Part shown: one piece after another, positions 1 to 39,007 of the stretch | Layout of the letters: every line of letters begins with the position of its first letter | Numbering within the stretch: position 1 is the stretch's first letter | Virus record (IMG/VR): IMGVR_UViG_3300027852_000026 | Coordinates: 1-39,007 of that record | Source: a virus | Reading direction: 5' to 3' (one strand) | DNA length: 39,007 bases | The notes under the pieces: model-generated | The model's input: only the letters and a program-made list of their open reading frames with translations | What the model was told of the DNA's origin: nothing | Databases searched by the model: none | Made by a program: the position numbers and the translations under genes

Positions 1-594
1 GTCTTCGGCACCACCGACAGCTATGGTGACGTTGTTGTTAAAGGCGCGTTCACTCAGTCGCTGGCTGACTGGGCCGGCAAGGGGCGCATGCCATCGCTGT
101 TATGGCAGCACGACACCAAAGAGCCTATCGGCGTCTATAGCAAAATGGAAGAAGACGACGAAGGCCTTTACGTTGAGGGCCGTTTACTTATTGACGACGA
201 CCCACTCGCCAAGCGTGCCCATGCCCACCTAAAAGCGGGCAGCCTGTCGGGCATGTCAATCGGCTACTCCCTGCCCAGTGACGGCTGGCATTACGACAAA
301 GAAAAAGACGTTTTTGTCCTATCAAAAATAGACCTCTGGGAAGTCTCCCTCGTTACTTTCCCCGCCAACGACGAAGCCAGAGTGGCGCAAGTTAAATCAA
401 TGCTTACCCACGGTGACACACCGAATATCAGACAAGTCGAGCACTGCCTACGTGACGTAGGTTTTAGCGCCCGGCAAGCCAAGGCGTTTATTGCCGACGG
501 CTACAGCGGCATTGGCCTTCGTGACGAAGGCGGCGACGCGGAGTTAATTAAATCCATAAATGAATTAACCCAATCAATGAGACCACAAACATGA
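1..594 (+). CDS. HK97-family prohead maturation protease, 3' portion (5' end is 38803..39007 across the circular junction)
   Basis: Frame 1 is open from base 1 (VFGTTDSYGDVVVKGAF...). It carries the GYGSVFG..D.YGD.V.KGAF, LWQHD..EPIG and MSIGY motifs typical of Peptidase S78/U35. It lies between the portal and capsid genes, and its stop overlaps the capsid ATG (ATGA, 591-594). Confidence 0.9.
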   Translation, partial: VFGTTDSYGDVVVKGAFTQSLADWAGKGRMPSLLWQHDTKEPIGVYSKMEEDDEGLYVEGRLLIDDDPLAKRAHAHLKAGSLSGMSIGYSLPSDGWHYDKEKDVFVLSKIDLWEVSLVTFPANDEARVAQVKSMLTHGDTPNIRQVEHCLRDVGFSARQAKAFIADGYSGIGLRDEGGDAELIKSINELTQSMRPQT

Positions 595-1811
595 ATGAAT
601 TAAAGAAAACCATTGACGAGCTAGCCTCTGTCTTCCACGAATTTAAAAAAACCAACGAAACCCGGCTTAAGGCAGTTGAAGATGGCGGCGCCGTCGGTGA
701 CCTCGACGGCAAGTTGGCCGCTATCAACGAAAGAATGTCTGAATTAACAGACGTTAAAACCAAGCTCGACGCGCTTGAAACAAAAAGCAATCGTATCCCC
801 GGCGGTGGCCAGGAAGACGGCGAAAAAGCCGCCGATATCGCTGCCCACGTTAAAGGCTTTAACCAGTACTTCCGTAAGGGAGAAATTGGCGACCTGCGCG
901 AACTGCAGCAAAAAGCCCTGTCTGTGGGCGTTGATGCCAGCGGCGGCTACACCGTACACGCTGAAATCGAGAAAGGCATCGACCGCGTTATGGCCGACTT
1001 CGGCGCAATGCGCAGCCTTTCCACTGTTATGCCTATCGGCACCGACGAATATAAGCGCTATGTCAGCCAGGGCGGCGCAGCATCGGGCTGGGTGGGGGAG
1101 ACAGAGGCCCGGACAGAAACAGGTACACCGACTCTTGAAGAGCTTGTCTTCAATGCCAAGGAGATTTATGCAGAGCCGCGCACCACTCAAAGACTGCTCG
1201 ATGTAAGCATTGAAGATATCGGTGGTTGGTTGGCAGAAGAAGTGGGTATCGAGTTTGCCGAGCAAGAAGGGGATAAATTCCTCACTGGGGACGGTGTTAA
1301 GCAGCCTAAAGGCCTGCTTACTTACCCTACGGTGGCCAACGCAAACTGGACGTGGGGCAATATTGGTGTAATCAACTCAGGTGCGGCTGGTAACTTTGTG
1401 GCGGCGCCTAATGGCGGTGATTCCCTGGTTGATTTGGTTCACAGTTTAAAGCGTGGTTATCGTGCCAATGCCGGTTTCTTAATGAACGACCTCACTCTGG
1501 CGGCGGTTCGCAAGTTAAAAGACTCTGATGGCAACTATCTCTGGCGTCCAGGTCTTGAGGCAGGGCAAGCAGAGACCTTGCTTGGCAAGCCAGTTGAGAT
1601 TGACGACTTTATGCCCGACATAGCTGCCGACAGCCTATCGATAGCCTTCGGTGACTTTAAGCGTGCCTATCGCATTGTTGACCTCGTTGGTATTCGAGTG
1701 CTGCGCGACGACATTACTGAGAAAGGCTTTGTTAAGTTCTACACCACCAAGCGTGTAGGTGGCGGCATTAACCACTACGAAGCCGTCAAGTTCATGAAGT
1801 TCGCTGTTTAA
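591..1811 (+). CDS. major capsid protein, HK97 family, with N-terminal coiled-coil delta/scaffold domain
   Basis: 406 aa. The first ~100 aa are helical and charged (delta-domain-like), followed by ALSVGVDASGGYTV as in HK97-type capsids. It follows the protease gene and is followed by a strong terminator. Confidence 0.92.
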   Translation: MNELKKTIDELASVFHEFKKTNETRLKAVEDGGAVGDLDGKLAAINERMSELTDVKTKLDALETKSNRIPGGGQEDGEKAADIAAHVKGFNQYFRKGEIGDLRELQQKALSVGVDASGGYTVHAEIEKGIDRVMADFGAMRSLSTVMPIGTDEYKRYVSQGGAASGWVGETEARTETGTPTLEELVFNAKEIYAEPRTTQRLLDVSIEDIGGWLAEEVGIEFAEQEGDKFLTGDGVKQPKGLLTYPTVANANWTWGNIGVINSGAAGNFVAAPNGGDSLVDLVHSLKRGYRANAGFLMNDLTLAAVRKLKDSDGNYLWRPGLEAGQAETLLGKPVEIDDFMPDIAADSLSIAFGDFKRAYRIVDLVGIRVLRDDITEKGFVKFYTTKRVGGGINHYEAVKFMKFAV

Positions 1812-1848
1812 TCGAAGGCTTTTAACGTTAAAGCTAAAGTCTAAAAAA

Positions 1849-1879
1849 GCCGCCATAGTCATAATTATGGCGGCTTTTT
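1849..1879 (+). terminator. rho-independent terminator after the capsid gene
   Basis: A perfect 9-bp stem, GCCGCCATA (1849-1857) / TATGGCGGC (1866-1874), with an 8-nt loop, followed by TTTTT (1875-1879). Confidence 0.85.
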
Positions 1880-1898
1880 CTATTCAGGTTGAAAAAAA

Positions 1899-2168
1899 AT
1901 GAAAGCACCAAAAGGTTTTAAATATTCACCCAATGGTTACCACGTTGTTGTTGTTGCCGAAGGTGAAGAGATGTGCGAGGCGGCCATTAAAGCCGCGATT
2001 GATCTTAAAATCACGACAAAATCAGCTGTCACCAAAGCGAATAAATTAAAAGACGCCGAAGCCAAAGCCGCCCAAGAAGCTGCCGACGCCGAAGCCAAAG
2101 CCGCCCAAGAAGCTGCCGACGCCGATGCCGAAGGCACTTCCAGCGACGACGAAGCCAGCGGCGACTAA
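1899..2168 (+). CDS. small acidic Ala/Glu-rich protein of unknown function, carrying a tandem-repeat segment
   Basis: An 89-aa ORF directly after the capsid terminator. Its stop abuts the next ATG (TAAATG at 2166-2171). The C-terminal half is DAEAKAAQEAA x2 followed by an acidic tail. Confidence 0.7.
   Translation: MKAPKGFKYSPNGYHVVVVAEGEEMCEAAIKAAIDLKITTKSAVTKANKLKDAEAKAAQEAADAEAKAAQEAADADAEGTSSDDEASGD
2052..2117. repeat. perfect 33-bp tandem duplication (GACGCCGAAGCCAAAGCCGCCCAAGAAGCTGCC x2), with a partial third copy to ~2130
   Basis: 2052-2084 equals 2085-2117 by direct reading. It is in frame and encodes DAEAKAAQEAA twice. Confidence 0.95.
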
Positions 2169-2771
2169 ATGCCCCACATCCCCGTACACACAGCGCTGCT
2201 AACACCGGCGCCATTTGCCCCGGTTAGCGTTGCCGACCTGCAAAGCCACACAGTGGTAGAGCATAACGACGATGACGACCTGCTGGCCATTTATATTGAC
2301 GCCGCCACCGCGCAAGTGCAGGCCGACACTGGCCGTGCCATCGTCAAACAGCAGTGGCAGGCATCGTTAGAGTGCTTCCCGGCGGTCATTTACCTGCCAA
2401 AACCGCCATTATTAGCGGTCGAAAGCATTAAATATTTCGACACCGACGGCGTTGAACAAACCCTCGACCCCGTCGACTATCAAGTGTCGACCATTGGCAT
2501 TGTGGGCCGCATTGCCCCCGCGCCCGGCCTTAGCTGGCCCAGCGTGCAAGCGGGCCGTTTTAACGGTGTAAACGTGGTTTATCAGGCCGGCGACGTCGAT
2601 GTTGTTGGCGGTGTCGCCCAAAGTGAGGCACCCGCGCAACTGCGCCAGGCTATTTACGTGCTGGCCGCGCATTTTTACGAAAACCGCGAAGCCACTGCGC
2701 CCGGCAATATTAATGAAACCCCAATGGCCTACCAAATGCTCGTCGACAGCCTCGCGGTTAGCGCCCTGTGA
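2169..2771 (+). CDS. head-tail connector protein (gp6-like / phiE125 gp8-like)
   Basis: 200 aa. The C-terminal QLRQAIYVLAAHFYENRE motif is typical of gp6-like connectors, and the gene sits in the head-completion block. Confidence 0.75.
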   Translation: MPHIPVHTALLTPAPFAPVSVADLQSHTVVEHNDDDDLLAIYIDAATAQVQADTGRAIVKQQWQASLECFPAVIYLPKPPLLAVESIKYFDTDGVEQTLDPVDYQVSTIGIVGRIAPAPGLSWPSVQAGRFNGVNVVYQAGDVDVVGGVAQSEAPAQLRQAIYVLAAHFYENREATAPGNINETPMAYQMLVDSLAVSAL

Positions 2772-3088
2772 AGGCAGGCAAGCTGCGCTATGTGGCCGAG
2801 CTACTCAAACCCTCGACCACAGGCGATGCCTACAACAGCGGCCTGGGTTTTGACAGTGTTGGCACCGCTCGGGTTTATCTTGCCCCTTTAAACGGCAGCG
2901 AAATACACAGCGCCCACCAAACGCAAGGCAAATTAGTCGCCCGCGTGTGGATGCGCTACCGCGCAGATGTTAAAGCCAGTTGGCGCATGGTTATCGACGG
3001 CAACACCTGGGAGATAGCCAGCCCACCAATGGACAAAAAAGGCCATAGAACCCAGCTCGAAATGCTCGTTTTTTTAATTGACGGTTAA
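2768..3088 (+). CDS. head-tail adaptor / head-closure protein (SPP1 gp16-like)
   Basis: 106 aa. The N-terminus MKAGKLRYVAELLKP and the size are typical of this family. A 4-bp overlap couples it to the upstream gene. Confidence 0.7.
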   Translation: MKAGKLRYVAELLKPSTTGDAYNSGLGFDSVGTARVYLAPLNGSEIHSAHQTQGKLVARVWMRYRADVKASWRMVIDGNTWEIASPPMDKKGHRTQLEMLVFLIDG

Positions 3089-3105
3089 CGCGGGCAAAAA
3101 CATAA

Positions 3106-3615
3106 ATGATTGATTTTGAATTCTCCCCCTCTGTTGCTCACATGCTTAAAGAGCTTGAAGCTATGGAGTCAGGCCTGGGCAAAAAAGCCCAGCATCAGGC
3201 CCTTGTATTTGCAGCATCGCCTGTAAAAAAGGCCGTTAAACGCCAGGCCCCGGTAAAAACCGGCGCACTGAAAAAATCCATAGGCCACCGCAAATTCAGG
3301 CCCACTGAGCGGGCTAGGCTCGGCATTAATACCGACGATGCAGCCATTTACATCGGCCCCAAAAACAAACAGCAATACAAAGCCAACTGGCTAGAAAATA
3401 CCGGCGCAAAAGCTCATAAAATCAAACCTGAACGCGAAAGCGGCCATAAATATCTGCGCTTTTACGGCACCTTTGCGAAAAAAGTGAATCACCCTGGCAT
3501 GAAAGCCAGGCCATTTATTAGCGCAGGGTGGGAGCAAACCGACGAGGTTTTTCAAACCCGTTTTTTTAATAAAGTGCAAACCTTCTTAGAGAAAGCCAGT
3601 GCAAAACCTGCTTGA
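3106..3615 (+). CDS. HK97 gp10-family neck/tail-completion protein
   Basis: 169 aa. PVKTGALKKSIGH resembles the P..TG.L..Si motif of the gp10 family, and the synteny fits. Confidence 0.7.
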   Translation: MIDFEFSPSVAHMLKELEAMESGLGKKAQHQALVFAASPVKKAVKRQAPVKTGALKKSIGHRKFRPTERARLGINTDDAAIYIGPKNKQQYKANWLENTGAKAHKIKPERESGHKYLRFYGTFAKKVNHPGMKARPFISAGWEQTDEVFQTRFFNKVQTFLEKASAKPA

Positions 3616-4339
3616 CCAAATAACCAACAACACCGCCGGCTTTAATGTCGTCGCCGAGGCCCCCAGCAGCGAATCGCTGGCCACCGTCGACGCCGCCGCA
3701 GCCAGTGCCGAGCTGCACGCGCTGCTCGAATTAACCGGCGCTCGCGCTTACGCCCTCGATGCGCAAGCGGGCAACACACCGCCCGACGCTATTTATCAAG
3801 TGGTGGGGGCCAACCCCGTCACCATTGGCTCGGCTCGCATTGCCACACAAGTCACGTTCGACGTCACTCTGCGCGAAACCAGCTACAGCGCATTGCTGGC
3901 ACTGCTAACCGCTACCGAAGCACAAGTGCAAGCCGCCGCTGGCGCCATTTCAATCACTGGTGCCGCCGCTGCGTTTGACGAAAAAACAGGTCTGCACATG
4001 TTCGGCCTTGAGCTGCAATACATCGTGCCAGCCGTGGCCGGTGTGGGTAGTGACTACCCAGCCGTGCTGGTCGATTTAGCCAGCGTGTCAGCCGCTGATT
4101 CGACCTACGACAACACGGTAAAACAGCGGGTAACCCGAAATTACGGCCTAACTATTTTATCGGCCAGCAACAACATCGCGGCCCTGCGTATTGAGCTGCA
4201 AGCCGCGCTACTAGGTTGGCAAGAACAGCCCACCTATTTTGAAATGCAATATTCAAGTGGCGCCGCCATCGATATCGGCGGCGGACTTTACGCCTGGCGC
4301 GAACAGTACCAAGACAGCTTATTTATAGCCCAGCAATAA
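3599..4339 (+). CDS. putative neck / tail-terminator protein (function assigned from position only)
   Basis: 246 aa with a GTG start that overlaps the upstream gene. It lies between the gp10-like gene and the tail tube gene. Confidence 0.55.
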   Translation: MQNLLDQITNNTAGFNVVAEAPSSESLATVDAAAASAELHALLELTGARAYALDAQAGNTPPDAIYQVVGANPVTIGSARIATQVTFDVTLRETSYSALLALLTATEAQVQAAAGAISITGAAAAFDEKTGLHMFGLELQYIVPAVAGVGSDYPAVLVDLASVSAADSTYDNTVKQRVTRNYGLTILSASNNIAALRIELQAALLGWQEQPTYFEMQYSSGAAIDIGGGLYAWREQYQDSLFIAQQ

Positions 4340-4374
4340 CCCCGCAACAACCCAACAAACAAAGAGGCACCACC

Positions 4375-4545
4375 ATGGCCAACTCAGGCGGCAGCTACAC
4401 GGCTGACAAAAAAGGCGAAAAACCCAAATTAGTTCACTGCACGCAAGAACCAGCGCGTGACAAAAATGGCAAGCGTTTACCCACCCAGCCCCCTGCTAAT
4501 AAAGCGCAGGCTGCACCCGCAAACAAACAAGAGGTCGCTGACTAA
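4375..4545 (+). CDS. small Lys/Pro-rich protein (56 aa), absent from the supplied ORF track
   Basis: ATG at 4375 preceded by AGAGG (4363-4367). The frame is open to TAA at 4543-4545, which overlaps the tail tube ATG (TAATG). Translated by hand as MANSGGSYTADKKGEKPKLVHCTQEPARDKNGKRLPTQPPANKAQAAPANKQEVAD. Confidence 0.6.
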   Translation: MANSGGSYTADKKGEKPKLVHCTQEPARDKNGKRLPTQPPANKAQAAPANKQEVAD

Positions 4546-5468
4546 TGTTTTTCAGTAAAAAAAACATTCTTGTAAAAATCGAAAGCACCTACGGTGTTGA
4601 CTCCACTCCAGATGGCTCTAACGCCATCGAAACTAAAAACCTGCAAATAAGCCCGCAGCAGGGCACTCGGGTGAGCCGCGATCTTGATCGCCCTACCTTG
4701 GGCAACGATGCGGAAATCCCCACTAGCCTCTATACCATGCTGAGTTTTGATGTCGAGTTGGCGGGGGCCGGTGCTGCCGGTGATGCCCCTGGCTTTGGCC
4801 CGCTGCTACGGGCATGCGGTTTTGCCGAAACATTAGTGGCCCTTACCAGCGCTACCTACGCGCCAGTGTCGTCTAATTATGAGAGTATCGTTATTTATTA
4901 CATTCATGATGGCGAACTCCACAAGCTTACCGGCTCGCGGGGCAGTGTGTCGTTTAATCTCAGCAAAGACAGCATCCCGGTTATGACGTTTAATTTTACC
5001 GGGCTGCATAATGACCCCACAGCCGCCGTTGCGGTTACCCCGGACACGTCCGCGTTCCAAGTCCCCCTGCCGGTAACTAAGGCGAATACGCCAACGTACA
5101 CGGTCGACAGCTTCGCGGTAAAGGCTGAGGCGTTTAGTTTAGATATGGCCTGGAACGTTGCTTATCGCAATGTCGTGAATTCTGAGAGCGTAATCATTTC
5201 TGACCGCGCCCCTGCTGGCAGTCTCGTGTTTGAGCAAGAAGAAATTGCCACGAAAAACTTCTGGACGCTATCAAAAGGCGTCAGCCTCATTCCTATCAAT
5301 ATCGTTCACGGCACCACTGCGGGCAATATCGTGCAGATTACGGGTAGCAAAGTGCAGCTATCACAGCCTAGCTTGAGCGACTCAGACAAGCTCAGCGTAA
5401 TGAATATGAAAACCCTGTGGACACCCACCGACTCCGGTGACGACGAAGTAAGCATCGTTTTCACCTAA
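4545..5468 (+). CDS. major tail (tube) protein
   Basis: 307 aa, immediately upstream of the chaperone pair and the tape measure gene, which is the canonical siphovirus order. Confidence 0.75.
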   Translation: MFFSKKNILVKIESTYGVDSTPDGSNAIETKNLQISPQQGTRVSRDLDRPTLGNDAEIPTSLYTMLSFDVELAGAGAAGDAPGFGPLLRACGFAETLVALTSATYAPVSSNYESIVIYYIHDGELHKLTGSRGSVSFNLSKDSIPVMTFNFTGLHNDPTAAVAVTPDTSAFQVPLPVTKANTPTYTVDSFAVKAEAFSLDMAWNVAYRNVVNSESVIISDRAPAGSLVFEQEEIATKNFWTLSKGVSLIPINIVHGTTAGNIVQITGSKVQLSQPSLSDSDKLSVMNMKTLWTPTDSGDDEVSIVFT

Positions 5469-5585
5469 ACAGTTCTGGCGGCGCAACACTGTAGTGCAAC
5501 ACTGCGCCGGGAGTCCGCCCCGGCGTGGTGGCCAGATTCATTAGCGGACATTCATTTTTTTATTCATTATTTAAGCGGACAAATT

Positions 5586-6026
5586 ATGCCTTTAAGTACG
5601 TCGCCAACAACAAGTGTTACCCGGTCATTAACTATTGATGAGCCTACCGCAACAGGGTTTCGGAAAACAAAATTTAGAGCTGTTATTCGCAAAATACACG
5701 GTGACGAGCACCTTGAGTTTGCAAAACGGCAATTTGATTTGTCAGCAAGGAATGCGCAGATAAAATCAAAAGAAGAGGCCAAGCAAGTTATTACCGCCGA
5801 GGAAATGGATGAGTTTTATGCGTTAGTGGATTCTGATGCAGAGGTGGTAATGGACTACGTTGAAGACATTCTTGATATCGTTGGTCCTGACGGGGAAAAA
5901 GTAGAATGTACGCCGGAGCTGATTAAAATGTATTCGGGGATATCTTATATTGCGAAGCCTTTGGCGCTCGAATGCCTCGCTGTGCAGAATGACAGCCCTG
6001 CTACTAACGGCACAATAAAAAACTAA
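5586..6026 (+). CDS. tail assembly chaperone (gpG analogue)
   Basis: A 146-aa acidic protein directly upstream of the tape measure gene. It ends in the slippery run A AAA AAC TAA. Confidence 0.8.
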   Translation: MPLSTSPTTSVTRSLTIDEPTATGFRKTKFRAVIRKIHGDEHLEFAKRQFDLSARNAQIKSKEEAKQVITAEEMDEFYALVDSDAEVVMDYVEDILDIVGPDGEKVECTPELIKMYSGISYIAKPLALECLAVQNDSPATNGTIKN

Positions 6027-6376
6027 TAGAGGCTGGTCGCACCTGGGCTTATGTTAAGCCCGGTGATGACGGAACGGCAGAAGATAGAAAATATATAAAA
6101 CTGCCTCCCGCACCTGCCCCCGACCAGCCAGAAACCTTTTATTTAGACCATGCAAACCTCACTGCCTGGCAGGCATTTACCGCCTGCGCTACCCAGTGGC
6201 GGCTAATGCCTATGGGCGGTATTCAAGGCATTGACTACGGCGCGCTGCAAAGTGTGCTGGCCATGCAGGGAGTTGAAAACACCAGCGAAACCTTTGAAAA
6301 AGTGCGTTTTATTGAACAAGGCGCACTCGCACAAATGGCTGAACAAGCCGCGCTTGAAAAACTAAAAACCCCTTAA
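5586..6376 (+). CDS. tail assembly chaperone, -1 frameshift fusion product (gpGT analogue)
   Basis: After a -1 slip at 6017-6023, the -1 frame stays open to TAA at 6374-6376 (translated by hand with no stops). The extension contains LTAWQAFTACATQWRLMPMGGIQGIDYGALQSVLAMQGV, which resembles DUF1799-type T domains. Confidence 0.75.
6017..6023 (+). other. -1 programmed ribosomal frameshift slippery heptamer A AAA AAC
   Basis: An X XXY YYZ pattern in the zero frame of the chaperone ORF, one codon before its stop. Confidence 0.75.
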
Positions 6377-6403
6377 TTCATCGCTTAATCTGGCTTTTTT
6401 ACT

Positions 6404-9400
6404 ATGGCAAAAACCATAAAAACCGGCTTAATAATTACCGGCGATGCGAAAGGTGGCGTCTCGGCTTTAAAGCTGACTGACGAGCAATTAAAAGGCCTTA
6501 ATAGCACCCAGAAAAAAGCAGCCCAGCACAATAAAGATGCCGGCGTCAGTTTTGGTGATGCCACTAAAAAAGCCGCTGCCTATGGTGCCGCCGCTGCGTT
6601 GGCCGCCGGTGCGGGTGTTGCGTTGCTGGTCAAGCAGCAACTGGCATCTATCGACAGCACCGCCAAAATCAGCGACAAGCTGGGCATTGCGACCGAAAAC
6701 CTCACCGCCATGCGCATACAGGCCGAGCTTAGCGGTGTTGCCACTGAGACCCTCGACATGGGTCTGCAGCGCATGGTGCGTCGTGTGGGCGAAGCTGCCC
6801 AGGGCACGGGCGAAGCAAAAGACGCCCTTAAAGAATTAAATATAAATGCCGTTGAGCTGGCCAAGCTGTCGCCCGACAAGCAGTTTGCAGCCATTGGCGA
6901 TGCCATGGGTGGTGTGGGTAATCAGGCCGACCGTGTGCGCCTGGCGTTTAAATTGTTCGACTCCGGCGGTGTGGCCCTGCTTAACACCCTTAAAGGTGGC
7001 AGTGCTGCTGCATTAGAAGCCGCCGCGTTCACCGAGCAGTGGGGCCTGGCTATTAACCGGGTTGACTCGGCAAAAGTCGAAATGGCGAACGACGCCATAG
7101 GCAAGGTGGCGATGGCTAGCGAAGGGCTGTGGAAGCAGCTGGCCGTTGGTGTTGCTCCCGCGCTGATTGCAGTGTCGGAAGGTATTCTCGGTGTTAGCCG
7201 CGAGCTTGGCAGTGCCGAGGAGCAGGCTGATTCAATGGTTGACGGCTTTGTTTCTGCTGTTGGCTTTGTCGGTGATTCGGTGCGAGTGCTTGAGTTGATC
7301 TGGTCGGGATATACCCGGTTATTGTCAGAAGGTATTAGTCGGTTATTTACAGAAATCGCATCGCTCGATAAATCGCTAACAATTGTGCTTAATAAGCTGC
7401 CCGGTTTTATGGGTGGTGGTGGTTTTGAGCAAAACGAATTTTTGCAGCGCACAGCTCAAATGTACAGGGACGCAGCAGAGGTGGCCGCAAAAGGCTTTGT
7501 AGAGCTGTCCAATAAAGCCCTGCCTTCGGCATTATTAAAAAAGCGTTTTAAAGAAATAGAAAAAGAAGTTCAAAAAACCGCTGAAACTATTGCCGCGCAG
7601 GCGAATGTATCGACTGAATTAGTTAATGAAAATATTAATTCACTGCCCGTTGAACTAGAAACATCCACCGCCAAAATGGTGGCCACAGTGCAACGCGATG
7701 CCCCCAAAGCCGCCAACGTTTACGTCAGCGCCTGGGACAAAGCCGTTGAGCGTGTAGACGCCACTTTTGCCGACGCCTGGACTGGCGCTTACGACGGTTT
7801 CAAAAGCTTTGGCGACAATATAGTCGGCAGCTTTAAAACCATGCTGGCAGAAATGGCCCATCTTGCCATCACTAAGCCAATCATTATCGGTTTGGGTATG
7901 GGGGGTAGTGGTACTGCATCGGCAAGTAGTGGTTTTGGCCAGTTATTAAGTGGCGGTGGTGGCGGTGGTGGTGGGTTTTCTATCACTGATATTATTAGCA
8001 ATGCAAGGTCGTTTTTTAATTTAAATGGCGCTATTAATGGTGCTATTGACGGCGTAGTTAACGGCCTGTTCAATGCCGGCTTTCAGGATGCCGCGATAGG
8101 TGTTGGTAATGTTTCACAAGGCGTAACCGGCGCAAGTGGTGGGGTTGGTGGTGCTGGTGGTGGTATTGCTACAACGGCGGTGGCGGGGTTCGCGGGCAGT
8201 TATGCGGGCACGGCTGTCGGTGAAGGCTTGTTTGGCAAGCAGGCTAATTCCAGTATAGGGGCAACAGCAGGCAGCACTATTGGGGCTGTGGTTGGCTCTT
8301 ATGTGCCTTACATTGGCACGGCACTGGGTACGGCTGTTGGTGGTTTTATTGGCGGCCTGGCTGACGCAGCCTTTGGTGGCGATGGTAAAAAACGCGCCGC
8401 GTTAGGTGTGCGCACAAGGGCCGGCTTGGCAGCTGGTGGCCAGCCGCAGGCACAAGGTGCCTCTGGCTTGCTGTACACAGGTTATACAAAGCGTGCCGGC
8501 GCAGGTGCGGGTGAAACCGCGCAACAGATGATAGACCAGTTCGTCGCGCTTGATGCGGTACTCACGCAGGGCGTGCGCGGTCTTGGCGGCACGGTTGACC
8601 TTGCGGGTAAGTCATTAACAGGTAAGGCCCATCAGGCGGGTAAAAGTGGCGGTGACTTCTTTGGCGCCGCTGCGTTTAATAGCTTGTCGGGTGCCGATGT
8701 TAAAGGTGCCGCCGATGTGTTTGTATTTGCCTGGCTCGATGCTGTAAAAAACACCTTGCCTGCTAGAACAAGAAACATATTAAGTGCGGTTGATAAAGAC
8801 GCGGCCTCGTTGGTTGGCACAGTGCAATCGCTGGGCAATATATTTGGCGCCATGAAAGTGTCGGCGGGTGATTTGTTCACCGTTGCCGACGAGCTGGCGA
8901 ATAAAACGGCTGTTTCGTTATTTGACAGCTATGAGCTGCAAACAAATAGCACGATCAGTTTGGCGCAAGCCTACGACGGGTCGCTTTCGTCGCTGCAGGC
9001 CTATGAGCGGGCCATGTTGCAACAGCGCGACACCACGTTTTTAGTAGCACAGCAAATTAAAAACACGCAGGCATCACTTGCTGATAGTTTTTCAGAGATT
9101 AAAAACAGCATTTCTGACGCGCTATTGTCGCCCGAGCAATTGTACAACACCCGCCGGGGCCGCATTGGTGAGCTAACCAACGACCTTAAAACTGAACTAG
9201 ACCCCGCCGCCATTCAGCGCCTTGCGCTTGATATTGGCAGCCTCACAAAAACCACGTTTAACTCTATCGACAGCAGCCAGCGTGCAGCGTCGGGCACTGA
9301 TTTCGTCGGCTTTATTGAGCAAATTGATATTCTCGCACGCCAGCGGCTCGACGCATCGGCGGCGCATGTGCAAGAGGGCGTTGACGTGGCCGATGCGGTA

Positions 9401-9544
9401 TTTAACACAAGTGCTGACAGCATGGTGAGTGCCGCTATGACCCAGCAGCAAGCCGCTGCAAATTTTAACGCCGGTGTTGAATCGTTTATATCAGCCCTTA
9501 ATCACTGGATGATCAACAGCAGTGTCGGTGAAATAAACGCATGA
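6404..9544 (+). CDS. tail tape measure protein
   Basis: 1046 aa and the longest ORF. The N-terminal region resembles the TP901-type tape-measure domain (LGIATENLTAMRIQAELSG...FKLFDSGG). The central region is Gly-rich and hydrophobic. Confidence 0.92.
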   Translation: MAKTIKTGLIITGDAKGGVSALKLTDEQLKGLNSTQKKAAQHNKDAGVSFGDATKKAAAYGAAAALAAGAGVALLVKQQLASIDSTAKISDKLGIATENLTAMRIQAELSGVATETLDMGLQRMVRRVGEAAQGTGEAKDALKELNINAVELAKLSPDKQFAAIGDAMGGVGNQADRVRLAFKLFDSGGVALLNTLKGGSAAALEAAAFTEQWGLAINRVDSAKVEMANDAIGKVAMASEGLWKQLAVGVAPALIAVSEGILGVSRELGSAEEQADSMVDGFVSAVGFVGDSVRVLELIWSGYTRLLSEGISRLFTEIASLDKSLTIVLNKLPGFMGGGGFEQNEFLQRTAQMYRDAAEVAAKGFVELSNKALPSALLKKRFKEIEKEVQKTAETIAAQANVSTELVNENINSLPVELETSTAKMVATVQRDAPKAANVYVSAWDKAVERVDATFADAWTGAYDGFKSFGDNIVGSFKTMLAEMAHLAITKPIIIGLGMGGSGTASASSGFGQLLSGGGGGGGGFSITDIISNARSFFNLNGAINGAIDGVVNGLFNAGFQDAAIGVGNVSQGVTGASGGVGGAGGGIATTAVAGFAGSYAGTAVGEGLFGKQANSSIGATAGSTIGAVVGSYVPYIGTALGTAVGGFIGGLADAAFGGDGKKRAALGVRTRAGLAAGGQPQAQGASGLLYTGYTKRAGAGAGETAQQMIDQFVALDAVLTQGVRGLGGTVDLAGKSLTGKAHQAGKSGGDFFGAAAFNSLSGADVKGAADVFVFAWLDAVKNTLPARTRNILSAVDKDAASLVGTVQSLGNIFGAMKVSAGDLFTVADELANKTAVSLFDSYELQTNSTISLAQAYDGSLSSLQAYERAMLQQRDTTFLVAQQIKNTQASLADSFSEIKNSISDALLSPEQLYNTRRGRIGELTNDLKTELDPAAIQRLALDIGSLTKTTFNSIDSSQRAASGTDFVGFIEQIDILARQRLDASAAHVQEGVDVADAVFNTSADSMVSAAMTQQQAAANFNAGVESFISALNHWMINSSVGEINA

Positions 9545-10023
9545 GAACGTTTAGCCCAAACACCGAAGCCGAAATCACAAACACTGTTACCCGGCCCTTA
9601 TTTATTATTGCCCTGGGTTTTGCGACTGTGCGACGCCTGTCGAGCCGTGAAGACGTGGTTTATGACGGCAACACGTATTTATCAGAAACCGTCGACCTGC
9701 GTTTAAACAGTAATTTACTGCGCTTTTATAACGAGGGTTTGAGTTTTTCATCGGTATTTTTAAGCGAAAAAACAGCCGGCATTAGCTGCACTATTTGGCA
9801 GCTTTATGGTGACGCGCCGTTTTCAGCCGGTGATGCCGATATTGTTTTCGATGGCGAACTGGGCGCTGCCACCGTAGGTGAATGGATTGGCGTGGCCCTA
9901 CGTAAAACGCCATCAATACTGGTGCCAAGGCTGTACGCAAGCGAGCCAACACTAAACCATATTCCACCCGACGGGTTAGAAATAGCCACGCCCTACGGCC
10001 TTTATAAAATGGAGCGCAATTAA
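9541..10023 (+). CDS. minor tail protein (distal tail candidate)
   Basis: 160 aa, with a 4-bp overlap onto the tape measure stop. It is the first gene after the tape measure. Confidence 0.6.
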   Translation: MRTFSPNTEAEITNTVTRPLFIIALGFATVRRLSSREDVVYDGNTYLSETVDLRLNSNLLRFYNEGLSFSSVFLSEKTAGISCTIWQLYGDAPFSAGDADIVFDGELGAATVGEWIGVALRKTPSILVPRLYASEPTLNHIPPDGLEIATPYGLYKMERN

Positions 10024-10349
10024 TGGCCGCTTATCCATCGGTGCCCATGCTCACAGTCGTTGAGGCCCGTGCGTCGTTAAAAATAGATGCTGCAGTATCG
10101 GGTGCCGTGCGCGGTATTGACCTTAGCGCAGAAGATATTTTTGATATTGAGGTTACTCACTCGCTGTTAACAGAGGCCGAGCGTGACACCGTTATTAATT
10201 TTTATATTGCCAACAAGTCACTTGTCGTGGCGCTAACCGCTGGCGATGGCAACACCTATGACGTGCTGTTTTCAGCGCGCCCCAGCGTGTCAGTGGTTAC
10301 CCCTATTCGCTTTACCGTTGTTGCCAACATGGTGGGCAATAAACAATGA
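10023..10349 (+). CDS. minor tail protein
   Basis: 108 aa, overlapping both neighbours (TAATG and ATGA). Confidence 0.6.
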   Translation: MAAYPSVPMLTVVEARASLKIDAAVSGAVRGIDLSAEDIFDIEVTHSLLTEAERDTVINFYIANKSLVVALTAGDGNTYDVLFSARPSVSVVTPIRFTVVANMVGNKQ

Positions 10350-12235
10350 CCACCATTCCACAGTGGGTATCTATTGGTGCTGTTACTCCAGCAGGCACGG
10401 CAAATATCCAGGCCACCGCAAAAGAATTGCGAGCCACCATCGTGGCAGGCGAAGCGCCAATACCTGTTGTGTATGGCGAGGTGCAAATAGGCGGGCAGGT
10501 ATTTGCTACCACGTTTGCCGGTGGGTTTTGGTATTTAGGTGTTTTATTTTGTGTTGGTGAAGTTGAAGCGGTTGACGCTATTTATTTAAACGGCGCGGCC
10601 CCTGTAAGCGGTGTCACAGTAAACACCTACACCGGCACCACCGGGCAAACGGCAGACGCGCTGCTTAGCGCGGCCATTAGTGGTTATGCTGACACACTGG
10701 TTATTAGCCACCCGGCCGGTGATGTGGGTATTTGTTATGCAGTCATTAAATACACCGATGCGCATTACAGTGGCCTGCCCAGTATGGTGGCCAAGATTCG
10801 CGGGCGTAAGGTTTATAATACAGCAACAACGCTGACCGCTTACACCGCAAACCCTGCGTTGTGTTTGCGTGATTTTATTAGCAATGCAGCTTTCGGCATG
10901 GGCGAGACGGTAGATGATGCAAGCGCTACCATTGTGGCCAGTGCTTGCGATGCGGTGGTGGTAGCGAATGCCAGGCGCACAATTGGCCTGGCAATTACAT
11001 CCGCAAAAGACCCACAAAAATGGGGCGATATTCTCGCCATGTACGCGGGGGCCTGGGTGTTTAAATCAAGTGACAAGTGGGCTTTTATTGCCGACCGTCC
11101 GGCATCGTCAGTCGCCACTTTTACCGACGCCAATATAGTTGCCGACACCTTTAAAATAGCCATTGCCGACAGCGCTCAGGCGCCCACGGTTATCGAGGTT
11201 GCCTACATAGATAAAACTGACCTGCAGTGGCGCGAGCGCACAGCGCCTGCAGAGCTGCCCGGCGTAAGCACTGGCGCAACACCCCGGCGTGTCTCTCGCG
11301 TTAATATGCTAGGCGTTAATCGCTACGAGCAGGCCAAGCGCGAAGCACAGGAAAGGCTTAACAAGTTACAGCAAACCGTATCGATTGCCTTTACCGCGTT
11401 TGATAATCACATAGGCGTAGAGATTGGCGACGTGATTACCGTCACCCACAGTTACGGCATATCGGCTCAAGAATTTAGAGTAAAGAAACAACCCAAACTG
11501 GTAAGCCCTGGCCGCGTTGCTATTGAAGCTGTGTGGTATGACGCTGCTGACTATAACGACACTGAAACCGCAGCGCCAACTTATGGTGACAGTGCTGACA
11601 GGCTGGGTGTTGAGCCAACCAGTGACGAGCTAACCGGCGCAGGCGACTGGCCAGACGTAACCAATAAGCCCGATTTTGGCGACCTGTCGTTACTCGACTT
11701 GATTGACACGGATGAAGTGGTTGCCAACGCGATTACCGGCCACGTTATATCGGAGGAGACTACTGATCAGACGGTAGTTCCTCGGCGTCCAACGGGTACA
11801 GTGGTACCAAGTTTAGATATTAGCATCGCGTCGGTTGTTCACACCTTGGCGAATGTTGCTATAGCCGGCCCTGGCGATGTTGTTGACGTGACGTTTGATG
11901 TTCGGCTTAGCATGACGAACTATTATACGAATTTAGTTTATAACTCTATAAAGTACAACAATTCAATGTATTTTGCTGTAAGGCGCGGCATATCTGGGCC
12001 TGTTGTTCATAGAGAGATACTTAATGTGAGAACGCCGACCGGATCGAATGTGTACACAAATGGAAATCTTTTTGTTCCGGCTATTGGTGTTGTCGATACG
12101 GGAGTGGCTGCCGGGGCGTATACCTATTACCTTTACATTCAACCTATTGACATGGTTTATCAGATTTACTCAGGGCAAGCAATGATCACAAAAGTAACCA
12201 ACTCCACCGGTCGCGCAGTGGTTTATAAAAAATGA
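10346..12235 (+). CDS. tail tip / host-specificity protein (gpJ-like, Phage-tail_3-type N-terminal region)
   Basis: 629 aa. GEAPIPVVYGEVQIGGQVF resembles the conserved IPVVYG..R.GG motif of J-like central tail proteins, and the gene position fits. Confidence 0.7.
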   Translation: MTTIPQWVSIGAVTPAGTANIQATAKELRATIVAGEAPIPVVYGEVQIGGQVFATTFAGGFWYLGVLFCVGEVEAVDAIYLNGAAPVSGVTVNTYTGTTGQTADALLSAAISGYADTLVISHPAGDVGICYAVIKYTDAHYSGLPSMVAKIRGRKVYNTATTLTAYTANPALCLRDFISNAAFGMGETVDDASATIVASACDAVVVANARRTIGLAITSAKDPQKWGDILAMYAGAWVFKSSDKWAFIADRPASSVATFTDANIVADTFKIAIADSAQAPTVIEVAYIDKTDLQWRERTAPAELPGVSTGATPRRVSRVNMLGVNRYEQAKREAQERLNKLQQTVSIAFTAFDNHIGVEIGDVITVTHSYGISAQEFRVKKQPKLVSPGRVAIEAVWYDAADYNDTETAAPTYGDSADRLGVEPTSDELTGAGDWPDVTNKPDFGDLSLLDLIDTDEVVANAITGHVISEETTDQTVVPRRPTGTVVPSLDISIASVVHTLANVAIAGPGDVVDVTFDVRLSMTNYYTNLVYNSIKYNNSMYFAVRRGISGPVVHREILNVRTPTGSNVYTNGNLFVPAIGVVDTGVAAGAYTYYLYIQPIDMVYQIYSGQAMITKVTNSTGRAVVYKK

Positions 12236-13056
12236 AGTGTTTTTTACGCTTTGATGCCGACGGCAGAATAATTGGCAAGCAGCGGCGCACGGGCGACCAG
12301 TTGCCAGCTATTGAGCTTGACGAGCAAGGCGCGGCGTTGCCTTACCCTGACTTTATTGGCGAAGAGATTACCGCCCCCGATTTTATTAAATACCAGGACC
12401 ATGACCGCTGGTGGCGTGATGCGGGTGAAATTAAGCCTCGCACAAAAATAGCCATACCATTGCCAGCCCGCCAGCGCCTTGCTGCCCAGCCCGCTATTTT
12501 ATGGGAGCGAGTGCCTGGTGACGCAGGTGCGGCAGGATGGCAGCCCGGCGCCGTGGTTAGTGTTGATGCTATTGTTTCTATCAAGCCGTATTTGGCCTAC
12601 CAGTGCAAAAAGGCGGGTGTTACCGGGCTTGTGCCGCCAGAGTGGGGCGCCGACACTGTATGGGAGCCTATGCCCGCCGTAAAGTGGGCGCGCACAAGAA
12701 GGGCTGTGGCCGGTGGCGAGCAAGGCTGGCAGGCGTATTCTATTTACGCGGCAGGTGAGTTGGTGCTTTTTGGCGGCATTATTTGGCGGGCTATGGCCGC
12801 TGGTGTATCTGCAGCGCGTAGGCCTGCGTTTGCCGGTGCTGGTGAGGGTGCCGAGCTTTCTGATCGTGACGAGTTATCTATACCGCTGCCTGACCTTGGC
12901 GGCCATAAAGTGATTATGAAAATAGCTGGTGAGCGGCACGAGCTCACCGAGCGTGTTGATGTGTTTAAGCCCGAGCCCGGCATGATAACGGTCGAGCTAG
13001 ACAGCCCTGGTTTTTATTCTGACCCTTATTTTATTATTGTTGAGACGCAAGACTAA
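12232..13056 (+). CDS. tail-associated protein with Trp/aromatic repeats reminiscent of CBM5/12 carbohydrate-binding modules
   Basis: 274 aa, ATGA-coupled to the J-like gene. The segments WQPGAVVSVDAIVSIKPYLAYQC and WQAYSIYAAGELVLFGGIIWRA resemble W..g..Y..Gd.V...g..y.a. Confidence 0.5.
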   Translation: MKCFLRFDADGRIIGKQRRTGDQLPAIELDEQGAALPYPDFIGEEITAPDFIKYQDHDRWWRDAGEIKPRTKIAIPLPARQRLAAQPAILWERVPGDAGAAGWQPGAVVSVDAIVSIKPYLAYQCKKAGVTGLVPPEWGADTVWEPMPAVKWARTRRAVAGGEQGWQAYSIYAAGELVLFGGIIWRAMAAGVSAARRPAFAGAGEGAELSDRDELSIPLPDLGGHKVIMKIAGERHELTERVDVFKPEPGMITVELDSPGFYSDPYFIIVETQD

Positions 13057-13418
13057 TGGCGCAAAAACTACAAGCGGCCAACAGCCCAGCAGGCGGGCAC
13101 CCCGACACCGCGCCCGACAACACTATTCAGCGCAACACGGCTGCCATTGGCAAATTAGTTTTTACCGTTAACGAACACAAAGCCGCCATGGCCGATATGG
13201 CCAAAGAAATTAGCCAGCAAATGCAGGCGATGGCCGAGCACCGCAAAATAATTGACGCTCACTTTGCAGAAACCCAGCGCAGTGCCGACACCGTGGCTGA
13301 GCTGGTGCTTGAAATGCGCGCCTTGAATTTAGCAATACCCGCATTAATTGACGCGGTGGGCGAGCATGTGCCGGCGCTGGTAGAAAACACCAAGGCAATA
13401 AAGGGTTTTCGCTTGTAA
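13056..13418 (+). CDS. hypothetical helical / coiled-coil protein
   Basis: 120 aa, with TAATG coupling at both ends. Confidence 0.6.
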   Translation: MAQKLQAANSPAGGHPDTAPDNTIQRNTAAIGKLVFTVNEHKAAMADMAKEISQQMQAMAEHRKIIDAHFAETQRSADTVAELVLEMRALNLAIPALIDAVGEHVPALVENTKAIKGFRL

Positions 13419-14692
13419 TGCCCGAAAACATCGCCTCGCGCATCGCCAAACTGGCCGCTATTGCACCAGAGCCGCTGAGCGAGGCGCAGGCCATTGCAGC
13501 GCGTCGCCTATACTCAACCCTAGCCCAGCTTGAGTATATTGCTGTGCTGGCCGCTGAGCGAGGCGATTGTGTTGACGGCCAGCTCGAGGATGAGCTGGTA
13601 CACCGTGGCGTATTTATTCAGCTTGCTCAGCAGCTCGGCGGCGTGTGTGTGGTTAGCCCGGAAACCCGTGAGCTGGTTGCCAAGCTAGAAGCAATGCGCG
13701 GGCCGCAGTCGTTGTTGTTGTTAAATATTGTTGCAGAAACATGGCTCGAAACTGTTTTTGATGAGCTCGCAAAGCCCGGTTGGGGCAGTGAATTATTTGC
13801 GGCCGTTGAAGCCGACGAAGCCCGTCATGTTGCCGGTGCCTGGGCCGCTGAAATACCCGATGCCGCGGCCATGCGCGATGACCTGGCAGACATTGAAAAA
13901 GCCCTGGCAAATATAGGTTTGTCGACAGGTTTTATTTTACCGCTGCGCCACCTTCGCGGTGCAGCGTTTTGCGGCAACATGGGCCTTGCGGCTATTGCTA
14001 GTCATGAAAAAGTTTGCGCCCGCCTTGGTGTTGCGCCGGGGCGAGTTATTGGTAAATTAAAAGCCTTTAGCCGTGGCATTAAAATGCTGCCGATGCCCGA
14101 TGTTATTAAACCAACGCCGGGGCGGCTGTCGTTAATGCGGGCATCGCCTGTGCCGTTTGTAATGGACTCTATTATTAGCGTGCCCAACCGCTTCGCGCTG
14201 CCCTTGGCCGCCGTGGTAAAAGCCGCCAGCCAAACACTGCACGACCACTCCGAGCTGCGCCGGGCAATGCGTGGCGATGTGCTGTACCAGCACAGCGAAG
14301 CCACCGTTTATGTGCGGGTAAAAATGCCCACCGGCATTATGTCGGTAAGCCTGCGTGCTGCCTGGCAACACACCCCGCGAGAAATTTACCGGCAAATAAA
14401 AAAACAACGGGCAAGGCTGGCCCGGCGCAAGCACTACCCACTGCCCCCGCTGGGTGACATGGAGCCACTGCTACCGCCAGCGCAAGCCGCACTGGCAGTG
14501 ACCGATATATCACGCTGGGGTTTTGACAATGGCACCACCCCGCTTGTGCCGGCAGAAGGCGTACCAATTGTCATAACGCTGGGTATAATAACAGTGGATA
14601 AAATCACAGTATCCTTTTCAATGGACCACCGTGTTTTTGATGCCTCAGACATGGGCCTGCTGCGGGATAGTTTGCTTGATCATTTAGGGTAA
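13418..14692 (+). CDS. two-domain protein: N-terminal ferritin-like di-iron domain fused to a C-terminal 2-oxoacid-dehydrogenase (E2) / CAT-like acyltransferase domain
   Basis: 424 aa. Two E...ExxH pairs are present (LEY..EDELVH at residues ~39-62 and ETWLETVFDE..EADEARH at ~107-137). The C-terminus is collinear with the E2 catalytic domain and ends in SFSMDHRVFDASDMGLL, a variant of the DHRxxDG motif. Confidence 0.55.
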   Translation: MPENIASRIAKLAAIAPEPLSEAQAIAARRLYSTLAQLEYIAVLAAERGDCVDGQLEDELVHRGVFIQLAQQLGGVCVVSPETRELVAKLEAMRGPQSLLLLNIVAETWLETVFDELAKPGWGSELFAAVEADEARHVAGAWAAEIPDAAAMRDDLADIEKALANIGLSTGFILPLRHLRGAAFCGNMGLAAIASHEKVCARLGVAPGRVIGKLKAFSRGIKMLPMPDVIKPTPGRLSLMRASPVPFVMDSIISVPNRFALPLAAVVKAASQTLHDHSELRRAMRGDVLYQHSEATVYVRVKMPTGIMSVSLRAAWQHTPREIYRQIKKQRARLARRKHYPLPPLGDMEPLLPPAQAALAVTDISRWGFDNGTTPLVPAEGVPIVITLGIITVDKITVSFSMDHRVFDASDMGLLRDSLLDHLG

Positions 14693-14740
14693 TGGCATGG
14701 GTAGCAAGGTAAGGCTCGACCCTGTAGAGGGGTTTTTAGT

Positions 14741-14992
14741 ATGCGCGGCTACGCCGTTGCGGGTGACCCTGCAATTCCGTTGGTTGATGAGGGCCGAGAA
14801 TACTGCGCAGTGGCAACCATCACTATTGCCGGACACGTTGCCATAGCCACGCTAACTAAAGGTGATTTAAAAGGCTGGCAACTGTGGGCAGATATTGACG
14901 CAGCCCTGCGGGCAAAAGGTGTTACAGAGCTGCATTGGCAGCGACATAAAAATGGAAAAGTTTTAAACAAAAAAAGGCGAATTAAATCATGA
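14741..14992 (+). CDS. hypothetical protein
   Basis: 83 aa. GAGGGG lies 8 nt upstream of the ATG, and the stop overlaps the next ATG (ATGA). Confidence 0.55.
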   Translation: MRGYAVAGDPAIPLVDEGREYCAVATITIAGHVAIATLTKGDLKGWQLWADIDAALRAKGVTELHWQRHKNGKVLNKKRRIKS

Positions 14993-15489
14993 TTAAAAAT
15001 ATTCTTTTATCTGTTTTGTTATTGGTTAGCTTTGGCGCGTTTGCTGAGTTCGACCAAACTAACCCGGCACATTTGCTGACTCTAAAGACAGAGGTTAACG
15101 ACGACCCGATTGGCATGGGGTATAGCGAGGTTGTTAACGTAACCTCTCGACTGCTAGCGATGCTCAACGAGCCAGAACAAAACGTGGGTGGTGAAAACAC
15201 GAGCATTGAACTAACGGTTGACGCACTATTTGATGCTGTTGACCCTGCTGATTTAGACGGGCCGCAAGTGAGCCAGGGTGAGCGTGATTTGCTTCTGTCG
15301 CTGATGGCACGAGATTTAAGTCTTAGCCTTGAGCACAGGCGCGCACAGATACGCGACTGGTTTCGCACTAACTCAACTACTGTGGATAACCTTGACGCGA
15401 TGGTGCGACTACTGTCGAGAGCAGAAGTGTTATTCGGGGCAGGCACTGTAATTAGCAAGGCAGACTGGCTAGCAGCGAGGGACAGCTAA
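14989..15489 (+). CDS. secreted protein with a Sec signal peptide, function unknown
   Basis: 166 aa. The N-terminus MIKNILLSVLLLVSFGAFA/EF has n-, h- and AxA-type c-regions. This is the first gene of an AT-richer block. Confidence 0.7.
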   Translation: MIKNILLSVLLLVSFGAFAEFDQTNPAHLLTLKTEVNDDPIGMGYSEVVNVTSRLLAMLNEPEQNVGGENTSIELTVDALFDAVDPADLDGPQVSQGERDLLLSLMARDLSLSLEHRRAQIRDWFRTNSTTVDNLDAMVRLLSRAEVLFGAGTVISKADWLAARDS

Positions 15490-15938
15490 TGACTATCCTT
15501 GATAGTGATCTGCTTACAGAGATACAAGCGGGTATTAATGTAGGGTTAGGTGCGCGATTAATCACGCGACAGCTTAATCTGCCTGGCAGTGCTTTAATAC
15601 CATCATGGGTGGTTTCTCCTGACAGCGCCGCAGTAGACAAAGAGCTGTTCCTGCAAGAGCTGTCACTGACAGAAGCCGGGGCATTGCAAACACTCATGGA
15701 TAGCGGCACACCTGAAGGGCAGGCGCTGAAGTTCAAGTTAAATCAATCCAGCACTATTGACATGAGTAAAACAACAAACCGCGACTTTGTGGCTGCACTA
15801 AAGTTAGGCGGTGCGATCAGTGCCACGACGGCGGCTAGTTTGTTAAGACTTGGTGAAGTGCAAGCTAGCAGGTCGCAGGAGCTATGGGAAGTTGCGGTAT
15901 CTATCAAACAAGTTAAATCTGTGATGGGGGTAGTGTAA
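15489..15938 (+). CDS. hypothetical protein, weak signal-less paralogue of the preceding gene
   Basis: 149 aa. Collinear weak similarity to the upstream product (RDWF/RDFV; LLSRAEVLFGAGTVISKAD versus ASRSQELWEVAVSIKQVKS), plus TAATG coupling. Confidence 0.6.
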   Translation: MTILDSDLLTEIQAGINVGLGARLITRQLNLPGSALIPSWVVSPDSAAVDKELFLQELSLTEAGALQTLMDSGTPEGQALKFKLNQSSTIDMSKTTNRDFVAALKLGGAISATTAASLLRLGEVQASRSQELWEVAVSIKQVKSVMGVV

Positions 15939-16336
15939 TGGCTAGAGGCTTTGATAGATTTTTAGATAGCTTCCCTTGTCAAGCCAGTGCAGTAATCTCT
16001 GCTGATGCGGTTTCTAGCGGCACAAAAGTTGCGTATGACACCAGCCCCGGAGACCTTTTTATGGACGGGTGCAGGGAAGCAGAAGTAGAGATTGACGTAA
16101 CGGCTGCACCTGCGTCTGTAGCTCAATGTGAGATATACCATGAGCCGCTACAGCATGGAGGTGTGGGCAATACATCTGCAAAGGTAGTTGGCAGAGTGCA
16201 AATAGAAACAATAGTGGATAAGTACACAGTCAATGTTACCGGCCTATCGGAAAAAGGTTATATCTACCTAAAGGCAATAGATGCAGGTTTCACTGCTAGC
16301 GCGGCAATGCGCGGCATTTATATAGCTGATAGCTAG
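15938..16336 (+). CDS. hypothetical protein, beta-rich by composition
   Basis: 132 aa, TAATG-coupled. Confidence 0.6.
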   Translation: MARGFDRFLDSFPCQASAVISADAVSSGTKVAYDTSPGDLFMDGCREAEVEIDVTAAPASVAQCEIYHEPLQHGGVGNTSAKVVGRVQIETIVDKYTVNVTGLSEKGYIYLKAIDAGFTASAAMRGIYIADS

Positions 16337-17175
16337 TGTCAATCCTTATACGGAAAGATAAAGAATTCTGGCAGAGGAAGCCTTCTGGGCTGATTGAGTT
16401 AAGTTATGAAAATTGCATAGCACCAGAACTTGATCTGTTTGTCCCCTTTGACGGGACGGTATTGGCGCATGGAGGGTTATCGCTAGGTGATCCAACGCTG
16501 GAGTCTAGTGGATCTGATACAGAGTACCTTCAATGGGCAGATGACGGGCTGGAAAACAGCATTTATGATGGCGTTTACTCTGACGGCATGGGTGTACGTA
16601 CACAACTGCGCGATGACCTTGTCTACTCAGATCGGCTTGTCGGAGCGCAAATACGGAGTGTTGGCGGCAATTTCATCAGTTACAACTTTGTAATAGGTGG
16701 GGATAATTGGGATGACTCATTAAAAAGCTGTAGGGGGACTCGGCACAACGGTATCGCTGTTGCTGGCGATGGTACGGATATACATATTGAGGTCGCGGCA
16801 AGATCCGCGATATTTGCAGGCGCGTTGATTAGGGACGGTCTGCCGCATACATATATTGCTCATGTATCAACGCCATCGACTAGAGAAGTTTCGTTGTTTA
16901 TTGATGGCGTGTTATTCGGCACTCAGTCGGTTGGCGTAGCAAGTTTTAAGGTGGCTAACGAGTTTAATTTCGGGGCTGGTGACTGGCAGAACCGGGGTTT
17001 AAATGGGGTTGTGAACTCGTGCTTCTACATCAATGGTAAAGTAGACATTGGGGTGGCGAAGTCACTCTCAGAAAACCCTTATCAGGTTGTAAAAAAACGC
17101 CGTAAATACTGGGTTATGCCAAGCGGCGCAACAAGCTCTGCCCCAATAATGGCCTCAGTCCTACGAGGTGCTTAA
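16336..17175 (+). CDS. LamG/concanavalin-like jelly-roll domain protein (possible fibre or receptor-binding accessory)
   Basis: 279 aa with a GTG start overlapping the upstream stop. FNFGAGDWQNRGLNGVVNSCFYINGKVDIGVAKSLSENPYQV resembles the C-terminal strands of Laminin_G_3 domains. Confidence 0.45.
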   Translation: MSILIRKDKEFWQRKPSGLIELSYENCIAPELDLFVPFDGTVLAHGGLSLGDPTLESSGSDTEYLQWADDGLENSIYDGVYSDGMGVRTQLRDDLVYSDRLVGAQIRSVGGNFISYNFVIGGDNWDDSLKSCRGTRHNGIAVAGDGTDIHIEVAARSAIFAGALIRDGLPHTYIAHVSTPSTREVSLFIDGVLFGTQSVGVASFKVANEFNFGAGDWQNRGLNGVVNSCFYINGKVDIGVAKSLSENPYQVVKKRRKYWVMPSGATSSAPIMASVLRGA

Positions 17176-17670
17176 ATGCCCACAATCTATCGCGGTGGCA
17201 TGACCACCCTGTGGTTCACGCTGCAATCAAACGAGGAGCTAGGCATTCTCGACACCGATTATATTGAAGATTATTTCGGTAACGACGGGCAGGCCTCGCT
17301 CTATCATATAAGCACCGATACCTATTACCCGGTTGTTATGATTGCCCAGCCCGACCAAACGCCTGATATTGACAATGATGTATTTATGGGCAGTTATTTG
17401 TTCAGTTTATTGCCCGATGGCGATTACGAAATACGTGGCCGGGTGCGTGATGTTGTGGGTAATTACACGATATTAAGCGCCGTACAAAACCCGGCGGGCG
17501 GTGAGGGTGTGCAGGCCCTGAGCCTGACTATTGTCGATGGTTTTGGCACTATTTATGTCATTAATGCTGGGCCGCTGTTAATTCGTACAGGTATCGACAC
17601 GGGTGCGCATATTGGTCCAGTCATCGCCGCGCCTTTGTCTTTTGGTTTGGCTGCTGCCGCCCCTTCGTGA
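17176..17670 (+). CDS. hypothetical protein, Ig-like/beta-sandwich by composition
   Basis: 164 aa. The ATG comes directly after the upstream TAA. Confidence 0.55.
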   Translation: MPTIYRGGMTTLWFTLQSNEELGILDTDYIEDYFGNDGQASLYHISTDTYYPVVMIAQPDQTPDIDNDVFMGSYLFSLLPDGDYEIRGRVRDVVGNYTILSAVQNPAGGEGVQALSLTIVDGFGTIYVINAGPLLIRTGIDTGAHIGPVIAAPLSFGLAAAAPS

Positions 17671-17743
17671 TTTTTGTATTTCAAGGTCACAAGGAATATC
17701 AATGGCTTACGTGCTTTGCTTGTCTGTAATTTAAAGGGTTTTT

Positions 17744-18085
17744 ATGAAAAACATACTAGCGCGCACTAGCGACCATGGGTTTTATTTGTCGTTTACTGTC
17801 GATGTGGATTTAACCACGATGAGCGGCGTGCGCCTGGCCGTTGCGCGGCCGAGTAACACTAATGTGCTACGTGATTTAGCTACGGCTAGCTGGAACACTC
17901 TCACCGCTGGCGATGTGTTGAATGTGGCAATTGACCCTGCTGATTTTGACATTAAAGGTAATTATGTTTTTCAGGTGTTTGCCCGGCGAGTGGCGGGGCA
18001 AACTGAAGAAGTCGCCTATTCAAGTCAGCCCTTTAAAATGAATGTCGCCGCGCCAATTATCGCCGACCCCTGGCAAGCAATTTAA
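17744..18085 (+). CDS. hypothetical protein
   Basis: 113 aa. AAGGG lies 5-6 nt upstream of the ATG, and the stop overlaps the next ATG. Confidence 0.6.
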   Translation: MKNILARTSDHGFYLSFTVDVDLTTMSGVRLAVARPSNTNVLRDLATASWNTLTAGDVLNVAIDPADFDIKGNYVFQVFARRVAGQTEEVAYSSQPFKMNVAAPIIADPWQAI

Positions 18086-18276
18086 TGGCCTTTAAAAGCG
18101 CACCCTGTTTTATTTGCCACAACATCTTCGATTTTAATACCGACAACGGCGAGCCGGCGCACCCGGTGTGCCCGAGCTGCAGCAATAATATTCGCCCCCA
18201 GCTCGCCAAAAAACAAAACCTTATTGATAAAGCCCTGACTGCAACAACAGCGACGGAGACCGCCCCCAATGACTGA
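18085..18276 (+). CDS. small zinc-ribbon protein
   Basis: 63 aa with CFIC...(17 residues)...CPSC, i.e. two CxxC pairs. Confidence 0.6.
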   Translation: MAFKSAPCFICHNIFDFNTDNGEPAHPVCPSCSNNIRPQLAKKQNLIDKALTATTATETAPND

Positions 18277-18490
18277 TTTTACCGGCAAATATAAAACTGT
18301 GAGCGAGGCGCCCGTGGGTTGGCGCACAGTGCGGGGCGTGCCCCTGCAGCTTTACCAGTTAAATGCAATTGTTGAGCTGGCCGAGAAAAGCCCTGATTTG
18401 TTCCCGGTTGCACTGGGTACAATACGGGCCGAGTTTGAACGCACTCACGAGATTAAAAATGGCCAATGGGCACCGAAGGAGGTTCACTGA
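18269..18490 (+). CDS. hypothetical protein
   Basis: 73 aa, overlapping both neighbours. Confidence 0.55.
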   Translation: MTDFTGKYKTVSEAPVGWRTVRGVPLQLYQLNAIVELAEKSPDLFPVALGTIRAEFERTHEIKNGQWAPKEVH

Positions 18491-19407
18491 TGTCGCAAAT
18501 TACATTAAATGGCGCGGGGGCAAGCGCTGCTGACCCTATTTTAAAAAGCCTGTTGCTCGACTGGGTGTTTTTCAGCACGTCAATGGATGTGGCCGTTGTT
18601 AACGATGCTTTCATCGACACCGCGACCGGGTTCCCTGGCACCAATACTATTAAATCAAACCTCAGCCCGGCGGCGACGGTTATTACCGGCGGCTCGGCAG
18701 GTGGCTATAACGACACCAGCAAAAACTGGACGCTAAGCAGCACCACAGGCCTGACGGCTGGCGACTATATTTATTTGTCGCACGCGCTGATCACCGACGG
18801 TATTTACAAAATCGCTAGCGTGGTCGATGGTACTAACGTTACTATTGCCGGCAACCCTTTAAATGGGCAGGGCAACCAGAGTAATGTCGCGTATCAAGTA
18901 GCATGGGCATGGCAGGGCGGTGCGGGCTCTGTCGGCAGCGGTAGTGATGCCAGTGGCGTGAATAACTTTTTCAAAGCCGACACCGAAGACGGTGGCGCGG
19001 CTGGCACCGAGCACGAAGACAGTAGTTATGTGCGCGATGCCCCCGCAGGCTCGGGCTACATCACCCTGCAGGGTGGCAACTACACCGGCCAAACCGTTGG
19101 CGTGTTCGCCCTTAGCCTGGCAATCCTCAGCGGCTGGACAAACAGCGGCGGCGTAACTCACTTGGAGCTCGCCAATCACAGCGTGCAGAGCGTGAATAAC
19201 TTTACCTGGACCACCGGCGGTGGCACAGGTGAGAAGACCATTGGCGATGCTGAGGGTGGTCTGCAGGCCGCCGCTGGCGATGGCATTAAGTACGGGCGCT
19301 TGTTGCTGAAAGGCGTTTCAGGCAGCGCAACCCCCGTGGGTGTTGATTTCAGTATCACCATCGACACTGCAGGGCCTGTTATGTCGAGTGTGTTGCTGGC
19401 GGCTTAA
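18490..19407 (+). CDS. Gly/Thr/Ser-rich fibre-like protein, last gene of the late operon
   Basis: The ATG at 18490 is preceded by a perfect AAGGAGG 7 nt upstream and overlaps the upstream TGA. It is preferred over the track start at 18466. 305 aa. Confidence 0.65.
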   Translation: MSQITLNGAGASAADPILKSLLLDWVFFSTSMDVAVVNDAFIDTATGFPGTNTIKSNLSPAATVITGGSAGGYNDTSKNWTLSSTTGLTAGDYIYLSHALITDGIYKIASVVDGTNVTIAGNPLNGQGNQSNVAYQVAWAWQGGAGSVGSGSDASGVNNFFKADTEDGGAAGTEHEDSSYVRDAPAGSGYITLQGGNYTGQTVGVFALSLAILSGWTNSGGVTHLELANHSVQSVNNFTWTTGGGTGEKTIGDAEGGLQAAAGDGIKYGRLLLKGVSGSATPVGVDFSITIDTAGPVMSSVLLAA

Positions 19408-19415
19408 TTGTGGTG

Positions 19416-20372
19416 CTACAGCTTGTCAGCCAGCTGTTCGGCTGTTTTGTTGTAGTACACCATTAAAATTTTCAGGTCTTTAATGCCGACCATGCGGGCC
19501 AGTTCAAGCACGTCGAGCTTTTCAGCCAGACGTGTGATGGCCTCGTGTCGGGAGTCGTGAAAATGCAGGTCGTTGATGCCTGCGCGGTCGCGGATTTTGC
19601 GAAACAAGCTGCTGATTTGCTCGCTGTTTAAATCGAGTAGCTTGTCGCCCAGTGGTTCGAGCAGTTCCAGCGCTTTGGGTGACAGCGGCACATCGCGCCG
19701 GGTGCCATTTTTTGTCATCGGTAAGTGGGCAACGCGCCCGGTAATGCTGGCGCGTGTTAGCCCTGCCAGCTCTCCTGCGCGCATGCCCGTTTCAATGGCT
19801 AGAATAAAGGCCAAAAACGTGCGCGCTGTTTTGGTCTCGGGCGTGTGGTCGTAACCCGAGCAATGGCGCAGTAGTTCTATTTCGTCATCGCGCACCCGTC
19901 GGTCACGGGCAGCTGGCGGCGGGGGTTTTTTCACCCCTTTCAATGGGTTGGTATGCATCCAGCCCCACTCGTTGATAGCCACGTTAATCGCATGGCTGAT
20001 CACATTCCAGTCACGGCGCACCGACGCCGCTGACACCTCGCGCAAACGCCTGTCGCGCCAGCCCGCCATATCGGCGGCACTCAATTCGCGTAAAGGCGTA
20101 GCTGCTACAGGCTCCCGCCCAATGCGAGCCAGGCGAATCACCTCCTGGCGCCAGCCTTTCTTGTGCGCCGCCACCTCGTCGCTATAGCGCGCCAATAACT
20201 CCCCTAGCGACTTGTTCGCCACCTCACCCAGCTTGTGGTTATCGATATCGGCTTCAAGCGCAGTGGCCCAACGCTGCGCCGCCGTTTTCGTCGCAAACGT
20301 CTTCGATTTGCGCAAACTCCCCCGCCGAACCTCAGCCCGCCAGCGCCCCTCGCGCTTTCTAATAGTCGCCAT
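19416..20372 (-). CDS. int: tyrosine recombinase / phage integrase
   Basis: Contains ETGMRAGEL (Arg), HFHDSRHEAITRL (HxxR) and MVYYNKT (Tyr), and the N-terminus MATIRKREGRWRAEVRRG is typical of these enzymes. The start is placed at the ATG at 20372. The track start at 20399 lies inside the repeat array. Confidence 0.9.
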   Translation of the reverse strand: MATIRKREGRWRAEVRRGSLRKSKTFATKTAAQRWATALEADIDNHKLGEVANKSLGELLARYSDEVAAHKKGWRQEVIRLARIGREPVAATPLRELSAADMAGWRDRRLREVSAASVRRDWNVISHAINVAINEWGWMHTNPLKGVKKPPPPAARDRRVRDDEIELLRHCSGYDHTPETKTARTFLAFILAIETGMRAGELAGLTRASITGRVAHLPMTKNGTRRDVPLSPKALELLEPLGDKLLDLNSEQISSLFRKIRDRAGINDLHFHDSRHEAITRLAEKLDVLELARMVGIKDLKILMVYYNKTAEQLADKL

Positions 20373-20390
20373 CTTGTTCCGCCCTGCGCC

Positions 20391-20433
20391 GTGGCGCACT
20401 TGTGGCGCACCACATGGCGCGCTGATGGCGCAC
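20391..20433. repeat. four helically phased direct repeats (G/A)TGGCGC(A/G)C just upstream of int
   Basis: GTGGCGCAC at 20391-20399 and 20402-20410, ATGGCGCGC at 20414-20422, and ATGGCGCAC at 20425-20433. Spacing is 11, 12 and 11 bp. Confidence 0.85.
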
Positions 20434-20608
20434 AGAGTAGCAGGTAAACGGGTTTATTTAGTAGCGTTTAGTATTTCAAGGGGGCCAAAACAGCCCATAA
20501 CTGACTGTTTTTATTGTATTTAGGGGCGTTTGGTGCGGTTTGGTGAAATAGTATGTGGTGCCCCGGAGAGGCGGCGAGTAGTCTTTAAAAAACAATAGCT
20601 TACAGGAT

Positions 20609-20911
20609 TTAGGCGCTTTTTCGGCGGCGCGGGTTTGCTTGTTTTTCGGATTCAAAGACGTTTGAGTTGACCCATTCTACAACATCGGCAGCGCGCCAGA
20701 CAGGGCGCCCGACGCCTTTGTCAGAGGGTAGGCGGCCGGGTGATGGGAAGTTCGGCAGGGTGGCGTAGTAGTTATTGAACCGTGACCTGCTAATGTTGAG
20801 GTAGTCGGCAATTTTCCCGGCGTCCCATAGGTCTATTGCGAGGGGGAACCGGGATGTGCCCAGCTTGGCAATGGCGTCGGTGAGTGCTTGAATTTCCGGT
20901 GTGTTGCTCAT
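20609..20911 (-). CDS. excisionase / AlpA-family DNA-binding protein
   Basis: 100 aa. IADYLNISRSRFNNYYATLPNFPSPGRLP....GRPVWRAADVVEWV matches the helix-turn-helix plus W..W pattern of Xis/AlpA proteins. Confidence 0.65.
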   Translation of the reverse strand: MSNTPEIQALTDAIAKLGTSRFPLAIDLWDAGKIADYLNISRSRFNNYYATLPNFPSPGRLPSDKGVGRPVWRAADVVEWVNSNVFESEKQANPRRRKSA

Positions 20912-20932
20912 GGGGTGCCTTTTTGATTGCAG

Positions 20933-21208
20933 CTAGCTTGCCTGTGGTGTTAAGTGGGTTAGGCCGAGGGTGTTGATAAATCTGTCGTCGTCGGCTTTGG
21001 TGTTGATGATTTGTTTTTGCCAGCCGATGTCGGCGTTGCTGTAGAGCAGCTCCCATTCGTCGAGTAGTGCGGTGAGGTCTGGGGCGTGGGTTGGGCAGGG
21101 TTCGGTTTTTGTCTGGCAGTTTTCGGCGGCGCAGGTTTCGTCGATAATGTCTTGTAGTGCCTGGGCCATTTTTGTGCCGATGGTGATGTAGTCGTTTTCG
21201 GTGTTCAT
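20933..21208 (-). CDS. hypothetical acidic protein
   Basis: 91 aa. Its start overlaps the upstream stop by 4 bp. Confidence 0.6.
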   Translation of the reverse strand: MNTENDYITIGTKMAQALQDIIDETCAAENCQTKTEPCPTHAPDLTALLDEWELLYSNADIGWQKQIINTKADDDRFINTLGLTHLTPQAS

Positions 21209-21789
21209 GCTGTGCCCTTTGCTTCGTGCGTTTTTGCAATCAGTTTGCCGGTGGCTTTAATGGTTTGCTGTAGCTCGGCGGGGTACTGGTTTGGCTGCAG
21301 GCGGTTTATTTGCAGTAGTGTGTTGCGGTTGATTAGTTCGAGGTTGTGGAGCTCTGGATTAGCTTTGTTATCGTCAATGAAGCTAATGCAGTGGCCTGCA
21401 GGTATGGGGCCGTGGGCAGCGCGCCAGTTGACGATGTGCAGGTGCTGCCATGTGGTGCTGTCTGTTTTTACTTCTACATAGCCGTCTTTGCTGATGCGTT
21501 GTGCGCCAATGGGCCGCAAATTGTGGGGCGTTTGGCCTTTTTTAAAGCTGGTTTTGTTGGGGCCGTTAAGCCCTGCGTTGGGTGCTGGTATGTGGCCTTT
21601 TTCAAATTGTCCGTTGCGCCCGGTTAGCCAGCCTTTGCGTTTGCACAGTGCTGTTAGTGCGCCTTGTTTGATATCGGGCCTGGTGAATTTCGCCACAAAG
21701 CGCTGGTGCAATGTTTTGCGGGGCAGTGTGCGGTGCTTTTGAATAAAAGCGAGTTCTGCCGGGCTGTAGTTGATTGCGTGGCCTTTCAT
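21205..21789 (-). CDS. HNH endonuclease (HNH_3 type)
   Basis: 194 aa. GYVEVKT....HLHIVNWRAAHGPIPAGHCISFIDDNKANPELHNLELI is the classic HNH_3 core. Confidence 0.8.
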   Translation of the reverse strand: MKGHAINYSPAELAFIQKHRTLPRKTLHQRFVAKFTRPDIKQGALTALCKRKGWLTGRNGQFEKGHIPAPNAGLNGPNKTSFKKGQTPHNLRPIGAQRISKDGYVEVKTDSTTWQHLHIVNWRAAHGPIPAGHCISFIDDNKANPELHNLELINRNTLLQINRLQPNQYPAELQQTIKATGKLIAKTHEAKGTA

Positions 21790-22010
21790 GTTAATTGCCT
21801 GGGTAGGTCGGTTGGTATAACGGTGTCGCCGATGCGTGTTTTTGCGTCGAGCAGTAGGCGGGCGTTGCTGATAATTTCTTTCGATACGCCGGTGATGGCT
21901 TTGGCTCGGTCGATTTCGGTGTTGAGTTTTTCGGCATCGATATTTTCTTCACCAAGGCGTTCTATTTGCGCAAACAGGTGGTTATTGAGGTCTGACAGCG
22001 TATTTTTCAT
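21786..22010 (-). CDS. hypothetical protein
   Basis: The start is set at the ATG at 22010, which forms an ATGA overlap with the upstream stop. 74 aa. The track start at 22061 would overlap the upstream gene by 55 nt. Confidence 0.55.
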   Translation of the reverse strand: MKNTLSDLNNHLFAQIERLGEENIDAEKLNTEIDRAKAITGVSKEIISNARLLLDAKTRIGDTVIPTDLPRQLT

Positions 22011-22213
22011 GCGCTGGTTTGTTCTTTTCTTAATGCTGCCCTGCCGATAGCCCGCAACCATGTGCGCGATGGTGTGGCCGGTGGTGTTTGCTGCACAAGT
22101 GTGGCGTAGCGTTGGCCGGGGTTGATGGTGGCAATGCTGTTGGTGGCGGTTTGCAGGTGGCCGAGCAGTACGGGGTTGGCTGCGGTGGCGGGGTGGATTG
22201 TGATGTTGCTCAT
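22007..22213 (-). CDS. hypothetical protein
   Basis: 68 aa, with ATGA overlaps at both ends. Confidence 0.5.
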   Translation of the reverse strand: MSNITIHPATAANPVLLGHLQTATNSIATINPGQRYATLVQQTPPATPSRTWLRAIGRAALRKEQTSA

Positions 22214-22482
22214 TGGTGTTGCTCCGTAAATTGTTGGTGGTCGCGTTCGGCGCGTTCGGCGCGCTTTGTGATGATTTCTTGTGACTGTTCTTTGTTCATT
22301 AGCTGGCTGTCGGGTAAAACACTGAGTTGTAATGTTGGTTCGAGAGATTGGAAATAACGGTCGCAGCCGTCGGTGTTTGGTAGGGCGACTATTGCCGTTG
22401 CGTTCGCCAGTATTCGCATTAATTCATTGGCGTCTTCTGGCTCGACTGTGAATTGCTGAAAGCCAATGGTGGCAATAATCAT
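22210..22482 (-). CDS. hypothetical protein
   Basis: 90 aa, with a 4-bp overlap onto the upstream gene. Confidence 0.6.
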   Translation of the reverse strand: MIIATIGFQQFTVEPEDANELMRILANATAIVALPNTDGCDRYFQSLEPTLQLSVLPDSQLMNKEQSQEIITKRAERAERDHQQFTEQHQ

Positions 22483-22907
22483 GCTATTTGCTCCGGGTTG
22501 TTAGGCCCGTGGGGCCAGAAGAGGTCGCCGGTGTCGGGGTCGATGGTGAATAGGTCGCTGTCGGTTTTGCTGCGCCCGGTGCGGCGGGTTTTACCCCCGG
22601 CCCCCCGGCGTGCGATGGCGGTGTTTTGGTCGACTATGCTGTCGGCAATGGGTAGCCAAATACAGAGGCCCAGAAACAGGCAGGCGACGTATTTGATGTG
22701 GCCTTGTGCCCATAGCAGGCTGACGGCGTGGGGTGTGGTTTCGGCATTGAGTTTGTTTTTGGCGTGGTCTACGTGGCGGTAAGTGACTTTGCGCGATATG
22801 CGCAGGCAGCGCGCCACGTCTTTAATGAGTTTGCCTTCAGCGACTAGCTGAAAGACGTCTTCTTCGCGTGGGGTGAATAGGCCGTGGGTGTTTAGTTGAA
22901 TGTTCAT
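22479..22907 (-). CDS. LuxR/GerE-type HTH protein with a C-terminal transmembrane helix; first gene of the early-left operon
   Basis: FTPREEDVFQLVAEGKLIKDVARCLRISRKVTYRHVDHAKNKL matches the GerE HTH, followed by the hydrophobic YVACLFLGLCIWLPIADSIV. The start is set at the ATG at 22907. An in-frame alternative exists at 22925. Confidence 0.7.
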   Translation of the reverse strand: MNIQLNTHGLFTPREEDVFQLVAEGKLIKDVARCLRISRKVTYRHVDHAKNKLNAETTPHAVSLLWAQGHIKYVACLFLGLCIWLPIADSIVDQNTAIARRGAGGKTRRTGRSKTDSDLFTIDPDTGDLFWPHGPNNPEQIA

Positions 22908-22913
22908 GGGGTA

Positions 22914-22956
22914 AAAATAATACACATATATTATATAGTCAACTATTAGCGTAGTT
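22914..22956 (-). promoter_or_regulatory. candidate early-left promoter with operator (PL/OL analogue)
   Basis: On the minus strand: TTGACT (22942-22937), a 17-nt spacer, then TATTTT (22919-22914). The ATG at 22907 lies 7 nt past the -10 and has no SD. The inverted repeat AACTA-N6-TAGTT at 22941-22956 resembles the OR palindrome core ACTA(C/T)TAGCG. Confidence 0.45.
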
Positions 22957-23011
22957 ATTTTTCTATATTTATTTGTACCATGATTGGTTTTTATCTTTAT
23001 TGGGGTGTTTT

Positions 23012-23290
23012 GTGCGTTTTTTGCCGATAATATTTTTGTGTGTCGTTTTTAGCGCTAGAGCTGGGGGCGACGTGAAAATCAAGCGATTCTTTCAGTCGTC
23101 TGGTGGTTATATGAAGGTTTTGCTGGAGGTCGACAGGTCGCTAAAAGTTAAGTGCGCTGTTTATGATAAAAATGATGAGCCGTTGCGCGTTGATACGCAA
23201 TATGTCAGCCCACCAGTCGATGAGGTTTTGATTCGAACGGGAGATAGCACTGCGTTGTCGGCCAGTGTTAAATACTGGGTTATGGATTGA
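23012..23290 (+). CDS. small secreted protein (signal peptide MRFLPIIFLCVVFSARA)
   Basis: GTG at 23012 follows GGGG 5 nt upstream. 92 aa and AT-rich. The track TTG start at 22973 is also possible. Confidence 0.55.
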   Translation: MRFLPIIFLCVVFSARAGGDVKIKRFFQSSGGYMKVLLEVDRSLKVKCAVYDKNDEPLRVDTQYVSPPVDEVLIRTGDSTALSASVKYWVMD

Positions 23291-23312
23291 TTTTATAAAG
23301 GAACGGAACGCG

Positions 23313-23633
23313 CTATTTGTGATGCCACCAAATACGAAAGCGATTAACAACGTACCAAATCAGGCCTGCGGTAGTGAATAACGCAGGCATGGCGGATGGC
23401 TCACTTTGTGGGTTGCTTGCCAGGACGAATACCCAGGTAAGGCCAATAATGATTACCGATACAGAGATTAGTGTGTGAAGCTTGAACTTTTTGCTTGTCT
23501 CCTGAATGGTCTTAACTTGGGTGCCTGCCGCAACAGTCTCACGGGCTTCCGCTATTGGGGCGCCACACTTCGGGCAAGCCTCAGCCTTATCTGAAGCCTG
23601 GTGATTACATTCACTGCAATTTATTAATGCCAT
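23313..23633 (-). CDS. zinc-ribbon membrane protein (N-terminal CxxC...CxxC, two TM helices)
   Basis: 106 aa with CSECNHQASDKAEACPKCG, then the hydrophobic stretches LISVSVIIIGLTWVFVL and ALFTTAGLIWYVV. A strong SD (AGGAGA) lies 6 nt upstream of the ATG. Confidence 0.75.
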   Translation of the reverse strand: MALINCSECNHQASDKAEACPKCGAPIAEARETVAAGTQVKTIQETSKKFKLHTLISVSVIIIGLTWVFVLASNPQSEPSAMPALFTTAGLIWYVVNRFRIWWHHK

Positions 23634-23668
23634 CTATTCTCTCCTTTTATGGTTATTATTCTGTCATT

Positions 23669-23696
23669 AAAAAGCCCTGCTATTGCGGGGCTTTTT
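23669..23696. terminator. bidirectional rho-independent terminator
   Basis: Stem GCCCTG (23674-23679) / CGGGGC (23686-23691), loop CTATTG, flanked by AAAAA (23669-23673) and TTTTT (23692-23696). Confidence 0.75.
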
Positions 23697-23771
23697 GGTG
23701 TTTGGGTGGTAGTTTTGTGGGTGGCTGCCCGGTATGAGGGTTGATTGTTGTACGGTATTTTAGGGTGACTG

Positions 23772-24326
23772 CTACTCGTCAATGAAGTCGGGGTAGTAGG
23801 TGCTGGCTTTGTATTCGCAATGCGGATTAGTTTTATAAACTAGCTGTTCAAGGAAAATAGAGACGAAGTGAAACAGCGCAGATGGCTCTATGTTGTCCTG
23901 GCTAAAGGCTCTTATTGTGTCGATGTAAGAGTGGTCTGACAGGTAGATAGGTTTGTCGATAGTGACCTGGGTGCCGTTGTTGCGAAGCAGTGTTGAGTTC
24001 TCGAGAATGCAGATGGCGATGTCAAAGGCGATAACTGCGTTTGGGTTGTGTTCTGGGCCAGCTAGCTGCGTGCCATCTTTAAGCAGGGCGCTTTTAATGG
24101 GTTGCTTGGCTAAAAACCAGACAATAAAGTTGGCCGCTTTTTTGAATGTGCTGGCCTTGGCTGCGCCGCCCTCGTAGGGGAAGTTGTTGGTGTAGTTTGA
24201 TATGGTCTCGAACAGTGCGTCGCTGTCTACAGATATGATGGCGTCGGGGTCTACTGCTTTACCGAAAGCGCTGATGTGCGTTAATAGATTATTGTAGTCG
24301 TCAAAGGGTTTCTCGTTGTAGATCAT
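23772..24326 (-). CDS. hypothetical protein with no recognisable motif; moron next to the repressor
   Basis: 184 aa from the ATG at 24326 (the track uses TTG at 24335). It is AT-rich relative to the genome and bracketed by two terminator hairpins. Confidence 0.7.
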   Translation of the reverse strand: MIYNEKPFDDYNNLLTHISAFGKAVDPDAIISVDSDALFETISNYTNNFPYEGGAAKASTFKKAANFIVWFLAKQPIKSALLKDGTQLAGPEHNPNAVIAFDIAICILENSTLLRNNGTQVTIDKPIYLSDHSYIDTIRAFSQDNIEPSALFHFVSIFLEQLVYKTNPHCEYKASTYYPDFIDE

Positions 24327-24340
24327 TTTTTTCAATCCAT

Positions 24341-24367
24341 AAAAAACCCCCGCGTAGAAGGCGAGGG
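24341..24367 (-). terminator. intrinsic terminator/attenuator between the 69-aa and 184-aa moron genes
   Basis: Minus-strand RNA CCCUCGC-cuucuac-GCGGGGG (one bulge) followed by U6. It ends 14 nt before the ATG at 24326. Confidence 0.6.
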
Positions 24368-24383
24368 CTGGTTGCGGTACTGC

Positions 24384-24593
24384 TTAAGAGGTGGCTGTTA
24401 GTGATGCCTTTGCCAGGCGTGAGGCGCGCATTGCGATCTCGTCGGTGGTTCTGGTTTTTATTTGACCGGTGGCGTTGGTTGTGCCTAGTGATCTGGCTGG
24501 TACTTTTGCCTTTATGGCTTTTCCGTAATCGTCTGTTTTGACGTTGGCCTCAATAAGATTGTCAAAAACAACCTCTCTGTTGTCGGCGTTCAC
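24384..24593 (-). CDS. small hypothetical protein (69 aa)
   Basis: GTG start with a strong SD (AGGAGA) 6 nt upstream. It has its own promoter upstream. Confidence 0.7.
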   Translation of the reverse strand: MNADNREVVFDNLIEANVKTDDYGKAIKAKVPARSLGTTNATGQIKTRTTDEIAMRASRLAKASLTATS

Positions 24594-24660
24594 GATATCT
24601 CTCCTTTTTTCTGCAGTTGTCCCGCTTTGTGTTTTAAGTGTTGCCCAAAATTGGGCGCGG

Positions 24661-24689
24661 ATTCTATTGAGTTAGTTTGGTTGTGTCAA
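24661..24689 (-). promoter_or_regulatory. sigma70-type promoter for the moron cassette
   Basis: On the minus strand: TTGACA (24689-24684), a 17-nt spacer, then TAGAAT (24666-24661). The near-palindrome GCCCAAAATTGGGC (24643-24656) sits at the predicted transcript start. Confidence 0.65.
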
Positions 24690-24750
24690 GGTGTAAGCAT
24701 GCTCTTGCGTAACTATAGCATAGTTAATGGGGCGGTAAAGTGACGCTGGG

Positions 24751-25407
24751 TCACACCTGTCGTTTGCTGGGCGAGACTATAAGGGTGACGGGTTGCAGGC
24801 GTGTAACGTTGATTTTTTGCACGGTCATGGCGGGGTGTTGGTCGTTTATGCTGCCGAAGGTGTATTCGTCGTCGTGGGTATAGCGTAGTTCTTTGATCAT
24901 GCAAAGGCCGTCGGTGGTGCAGGCGACGACATATTCGCCCTGGTGTACGGGGCTGTTGGGCTCGATAACAACAAACCAGCCGTTTTTGATGGTAGGGGCC
25001 ATGCTGTCGCCGCGCACGCGCAGGGCGTAGGCGTCCGGGTCTTTTGACGAGGCAATGATAAAGCCGTCGCCGTGTTGTAGGTGGCCAAGGTCGTCCCAGT
25101 AGCCTTCTGGCCCGGCCTGGGCGTTGCCGACGATGGGGATTTGGTCTGGCGCTTTTACCGGATGAGAGTTGTAGTGGCCTTCTGCGTCTGCCACGCCGGC
25201 TGACGCCTTGTTTTCAGGGTTACCAGAAAGCCATTCAGCGGTGACATCGAGAGCTATGGCGAGAGCGACGATGTGAATCGAGTTTTGCTGGTCGCCCCTT
25301 TCTATTTGACTAATTGATCCCTGTTTGACGCGGGACGCCTCTGCTAGCTGGCTCTGTGTCCAGTTTTTGGCTTTTCTCGCAGCCCGTAATCGCTCACCCA
25401 TGCTCAT
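24751..25407 (-). CDS. cI-like prophage repressor (XRE HTH + S24 LexA-like autopeptidase)
   Basis: LRAARKAKNWTQSQLAEASRVKQGSISQIERG matches an XRE HTH. The C-terminal LRVRGDSMAPTI (Ser) and CMIKEL (Lys) match S24 peptidases. It is divergent from a cro-like gene. Confidence 0.92.
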   Translation of the reverse strand: MSMGERLRAARKAKNWTQSQLAEASRVKQGSISQIERGDQQNSIHIVALAIALDVTAEWLSGNPENKASAGVADAEGHYNSHPVKAPDQIPIVGNAQAGPEGYWDDLGHLQHGDGFIIASSKDPDAYALRVRGDSMAPTIKNGWFVVIEPNSPVHQGEYVVACTTDGLCMIKELRYTHDDEYTFGSINDQHPAMTVQKINVTRLQPVTLIVSPSKRQV

Positions 25408-25509
25408 GCGCGGATACTACTAGCGCGGTAGTACTCCTGCAAACTACTAGTATAGTGCTTGACGGCTATAATAATGTCTGTGTAGTATTGCAGGTCAAGA
25501 GGATTTGTT
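25408..25509. promoter_or_regulatory. immunity switch region (OR analogue) with divergent promoters
   Basis: Perfect inverted repeat TACTAC-N7-GTAGTA (25415-25433). ACTACTAG is repeated at 25416 and 25443. TACTAGTA palindrome at 25445-25452, and GTAGTA at 25482-25487. Rightward promoter TTGACG (25459-25464)-N18-TAGTAT (25483-25488). Leftward promoter TTTGCA (25443-25438)-N18-TAGTAT (25419-25414). Confidence 0.6.
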
Positions 25510-25773
25510 ATGTCGAAAGAGTTGGTAGCACGCTGTGCTGGCGTAGCGGGTAGCCAGGTTGAGTTGGTTGAAAAAATGAAGCCACACCTACCTGAGAGGC
25601 TAGCGAAATCATTTAAGCAAGGCCATGTGTCGAACTGGATACATTTGGAGCGGAAAAGCCCTGTGCCGCCGGGTGAGTACGTTATGGCTATGGTTAAAGC
25701 TGTTGATGGGGTTGTGCAGGCCCATGAGCTTCGCCCTGATCTGTATCCAGAGCCCAGCAAGTCTGTCGCATAA
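25510..25773 (+). CDS. Cro-like / YdaS-family HTH regulator
   Basis: 87 aa with SD AAGAGGA. VSNWIHLERKSPVPPGEYVMAMVKAVDGVVQAHELRPDLYP resembles the Cro/YdaS family. It is divergent from the repressor. Confidence 0.75.
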   Translation: MSKELVARCAGVAGSQVELVEKMKPHLPERLAKSFKQGHVSNWIHLERKSPVPPGEYVMAMVKAVDGVVQAHELRPDLYPEPSKSVA

Positions 25774-25878
25774 ATCATTAATTGCCTGTTCATAACTTGA
25801 TTATGACCGGGCTTTTTTTTGGGTTAACGGGGCAAAAATACCCCTTTACGAGTCCAGCGCTATTTACTTGTTAGGTGT

Positions 25879-26106
25879 TTAGCTGCGAGGTAAAGCAAAA
25901 CAAATGTACTTTTTGAGAATGTTCTTTTGATGGTATTTGTCTTTAAGTTTTGCGGCCATGAGCCCTTCGTAAACGGTGGGCGGTACCTGGAGGTATTTCT
26001 CGTGCCCTCCGTCGTTAAAGCTAAGTTCAAGCTCTTGTTTTATTGCGTTGTAACGGACGGCTTTGAGGAATTGAGATGATACATATTTCCAGCCCTGCGC
26101 TCCCAT
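25879..26106 (-). CDS. KTSC domain protein
   Basis: 75 aa from the ATG at 26106. FLKAVRYNAIKQELELSFNDGGHEKYLQVPPTVYEGLMAAKLKDKY matches the KTSC pattern (Yd...L.v.F..G..Y.Y..VP..vy..l..A.S.G.y). It is AT-rich and inverted relative to its neighbours. Confidence 0.65.
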   Translation of the reverse strand: MGAQGWKYVSSQFLKAVRYNAIKQELELSFNDGGHEKYLQVPPTVYEGLMAAKLKDKYHQKNILKKYICFALPRS

Positions 26107-26123
26107 CAGATTACACCTCGAAT

Positions 26124-26282
26124 ATGACTGATCAGGAAATATTAAAGCATTTTGGTGAAACGTGTTGTTTTGTGGCTGAAAGAGGTCGGCCACTAATGTT
26201 GGATGCAGTATTTCTTGAGCTGCTTGCACGCGCAGGCATAAAGAACGTTAACAATAAAAAACAGGGAGCAAGTCATGAGTAA
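26124..26282 (+). CDS. possible small protein (52 aa)
   Basis: ATG at 26124, with an 8-nt overlap onto the next gene. There is no clear SD. The longer track version would overlap the KTSC gene. Confidence 0.35.
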   Translation: MTDQEILKHFGETCCFVAERGRPLMLDAVFLELLARAGIKNVNNKKQGASHE

Positions 26283-26736
26283 GTTTGCAACAAATAACGG
26301 CCATTCACCTTTCTACCGGCGCATTGGTTATTTGCTGGTGCTGTTGTCGGCACTGGTGATGTGGTTGGTTATTACAGTTGGCTTTGGTGTTGCGCTGGTG
26401 TATTCGAACCGGGCGCAGGCGCTTGAGGCTGATTATGCCGACCCCTGGTGTGCGGCGCAGGGTGGTGTGGCTGAGAAGGCGCTGGCTGACCGCACGCGGG
26501 TTGACTGCTTGCTGCCGGGCTTTGCGGTTGAGGTTGATTACGCGCACAAGTGGGCGGAGGCGATGGGGCAGGCTTTGCATTATGGCCGTATGACTGACCG
26601 TATGCCGGGTGTGATGTTGATTTTAAAAAAGCCGGCTGATGCGCGTTATGTGCGTCGGTTAAATGCCGATGCCGAGCACTGGGGTTTGCCGTTGTTTGTT
26701 TGGACGGTGAAGGCTTATGCGCCGGGGCAAGAATAA
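26275..26736 (+). CDS. membrane-anchored protein; the C-terminal domain has a D...ExD...K pattern faintly reminiscent of PD-(D/E)xK nucleases
   Basis: 153 aa with the N-terminal TM helix IGYLLVLLSALVMWLVITVGFGVALV, followed by VDCLLPGFAVEVDYAHKWAEAMGQALHY. Confidence 0.6.
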   Translation: MSKFATNNGHSPFYRRIGYLLVLLSALVMWLVITVGFGVALVYSNRAQALEADYADPWCAAQGGVAEKALADRTRVDCLLPGFAVEVDYAHKWAEAMGQALHYGRMTDRMPGVMLILKKPADARYVRRLNADAEHWGLPLFVWTVKAYAPGQE

Positions 26737-26779
26737 ACGCGGGAGCGAGCCTCCTTCAACCTGGCGACGGCCCCAGGTG

Positions 26780-26871
26780 ATTGCGCAATGGCTAGCTGGG
26801 TGCGCCCGCATGCATAACGCCCCGGCAATGGAAGCCCTGCTCGCGTTAAAAAAACAGGGGTAATTGCGCAA
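26780..26871. repeat. two copies of the palindrome ATTGCGCAA(T) in a 180-bp non-coding gap
   Basis: ATTGCGCAAT at 26780-26789 and ATTGCGCAA at 26863-26871. Only tiny ORFs lie between them. Confidence 0.8.
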
Positions 26872-26915
26872 GGCCGTGTTTTTAATCAATCAATAAATGA
26901 TGAATAAGGATTGTT

Positions 26916-27080
26916 ATGACGGATTCTAAAAATGAGTCGTGGGCAGGTATTGAGCAGCGCATAAAGGCTAAAAGCCTAGCTCAGCCGGGCACTATGTTGG
27001 CGGCTATTACAGCATGGGAGGCTGTTGGTGACTTTGCCCGTGCTCGCACTGTGCAGGCGCTGTTGAGTGAACAAGCATGA
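26916..27080 (+). CDS. small hypothetical protein (54 aa), absent from the track
   Basis: ATG at 26916 with AAGGA 5 nt upstream. The frame is open to TGA at 27078-27080, which overlaps the next ATG (ATGA). Confidence 0.5.
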   Translation: MTDSKNESWAGIEQRIKAKSLAQPGTMLAAITAWEAVGDFARARTVQALLSEQA

Positions 27081-27196
27081 GTTGGGGTGAGTACCGCCGG
27101 TTGCGTTTGCTGGGTTTGAGCCGGGCTGAGATTGCGTGTGGTTTGTACCGCACGGGGCCGTGGTTTGAGTCGGTTGGTGGGGTGGATGATGAGTGA
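27077..27196 (+). CDS. small hypothetical protein (39 aa), absent from the track
   Basis: It is ATGA-coupled to the upstream ORF, and its end overlaps the start region of the next gene. Confidence 0.35.
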   Translation: MSWGEYRRLRLLGLSRAEIACGLYRTGPWFESVGGVDDE

Positions 27197-27488
27197 TGAG
27201 CGCTTCGAAGACCCGCACGATATGAGTGTCGATGAAATACTCGCACAGCGTGGCGAGCGTTATGGTTTGTTTGCTGAGCATGCCCGTATTACCCAGAGCA
27301 TTAAACGGGCGATGGTTGATAGCCCTAACTGGGCAACGCTGAGCGACGATAAAAAAGAGTGCCTTGAAATGGTCGCTCACAAGATGGGCCGCATTCTCAA
27401 TGGCGACCCTGAGTACCTTGATAGCTGGGACGATATAGAGGGTTATACGAAGTTGGTGTCTAAGATTTTGCGGGGGCAGGGGCAGTGA
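27186..27488 (+). CDS. DUF6378-like phage protein
   Basis: 100 aa from ATG 27186. RGERYG....KECLEMVAHKMGRILNGDPEYLDSWDDIEGYTKL fits the YG...K..R......DSw.D..GY pattern seen in phage replication modules. Confidence 0.55.
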   Translation: MMSDERFEDPHDMSVDEILAQRGERYGLFAEHARITQSIKRAMVDSPNWATLSDDKKECLEMVAHKMGRILNGDPEYLDSWDDIEGYTKLVSKILRGQGQ

Positions 27489-28366
27489 GCGGTTGTGAGG
27501 TTGTAGGGGTTGCATCGCGGCCCGTTCGGCATTGGTTTTTTAATGAGCATGAGCAGCTGGCGCTGCGTGAGCTGTTGACGTTGGGTTATCCGTTTGCGTT
27601 GGCTATTTACCAGCTTGAGCTGCGGCCTAATATGGATTTTAAAACGGCTGTGGTGGGGCGTAAGCGGCGGATATCGGAGCAGGGCTTGCGGGAGTTGGTT
27701 GAGCGGCGGCCCGAAAGGGGTTCTCGCTGGAGCGTGAAGAAGCGCGACAGGGCGTGGATACAGCGGCAGCTTTCGGCGCTGGAAAAAGTGGGTTTAATCA
27801 AAAAATTACCCGACGAAAAACTTTGTTTTTTGCTTGTTTTGGCTAATGTTGAAGTAGTCCGTGCAAATGAGGAGCGAGCGTATGAGCGTACAACATCTGG
27901 CATTAACTGTGCTGGCGTAACCTCTTTAAAAGAGGTTAAAAAACAACATCTTAGCGCGGTGCCTTCGGTTTTGGAGCCGGTAAAATATGGCGATGAGCGT
28001 ACCGATGAGCGTACCACCTCTGAGAAGATCTTTACAACAACAAACCCGTTGGATTTTGAGCAGTTACGGTCTGTGGATATGGCAATGGTGGTAGATGCTT
28101 ATCACCGGGTGTTGCCGGGGCTGGCGCCCATCCGCGCTTACGATTCGCCGGGCTATCGCAATTTGGTGGGGCGCATTTGGTTTCGTGAGCCTGTGCCTAA
28201 GCACCAGGCACCTGAGTTTTGGGGTTGGTATTTCAGGCAGGTGCGTGATTCTGATTTTTTGATGGGCCGGGCCTACAACCCTCGGTACGGTAAATTTAAA
28301 ACCAATTTTAAATACCTGGTGACCGAGGGCGTGTTTGAAAAAATAGTGAATGGTGAGTTCTCGTGA
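27485..28366 (+). CDS. replication initiator / replisome organiser (O-like)
   Basis: 293 aa directly upstream of dnaB and overlapping it. The N-terminus looks like a winged helix. The C-terminal FWGWYFRQVRDSDFLMGR....FKTNFKYLVTEGVFEKIVNGEF resembles the conserved phage replication-protein C-terminal domain. The linker region carries iterons. Confidence 0.6.
   Translation: MSGCEVVGVASRPVRHWFFNEHEQLALRELLTLGYPFALAIYQLELRPNMDFKTAVVGRKRRISEQGLRELVERRPERGSRWSVKKRDRAWIQRQLSALEKVGLIKKLPDEKLCFLLVLANVEVVRANEERAYERTTSGINCAGVTSLKEVKKQHLSAVPSVLEPVKYGDERTDERTTSEKIFTTTNPLDFEQLRSVDMAMVVDAYHRVLPGLAPIRAYDSPGYRNLVGRIWFREPVPKHQAPEFWGWYFRQVRDSDFLMGRAYNPRYGKFKTNFKYLVTEGVFEKIVNGEFS
27881..28022. repeat. iteron-like repeats (ATGAGCGTAC x3) inside the initiator gene; candidate origin
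   Basis: ATGAGCGTAC occurs at 27882-27891, 27993-28002 and 28005-28014. The last two form a perfect 12-bp tandem GATGAGCGTACC. The first and third copies match at 16 of 19 positions over 19 bp. Confidence 0.6.
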
Positions 28367-29745
28367 GTAACGCGCAGGGCTTTGAGGCGCTGGAGCGCTT
28401 GCATAGCGCCGATGCTGAGGCGGCGGTGATTGGCTCGGTGATGCTTAATGCTGAGTCTTTTGGGTTTATGGTTGATGCAGGCTTGCGCGCTGAACATTTT
28501 TACAGCGTGGCCAACCGTTCGGTTTGGGAGGCGGTGGTTGCGAATGCAGAGGTGGGGCAGCCAGCCGACCCGATAACACTGTCTGAGGCGATGATGCGGG
28601 CCAATACGCTTGATGCGGTGGGCGGGCCGAGTTATTTGGTCGGCTTAGCGAAAGGTACGCCCAGCTCTGAAAATGCGGCTGCCTATGCGGGTATTGTGGT
28701 GCGCAAGGCCCATGAACGGCGCTGGTTGCAGTTGTTGCAGGAGTCGGTGGGGGCGTTTTTCGACCCACTGGTGGCTGACCCTGTGGCCAAGGCAGAGAAG
28801 CTGGTTATGCAGCTTGAAGGTGCGACGCCGAGCAGTGATTTGGTGCCGCTGAAAGATGCTTTGAGGGATTTTATAGCGCTGAAGGAAGACCAGTGGCAGA
28901 ACCCTGGGCTGCGGGGTTTGCAGATGGGTTATCACAATATCGACCATCGGCTTAACGGCTTGCAGCCGGGTAATTTATTGGTGGTGGGTGCGCGGCCTGG
29001 CATGGGTAAAACCAATTATTTGTTAAACATTGTTCGCCAGGTGGCGTTGCAGAAGCACGACTACCAGATACTTGTTTTCTCCCTCGAAATGAATAATTCA
29101 GAGCTGGTGCAGCGCTTGGTTGGTGCGCAGGGCAGGGTGAAGGGTGGGCTGCTGAAAAGCGCTGAAGTGTTTGGCCACCCTGACAGCACGCAGCGCTTGT
29201 CGTTGGCTGTGGGTGAGCTGAAAGATTTAAACGTAAAGCTCTGTGATGCGGCGAGTTTAACCGTGGGTGAGCTTTGCGCCATGGCGCGTAGTGCCCACCG
29301 CCGCCAGCCCGTTGGCATGGTGATGATTGATTACCTGGGCTTGCTCGACAGTGATGGCCGTAGCGACACGCAGGCCTTGAAAATTGCCGACATTACCCGC
29401 GCGCTGAAGCGCCTGGCTAAAGAGTTGGGCTGCCCTGTGGGGATTGCTGCGCAGTTGAGTCGCAAGGTTGAGGAGCGCCGCGACAAGCGCCCTGTGCTGG
29501 CTGATTTGCGTGACAGTGGGGCCATTGAGCAGGACGCCGATGTGGTGCAGTTTTTGTATCGCGATGAGTATTACTACGAGGACACAAATTACCCGGGGCA
29601 GGTGGAGGTGATCACTGCCAAGCTGCGCGATGGTGAGGTGGGTACTGATTACCTGGGCTGGGAGGGGCAGTACTACCGCATGGTGTCGCAAAGCACCAAG
29701 GATGTTGATACTGGCGGCAAGGGTGGCTATTCGTATGACGCTTAA
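28363..29745 (+). CDS. dnaB: replicative DNA helicase DnaB
   Basis: 460 aa with the N-terminal SADAEAAVIGSVMLN, Walker A GARPGMGKT, and SLEM / IAAQLSR / LRDSGAIEQDADV motifs. Confidence 0.93.
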   Translation: MSNAQGFEALERLHSADAEAAVIGSVMLNAESFGFMVDAGLRAEHFYSVANRSVWEAVVANAEVGQPADPITLSEAMMRANTLDAVGGPSYLVGLAKGTPSSENAAAYAGIVVRKAHERRWLQLLQESVGAFFDPLVADPVAKAEKLVMQLEGATPSSDLVPLKDALRDFIALKEDQWQNPGLRGLQMGYHNIDHRLNGLQPGNLLVVGARPGMGKTNYLLNIVRQVALQKHDYQILVFSLEMNNSELVQRLVGAQGRVKGGLLKSAEVFGHPDSTQRLSLAVGELKDLNVKLCDAASLTVGELCAMARSAHRRQPVGMVMIDYLGLLDSDGRSDTQALKIADITRALKRLAKELGCPVGIAAQLSRKVEERRDKRPVLADLRDSGAIEQDADVVQFLYRDEYYYEDTNYPGQVEVITAKLRDGEVGTDYLGWEGQYYRMVSQSTKDVDTGGKGGYSYDA

Positions 29746-29761
29746 TTCGAGGAGAAAAAAG

Positions 29762-30124
29762 ATGGATGCTGGGTTTTCGGAAGGTTTGGAAAAGTTGAAA
29801 AAAGCGGTTGAAGAAAGCCCGTTTGTGCCGGGTGAATGCTTTCTGAATGAAGATTGTGGGTGCCGTGCTGCTGGTTATAGCGAGGGTGTTGAGAGCGGTT
29901 ATTTTGAAGGGTTTATGGCGGGCGTTGAGAGTTCTGGTGTGACTGTGACGCCCGGTGAGAAAGTTGACCGGTTGCTTATGCAGATTTCGCGTGATGAGGC
30001 GAGCGGAGGTGTTCTTTGTGAAGTGTTGCGTGGGGTTTTGGCGCGGTTTTTGGAATGTTATGTGCAGCCGGGTGCTGATGAGGGTGCGTCGTTGTTTGGG
30101 TCTGTCTCGCGGGGTGAGGGCTAA
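29762..30124 (+). CDS. hypothetical protein
   Basis: 120 aa from ATG 29762, with GAGGAG upstream. The longer track ORF would overlap dnaB. Confidence 0.6.
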   Translation: MDAGFSEGLEKLKKAVEESPFVPGECFLNEDCGCRAAGYSEGVESGYFEGFMAGVESSGVTVTPGEKVDRLLMQISRDEASGGVLCEVLRGVLARFLECYVQPGADEGASLFGSVSRGEG

Positions 30125-30126
30125 CA

Positions 30127-30315
30127 ATGCGAAATACATTAAGTGCAGAGAAAAAAGCCAAGCTGGCGCGGTACGAGCGCGACGTTGCTGGCTGGGTGGC
30201 TAAGCATGGGCCAATACCGTTGGTGCCGGTGCAAAGGGTGGAGGTTGTGTCTAAATCGATTAGGCAGCGGGATAGGGAGCGGTTTCAGCGGGAGTGTGTT
30301 GGGGTGAGGTTGTGA
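30127..30315 (+). CDS. hypothetical basic protein
   Basis: 62 aa, tightly packed against its neighbours. Confidence 0.55.
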   Translation: MRNTLSAEKKAKLARYERDVAGWVAKHGPIPLVPVQRVEVVSKSIRQRDRERFQRECVGVRL

Positions 30316-30566
30316 TGTTGCCAGAAAATGAAGTGAAGACGCTCAGTCAAATGAAAGCCGATGCCATTATGGGATTGGTTAACTCGATGATTGGTGCTTA
30401 TGAACACGGCTTTGTGGATAGAGCTAACTGCTCGCTGGCTGAGGTGCACCAAGTTGCCAGGCACCATGTCAAAGACAATTACGGCATTGATACGCCAAGC
30501 ATTGTGGATACCTGGGGCGAGGAACTGGCTAAAGAATGTGGGGGCGTGCTGGGTGAGTGGGTCTAA
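30315..30566 (+). CDS. hypothetical protein
   Basis: 83 aa. The ATG at 30315 overlaps the upstream TGA (GTGATG). Confidence 0.55.
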   Translation: MLPENEVKTLSQMKADAIMGLVNSMIGAYEHGFVDRANCSLAEVHQVARHHVKDNYGIDTPSIVDTWGEELAKECGGVLGEWV

Positions 30567-30912
30567 AGCGCGTAAAGCAGAGGCGCGAAAGCTGCTTCGA
30601 AAGGCTAAGGGTGATCTATTGCCTGTGGATTTAAGTGATCAGCTGTGTCCTGTGTGGATGACCAGGGCCTTTAGGAATAATCGCTGTACGGTAATGATTG
30701 ATGACAATGCGGTCATGCCCGGCGGGCTGCCGGCAATAAGGGCGATGGTTCAGCGGCACGACGATAAACCTATGCCTCGGCATTGGCGAGAAATGCAGGG
30801 GATAAAAAACGAGCTGTTTGGTGATGAGGCCAGGGGTATTGAGTTTTACCCGAAAGTCTCAGAGCTGGTAGACGACCACAATATTTATTGGTTGTGGGTG
30901 TTGCCTGATTAG
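30553..30912 (+). CDS. conserved phage protein of unknown function
   Basis: GTG at 30553 follows GGGGC. HWREMQGIKNELFGDEARGIEFYPKVSELVDDHNIYWLW looks like a recurrent prophage family. The start is uncertain, with ATG 30659 as an alternative. Confidence 0.5.
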   Translation: MSGSKARKAEARKLLRKAKGDLLPVDLSDQLCPVWMTRAFRNNRCTVMIDDNAVMPGGLPAIRAMVQRHDDKPMPRHWREMQGIKNELFGDEARGIEFYPKVSELVDDHNIYWLWVLPD

Positions 30913-30958
30913 ATTTTTTTTATGCGTGAAATTTTAAAACAAGTATTTGAGGTTAAAA

Positions 30959-31450
30959 ATGGCCAGAGGCATCAACAGAGTAATTTTAATCGGCAACCTG
31001 GGGCAAGACCCAGAAACGCGCTACATGCCATCGGGTGGGGCGGTGACGAACGTAACCCTCGCTACTAGCGAGACCTGGAAGGATAAGCAAACCGGGCAGC
31101 CACAGGAGCGCACGGAGTGGCATCGGGTGGTGTTCTTCAATCGCCTGGCTGAAATTGCGGGGGAGTATTTGCGCAAGGGTAGCAAGGTTTACATTGAAGG
31201 CTCGCTTCGCACGCGAAAATGGCAGGACAAGGCGACGGGGGCTGATCGTTACACGACGGAGATTGTGGCCGGTGAGATGCAGATGTTGGATAGCCGTGGT
31301 GCTGATGCGGGTGGCGGGCAGGCAGGGCCGCAGCAGGCCCCAGTGGGGGCAGGGCAGCAACCGGCACCACAGGCTGCCCCGCAGGCGGCATCTGCGCAAG
31401 GTGGGCAGGGTGGCGGGTTTGATAATTTCGACGATGATATTCCGTTTTAA
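30959..31450 (+). CDS. ssb: single-stranded DNA-binding protein
   Basis: [38 protein letters not shown] is an OB fold. A Gly/Gln/Pro-rich linker follows, and the C-terminal tip is DDDIPF. Confidence 0.95.
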
Positions 31451-31663
31451 GTTTCGTTGGCCAGTATGTGGCTTGACCGTTGGTAACGGCGGTAGCGAAA
31501 CGGCGTCCTCGTCGTCGTACATGCAAGCGTGGGCCGAGTACATTAAGGTCGAGCCGTCCAGTAAGGGGCGTTAAAGAATTAGGCTAAGTTTAGTGCGCGC
31601 CTGCCATTGCGCGAGCTGGTTTAAGTGGATGGCGAGTTTATAAAGTGTCTGGGGAGTTGGGTG

Positions 31664-31849
31664 ATGAGCGATGAGTTACGCCCTCGGCATTATGCGGCGG
31701 CGTGTTGTGCGTTGCCGGGGCGGGTTGAGCGGCGGGCGTATTTGGCAGAGGTGGTGCCGGCGCATTTGAGGGATTGGGTGCGTTTGTATGTTGAGCTTGA
31801 GTTTGAGCGCAAGGAAAAGAAGAAAAAGCAAGAGCAGAGGGATTGGTGA
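31664..31849 (+). CDS. hypothetical protein
   Basis: 61 aa. GGGGAG lies 7 nt upstream of ATG 31664. Confidence 0.55.
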   Translation: MSDELRPRHYAAACCALPGRVERRAYLAEVVPAHLRDWVRLYVELEFERKEKKKKQEQRDW

Positions 31850-32091
31850 TGGGGCAGACAAGGTTAAGCTCATTGATAGAGGCTGGGTTCAATATCGTCA
31901 TTGGCTATGTGGTGGCGCTGATATCGCAGCTGGTGATTTTCCCTGCGGTTGGGATTGATATTCCGTTAAGCACCAATTTGGTCATCGGTGCGTGGTTTAC
32001 GGTGATTAGCCTGGTGAGGAGTTATGTTATTCGCCGCTGGTTTAATGCTCGGTTGCATGCTGCGGCTTTGGCGCTGTCGAAAAATGCTTGA
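31849..32091 (+). CDS. small membrane protein (two TM helices)
   Basis: 80 aa from ATG 31849, which overlaps the upstream stop (TGATG). Hydrophobic stretches are IVIGYVVALISQLVIFPAV and LVIGAWFTVISLV. Confidence 0.6.
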   Translation: MGQTRLSSLIEAGFNIVIGYVVALISQLVIFPAVGIDIPLSTNLVIGAWFTVISLVRSYVIRRWFNARLHAAALALSKNA

Positions 32092-32248
32092 TCCTATTCA
32101 GTTAATTTTGGCCATTGTCGATGCAATTGTTCGCTTGTCGATAGCAGCTAAAAGAGAGGCGCGGTGCCACGTTAAAACCGTGAGTCTAGAGGGTAAAAGA
32201 GCCTTTCCGCCCGCTGTTTGGCGGGCAATACCTGTGCCGGATGTTTAG
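32084..32248 (+). CDS. small hypothetical protein
   Basis: 54 aa. ATG 32084 overlaps the end of the upstream gene. Confidence 0.4.
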   Translation: MLDPIQLILAIVDAIVRLSIAAKREARCHVKTVSLEGKRAFPPAVWRAIPVPDV

Positions 32249-32313
32249 CCAGGGTAACGTGGGTTTGTGTTCGTTGTGGCTGGTGTGTGGTGATCAATAA
32301 GTGGGGCGGTGCA

Positions 32314-32880
32314 ATGATTTTACGGTCGGCAAGGCAGGCGTGGGCGGTGGTGTTTGAGGGGTTGCGGGCACAGGGTTGGGGTGTTGGTGGTGGTAGTGGC
32401 GGTGGGTGCAATACGGCGGATTATCGCATTTGGGATGGTTTGACGGCGGGGCAGGTGATGACGGTTATCGATGATCTGCCGGAGCAGTGTTACACGTGGG
32501 GCATGTGGGCTTATACGGAGCCCCGCGAGAATGATGTTAACAAGCAGGCTGAGCGTGAGTTGTTTTTGCTGACGTGGCTGGCCAAGGCGCTGGATGCTGC
32601 GGGCGTGCCGGATGTGCGCAGCGATGAGGAGGGCGAGGCTGAGCAGCAGTTGCTGTTGATGCTGTTGCGCGATACTCGTCAGCGTGAGCGCAATGGCCGT
32701 GAGCTGTACAGCAAGGCGGATATGGCGCGGGCGCTGGGTGTTGACCGGCGTTGTCTTGATGCGCGGTATAAGTGGGGCCGGCGTTGTGTTGTGGCGCGAC
32801 AGGCGTTGGATGATTTGATTGGCGGTGCGCTGGGGCCGGTGGCGCGGGTGGTGGGTGAGATTAATGTGCGGGCGGCTTGA
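32314..32880 (+). CDS. candidate late-gene regulator (antiterminator Q-like by position)
   Basis: 188 aa from ATG 32314. CYTWGMWAYTE recalls the WG.W motif of some Q families. It lies just upstream of a promoter-plus-terminator unit and the lysis/late genes. Confidence 0.35.
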   Translation: MILRSARQAWAVVFEGLRAQGWGVGGGSGGGCNTADYRIWDGLTAGQVMTVIDDLPEQCYTWGMWAYTEPRENDVNKQAERELFLLTWLAKALDAAGVPDVRSDEEGEAEQQLLLMLLRDTRQRERNGRELYSKADMARALGVDRRCLDARYKWGRRCVVARQALDDLIGGALGPVARVVGEINVRAA

Positions 32881-32951
32881 TGTGGGTGTGTTTATTCCCG
32901 TTTGGTTTCGTGATGATGGCGCATAAAGCTTTAGTTAACCGGAGAGGAAAG

Positions 32952-33200
32952 ATGAGCGAAGCGAAGAGTGCTGAGTCCGAGTTGAGCGCCTTATTATGCC
33001 CACTTGAATCGATTGAATGCACATTGGCATTTGCTACAAAAGACTGGAGTATAGATAAGAATGACGCTTGGATATACGGAATTGTTGCTGGATGGGATGA
33101 TGATTCATTGGCAGAGCTGCAGGATAAATTCCATTGGGGTTGCAGTGAAATTGTCAGACTCAAAAAACTGCATAAATCTTTTTGCTTGCTGAAGGTATAA
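32952..33200 (+). CDS. hypothetical protein (AT-rich)
   Basis: 82 aa. GGAGAGGAAAG lies immediately upstream of ATG 32952. Confidence 0.55.
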   Translation: MSEAKSAESELSALLCPLESIECTLAFATKDWSIDKNDAWIYGIVAGWDDDSLAELQDKFHWGCSEIVRLKKLHKSFCLLKV

Positions 33201-33240
33201 CAGTGCGTTAACAGGAATTAAAAAAGAAAGAAAACAGCAC

Positions 33241-33270
33241 TTGACGGAATACGACACTTTGCCCTAGTAT
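33241..33270 (+). promoter_or_regulatory. candidate late promoter (PR' analogue)
   Basis: TTGACG (33241-33246)-N18-TAGTAT (33265-33270), the same hexamers and spacing as the rightward immunity promoter. An A-rich tract (33219-33236) lies upstream. Confidence 0.6.
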
Positions 33271-33325
33271 TCCCCATGCTGGCGCTGATTCCATTAAATA
33301 TGTGATTCGTGCCATTTTTATATCA

Positions 33326-33351
33326 AAAGCCCGCTTCTTGCGGGTTTTTTT
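33326..33351 (+). terminator. rho-independent terminator ~55-80 nt downstream of the late promoter (tR' analogue)
   Basis: Stem GCCCGC (33329-33334) / GCGGGT (33340-33345), loop TTCTT, then a T7 run to 33351. The stem can be extended by A:T pairs. Confidence 0.8.
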
Positions 33352-33366
33352 ATGCCCGGAGTTTAT

Positions 33367-33909
33367 ATGTTAGGACACAGTGATGCGGTGGTCGAGAGTT
33401 GGCTGGTGCGGATTGTTGGGCATGAGGGTGGGTTTTCTGATGACAGGCTTGATCCGGGTAATTGGACGGGCGGTGTTATTGGTCAGGGCTCGCTGAAGGG
33501 TACGAAGTTTGGCATTAGCGCGAGAAGCTACCCGGATTTGGATATTGCGGGCCTTGTGTTGCCTGACGCGGTGGCTATTTATCAGCGTGATTATGTGCGC
33601 CCGTTGAAGTTGGGCCAGTATCGTGACGGCGTGGCGTTTCAGTTGTTGGATTTTGCGGTTAATGCGGGGCCTGATCGGGCTATTCGTCGTTTGCAGCGAG
33701 CTGTTGGTGTTGGTACTGATGGTGTTGTTGGGCCGCTAACATTGGCGGCACTTGAGGCGCGCAGTGAGGGTGATGTGATTATGTTGCTGGTGGCTGAGCG
33801 CATTGAGTTTTTGACGTATTTACGCAATTGGCCGGATGCTGGCAAGGGCTGGATGCGGCGGATGGCTGATAATTTACGGTTTGGTGTTGTGGATGTTAGT
33901 AATCAATGA
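33367..33909 (+). CDS. endolysin, GH108 muramidase with a PG_binding_3-like C-terminal domain
   Basis: HEGGFSDDRLDPGNWTGG...KFGIS matches the GH108 EGG....DPGG.T..GI motif, and VGTDGVVGPLTLAAL matches the PG-binding region. The start is set at ATG 33367, with GGAG 5 nt upstream. Confidence 0.85.
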   Translation: MLGHSDAVVESWLVRIVGHEGGFSDDRLDPGNWTGGVIGQGSLKGTKFGISARSYPDLDIAGLVLPDAVAIYQRDYVRPLKLGQYRDGVAFQLLDFAVNAGPDRAIRRLQRAVGVGTDGVVGPLTLAALEARSEGDVIMLLVAERIEFLTYLRNWPDAGKGWMRRMADNLRFGVVDVSNQ

Positions 33910-34169
33910 GCCATTCGGATCATGTTGACCGTGTTGGCGAGGTTGGTCTGGCAATGGCTGGTCATAAGGTTACGGCAGCGGGTGGCGGTTTGGCGATTAG
34001 TAGTGGTGCCGTCGGCTGGTTGGCTGAGAATCATTTGCTGTTGTCGAGCTTCGGTATTTTGGTGGGCATTTTGGTGGGCCTGTATGGGCTTGTGCTGCAG
34101 CGTCGGCGTGATAAGCGGGAGCAGATTGAGCATGTTGCGAGAATGGAGAGTATTACAGGGGGCGAGTAA
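33906..34169 (+). CDS. holin (two TM helices, charged C-terminal tail)
   Basis: 87 aa with VTAAGGGLAISSGAVGWL and LLLSSFGILVGILVGLYGLVL, then QRRRDKREQIEH. It is ATGA-coupled to the endolysin. Confidence 0.7.
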   Translation: MSHSDHVDRVGEVGLAMAGHKVTAAGGGLAISSGAVGWLAENHLLLSSFGILVGILVGLYGLVLQRRRDKREQIEHVARMESITGGE

Positions 34170-34174
34170 GTTGC

Positions 34175-34849
34175 ATGGTTAGCAGGCAGGTGGACGTAGT
34201 TATTGATGTGATAGATAAATCCGCTGGTAGTAGGCTTGTTCGTAAGCCCTTGGCCATTCTGGTGCATGGGTTTAACGTGTGGGACGGTGGACGTGCGACG
34301 GTGGGTAAGTTGCGACCGTTTCTATCGGCTGAATGCGTGCCTTATATCATGATTAATTATGGTCATGTGGGGCTGCTTGGTACGCGGTTAAAGAATAAGA
34401 AGATTGCTTTGCGTGTCGCTGAGGCGGTGTGCACGGCTGTTGATGCTGGGTATAAGCCGGTGGTGATTGGGCATTCAAATGGGTGCGCGATTATTCATTT
34501 GGCGATGAATATGGTTGATTCTGTGTGCCCTGGTGCGGTTGATGTTGTTTATATCAATCCTGCGTTGAAGAAGGATGCGCGGGCCTCTGCTGCTGTTAAT
34601 AATCTGGCAGTGTGGCACAGCCCGAGTGATAAGCCTGTGCGGTGGAGTAAGCGGCTGTTGCCGTCGAGTGCCCGCCCTTGGGGTGAGATGGGCGCAACTG
34701 GGTTTGTTGGCCACGATAAGCGGGTGATGAACTACAACAAAGAATTGATGACGCCGCCCAGTAAAAGCCATTCAGATATGTTCAGTGCTGAGCTGCTGCC
34801 GTTTTACGGCCCGCTAGTGGTGGATGGTGTGGCGTTGGGTGGTGGGTAA
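34175..34849 (+). CDS. alpha/beta-hydrolase fold serine esterase/lipase-like protein
   Basis: 224 aa. ILVHGF is an HG oxyanion motif, VIGHSNGC is a GxSxG nucleophile elbow, and the candidate Asp and His lie in WHSPSDKPV and SKSHSDMF. There is no signal peptide. Confidence 0.7.
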   Translation: MVSRQVDVVIDVIDKSAGSRLVRKPLAILVHGFNVWDGGRATVGKLRPFLSAECVPYIMINYGHVGLLGTRLKNKKIALRVAEAVCTAVDAGYKPVVIGHSNGCAIIHLAMNMVDSVCPGAVDVVYINPALKKDARASAAVNNLAVWHSPSDKPVRWSKRLLPSSARPWGEMGATGFVGHDKRVMNYNKELMTPPSKSHSDMFSAELLPFYGPLVVDGVALGGG

Positions 34850-35192
34850 GGCACGCAAGTGGTGTTCTAAGTGTAAAGAGCCGCATGCAGGGCAGTGCCC
34901 GAAAAGTGGTTGGAAAGGTTACAGGCATAAGCAAGGGTCTTCTGGCCGTGGTGGCACGACTTGGCAGAATAGGCGCAAGCGAATTTTTGAGCGTGACGGC
35001 TATCTATGCCAAGAGCATAAGCGCTTAGGTAAGCTCGTGTCGGTATCACTTCATGGGATAAATCACGGGGTTTGTGATCACATAACTCCGCTTGCAGAAG
35101 GTGGCAGCGACGATGATGAGAACCTTCAAACGATCTGTCAGTCCTGCGATAAGACAAAAACAGCACAAGAAGCGCGCAGGGGTAGGGGGTAG
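34824..35192 (+). CDS. HNH endonuclease associated with the terminase
   Basis: 122 aa with CQEH...GVCDHITPLAEGGSDDDENLQTICQSCDKTKT. It lies immediately upstream of terS/terL as in HK97-like cos phages. The start is ambiguous among ATG 34824 and GTG 34839/34842. Confidence 0.85.
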   Translation: MVWRWVVGKARKWCSKCKEPHAGQCPKSGWKGYRHKQGSSGRGGTTWQNRRKRIFERDGYLCQEHKRLGKLVSVSLHGINHGVCDHITPLAEGGSDDDENLQTICQSCDKTKTAQEARRGRG

Positions 35193-35258
35193 TCAATACC
35201 TCACGCCCTGCAGCATATACACCGCATCCTAACTTACATTTTATGAGTGTTGGTTTTT

Positions 35259-35285
35259 GTGGGGGGGGGTTAAAACCCGGAGGGG
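35259..35285. other. candidate cos region (G9 tract plus near-palindrome)
   Basis: GTGGGGGGGGGTTAAAACCCGGAGGGG in the 105-bp gap between the HNH gene and terS, including GGGTTAAAACCC at 35267-35278. Confidence 0.3.
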
Positions 35286-35297
35286 TTTAGTAAGCAG

Positions 35298-35753
35298 ATG
35301 AGCAAACCATTAGCCGCAGTGATCCCACTGGGGTTAGCGGTGACGAACAAAGACAAGGCGCCAGCCAGTGAGACTGCCGCCGATTTATTCCAGGGCCTGA
35401 AAGCGAAGATACCGCCGGTGCCTGGTTCAATATCCGACGAGGCCCGCAAGCACTGGTACTACATCGGCGAGCGGCTGGTCGGCCTGAATCTGCTGGCCGA
35501 AGTCGACCTCGGCCAGTTTCGCATCATGTGTGAAACTTGGGCGCTTTATGTCGAGGCCCAGCGCAAAGTAGAAGAAGAGGGCGAATACCAATCCACGCCC
35601 AACAACTACATGCAGCTTTCACCCTGGGCAGTGGCCCGCGAGCGCCACGCCAATCGATACCAGAAAATTGCCGACAAGTTTTTCCTCAGCCCACGGGCGC
35701 GAAAAGCTATCACTATTGAAAACCCCAACCAGGGCGGCCTTGATCTCGACTAA
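35298..35753 (+). CDS. terS: terminase small subunit, P27 family
   Basis: 151 aa. HWYYIGERLVGLNLLAEVDLGQFRIMCETWALYVEAQRKVEEEG...LSPRARKAI is typical of the P27 family. Confidence 0.85.
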   Translation: MSKPLAAVIPLGLAVTNKDKAPASETAADLFQGLKAKIPPVPGSISDEARKHWYYIGERLVGLNLLAEVDLGQFRIMCETWALYVEAQRKVEEEGEYQSTPNNYMQLSPWAVARERHANRYQKIADKFFLSPRARKAITIENPNQGGLDLD

Positions 35754-37432
35754 TGAGTGCCCCCGACGTCGGCAGAGCGTGGCTAGACCGCGCCTATCAA
35801 TATGCCGACGACGTAAAAAGCGGCGTAATACCCAGCTGTAAATACATACAGCTCGCCGTTGATCGCTGGTTCGACGACATGAACAACGCCCCCGCCAGGG
35901 GCCTGCAGTTCAGCGAATACCACGCCGCTCGATACTTTCGCTTTGTGGGCCGCCACTGCCGTCACTACGAAGGCGAATGGGCTGGCAAGAAAATAGACTT
36001 CGAGCCCTGGCAATGCTTCGCCGACGCCAACCTATTTGGCTGGATACGTGAAGACGGCACCCGCCGCTTTCGCCAGGCCTACGAAGAAGTCGCCCGCAAA
36101 AACGGCAAATCCACACGCATCGCCGCCGCTGGCAACTTCTACCTTATTGGCGACAACGAGCCCGGCGCGCAAATTTACAGCGCAGCCACAAAGAAAGAAC
36201 AAGCCCGGCTAATATTTGAATCCAGCAAAGCAATGCTTGAGCAAAGCCCAGCGCTAGCCAGCCTCTGCACAATTGAAGAACACAAACTCAAATACCAGCG
36301 CAGCAAATACCTCCCGCTGAGTAAAGACAGCAAACGCATGGACGGCTTCAACGTTCATGCCGGGCTGGTCGACGAACTCCACGCCCACCCAAATTCAGGG
36401 CTATGGGACGTCATGCGCAGCGCCATGGGTGCCCGCAAGCAACCCGTAATGCGCGCCATAACCACAGCAGGCTTCGACCACAACAGCTACTGCTACCAGC
36501 GCCGTCGCTACGCCATACAAGTACTCGAAGGCGCTGTCACAGACGACGCATTCTTCACCACAATTTACACCCTCGACGACCCTGAGAAATGGGACGACCC
36601 CGCCGAGTGGCCCAAAGCAAACCCCAATTTAGGCGTATCCGTATCGCTCACCGACCTACAAGAGCAATGCGAAGAAGCCAAGCACCTACCCAGTGCTAAA
36701 ACAGAATTCCTCACCAAGCGCCTTAACCTATGGGTCTACGGTGAAACCGCCTGGATGCCAATGCAACACTGGCACCAATGCAAAGACCCTAGCCTTAACA
36801 ACTGGGACGACGCCACCGAGCTCGACGGCCAAGAATGCTACGGCGGCCTAGACCTGTCAGCAGTCGAAGACATGACCACCTTTGGTCTCGTCTTCCCCGG
36901 TGAAAACGGCCAGCGCACAACACTATCGCGGTCCTATTTACCGCAAGCAGCCCTAGAACGCAGGCTGAAACAAGGCGATAAAACGCTAGAAACATTCCGC
37001 GACAGCGGCAACCTAATCGTACTGCCCGGCCAAACCGTCGACTACAACTTCATTAAAGCCGACATTATGGCCGCCGCTGAACGGTTCGACCTGCAATCGA
37101 TTGCCTTCGACCGCTGGAACAGCAGCCAACTCGTTAGCGACCTTATCGACGAAGGCATCGGCTTCATCGAATTCGGCCAGGGCTACGGCAGCATGAGCGC
37201 CCCCAGCAAAGAACTGCTGCGCCTCGTGCTAAACCAACAACTGCGCCAAAACGACCCACTACTCACCTGGGCCGTTAGCAACGTTGTCGTGCAAACCGAC
37301 CCCGCCGGCAACATAAAGCCCGACAAAGGCAAAGTATCAGAAAAAATCGACCCCGCAGTCGCCCTCATTATGGGCATAGCGCTGGCCATGGCGACAGACG
37401 AAGCTGAATCCCCTGAGATTTTTATTCTATGA
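35753..37432 (+). CDS. terL: terminase large subunit (Terminase_1 family)
   Basis: 559 aa. ARKNGKST is Walker A-like, VDELH is Walker B-like, and a C-terminal nuclease region is present. The stop of terS abuts its ATG (TAATG). Confidence 0.93.
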   Translation: MSAPDVGRAWLDRAYQYADDVKSGVIPSCKYIQLAVDRWFDDMNNAPARGLQFSEYHAARYFRFVGRHCRHYEGEWAGKKIDFEPWQCFADANLFGWIREDGTRRFRQAYEEVARKNGKSTRIAAAGNFYLIGDNEPGAQIYSAATKKEQARLIFESSKAMLEQSPALASLCTIEEHKLKYQRSKYLPLSKDSKRMDGFNVHAGLVDELHAHPNSGLWDVMRSAMGARKQPVMRAITTAGFDHNSYCYQRRRYAIQVLEGAVTDDAFFTTIYTLDDPEKWDDPAEWPKANPNLGVSVSLTDLQEQCEEAKHLPSAKTEFLTKRLNLWVYGETAWMPMQHWHQCKDPSLNNWDDATELDGQECYGGLDLSAVEDMTTFGLVFPGENGQRTTLSRSYLPQAALERRLKQGDKTLETFRDSGNLIVLPGQTVDYNFIKADIMAAAERFDLQSIAFDRWNSSQLVSDLIDEGIGFIEFGQGYGSMSAPSKELLRLVLNQQLRQNDPLLTWAVSNVVVQTDPAGNIKPDKGKVSEKIDPAVALIMGIALAMATDEAESPEIFIL

Positions 37433-37581
37433 AACAATCAATTTTCGACGCCGTTGGTATTTTCGGCATCGGCTTTATTGCCTATGGCTCGTGGCTTATT
37501 TACAAGCCCGCCGGCTTTATCGTTGGCGGCTTATTACTGATTGGCGTTGCATTTATAGCTAGTCGCGGTCCAATCGCCTGA
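37429..37581 (+). CDS. small two-TM membrane protein (50 aa), absent from the track
   Basis: ATG 37429 overlaps the terL stop (ATGA). The frame is open to TGA at 37579-37581, which overlaps the portal ATG. Translated as MKQSIFDAVGIFGIGFIAYGSWLIYKPAGFIVGGLLLIGVAFIASRGPIA. Confidence 0.55.
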   Translation: MKQSIFDAVGIFGIGFIAYGSWLIYKPAGFIVGGLLLIGVAFIASRGPIA

Positions 37582-38810
37582 TGATTTTTGACCGCTTGCA
37601 AAAAAGCACAACTATTAGCACCTCTGCAGAGCTTGCAGAAGCGCTTGGTGTTGGTTACCAATCCAGCGCTGGCGTCTCTGTTACACCAAAAGAGGCCGTC
37701 CGTTTTGCCCCGGTGTACAGCTGCATAAAAGTGCTGGCCGAATCAGTCGGCATGCTGCCTTTAAACCTGTTTGAGCAGAAAGGCAGAGTGCGTGAAAAAG
37801 CGCGTAGTCATAGCCTGTTTAACTTAATAAACCTTGCCCCAAACAGCTACATGACCAGTCAGGAATGGCGCGAGACCATGGTCGCCCACCTGGGCCTTCG
37901 GGGTAACCACTACTCGTGGATCAATCGCATAAATGGCCAGGTGCGCGAACTGCTGCCGCTAAACCCTGACGCAGTTACCCCTGCCATAAATAGCGACTGG
38001 TCAGTCGATTATAAAGTCACCTTCCCTGATGGCACCCAGCGAACATTGGGCGAAGACCAGATATTTCATGTCCGCCTTATGTCCGTGGACGGCCTCACGG
38101 GTTTAAGCCCTATCGCCCAGGCGCGCAATAGCATCGGCTTAGGCATGGCCGCTGAGCGCTTTGGTTCACGGTTGTTTAAAAACGGCACTCGCCCCAGTGG
38201 CTTGCTGAGTACAGATGCAAAGCTCAGCGCTGAGCAAATGGAGCTTATGTCCAGCTCGTGGCGCAAGGCAAATAGCGGTGACGACGAACTGCGCACCGCA
38301 ATTCTAGGTGGCGGCCTTAAATGGACAGCGATATCGATATCGCCAGAAGACGCGCAGTTTCTTGAAACGCGCAAATACCAGCGCAGCGAAATAGCCGGCA
38401 TCTTTCGTGTTCCCGCGCACATGATCAACGACATGGAAAAGGCCACCTTTTCTAATATTGAACACCAAGACATTGCCTTCGTTGTTCACACGCTCACGCC
38501 CTGGGTGACTCGCTTCGAGCAGCGCATAGCGGTCAGCTTATTGACGGCGCAAGAGCGTGAAAAGTTTTTTGCCAAATTCAACGTCAACGCCCTATTGCGT
38601 GGCGACATGAAATCCCGCGCCGACTACATGTGGAAGCGCTTTCAAATGGGCTCGCTGTCGCCTAATGACATTCGCGACTTTGAAGACGAAAACCCAATCG
38701 ATAACGGCGACACCTACTGGGTGCCAGCCAACATGATAGACCCTAAAGACAACACCGAAATGCAACAAACCGGCGACCAAAACAGCAGCACAGGTGACGA
38801 CAATGCTTAA
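37581..38810 (+). CDS. portal protein, HK97 family
   Basis: 409 aa. VYSCIKVLAESVGMLPLNLF and the SPEDAQFLETRKYQRSEIAGIFRVP region are typical. It lies between terL and the protease. Confidence 0.92.
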   Translation: MIFDRLQKSTTISTSAELAEALGVGYQSSAGVSVTPKEAVRFAPVYSCIKVLAESVGMLPLNLFEQKGRVREKARSHSLFNLINLAPNSYMTSQEWRETMVAHLGLRGNHYSWINRINGQVRELLPLNPDAVTPAINSDWSVDYKVTFPDGTQRTLGEDQIFHVRLMSVDGLTGLSPIAQARNSIGLGMAAERFGSRLFKNGTRPSGLLSTDAKLSAEQMELMSSSWRKANSGDDELRTAILGGGLKWTAISISPEDAQFLETRKYQRSEIAGIFRVPAHMINDMEKATFSNIEHQDIAFVVHTLTPWVTRFEQRIAVSLLTAQEREKFFAKFNVNALLRGDMKSRADYMWKRFQMGSLSPNDIRDFEDENPIDNGDTYWVPANMIDPKDNTEMQQTGDQNSSTGDDNA

Positions 38811-39007
38811 GCAAAAACTCCACGCGCCACTTCGCATCAAAGAAGTCAGCAATAGCGGTGAATTCTCAGGCTACGGCTCAGTCTTCGGCACCACCGACAG
38901 CTATGGTGACGTTGTTGTTAAAGGCGCGTTCACTCAGTCGCTGGCTGACTGGGCCGGCAAGGGGCGCATGCCATCGCTGTTATGGCAGCACGACACCAAA
39001 GAGCCTA
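38803..39007 (+). CDS. HK97-family prohead protease, 5' portion (continues at 1..594)
   Basis: ATG 38803 overlaps the end of the portal gene. MLKQKLHAPLRIKEVSNSGEFSGYGSVFG... runs off the window in the same frame that is open from base 1. Confidence 0.9.
   Translation, partial: MLKQKLHAPLRIKEVSNSGEFSGYGSVFGTTDSYGDVVVKGAFTQSLADWAGKGRMPSLLWQHDTKEP
38881..39007. repeat. exact 127-bp copy of bases 1-127 (circular-closure overlap)
   Basis: Identical base for base by direct comparison of the first and last lines of the window. Confidence 0.98.

Follow-up and report, generated by a model that had tools for sequence, protein, structure and literature searches.

Genomic Context of the Fusion Gene

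The window analysed here is a 39,007-nucleotide stretch of viral DNA from the IMG/VR collection, and the phage it represents is temperate, with an integrase gene at 19416-20399. Toward the end of its tail genes the following features were found.

10346..12235, plus strand: J-like central tail fibre/tip protein (phrog_31, E = 2.4e-32; PF13550, E = 7e-12)
12232..13056, plus strand: 274-aa protein, the N- and C-terminal parts of which resemble the ~158-aa c1 family
13056..13418, plus strand: 120-aa helical/coiled-coil protein resembling the c3 family, TAATG-coupled on both sides
13418..14692, plus strand: complete open reading frame (424 aa plus stop) for a putative oxidase/acyltransferase fusion protein
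14718..14734, plus strand: small hairpin and T-run in the 48-nt gap 3' of this frame, a weak candidate for the operon end

The 424-aa frame is present as originally predicted, and so is the J-like tip protein upstream of it, on which the PHROG and Pfam matches agree. The J-like gene lies directly 5' of the module formed by the three genes that follow. The predicted TAATG coupling was also observed: the ATG of the fusion gene overlaps the preceding stop codon at 13416-13420. A continuous chain of ATGA/TAATG overlaps runs from the tape-measure gene to the fusion gene, which is the final gene of the coupled tail operon. The suggestion that it is a resident late gene is borne out; the gene is translationally coupled and, as described below, under purifying selection. 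The claim that its GC content is like that of its neighbours is correct for the two upstream genes coupled to it (0.54-0.56), whereas the module block is GC-richer than the J-like gene (0.51) and the downstream genes (0.47-0.49). This shift is modest and lies inside the genome's own range, and a horizontally acquired compositional island was therefore rejected. The 48-nt gap is real in the window but absent from the Candidatus Reddybacter prophage (L001). A terminator 3' of the fusion gene was rejected too, since such sites are no more numerous than shuffling predicts and this closest prophage has no such gap.

A Probable New Ferritin-Like Domain at the N Terminus

The N-terminal half of the fusion protein contains the following elements.

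13469..14092, plus strand: ferritin-like helical domain, residues ~18-225 (all-helical in the model, pLDDT 91)
13532..13603, plus strand: first candidate ligand pair, E39 (helix A) and E59-x-x-H62 (helix B), from motif conservation and the model
13736..13828, plus strand: second candidate ligand pair, E107 (helix C) and E134-x-x-H137 (helix D), from conservation and the model

A di-iron carboxylate signature with two E...ExxH pairs had been proposed for this region, and all of its motifs were located: LEY (E39), EDELVH (E59 and H62), AETWLE (E107), and EADEARH (E134 and H137). The AlphaFold model is an all-helical bundle and places the candidate ligands on four successive core helices (E39 on 22-47, E59/H62 on 55-72, E107 on 96-117, and E134/H137 on 124-143). 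Their spacing is 20/48/27 residues, which is shorter than in aldehyde-deformylating oxygenase (ADO) or ribonucleotide reductase (RNR) R2. When 91 full-length relatives with identities down to <30% were aligned with MAFFT, E39 and E59 are each conserved in 89 members, H62 and E107 in 90, and E134 and H137 in all 91. Because ligand and catalytic residues are kept across such divergent relatives, the motifs are not due to chance. Other residues of the domain are invariant or nearly so, including Q55, D58, and F66 (the last just downstream of the first ligand pair), N103, W109, and R136 near the second pair, as well as E160 and H196.

Foldseek searches with the N-domain returned only R2lox, RNR R2, ADO, acyl-ACP desaturase, and soluble methane monooxygenase (sMMO) as structural neighbors. 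Nearly all of the top 50 matches are dimetal-carboxylate enzymes (TM 0.4-0.58), and most top matches have a probability of 0.9-1.0 with weak E-values of only 0.019-0.6. The best matches in BFVD were RNR R2 proteins (E = 0.016), none of them significant. A sequence profile of the domain searched against PDB recovered the ExxH helix only, its matches being designed Due-Ferri 4E/2H bundles (E = 1.9e-4) and the ligand helix of MmoX. The closest folds (R2lox, ADO, and acyl-ACP desaturase) belong to proteins with fatty acyl ligands or substrates, a soft pointer to acyl-chain chemistry.

No Pfam or NCBIfam family matched the query N-domain at E <= 10, and the AurF profile matched 2 of 37 N-domains of family members (best E = 1.9e-4). 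R2, desaturase, COQ7, and MiaE had been named as possible types, and the N-domain belongs to none of them; membership in each was rejected as profile support is absent. The conserved motif and the modelled fold, with weak E-values, support placing the N-domain as a new family within the ferritin-like superfamily. It is a putative four-helix-bundle, carboxylate-bridged dimetal oxidase/oxygenase of an unclassified family, with di-iron as the most likely metal center.

An E2-Type Acyltransferase Domain at the C Terminus

Three features were assigned in the C-terminal half.

14093..14689, plus strand: E2/CAT-superfamily acyltransferase domain, residues ~226-424 (PF00198, PDB profile, and Foldseek)
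14501..14503, plus strand: T362, putative counterpart of the E2 oxyanion Ser (family consensus V-[T/S]-N-x-G)
14624..14641, plus strand: DHRxxD(G) active-site motif, D403-H404-R405-V-F-D408, aligning to E2 DHRxxDG

The domain passed the Pfam threshold for PF00198 (26.9 bits vs. a gathering score of 23, E = 3.8e-6), and relatives match this family more strongly, up to 54.5 bits. The family profile matched E2 catalytic domains in PDB over query residues 216-423 (E = 5e-5), the top match being the actinobacterial AceF catalytic domain 6zzm (E = 5.2e-05). Foldseek recovered the E2 cores 4n72, 3mae, 1c4t, and others (best E = 5e-9), with more than 100 PDB E2 cores at E <= 1e-3 and TM(target) of 0.54-0.67. 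All three approaches agree with the original prediction that this half is collinear with the catalytic domain of 2-oxoacid dehydrogenase E2. The DHRxxDG motif with its His and Asp was likewise found, as SFSMDHRVFDASDMGLL (D403-H404-R405 and D408). Across the 91 relatives, D403 is conserved in 90, H404 in 89, and R405 in 87; position 408 is Asp in 74 and Asn in 11, and position 362 is Ser or Thr in 81. Judging from the alignment, T362 may be equivalent to the Ser of the E2 TISNxG motif, and the domain appears to keep the full predicted Ser/Thr-His-Asp catalytic set (T362, H404, and D408). The Pfam profile of chloramphenicol acetyltransferase (CAT) gave no match, and the motif is of the E2 type, DHRxxD(G/A), not HHxxxDG.

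E2 cores are obligate trimers, and by analogy the fusion protein probably works as a trimer as well. Lipoyl and peripheral-subunit-binding domains were not detected by Pfam, the N-terminal half being ferritin-like and helical. No E1 or E3 gene lies near the fusion gene across the phage loci examined. In one cellular locus an E3-like flavoprotein gene is nearby on the opposite strand, and this pattern is not consistent.

Protein Model, Selection, and Family Size

The AlphaFold model of the whole 424-aa protein (pLDDT 90.2, pTM 0.86) combines a helical N-terminal half with an alpha/beta fold and is neither beta-rich nor fibre-like. The checks proposed along with the original prediction thus gave matching structure and profile searches, conserved motif residues, and a model that is not beta-rich. 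The N-domain accounts for 22 of the 26 positions conserved at >= 85%; of the remaining four, three make up the DHR motif. Comparison of the fusion gene with that of the Candidatus Reddybacter prophage yielded a dN/dS of 0.127, and purifying selection is strongest in the N-domain (0.086).

Thirteen close homologues of the 424-aa protein were found, and clustering of the family at 50% identity gives no fewer than 77 clusters with E <= 1e-30. No PHROG family matched the fusion protein at E <= 1. Neither an attachment/fibre domain nor a fusion to a tail domain occurs among 313 relatives, and no Rosetta-stone fusion of the acyltransferase to SDR, c1, c3, or tail domains was present among the short relatives.

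A Tail-Distal Module in Uncultured Phages

Eighteen distinct phage loci (the window, L001, L002, L004, L006-L011, L052, L054, L057, L060, L019, and L061-L063) carry the enzyme gene at the far end of their tail genes, 0-3 genes downstream of the one for a very large tail protein. The usual order is a gene for a ~158-aa c1 protein, one for a c3 coiled-coil protein (these vary in length, 111-221 aa), and then the enzyme gene. The c3 profile matches the 120-aa protein of the window at E of 0.0035-0.033 and also genes at the same position in L002, L004, L010, L019, L062, and L063. The 274-aa protein aligns with the C-terminal part of c1 (hhalign, E = 7.7e-4). It is the best non-member match of the c1 HMM, as is the 120-aa protein for c3. 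The 120-aa gene has a dN/dS of 0.095. Thus, c1-like, c3-like, and enzyme genes form a conserved module that travels with J-like/tail-fibre genes in many uncultured phages. Some carriers look virulent, including L004 (DnaB, primase, and ligase) and L061 (DNA polymerase A), which argues against a purely lysogeny-related role.

Neither c1 nor c3 has a recognisable function, and their role as structural (fibre) components is therefore an assumption. A Cys conserved in other c3 proteins is missing from the c3-like protein of the window, which therefore has no obvious conserved acceptor residue. The central insert of the 274-aa protein gives a faint CBM_5_12 signal (PF02839). A bacterial Ig-like domain, considered for c1 on the basis of an 'ADG..D...V.VNG' pattern, was rejected as PDB profile and Pfam searches gave no support.

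A sister lineage of the acyltransferase, found in four loci, lacks the di-iron domain. In three of these loci the C-domain-only gene is followed by an orthologous gene for a FabG-like short-chain dehydrogenase (SDR), and these SDR-containing loci include a lambda-type gpM-L-K-I-J module. The presence of an SDR gene in place of the di-iron domain implies that the acyltransferase is constant and that the redox partner is interchangeable. The closest solved relatives of the SDR are FabG-type reductases, another soft pointer to acyl-chain chemistry.

Components of the module had no match in 50,697 deposited phage genomes (tblastn), megablast of the region found none among deposited phages, and a literature search found no paper describing the module. 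The earlier remark that such a fusion at this position could not be matched to a described phage function is thus in line with what PHROGs, INPHARED, and the literature returned. Absence from deposited phage genomes implies that this is tail-associated biology visible only in metagenomes. A degenerate DNA pattern of the invariant N-domain residues, searched in IMG/VR, was discarded (10 matches, all by chance).

Cellular Homologues

Longer homologues with both domains occur in cellular genomes, in varied chromosomal contexts without tail genes, suggesting that a virion substrate is not a requirement of the enzyme's chemistry. A hydrophobic C-terminal helix is present in one cellular subgroup. 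Neighboring genes include polyprenyl synthase (L012 and L014), squalene/phytoene synthase (L015), and fatty-acid desaturase (L029). The neighborhoods of 21 further cellular loci are heterogeneous (recF/gyrB, folD, FimV, MFS, an aromatic amino-acid permease in five loci, and one fatty-acid desaturase). An isoprenoid/quinone function was not adopted, as the linkage is seen in only ~3 of 24 cellular loci and the others are heterogeneous; it is kept as a weak lead.

Possible Function

Tail operons are generally regarded as coding for structural proteins and chaperones, with an occasional depolymerase. We tentatively prefer the reading, which we rate somewhat short of probable, that the fusion gene encodes a soluble bifunctional oxidase-acyltransferase of a conserved tail-distal module, whose redox tailoring and acyl transfer would be tied to the tail tip. 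The data show the domain identities, the conserved ligand and catalytic residues, the purifying selection, the module with its position, and the alternative SDR partner; we infer which metal is bound, that the enzyme is active and trimeric, and what its substrate and target are. In the proposed mechanism, which would take place in the cytoplasm late in infection, the redox partner may first alter an acyl- or lipid-like group or the molecule that accepts it. The di-iron domain would hydroxylate or desaturate with O2, and the SDR would interconvert keto and hydroxyl groups. The E2-like domain would then move the acyl group from a thioester donor (CoA/ACP-dependent) to a target functionally tied to the tail tip. 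The preferred target would be the product of a neighbouring gene in the tail-tip/fibre complex, a virion protein covalently modified before assembly; an envelope precursor may be an alternative. The bolder proposal, that the module is an unrecognised virion-maturation system which, ahead of assembly, covalently attaches a redox-tailored acyl group to a tail-tip/fibre protein (lipidation), we consider unlikely. If true, it would mean that uncultured phages have a lipid-modified host-recognition apparatus; we know of no description of lipidation as a post-translational virion modification in tailed phages.

It is conceivable, if doubtful, that the gene is accessory cargo (a 'moron' or auxiliary metabolic gene), remodelling a host lipid, a quinone/isoprenoid, or an envelope precursor with no functional tie to the tail; receptor masking, superinfection exclusion, or metabolic takeover could be its purpose. 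Its place as the final gene of the coupled chain before the 48-nt gap with the hairpin would suit such a role, as would the GC content of the module (0.54-0.56 vs. 0.47-0.51 in the outer neighbours) and the temperate nature of the window phage. Two-domain cellular homologues, some beside polyprenyl synthase, squalene/phytoene synthase, or fatty-acid desaturase genes and one subgroup with the hydrophobic helix, point in the same direction. However, the enzyme gene is translationally coupled to the upstream tail genes, and its adjacency to c1, c3, and J-like genes persists in very divergent phages, including apparently virulent ones. Moreover, neither the hairpin nor the gap is retained in the closest prophage, and few cellular loci show the isoprenoid linkage.

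Reuse of the trimer-forming E2 fold and the helical domain as a fibre knob, adaptor, or trimerisation chaperone, with catalysis irrelevant, would explain the position within a tail-distal module beside a coiled-coil protein of 111-221 aa. E2 trimers would fit the threefold symmetry of the tail tip, and the best PDB profile match is AceF (6zzm), a type of E2 core that stays a trimer and does not build the 24- or 60-mers typical of others. We nevertheless judge this reading quite improbable: the six metal ligands, DHR, D/N408, and S/T362 are near-invariant in 91 divergent members, conservation peaks precisely at the ligand and catalytic positions, and an intact-looking SDR enzyme replaces the missing di-iron domain. 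No PHROG structural family matched, and the model is neither rich in beta structure nor fibre-like. We consider a role in structure alone unlikely, and the fibre scaffold is the least supported of the three functional ideas offered originally. The original prediction also listed a virion-borne enzyme, which would attack or remodel host surface lipid or LPS at adsorption or penetration. Enzymatic domains such as depolymerases, esterases, and lysins are common on phage tails, and the gene sits with tail-tip genes. On the other hand, di-iron oxygenases need a reductant and E2/CAT acyltransferases an acyl-thioester donor, neither of which is available outside the cell, and the SDR partner of the sister lineage needs NAD(P)(H). 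Because both chemistries depend on cytoplasmic cofactors, this reading is disfavoured, and the lack of attachment, fibre, or tail-domain fusions in the 313 relatives also speaks against it; we regard it as very improbable.

Under the preferred reading of a tail-linked oxidase-acyltransferase, an apparently active enzyme travels with tail-tip genes in many unrelated uncultured phages under strong purifying selection, pointing to an unexplored enzymatic step linked to host recognition or virion maturation. The enzyme would define a new ferritin-like dimetal family and has a new two-domain architecture that is also found in cellular organisms. It offers biochemists a tractable soluble target and phage biologists a testable module.

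Relationship to Known Systems

The C-domain resembles the 2-oxoacid dehydrogenase E2 core (4n72, E. coli E2p; 3mae, Listeria; 6zzi/6zzm, Corynebacterium AceF) in fold, PF00198 membership, and length (~200 residues), and keeps the His/Asp of DHRxxD(G) and the Ser/Thr of V-[TS]-N-x-G. Unlike E2, the phage protein has no lipoyl or peripheral-subunit-binding domain and no E1/E3 genes nearby, and its acyltransferase domain shares 12-19% identity with E2, is fused to a dimetal domain, and is encoded in a phage tail operon. Its tail after DHR is also ~7-9 residues shorter than in E2 sequences. The modelled N-domain shares the four-helix core and the E/ExxH/E/ExxH pattern with dimetal-carboxylate oxidases and oxygenases (R2lox 6f6h, RNR R2, ADO 4rc5, acyl-ACP desaturase, MmoX, and AurF), but it belongs to no Pfam family, has extra invariant residues, and is fused to an acyltransferase.

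Phage enzymes that modify virion proteins can be encoded among structural genes, as in the case of mycobacteriophage virion glycosyltransferases. The system proposed here is similar in that the enzyme gene lies in a structural operon beside its putative substrates and the enzyme would act in the cytoplasm before assembly, whereas it would carry out oxidation and acylation, not glycosylation. Lysogenic-conversion genes (the O-antigen acetyltransferase Oac and GtrABC) offer another parallel, an acyl-transfer enzyme near host-specificity genes in a temperate phage. In contrast to Oac and GtrABC, which are integral membrane proteins with unrelated folds and their own promoters, the fusion protein is predicted to be soluble, and its gene is coupled to tail genes and also occurs in virulent-looking phages.

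Conservation and Domain Structure of the Fusion Protein

The open reading frame at 13418-14692 (plus strand) of the window encodes a protein of 424 residues, hereafter the fusion protein, and its ATG shares a TAATG overlap with the stop codon of the 120-aa gene that precedes it. The original prediction had described it as a di-iron/acyltransferase fusion, and every motif cited for this was found: LEY (E39), EDELVH (E59, H62), AETWLE (E107), EADEARH (E134, H137) and the C-terminal SFSMDHRVFDASDMGLL (D403-H404-R405, D408). Because two ExxH motifs may occur by chance in a single sequence, conservation was taken as the test. In a word-indexed collection of 5.8 billion proteins, 13 relatives (96-31% identity) were detected, and an exhaustive HMM search over 1.84 billion cluster representatives yielded 313 matches (127 at E<=1e-10, 77 at E<=1e-30), most of them proteins of 400-480 aa aligned end to end. 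Multiple alignment of 91 full-length members revealed near-invariant candidate metal ligands (E39 and E59 in 89 members each, H62 and E107 in 90 each, E134 and H137 in all 91); D403, H404 and R405 of the DHR motif are present in 90, 89 and 87, respectively. Position 408 is Asp in 74/91 and Asn in 11/91, an alternation that bona fide E2 enzymes also show. Among the 26 positions conserved at 85% or more, 22 lie in the N-terminal half and the DHR motif provides three of the remaining four. Judged from this alignment, conservation of the motifs is not due to chance.

The N-terminal half is all-helical in the model, and the ligands follow the canonical order along four consecutive core helices, with E on the first (residues 22-47), ExxH on the second (55-72), E on the third (96-117) and ExxH on the fourth (124-143). 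When this domain was modelled separately (pLDDT 91.3), nearly all of its top 50 Foldseek neighbours were dimetal-carboxylate enzymes, among them R2-like ligand-binding oxidase, class I RNR R2, aldehyde-deformylating oxygenase, acyl-ACP desaturase and methane monooxygenase, with probabilities of 0.9-1.0 for most top matches, TM scores of at most 0.58 and weak E-values (0.019-0.6); RNR R2 proteins were also the best matches in a viral structure library. At the sequence level, a 37-member profile of the domain matched the generic ligand helix only (E=1.9e-4 with the designed "Due Ferri" 4Glu/2His bundle, E of about 0.7 with the MmoX ligand helix). No Pfam family matched this half of the query, and AurF was matched in only 2 of the 37 members. 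We conclude that the domain probably represents a new family inside the ferritin-like dimetal superfamily. Membership in the R2, desaturase, COQ7 or MiaE families, which the original prediction had named as examples, was rejected on the Pfam and profile results.

For the C-terminal half, the E2-type assignment agreed with three analyses. The protein passed PF00198 (2-oxoacid_dh catalytic domain; 26.9 bits, gathering score 23), and the family profile matched solved E2 cores over query residues 216-423 (E=5e-5). An AlphaFold2 model built from the family alignment was confident (mean pLDDT 90.2, pTM 0.86), and its use in Foldseek, one of the checks originally suggested, retrieved more than 100 E2 catalytic domains from the PDB (best E=5e-9). 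Residue 362 is Ser/Thr in 81/91 members (consensus V-[T/S]-N-x-G) and is probably the counterpart of the oxyanion serine of the E2 "TISNxG" motif; together with H404 and D/N408 it would complete the Ser/Thr-His-Asp set of E2/CAT acyltransferases. Unlike the E2 components of dehydrogenase complexes, which have lipoyl and subunit-binding domains and E1/E3 genes nearby, the fusion protein lacks both domains and no E1 or E3 gene was found near its gene. This places it in the E2 catalytic-domain superfamily but not among the components of dehydrogenase complexes.

Genomic Context

The window comprises the whole genome (about 39 kb) of a temperate siphovirus, in circularly permuted form.

Landmark genes in the window
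591, major capsid protein
4545, tail tube
6404, tape measure (1046 aa)
10346-12235, J-like tail-tip protein (629 aa; phrog_31, PF13550)
19416-20399, minus strand, integrase
28363, DnaB
35753, large terminase (terL)
37581, portal

An uninterrupted series of ATGA or TAATG start-stop overlaps begins at the tape measure gene, passes through J and the genes encoding 274 and 120 aa, and ends at the fusion gene. The only real intergenic gap of this gene chain (48 nt) lies directly 3' of the fusion gene and contains a small hairpin followed by a T-run (14718-14734); it is missing in a prophage of a Candidatus Reddybacter MAG (Porticoccaceae, Gammaproteobacteria), where the next gene begins 2 nt past the stop. 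This prophage (L001; JBGFTA010000001.1, ~495.9-517.2 kb) has the same gene order. Between the two, the fusion and 120-aa genes are 83-86% identical (fusion protein 83%), and the tape measure and 274-aa gene 63-65%. The dN/dS of the fusion gene is 0.127 (N-terminal domain 0.086, C-terminal domain 0.185). GC content is higher in the three-gene block (0.54-0.56) than in J and the downstream genes (0.47-0.51), within the range of the genome (0.525 overall, 0.56 in terminase). The J-like protein has 629 aa in the window and 789 aa in the otherwise syntenic L001 (6446-8815), suggesting exchange or an indel in its host-range-determining part.

Of the ten plus-strand genes that separate the fusion gene from the integrase gene (14741-19407), those tested had no match in PHROG or Pfam, and none was recognised as encoding a holin, endolysin or spanin. 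One of them, encoding 279 aa (16336-17175), shows 35% identity to its Reddybacter counterpart, compared with ~85% for its neighbours.

A Recurrent Tail-Distal Module

The full-length protein was detected in 14 distinct phage-type loci (the window, L001, L002, L004, L006-L011, L052, L054, L057 and L060), and a C-domain-only variant of ~310 aa in four more (L019, L061, L062 and L063). In all 18, a very large tail protein is encoded 0-3 genes upstream. PHROG or Pfam identifies it as J-like in the window, L001, L007, L010 and L063; L002, L009, L019, L057 and L060 have homologues of those proteins, and L011 has a DUF4815/phrog_358 giant protein.

Two small genes, c1 and c3, recur beside the family gene. 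The first (~158 aa) is present in L004, L008, L009, L011, L019, L052, L054, L057, L060, L062 and L063, and the product of the second is a coiled-coil protein 108-221 aa long. The best non-member match of the c1 profile was the 274-aa protein of the window (hhalign E=7.7e-4, C-terminal ~55 residues), and the c3 profile matched the gene just 5' of the family member in L002, L004, L010, L019, L062, L063 and the window (E=1.5e-10 to 3.5e-3). Thus, the 274-aa/120-aa/424-aa trio is the local version of a widespread c1/c3/enzyme module. Neither c1 nor c3 had a PHROG, Pfam or PDB match. Downstream, L007, L057 and L063 share another recurring gene, c8, of 300-359 aa.

Additional c3 genes
L008, 8922-9257
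L011, 11821-12312
L052, 6020-6685
L054, 9797-10342

The c3 proteins vary widely in length (111-221 aa) and share a conserved "AEQFC.VA.DMR" segment, whose invariant Cys is missing from the window and L002 versions. L052 (IMGVR_UViG_3300037789_000070), which carries the family member, c1 and c3, is a 327,992-bp "viral" contig that represents a jumbo phage or, alternatively, a mis-assigned bacterial contig with a prophage.

In three of the four C-domain-only loci, a short-chain dehydrogenase (SDR) gene lies immediately 3' of the variant, inside the tail module; the order in L063 is gpM, gpL, gpK, gpI, gpJ, c1, c3, acyltransferase, SDR, c8.

Phage SDR genes
L019, 3617-4303
L061, 7933-8592
L063, 7915-8652

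These SDRs are orthologues at 36-44% identity, and each retains the YxxxK signature. This pairing makes the acyltransferase the constant element, its partner being either the fused di-iron domain or an NAD(P)-dependent oxidoreductase from a gene of its own. A purely structural role is hard to reconcile with such an interchangeable redox partner.

No PHROG family matched the fusion protein, the module components are absent from 50,697 deposited phage genomes, relatives are labelled "hypothetical protein" in public sources, and a full-text literature search returned nothing relevant on the protein or module. The two folds themselves are well known; apparently undescribed are the family of the N-terminal domain, the architecture of the fusion, the module and the association with tail genes.

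Possible Function and Cellular Relatives

We are rather confident that both domains are as described, with predicted catalytic competence. A di-iron centre requires a reductant and O2, an SDR NAD(P)(H), and an E2-like domain an acyl-thioester donor. Since both chemistries need cytoplasmic cofactors, the fusion enzyme most likely works inside the infected cell late in infection, rather than on the virion outside. Its adjacency to c1, c3 and tail-tip genes persists in temperate and apparently virulent phages (L004, L061), which suggests a functional link with the tail tip, and the chances that it functions together with the tail-distal module seem about even. In our preferred reading, redox tailoring would be combined with an acyl transfer that modifies, or serves, one component of the tail-tip complex; that a virion protein itself is acylated appears unlikely, and a new type of virion-maturation system has a minority chance. 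The main rival is an accessory enzyme remodelling a host lipid or envelope precursor. Among solved structures, the SDRs lie closest mainly to FabG-type 3-oxoacyl-ACP reductases (E=1e-18 to 1e-16), and the folds nearest the N-terminal domain bind or act on fatty acyl substrates. Both are soft hints of acyl-chain chemistry, given the predominance of FabG-like enzymes among classical SDRs in the PDB.

A chromosomal subgroup of 570-700 aa retains both domains. Three long cellular homologues (604-701 aa) directly adjoin a polyprenyl synthase gene (two) or a squalene/phytoene-synthase-family gene (one).

Loci adjoining isoprenoid genes
L012, 8636-12001
L014, 139-3344
L015, 3248-6149

This adjacency was not repeated in 21 further cellular loci, whose neighbours are heterogeneous, so it gives only a weak hint of isoprenoid or lipid chemistry. 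In the lineage of P0106 (L014) and P0167 (L012), DSR replaces the catalytic DHR, and in P0167 several of the metal ligands have been lost as well (E to K, H to Q), so both proteins may be inactive pseudoenzyme derivatives. Members of the P0079/P0141 lineage end in a hydrophobic, transmembrane-like helix followed by an Ala/Pro/Lys-rich tail, suggesting that this cellular enzyme is membrane-anchored.

Follow-up and report, generated by a model that had tools for sequence, protein, structure and literature searches.

In phage lambda, rexA and rexB directly follow cI in the same orientation, uninterrupted by a terminator; a terminator closes the pair, which also has an internal expression signal of its own. 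RexB is a polytopic membrane protein. In Phd/Doc of phage P1 and in class I Fic pairs (VbhA/VbhT), a small gene stands 5′ of the gene for a helical Doc/Fic-like protein, and these pairs are carried by temperate phages or other mobile elements. Type III toxin-antitoxin (TA) systems and prophage AbiF are built in the order promoter, antidote, Rho-independent terminator and toxin, and the terminator leads to an excess of antidote over toxin transcript, the toxin being made by read-through only (PMC3401426, PMC12373285). Phage defence is the role of several type III/AbiF systems, one of which resides in a prophage. The cassette described here was found in a 39,007-nt stretch of viral DNA (IMG/VR record IMGVR_UViG_3300027852_000026), which is referred to as the window. 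It shares with lambda rexA-rexB the position after cI, which is the expected site of lysogen-expressed exclusion genes, together with the closing terminator and the expression signal of its own; with Phd/Doc and the class I Fic pairs it shares the gene order and the kind of carrier; and with ToxIN, CptIN, TenpIN and AbiF/RCd22 it shares a terminator placed between the upstream element and the downstream gene. We see an even chance that the cassette is a member of an undescribed two-gene toxin-antidote or exclusion module, carried beside the repressor as lysogen-expressed cargo.

Every feature of the cassette is on the minus strand, and none is displaced by more than a few bases from the coordinates assigned to it in a first-pass annotation (Table 1). 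The near-consensus promoter reported there is indeed present and is the top-scoring promoter-like site between 23000 and 26000 (six such sites, 2.7 expected); both hexamers are unchanged in the related prophage L001 (88% identical overall), with differences in the spacer and flanks. The strong Shine-Dalgarno sequence (SD) reported for the 69-aa ORF was likewise recovered, and a good SD precedes the small gene in most loci of the family. The near-palindrome at the predicted +1, suggested earlier to be a possible operator, is a real repeat beginning 5 nt past the −10 hexamer, but the operator role did not hold up as well, because the repeat is not conserved: one arm is altered in L001 (GCCCGA), and no equivalent was found at the same place in other family loci. 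In the RNA, the repeat is predicted to give the leader a 5′-terminal hairpin of 5 bp, and the presence of the repeat argues weakly for a putative operator. Comparison of the family loci gave no conserved operator or promoter motif 5′ of the small genes. For the large gene, the ATG at 24326 is favoured by its homologues, whose proteins start with MIY; the SD of this gene is weak in the window. The ORF listing runs the large ORF 5′ to a TTG at 24335.

Table 1. Features of the two-gene cassette and of the adjoining repressor gene (positions in the window)
Feature	Position	Strand	Remarks
Promoter, sigma-70-type, TTGACA-17-TAGAAT	24661..24689	−	11/12 consensus positions
Inverted repeat GCCCAA-TT-TTGGGC	24643..24656	−	6-bp arms, 2-nt spacer; spans predicted +1
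Shine-Dalgarno AAGGAGAG of small gene	24599..24606	−	read in the sequence; 5 nt 5′ of GTG
Small gene, 69 aa, GTG start	24384..24593	−	proposed antidote/regulator
Internal intrinsic terminator	24341..24369	−	9-bp stem, 7-nt loop, U6
Large gene, 184 aa, ATG start	23772..24326	−	proposed effector
Bidirectional intrinsic terminator closing the unit	23669..23696	both	A5-stem-T5; z = −4.9 and −5.5
cI-type repressor (HTH_3 + Peptidase_S24)	24751..25407	−	directly upstream of cassette

No terminator-like site follows the cI stop (24751) ahead of the cassette, so the cassette can also be read off the repressor transcript, which agrees with the rexAB-like slot recognized in the first-pass annotation. 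The bidirectional terminator described as closing the unit was found in place and is 90% conserved in L001. The unit had also been called AT-richer, and its GC content is in fact lower than that of the window (47.6% versus 52.5%, 6th percentile), but the difference is mild and both flanks are lower still. When aligned with L001, the cassette and the C-terminal half of cI form one conserved block, and this alignment does not support the cassette as an independent insertion relative to its closest prophage relative. In contrast to lambda RexAB, to which neither sequence nor fold similarity was detected (no Pfam, PHROG or PADLOC match), neither protein has a membrane segment such as those of RexB, and the pair also occurs outside prophages.

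To place the two genes among their relatives, we compared 31 loci. A homologous ORF of 59-79 aa lies directly 5′ of the large-gene relative in about 30 of them, as the self-contained regulated two-component module proposed earlier would have it, and the co-occurrence of homologues that had been put forward as a check is thereby borne out. The pairing persists among relatives merely 24-45% identical, and adjacency is kept at a divergence where flanking synteny is gone. Pairwise identities of the small proteins correlate with those of the large proteins (r = 0.77; 0/2000 Mantel permutations as high). These comparisons establish the pair as a conserved unit whose two proteins co-diverge. Searching near the pair for a conserved third gene, such as a Zn-ribbon ORF, across the family loci returned none, and the Zn-ribbon ORF was rejected in this role. 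The layout is that of a generic type II TA system, with two small adjacent co-oriented genes inherited as one unit in variable, often mobile contexts.

These contexts do not bear out the earlier view of the cassette as a phage-specific moron. The pair sits beside cI in the window and in the prophage L001. In L025 it follows an HTH_3 regulator gene at a distance of 508 nt, and in L026 it is flanked by an antirepressor gene and a tail gene. It adjoins an integrase in L024 and L007, in the latter also following a type I restriction-modification (R-M) operon, 353 nt after the YgjP-like gene of that operon. In L006, HEPN and PIN genes occur within ~1.5 kb and a methyltransferase gene lies 3.7 kb away, while the L019 copy, close to IS200 in the reduced genome of a symbiont, has decayed. 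Several further loci are surrounded by housekeeping genes and have no defence genes nearby. Because its neighbours range from housekeeping genes through integrases to a type I R-M operon, we take the pair to be a generic mobile module of toxin-antitoxin type and not a speciality of the rexAB slot. The family has so far been found only in uncultured marine Gammaproteobacteria and their phages, some of the carriers being chemosynthetic symbionts that live in mussels, clams and sponges. No homologue turned up among isolate phages or plasmids, which is uninformative either way.

The same contexts bear on whether the pair is toxic at all. A non-toxic accessory pair, in which a regulator accompanies an enzyme or modifier acting on the physiology of the host or the development of the phage at a low dose set by the terminator, would suit the chromosomal loci amid housekeeping genes, the conserved polar residues of the large protein, which suggest an enzyme, and the lack of defence-library matches. 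Such a pair is at odds with a patchy distribution, with flanks that differ at almost every locus, with the integrases, prophage or R-M genes that are often adjacent, and with the decayed copy in L019. Patchiness, mobile neighbours and decay are typical of selfish or defence modules and not of a physiological pathway, and we therefore consider this alternative unlikely.

Between the two genes of the pair lies a terminator. In the window, a hairpin formed by 24369-24345 and followed by T6 to 24341 has nine pairs (six G-C; −13.8 kcal/mol) and has 14 nt on either side that separate it from the small-gene stop and from the large-gene ATG, in agreement with the U6 hairpin noted in the first-pass annotation. 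The gating role given to that hairpin gained support from the family: a terminator was detected by a uniform rule in 22/31 gaps versus 0.6% of shuffled gaps, and by a stricter rule in 16/18 loci versus 0/14 control gaps and 0.36% of shuffles, and a strong hairpin was recognized in 26/31 gaps when the folds were judged by inspection. No sequence is common to the hairpins of different loci. The internal terminator is hence established as a family trait despite the absence of sequence conservation. It is not obligatory, since about five of the 31 loci (L017, L126/128, L127 and L135/136) lack it. The gap between the small and large genes measures 57-102 nt across loci, the hairpin ends ~14-30 nt before the start of the large gene in all loci except L012 (55 nt), and an SD follows the hairpin in about half of them. 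No promoter-like site was found between the terminator and the start of the large gene. As there is no space for a second promoter, the large protein would be made only from read-through transcripts, and we regard it as established from this spacing that terminator read-through is its only apparent route of production.

Such an architecture might instead reflect translated-leader attenuation, in which the small ORF acts mainly in cis and ribosomes ending 14-24 nt before the hairpin tune the terminator; expression of the large gene would then report translation status, and the small protein would be secondary. In line with this, the stop-to-hairpin distance is short in most loci (~10-24 nt), in the window the region around the large gene's weak SD is also paired in the extended stem, and the gap length is divisible by three in 17/31 loci, above expectation (p = 0.011). 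However, leader peptides are usually shorter than 30 aa and poorly conserved, whereas the small proteins are 59-79 aa long with invariant F10 and N40, have a predicted C-terminal helix and co-diverge with the large protein; moreover, in L021 and L010 as much as 35-52 nt separate the stop from the hairpin, and no alternative antiterminator structure was identified. Attenuation is accordingly improbable in our judgement. The two genes of the window share a frame with a single TAA between them; a fusion by stop-codon read-through was rejected because 14 of the 17 in-frame loci carry further in-frame stops.

Where a strong terminator stands, a transcription unit usually ends, and the SD of the large gene is weak in the window, as would be expected if two unrelated neighbours were involved, the small gene ending at its own terminator and the large gene being silent or served by an unrecognised promoter. 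That reading is very hard to reconcile with adjacency in about 30/31 loci without surviving flanking synteny, with the co-divergence of the two proteins, and with a terminator-to-start distance of ~14-30 nt in most loci that contains no promoter-like site, and we give it very little credence.

The cassette differs from type III TA and AbiF systems in that its upstream element is a conserved protein-coding gene with an SD and not a tandem-repeat or structured RNA. An RNA antitoxin was rejected as Rfam and Tandem Repeats Finder yielded neither a family match nor tandem repeats in the cassette. The large protein also differs from the ToxN and AbiF (HEPN) endoribonucleases, no such match being obtained with Pfam or PADLOC.

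The large protein belongs to a family of 267 clusters (E ≤ 1e-3) among 1.84 billion representatives, with the near-invariant residues S59, F61, K62, F67, F71, P76, N96, S130, H132, D136, E160, Y164 and N167. It gave no Pfam, NCBIfam, PADLOC, informative PHROG or PDB sequence match; 139 family members scanned against the family libraries and a PDB profile search with the family were equally negative, and no PADLOC-DB 2.0 model matches either protein of the pair, even at E ≤ 10. The large protein is predicted to be soluble, acidic and built of six helices, and its AlphaFold2 (AF2) model has pLDDT 84.9 and pTM 0.83. The best Foldseek match of the model is Doc (probability 0.77-0.97, TM 0.69 when normalised to Doc and 0.48 when normalised to the query, rmsd ~5 Å), with a weak E of 0.4, followed by FicD and Fic-1 (TM 0.36-0.42); all further matches have TM < 0.3, so that Doc and FicD/Fic-1 are the only PDB entries with TM > 0.35, and none reaches E ≤ 1e-3. 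A fold search of BFVD returned a single unnamed match of note. In hhalign, helices 2-3 are co-linear with α2-α3 of Doc, but the score is not significant against either a ten-sequence Doc alignment (2.4% probability) or a single Doc sequence; the ten sequences were assembled from plasmid matches, as a scan of viral contigs gave only near-identical P1 Doc. The evidence for a Doc/Fic-like predicted fold is therefore weak but consistent. This qualifies the earlier statement that neither protein shows a placeable motif or a transmembrane segment: library scans and hydrophobicity maxima (KD19, −0.03 for the small and 1.52 for the large protein) agree with it, but the weak Doc/Fic-like fold does not. 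The AF2 model of the small protein alone is unreliable (pLDDT 62). A possible likeness of the large-protein residues to the class A beta-lactamase motifs STFK, S-D-x, E and K-T-x was set aside as coincidence because no beta-lactamase or PBP structure is among the Foldseek matches.

The small protein likewise has no Pfam, NCBIfam, PADLOC, informative PHROG or PDB sequence match, no HTH, RHH or AbrB match was found in it with Pfam, and 17 small proteins scanned against the family libraries returned nothing. An alignment of 17 sequences shows F10 and N40 to be invariant, and every small ORF examined has an N[AS]x[GSC] tetrad at the aligned position. Between the window and L001, the small gene has nine synonymous and six non-synonymous changes. 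The inhibitory (S/T)xxxE(G/N) motif occurs in 1/19 small proteins, which is consistent with chance.

A true Phd/Doc or FicTA system, with a divergent Fic/Doc kinase or AMPylase acting on EF-Tu, gyrase or a similar target and an inhibitory-helix antitoxin as its small partner, would explain why Doc and Fic are the best structural matches and why, as in P1, a temperate phage carries a small gene 5′ of a Doc-like one, but we find it the least credible reading of all, because neither HxFx(D/E)GNGR nor the Doc motif HxFx(D/N)(A/G)NKR occurs in any of 162 large-family members, none of 139 members matches Pfam Fic (PF02661) even at E ≤ 10, no Doc profile match is significant, the catalytic His of Doc falls, in the sole co-linear alignment, opposite a variable K/R/S preceding the conserved P76, the small partner shows neither relationship to Phd/YefM nor the inhibitory motif, and the genes overlap in 9/9 real phd-doc loci examined, whereas here they are separated by 57-102 nt and a terminator. 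The family does contain H132-x-[YF]-x-D136, but before helix 5 and not where the Doc motif aligns.

We return to the proposed toxin-antidote or exclusion module and set out how it may work. The near-consensus promoter, probably together with read-through from cI, would transcribe the 69-aa gene, and the conserved intrinsic terminator would halt most transcripts ahead of the 184-aa gene. Because the large protein would come only from read-through transcripts, the small protein should always be in excess and could neutralise or regulate the large protein, probably by way of an amphipathic helix at its C-terminus. The effector would be the large protein, with a Doc/Fic-like fold that has lost the Fic/Doc catalytic motif and a candidate active site comprising S59-x-x-K62, N96, S130-x-H132, D136, E160, Y164 and N167. 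The effector might be freed when the small protein falls, for instance because the element is lost, because an infecting phage shuts off host transcription or translation, or through proteolysis, and also when terminator read-through rises, the outcome being addiction, abortive infection or exclusion. Since the effector would depend on read-through, the module could sense host termination perturbed during infection by another phage; loss of a short-lived antidote during such an infection is an alternative trigger. By analogy, the best reading of the module's logic is the dosage by leaky terminator of type III TA, with a protein as the putative antidote. A defence or exclusion function of the cassette is what we infer, with no known defence family matched. 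More tentatively, and with considerable doubt, toxin-antidote or abortive-infection modules in which both partners are proteins may have here a class not seen before, with the dose set by an intra-operon terminator and a Fic/Doc-fold effector whose Fic motif has given way to a different catalytic centre (S-x-x-K, S-x-H, D, E, Y-K-x-N).

If the cassette is a toxin-antidote or exclusion module, it would add two families that have no annotation in any library searched. An internal terminator kept over ~30 diverged loci would be an unusual design for protein-protein TA systems, being otherwise known from RNA-antitoxin systems (type III, AbiF), and a Doc/Fic-like scaffold with different invariant residues could carry a new biochemical activity. 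Conflict systems of mobile elements are poorly charted in uncultured marine Gammaproteobacteria and symbionts, and a self-contained module of ~1 kb with its own promoter is readily testable. Finally, one homologue of the large protein is fused to an Mrr_cat restriction nuclease domain, a single fusion that we count towards the toxin-antidote or exclusion reading but that could equally mark the family domain as a sensor or regulator and not an effector.

The window comprises the complete genome of a temperate phage of siphovirus type, with genes for terminase, portal, head protease, major head protein, tape measure, integrase, endolysin and a DnaB-like helicase. Downstream of its cI-type repressor gene and on the same strand, we found every element of the lysogen-expressed cassette proposed by the first-pass annotation, from the promoter through both ORFs to the closing terminator. 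The same annotation called the cassette AT-richer; its GC content (47.6%) lies only a little below that of the window (52.5%), and its flanks are lower still.

Features of the repressor and cassette region of the window
Feature	Coordinates	Strand	Remarks
cI-type repressor, HTH_3 + Peptidase_S24	24751-25407	minus	opposite a Cro/YdaS-like gene
Weaker second promoter-like site TTTACC-16-TATAGT	24712-24739	minus	extended TG; between cI and cassette promoter
Cassette promoter TTGACA-17-TAGAAT	24689-24661	minus	11/12 consensus positions; top site of 3-kb scan
Inverted repeat GCCCAA-TT-TTGGGC	24656-24643	minus	
SD AAGGAGAG	24606-24599	minus	
Small ORF, GTG start	24593-24384	minus	69 aa
Post-stop motif (T/C)CGCAACCA	24370-24383		directly past small-gene stop
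Internal hairpin	24369-24345, T6 to 24341	minus	-13.8 kcal/mol
Large ORF	24326-23772	minus	184 aa; ATG 14 nt past T-run
Closing bidirectional terminator, A5-stem-T5	23696-23669		minus-strand coordinates
Zinc-ribbon ORF (PF13240, phrog_6586)	23313-23633	minus	106 aa; after cassette terminator
Early-left ORF	22479-22925	minus	148 aa

A terminator scan detected no terminator-like site between cI and the cassette, so the cassette is also readable from the repressor transcript, as is rexAB in lambda. Comparison with the related prophage L001/L009/L020 revealed that the cassette and the C-terminal (S24) half of cI form a single 88%-identical block (window 25145-23771, 87.8%; L001 cI at 7114-7842), while the N-terminal HTH halves are unrelated. 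This mosaic is an immunity-specificity swap with its breakpoint within cI, across which the cassette therefore travels with the repressor cleavage domain. Right after the cI stop, an inverted repeat (TAACTATGCTATAGTTA, 7-bp arms) overlaps the weaker promoter-like site; it is partly broken in L001.

The terminator between the two genes is conserved. A strict rule (perfect stem, T-run) recognized 16 of 18 family gaps. It recognized 0.36% of shuffles and none of 14 control gaps, which were other 40-120-nt spacings on the same strand in these loci. A uniform RNAfold-based rule recognized 22 of 31 family gaps and 0.6% of shuffles. Inspection of the folds by eye gave a strong hairpin in 26 of 31. 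The gap measures 57-102 nt in most loci; in the loci that lack the terminator (L017, L126/128, L127, L135/136) it is short or unstructured. No primary sequence is common to the family hairpins. From the end of the hairpin to the large-gene start codon the distance is about 14-30 nt (lone outlier L012, 55 nt); an SD occupies this interval at about half of the loci, and it contains no promoter-like site. Being so close to the start and followed by no promoter-like site, the hairpin leaves read-through transcripts as the only source of the large protein, and it thereby enforces a large excess of small over large product.

Of the 31 gaps, 17 have a length divisible by three (binomial p = 0.011), and in the window (gap 24327-24383) a single TAA separates the small and large ORFs, which share a reading frame. 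A fusion made by stop-codon read-through is nevertheless unlikely, because just three of the 17 in-frame loci are free of further in-frame stops. The post-stop motif (T/C)CGCAACCA recurs in L001 and in L006 (5931-5950), whose large protein is 41% identical to that of the window, and in weaker forms in L007 (5925-5940) and L013 (7915-7935); outside it the gap is not alignable between loci. In the predicted single-sequence fold of window 24327-24386 (minus strand, z = -2.2), an outer helix prolongs the terminator stem by pairing the weak large-gene SD region (GGAU) with the stretch immediately 3′ of the small-gene stop, and for this reason read-through transcripts may also be poorly translated.

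We collected 31 distinct loci including the window from encoding contigs, GTDB genomes plus IMG/VR, and JGI metagenomes. A word-index search of 5.8 billion sequences yielded just 11 relatives of the large protein, and an exhaustive profile search of 1.84 billion representatives returned 267 clusters; the family is small and annotated by no source searched. All taxon-named genome loci are marine gammaproteobacterial MAGs (among them Bathymodiolus symbionts, Thiodubiliella, Ruthturnera, Sedimenticola and Cycloclasticus symbionts, Porticoccaceae, Acidiferrobacteraceae, Moraxellaceae and Pseudomonadales), and isolate phages and plasmids yielded no homologues. Essentially every locus carries a same-strand ORF of 59-79 aa immediately 5′ of the large gene. 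These small proteins are homologous: they have in common an hhFxNL[IV] motif at the N-terminal end and an amphipathic helix at the C-terminal end, and the small ORFs examined all have the tetrad N[AS]x[GSC] at the aligned position. Between the window and the 88%-identical L001 the small gene has nine synonymous and six non-synonymous changes; it codes for a protein and is not an RNA gene. Across pairs of loci, small-protein identity correlates with large-protein identity (r = 0.77, a value reached by 0 of 2000 Mantel permutations; r = 0.65 when the near-identical pair is left out), indicating that the two genes are co-inherited. No third gene is conserved with them across the family loci, and in L019, a reduced symbiont genome where the pair adjoins an IS200 transposase, both are decayed. 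A real conserved two-gene, terminator-split module is very probable.

Neither protein matched Pfam, NCBIfam or PADLOC, PHROG matches were absent or insignificant, and a PDB sequence-profile search with both families gave nothing. In agreement with the first-pass annotation, which saw no TM segment, neither contains a hydrophobic segment; both are soluble, with computed pI values of 9.6 (small) and 4.8 (large). The small-protein model is unreliable (pLDDT 62) and suggests no more than beta strands with a helix after them at the C-terminal end; the protein has no Fic inhibitory motif. The AF2 model of the large protein (12 sequences) is confident (pLDDT 84.9, pTM 0.83), with six helices and a beta-hairpin. 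Foldseek against PDB gave no significant E-value, the only real superpositions being P1 Doc (probability up to 0.97, TM 0.69 normalised to Doc) and Fic proteins including FicD and Fic-1 (TM 0.36-0.42). Hhalign against a Doc alignment returned a non-significant 2.4%, with a co-linear local alignment that places large-protein helices 2-3 on Doc alpha2-alpha3 and Doc 'HPF' on 'x-P76-I', so that the catalytic His is not retained. The Fic/Doc motif occurs in 0 of 162 family members, and phosphoryl or AMP transfer of this type therefore seems unlikely. Thirteen residues are kept across 139 diverse members (S59, F61, K62, F67, F71, P76, N96, S130, H132, D136, E160, Y164 and N167), most of them at predicted helix ends, a pattern that looks like an enzyme active site. 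The sole domain fusion seen, the 371-aa homologue P0140, carries an Mrr_cat restriction-endonuclease domain (PF04471, E = 7e-6) N-terminal to the family domain. Many homologues end in GDD(L/M)xG(V/N) after a variable linker (alignment of the homologues, C-termini of P0003-P0011), a tail missing from P0002, from the window protein and from P0001, which is near-identical to the window protein; one member, in L011, carries a C-terminal CxxC...CxxC tail.

We propose that the small protein, being plentiful, would serve as antidote or regulator, and that the effector would be the large protein, scarce by comparison and freed by loss of the small protein or by more read-through, with addiction, abortive infection or exclusion as the outcome in a lysogen. 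We give this toxin-antidote or defence reading an even chance. Less likely rivals are leader attenuation acting in cis, which sits less easily with a conserved small protein that co-diverges with the large one, and a non-toxic accessory pair. A true Fic/Doc toxin-antitoxin system has the Doc superposition in its favour and the missing motifs against it; moreover, the genes of phd-doc overlap in 9 of 9 retrieved loci, whereas the family pair is split by a gap with a terminator. Independence of the two genes is hard to square with their correlated divergence.

Type III toxin-antitoxin loci and the prophage system AbiF/RCd22 have the same terminator-split layout, which in them sets the antitoxin:toxin ratio (PMC3401426; PMC12373285). 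Their antidote is an RNA, whereas the small gene encodes a protein, and the window cassette contains neither a tandem repeat nor an Rfam match. Toxin-antitoxin-like cargo beside cI is already known as a concept. None of the libraries searched describes either protein family, and a literature search found no paper on them; what is new is a conserved internal terminator combined with a putative antidote that is a protein and with a putative effector, the latter Doc/Fic-like by its model and motif-less by its sequence.

The patchy distribution of the pair and its changing neighbours are typical of selfish toxin-antitoxin-like modules. On a viral contig (L025) the pair follows an HTH_3 regulator gene at a distance of 508 nt, and in L026 it is flanked by genes for an AntA antirepressor and a tail protein. 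It adjoins integrases in L024 and L007, and in L007 it also comes after a type I R-M operon, 353 nt past the YgjP-like gene of that operon. In L012 a P63C phage-related gene precedes it by 225 nt. HEPN and PIN genes occur within about 1.5 kb in L006, with a methyltransferase 3.7 kb off, and several MAGs have ordinary housekeeping genes (aconitase, Lon, Clp, HSP90) within 5 kb. The window zinc-ribbon protein, whose C-terminal half is hydrophobic, is not kept beside the module at other loci; the equivalent place in the related prophage holds a 201-aa Zn-ribbon gene on the opposite strand. The early-left 148-aa ORF has a 142-aa counterpart in L001 (DNA 84% identical) with a weak GerE/LuxR-type HTH match.

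Follow-up and report, generated by a model that had tools for sequence, protein, structure and literature searches.

In Gram-negative bacteria, phage-induced lysis is described by a scheme of three steps, which are mediated by holin, endolysin, and spanin. The locus analyzed here raises the question of which factor acts on the outer membrane when the gene for a predicted serine hydrolase, instead of a spanin gene, follows the genes for endolysin and holin. The window, i.e., the whole stretch of viral DNA that was analyzed (39,007 nt, IMG/VR record IMGVR_UViG_3300027852_000026), was assembled as a complete circle and has a terminal repeat of 127 bp. The virus is a temperate phage of marine Gammaproteobacteria. 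Prophages of the gammaproteobacterial Porticoccaceae are closely related to it, and a DNA similarity search against 50,697 GenBank phages did not yield a match. The features of the lysis region are listed in Table 1.

Table 1. Features in and around the lysis module, in window coordinates
Feature	Position	Strand	Evidence
Candidate Q-like late-gene regulator	32218..32880	+	phrog_3373 (function not assigned), 4e-6
Sigma-70-type late promoter-like site, TTGACG-18-TAGTAT	33241..33270	+	Sequence; invariant in L001, L002, L090
Intrinsic terminator hairpin, GCCCGC-TTCTT-GCGGGT + T7	33329..33351	+	Sequence; identical in L001, L002
Soluble GH108 N-acetylmuramidase endolysin	33367..33909	+	PF05838, 2e-14; phrog_315 (endolysin), 3e-35
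Holin, 87 aa	33906..34169	+	phrog_4237 (holin), 1e-8
alpha/beta hydrolase, predicted serine esterase/lipase, 224 aa	34175..34849	+	PF12697, motifs, AlphaFold2 model
HNH endonuclease	34824..35192	+	PF01844, 2.6e-9; phrog_589, phrog_144

A preliminary description of the sequence had placed a late promoter upstream of the cassette. This promoter was indeed found, and it is followed by a leader that is conserved, about 60 nt long, and closed by a terminator hairpin. The segment from promoter to terminator (33241-33351) is nearly invariant among relatives whose proteins are just 70–85% identical. Promoter, leader, and hairpin resemble pR'/tR' of phage lambda, and antitermination is presumed to operate at the hairpin. 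The ORF further upstream, a candidate Q-like late regulator judged from its position, is conserved as a pair with the late promoter. It is 82% identical in the related locus L090, where homology 5' of the lysis module is confined to this ORF.

The ORFs of the cassette and their order, GH108 endolysin, holin, and 224-aa hydrolase, were the same as described before. The endolysin start given in Table 1 was also retained, and preferred over an opening of the ORF at 33352, because a GGAG motif is located five bases 5' of its ATG. The endolysin has no N-terminal transmembrane domain (TMD) and no SAR; its C-terminal region is PG_binding_3-like, and its match to the holin-associated muramidase model NF040573 (4.5e-10) was below the cut-off. 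The first 4 bp of the holin gene coincide with the end of the endolysin gene. The holin reached 22 bits with the class II holin family PF16082, below the threshold of 30. A single strong TMD spans residues 42-66, and the C-terminal tail is charged. The second TMD of the previously proposed two-TM topology would have to be formed by a weak, Gly/Ala-rich, uncharged stretch at about residues 21-41, which is plausible but uncertain.

The hydrolase gene starts 5 nt past the holin stop, and its 3' end overlaps the HNH endonuclease gene by 26 nt. The only Pfam match of the protein, Abhydrolase_6 (PF12697), passed marginally (27.5 bits, cut-off 26.3). All four motifs that had been noticed initially, i.e., the HG oxyanion motif, the GHSNG elbow, the Asp of SPSDKP, and the His of HSD, were confirmed, and they are conserved among 51 homologues. 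The catalytic triad S101/D152/H199 is invariant in this set, as are H100 and G103 of the GHSNG pentapeptide (residues 99-103), and H31-G32 is conserved in at least 90% of the sequences. D152 is situated within SPSDKPV. In an AlphaFold2 model (pLDDT 89.4), the triad residues follow beta5, beta7, and beta8, the canonical placement in alpha/beta hydrolases: the nucleophile elbow lies between strand 93-100 and helix 102-113, D152 comes after strand 141-148, and H199 comes after strand 184-188. Foldseek returned a probability of 1.00 to many alpha/beta hydrolases. The triad order Ser-Asp-His, the elbow, the Pfam match, and the model agree with the serine esterase/lipase fold proposed at the outset, and the ORF is predicted, from sequence and model, to encode a catalytically intact serine alpha/beta hydrolase. 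The protein is basic (pI 9.5, net charge +9; family median pI 9.1). It has no lid, and scans for signal peptides and TMDs were negative, in line with the reported lack of an export signal.

The best structural matches were minimal lid-less lipases, lysophospholipases, and acyl-protein thioesterases, and they were generic (TM-score 0.45-0.57). Among them were the family I.4 lipases (LipA of Bacillus subtilis and B. pumilus; 1i6w, 7r1k) and lysophospholipase/acyl-protein thioesterases (6bje, 6qgq). Both groups share with the hydrolase a compact lid-less single domain of about 180-220 residues, the HG motif, and the Ser-Asp-His triad, whereas the identity is just 10-16% at TM-scores of 0.45-0.6. 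Further differences are the pentapeptide, which is GHSNG in the hydrolase versus AHSMG, and the motifs NVWDGG, NPAL, and PWGEMG, which are specific for the hydrolase family and absent from both groups. In addition, LipA is secreted, in contrast to the hydrolase. Searches with the hydrolase against PHROG, NCBIfam, PADLOC, and PDB sequences revealed nothing specific. The family is small (about 500 clusters at 50% identity), and it is apparently phage-restricted and previously undescribed; roughly 100 IMG/VR contigs carry a member, and all contexts found, although they belong to widely differing kinds of phages, were those of a phage or a prophage. Longer members were examined for fusions and export signals, and none were found, with the exception of one member with C-terminal TMDs. 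The family was seen in diderm lineages only, mostly marine ones, and the relatives include prophages of Porticoccaceae, Pseudohongiella, Alteromonadaceae, Rhodospirillaceae, and Opitutus. Together with the close relatives in Porticoccaceae, this corroborates the assumption of a diderm, proteobacterial-type host. Shewanella phage S0112 is the sole cultured phage in which a homologue was seen.

The borders of the lysis module could be deduced from a comparison with L090. The Q-like ORF, the promoter with its leader, and the genes for the GH108 endolysin, the holin, and the hydrolase are all that L090 and the window have in common. The homology stops at the stop codon of the hydrolase gene, and therefore, the hydrolase gene belongs inside the lysis module, of which it is the third and last gene. 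The HNH endonuclease gene is absent downstream of the hydrolase gene in L090; it opens the packaging module and does not belong to the lysis module. The trio of GH108, holin, and hydrolase genes also occurs in prophages of Porticoccaceae. In L111, the nearest GH108 cassette without the hydrolase, the same slot holds genes for a coiled-coil protein with an N-terminal TMD and for a lipoprotein. The notion that the hydrolase sits in the spanin slot was thus borne out, as a spanin-like pair takes the equivalent position.

The initial inspection had found no Rz-like protein, no lipobox ORF, and no u-spanin in the cassette region. Lipobox scans, both strict and relaxed, were extended to all starts in the six frames of the whole window, and as this is a complete circular genome, spanin genes elsewhere in the genome were covered as well. 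The scans yielded one chance-level match, a GTG ORF of 39 aa (23475-23594) antisense to the leftward early genes. No credible lipobox ORF for a two-component spanin was found in the six frames of the complete genome, nor one for a unimolecular spanin (N-terminal lipobox and C-terminal TMD), and none of the TMD-bearing ORFs of the window matched a spanin PHROG. In the positive controls, the lipobox scanner recovered the spanin-like pairs in L111, L127, and L185. The absence of recognizable spanins was thus confirmed for the entire genome.

Several individual candidates were rejected. The ORF at 34575-34727 (MRGPLLLLIIWQC), which is embedded in the hydrolase gene, was considered as an o-spanin gene; it has Gln, a non-lipobox residue, at position -1, and its frame is closed or the signal is missing in L001 and L002. 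ORF 32024-32248 (MLFAAGLMLGC) as a lipoprotein would have an n/h-region of only 10 residues without a positive charge. Of two ORFs considered for i-spanins, 14989-15489 encodes a secreted protein with a cleavable signal and 26275-26736 a type II membrane protein without a coiled coil; none of the i-spanin candidates in the rest of the genome is paired with a lipoprotein or matched a spanin PHROG. A search for a disruptin-type peptide among small plus-strand ORFs with a net charge of at least +6 revealed none that is free-standing in the late operon, and the small cationic ORFs found either run antisense within the early region or coincide partly with larger genes.

The hydrolase is the only candidate for an outer membrane-directed factor in this spanin-less phage. 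It differs from the factors known to serve this step. The spanins (lambda Rz/Rz1, T1 gp11) share with it the slot after endolysin and holin, as seen in L111, and the presumed outer-membrane target. However, they are not enzymes but act by membrane fusion, and they carry an N-terminal TMD and/or a lipobox, both of which the hydrolase lacks. The sole alternative described for spanin-less Gram-negative phages is the disruptin, a small peptide that resembles antimicrobial peptides. The disruptin of the spanin-less phage phiKT (gp28) is cationic like the hydrolase, but it is not an enzyme.

The neighbors of the homologues were surveyed in 56 dereplicated loci. In about 20 of them, the hydrolase gene directly adjoins a lipoprotein gene, often with an overlap of 4 bp (homologues 36-56% identical to the hydrolase of the window), and 29 lipobox ORFs were found on the coding strand versus 6 on the control strand. 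Loci with an adjacent lipoprotein gene include L098, L015, L004/L021, and L062. A spanin-like membrane partner is present in addition in 7 of these loci (L016, L043, L064, L078, L058, L062, and L087), and in the last three, the hydrolase gene is located between the i-spanin-like and the o-spanin-like partner. As PHROG scans did not recognize the spanin-like neighbors in the related loci, their identity rests on topology, gene order, and overlaps. Because homologues co-occur with spanin-like pairs, the enzyme is not generally an alternative to spanins.

These results bear on the strictest form of the proposed enzymatic route, namely that the hydrolase alone is necessary and sufficient for the third lysis step in this lineage. 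The complete genome without a spanin and the spanin-like pair at the hydrolase position of L111 would fit to a strict substitute, as would the diderm lineages and the lack of nearby lipobox ORFs in the window-type loci L001, L002, and L090 and in L020, L006, and S0112. However, spanin-like pairs accompany or flank the homologues in the seven loci named above, and hydrolase and lipoprotein genes occur together in the GH108 cassettes L096 and L098, as revealed by a stricter scan, which rules out that GH108 cassettes with the hydrolase never have a lipoprotein. Furthermore, about 13% of the phages of Gram-negative hosts, many of them marine, have no spanin and no such enzyme either, so that the absence of a spanin does not demand a substitute (PMC6139136). 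Strict substitution is therefore regarded as improbable. Of the enzymatic replacement proposed initially, the location in the module and the spanin-less genome stood, but a general replacement is contradicted by homologues that reside beside spanin-like pairs, beside lipoprotein genes, or outside lysis cassettes.

The association with endolysins was moderate. Endolysin genes adjoin the homologues in roughly 8 to 13 of the 56 loci, compared to about 4 expected by chance, a range and not an exact per-locus count because the numbers are totals per family. At least five endolysin types adjoin the homologues, and nine endolysin PHROG families were found among the two upstream neighbors in the 56 loci. 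Within a distance of three genes, Pfam yielded four matches to GH108 and a single match each to GH24, GH19, M15_3, and M15_4/VanY. The hydrolase gene directly adjoins a GH108 muramidase gene in at least eight lineages, including an SU10-like phage, and the gene of the homologue S0112_060 in Shewanella phage S0112 is also located next to an endolysin gene. The endolysins identified beside the hydrolase (GH108 and two M15-like peptidases) have neither a SAR nor a signal sequence, which is consistent with release via large holin holes.

The proximity to GH108 and the esterase chemistry would suit a peptidoglycan de-O-acetylase, which would strip the MurNAc 6-O-acetyl groups that block muramidases. 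Yet, M15-type peptidase endolysins, which are insensitive to O-acetylation, were also found beside the hydrolase (L058 and L062; M15_3, M15_4), and the most consistent neighbor was a lipoprotein gene rather than a muramidase gene. Known peptidoglycan O-acetylesterases have the SGNH fold and are not alpha/beta hydrolases; the hydrolase has no GDSL/SGNH match to enzymes of the Ape type, and its model has the alpha/beta-hydrolase fold. We consider this function highly improbable.

Not all homologues reside in lysis regions. The gene was found among replication genes (L004), after tail fiber-like genes at a prophage end (L005), and beside Lar-like genes or genes of no assigned function (L013, L009, and L017). 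Accessory genes ("morons") are classically inserted where lysis and packaging genes meet, and a parallel can be seen in Stx phages, whose late operon encodes the NanS-p esterase. The hydrolase might thus be an accessory protein unrelated to envelope breakage, either a cytoplasmic esterase acting on host metabolites or lipids, or an extracellular enzyme released by lysis that clears debris or receptors or degrades an environmental substrate. The mixed contexts and the lack of an export signal are in agreement with such a role, and the SNase-like nucleases that are also encoded in the L006 and L096 cassettes would fit to a toolkit for release and clean-up. On the other hand, the apparent restriction of the family to phages and prophages and its strong conservation among widely differing phages suggest a phage-centered role. 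In addition, the gene is translationally coupled to genes for lipoproteins and holins, it alternates with spanin-like genes, and the L090 boundary puts it inside the lysis module. On balance, an accessory gene of this kind seems rather unlikely, though more probable than strict substitution.

One of the nearest known counterparts of the hydrolase is LysB, the mycolyl-arabinogalactan esterase of mycobacteriophages. LysB is described as a soluble Ser-Asp-His alpha/beta esterase without an export signal, encoded in the lysis cassette, which presumably acts on the outer lipid layer after the holin and is accessory to the holin-endolysin core (PMC5707550, PMC6116114). The hydrolase is likewise soluble, signal-less, and encoded beside endolysin and holin. 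However, a sequence kinship is lacking, as the hydrolase has no Pfam match to PF01083, cutinase, or LysB and no PHROG match, and a profile search against PDB sequences retrieved neither LysB nor cutinase. LysB was also missing among the top 50 PDB fold matches, and the actinophage esterases in BFVD reached TMq values of just 0.35-0.45. The analogy drawn in the preliminary description was thus upheld for the position in the cassette and the missing export signal, but not for any relation beyond the superfamily fold. Moreover, LysB is found in phages of mycolata, whereas the hydrolase is found in phages of Proteobacteria and other LPS-bearing diderms. As the host envelope contains LPS and not mycolic acid, the substrate must differ from that of LysB.

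We tentatively favor, with somewhat less than an even chance of being correct, that the hydrolase is an accessory envelope esterase that is released by the holin and is LysB-like in its action, and that it is probably no simple replacement of a spanin. This view draws on the invariant triad and the confident fold model, the place in the lysis module, the recurrent linkage to lysis and lipoprotein genes across unrelated phages, the signal-less endolysins nearby, the basic character of the family, the diderm hosts, and the spanin-like pair in the L111 slot. The gene would be transcribed in the three-gene module from the lambda-like late promoter and leader, and the protein would build up in the cytoplasm late in infection. 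It would then enter the periplasm via the holin lesions alongside the signal-less endolysin and might cleave an ester of an envelope lipid, e.g., a phospholipid of the outer membrane, lipid A, or the diacylglyceryl moiety by which lipoproteins are anchored. Cleavage could weaken or clear the outer membrane and thereby speed up virion release. A signal-less protein could equally act in the cytoplasm, and this speaks against an envelope esterase, as do the many non-lysis neighbors and the sequence and structure searches, which gave no clue to the substrate.

Literature searches for lysis cassettes of Gram-negative phages that include an esterase, a lipase, or an alpha/beta hydrolase were negative, and they did not reveal an enzymatic third or fourth lysis function in phages of LPS-bearing hosts either. 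With Shewanella phage S0112, a cultured carrier exists, and thus, a role in lysis is open to genetic testing. If no effect on lysis were observed, the tight pairing with diverse lipoproteins would still represent an unexplained two-gene module. Should lipids of the outer membrane or lipoprotein anchors be its target, the enzyme would also be a candidate additive for endolysins that are applied to Gram-negative bacteria from outside. At its widest, the phage-specific esterase family would be an enzymatic breaker of the outer membrane or its tethers in phages of Proteobacteria and thus a Gram-negative counterpart of LysB, which is an unlikely generalization. In spanin-less lineages such as the one analyzed here, the esterase could be the sole factor of the third lysis step, and in other lineages, it may be paired with a cognate lipoprotein that is encoded alongside.

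The hydrolase matched solely the generic Pfam family Abhydrolase_6, just over threshold. Searches of PHROG, PADLOC, and PDB sequences gave zero matches, and the NCBIfam search yielded nothing but one sub-threshold generic match. A word-indexed search retrieved 299 relatives, and an exhaustive search 504 cluster representatives (E <= 1e-3). Nearly all family members are 185–220 aa long, and the alignments start at residue 24 of the window protein. In a 51-member alignment H100, S101, G103, D152, and H199 were invariant, H31-G32 was kept in at least 90%, and three motifs, NVWDGG, NPAL (128–131), and PWGEMG (168–173), turned out to be family-specific. The AlphaFold2 model was confident (pLDDT 89.4, pTM 0.85) and placed Ser after beta5, Asp after beta7, and His after beta8, as in canonical alpha/beta hydrolases. 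The top PDB fold matches, with TM-scores of only 0.45–0.6 and 10–16% identity, were lid-less minimal lipases (Bacillus LipA, Lip_vut1), lysophospholipases, acyl-protein thioesterases, and YdeN/YqiA esterases. The BFVD matches were limited to generic viral alpha/beta hydrolases, with LysB-type actinophage esterases matching weakly, and a profile search of PDB sequences (best E = 3.5e-4) did not find LysB or cutinase. Signal peptide, lipobox, and TMD are absent from the hydrolase and from almost all relatives examined. The protein is basic (pI 9.5, net charge +9), as is the family (median pI 9.1; pI >8.5 in 70% of members). All in all, the hydrolase is a genuine enzyme of a family of its own and looks active.

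Genes of the lysis and packaging region of the window
Feature	Position	Strand	Remarks
GH108 muramidase/endolysin	33352/33367-33909	+	185 or 180 aa; PF05838 2e-14; phrog_315 endolysin 3e-35
Holin	33906-34169	+	87 aa; phrog_4237 1e-8; PF16082 below threshold
Hydrolase	34175-34849	+	224 aa; Abhydrolase_6 27.5 vs 26.3 bits threshold
HNH endonuclease	34824-35192	+	122 aa; groups with terminase genes
TerS	35298-35753	+	
TerL	35753-37432	+	
Membrane protein	37429-37581	+	50 aa, two TMDs; phrog_502 'membrane protein'; between TerL and portal gene
Portal gene	37581-38810		

The endolysin lacks an N-terminal hydrophobic segment, and the ATG at 33367 is its likely start because GGAG is located five bases upstream. 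For the holin, described before as a two-TM protein, one strong TMD (residues 42–66) was recovered, whereas the second is only a weaker Gly/Ala-rich stretch in front of it; the tail is charged. The small phrog_502 membrane protein and its counterpart in the related locus L002 are identical but for one residue. The window starts and ends with the same 127 bp (exact direct repeat, 1–127 and 38881–39007) and is hence complete and circular, with an assembly size of about 38.9 kb. Its ends are continuous with each other in the L002 alignment, and the assembly break lies inside the prohead protease gene, which follows the portal gene.

The GH108-holin-hydrolase trio was found again in the related loci L001, L002/L003/L008/L089, and L090. 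In L090, homology to the window is confined to a Q-like ORF (32422–32880) and the block 33220–34870, which comprises promoter, GH108, holin, and the hydrolase up to its stop codon, and the genes downstream are unrelated. Hence, the hydrolase travels with the lysis genes and not with the packaging genes, and this comparison is decisive for its membership in the lysis module. The lysis genes are preceded by a promoter-like site (TTGACG-18-TAGTAT, 33241–33270) and a strong hairpin with a T7 run (33329–33351). The non-coding stretch 33236–33351, with promoter, leader of about 60 nt, and terminator, is nearly invariant in L001, L002, and L090, the proteins of which are 70–85% identical, and it is conserved more strongly than the coding DNA on either side. 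Its layout is similar to lambda pR'/qut/tR', and conservation of this kind is the hallmark of a late promoter with leader and terminator of the lambda type, under putative antiterminator control. The upstream ORF 32218–32880 (phrog_3373, unknown function) co-varies with the promoter region and may encode the antiterminator. An 82-aa DUF7220 protein with two TMDs (31843–32091, +; PF23858 2e-29) is encoded just 5' of the Q-like gene and is not part of the late operon.

The tail and accessory region contains a 424-aa ORF (13418–14692, +) with a CAT-like acyltransferase domain of the 2-oxoacid-dehydrogenase type (DHRxxD motif; PF00198 at 26.9 bits, which exceeds the cut-off) and no match in PHROG. 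It is followed by ORF 14741–14992 and by ORF 14989–15489, the 166-aa product of which has a cleavable signal peptide (AFA/EF); the genes of 13418–15489 may form a cargo or conversion module.

The preliminary description had reported a lysis cassette without a recognisable spanin and with the hydrolase in the spanin slot. Over the complete circular genome, no recognisable spanin was found: strict and relaxed lipobox scans gave chance-level matches only, and TMD proteins elsewhere in the window had neither a spanin match nor a lipoprotein partner. The same scanner detected separated and embedded spanin-like pairs in the loci L111, L127, and L185. A disruptin-like free-standing small cationic ORF was not found in the late operon, and an ORF embedded in the hydrolase gene was rejected as a spanin, as it is not conserved. 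A non-canonical spanin solution in the window is possible. Phages without a spanin are frequent (91 of 677 in PMC6139136), above all among marine phages, and the absence of a spanin is therefore ordinary by itself. At the head of the rightward early operon, ORF 26275–26736 (+) encodes a 153-aa type II membrane protein with a periplasmic D...EVD.A.K motif reminiscent of PD-(D/E)XK nucleases; it had no Pfam match and only a weak one in PHROG (phrog_5928, unknown function, E = 0.0014).

The described position of the hydrolase gene was supported by one comparison. The related GH108 cassettes form 12 clusters, of which L111 is the closest one without the hydrolase (endolysin 52% identical). In L111, GH108 and a multi-TMD holin are followed by an N-TMD coiled-coil protein of 144 aa and a lipoprotein of 98 aa (LTGC lipobox), and this spanin-like pair occupies exactly the position of the hydrolase in the window.

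Lipoprotein genes were also searched around the hydrolase relatives with a strict lipobox scan ([ILMFTV][^REKD][GAS]C, charged n-region, uncharged hydrophobic h-region, all start codons). The coding strand contained 29 lipobox ORFs, versus 6 on the opposite strand of the same 329 kb. In 19 loci a lipoprotein gene abuts the hydrolase gene, up- or downstream and frequently with a 4-bp ATGA overlap; L078 (ASGC lipobox) is a further lipoprotein-bearing locus, and a separate scan of GTDB genome loci revealed lipoproteins also in the GH108 cassettes L096 and L098. A lipoprotein gene is thus the most consistent neighbour of the hydrolase, and the lipoproteins (48–198 aa) are mostly mutually unrelated. 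In L016, L043, L064, and L078, an N-terminal-TMD protein with a charged helical region adjoins the lipoprotein, the arrangement expected of a putative i-spanin/o-spanin pair; in L058, L062, and L087, such partners flank the hydrolase gene. PHROGs recognised none of these spanin-like proteins, which were assigned by topology and gene order. Hydrolase and spanin-like genes are not mutually exclusive across loci. A strict replacement of a spanin by the hydrolase in the lineage of the window is possible but improbable. L004 (8001–8875) and L021 (223–1115) contain a homologous hydrolase-lipoprotein pair (lipoproteins 33% identical), in one case among replication genes and in the other before the terminase, both without a nearby i-spanin candidate, which hints at a mobile two-gene unit.

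The association with endolysins was analyzed by calling same-strand ORFs in 75 loci, dereplicated at 85% hydrolase identity to 56 clusters. The two upstream neighbours matched nine endolysin PHROG families (phrog_315 and phrog_1768 three times each; phrog_181, 9506, 465, 1519, 894, 317, and 7 once each) as well as holin families. Within three genes of the hydrolase, Pfam gave four matches to GH108, single ones to GH24, GH19, Peptidase_M15_3, and M15_4/VanY, and eight to TerS; the genes downstream are mostly terminase or head-tail adaptor genes. The hydrolase gene directly precedes GH108 in L096 and in an SU10-like phage (L006/L007). The enrichment of endolysins is moderate (about 8–13 of 56 loci versus about 4 expected). 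The unrelated endolysin folds, including peptidases, argue against a muramidase-specific role, and a function as a peptidoglycan de-O-acetylase helper is very unlikely. The GH108- and hydrolase-containing lysis cassettes of L006 and L096 also encode proteins that resemble staphylococcal nuclease and have a TMD or signal at the N-terminus (L006 9131–9625; L096 6420–6926). In L096, the nuclease gene and the gene for a 95-aa lipoprotein share one base, as the ATG of the lipoprotein gene starts on the final base of the nuclease stop codon. Phages of this type may bundle several degradative enzymes with their lysis genes.

All inspected contexts were phage- or prophage-like. Among the close relatives (57–84% identity) are prophages from MAGs of Candidatus Reddybacter and of further Porticoccaceae or Gammaproteobacteria. 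When GTDB was scanned at one genome per species with two peptide patterns, which sample closer relatives only, 21 loci were obtained, every one in MAGs. The hosts were Gamma- and Alphaproteobacteria, Opitutus, and Lentisphaerae, with one 3.6-kb contig binned as an archaeon; none of the 21 was a monoderm. IMG/VR contained 109 viral contigs with a relative. Among 50,697 GenBank phages, the cultured Shewanella phage S0112 was the sole carrier; its homologue, annotated 'alpha/beta hydrolase', is encoded 225 nt upstream of a putative endolysin, just before the terminase.

We tentatively propose that the hydrolase is an envelope esterase assisting lysis or release. This proposal agrees with the fold and its complete triad, with the missing export signal, with the module membership, and with the repeated linkage to endolysin, holin, and lipoprotein genes in diderm-infecting phages. 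The signal-less protein would be released through holin action and would act on the envelope as a functional analogue of LysB; it is not a member of the LysB family. A non-lysis accessory role is less likely but plausible, given that the genomic contexts are mixed, that the protein would be cytoplasmic until lysis, and that the gene occupies a 'moron hot-spot'.

Esterases in phage lysis cassettes are known from mycobacteriophages. The open-access literature searched did not describe an esterase, lipase, or alpha/beta hydrolase as part of the lysis cassette in phages of Gram-negative hosts. New here are a different, unannotated enzyme family, its presence in phages of LPS-type diderms, and the unexplained pairing with lipoprotein genes, and Shewanella phage S0112 makes the predicted function of the hydrolase directly testable.
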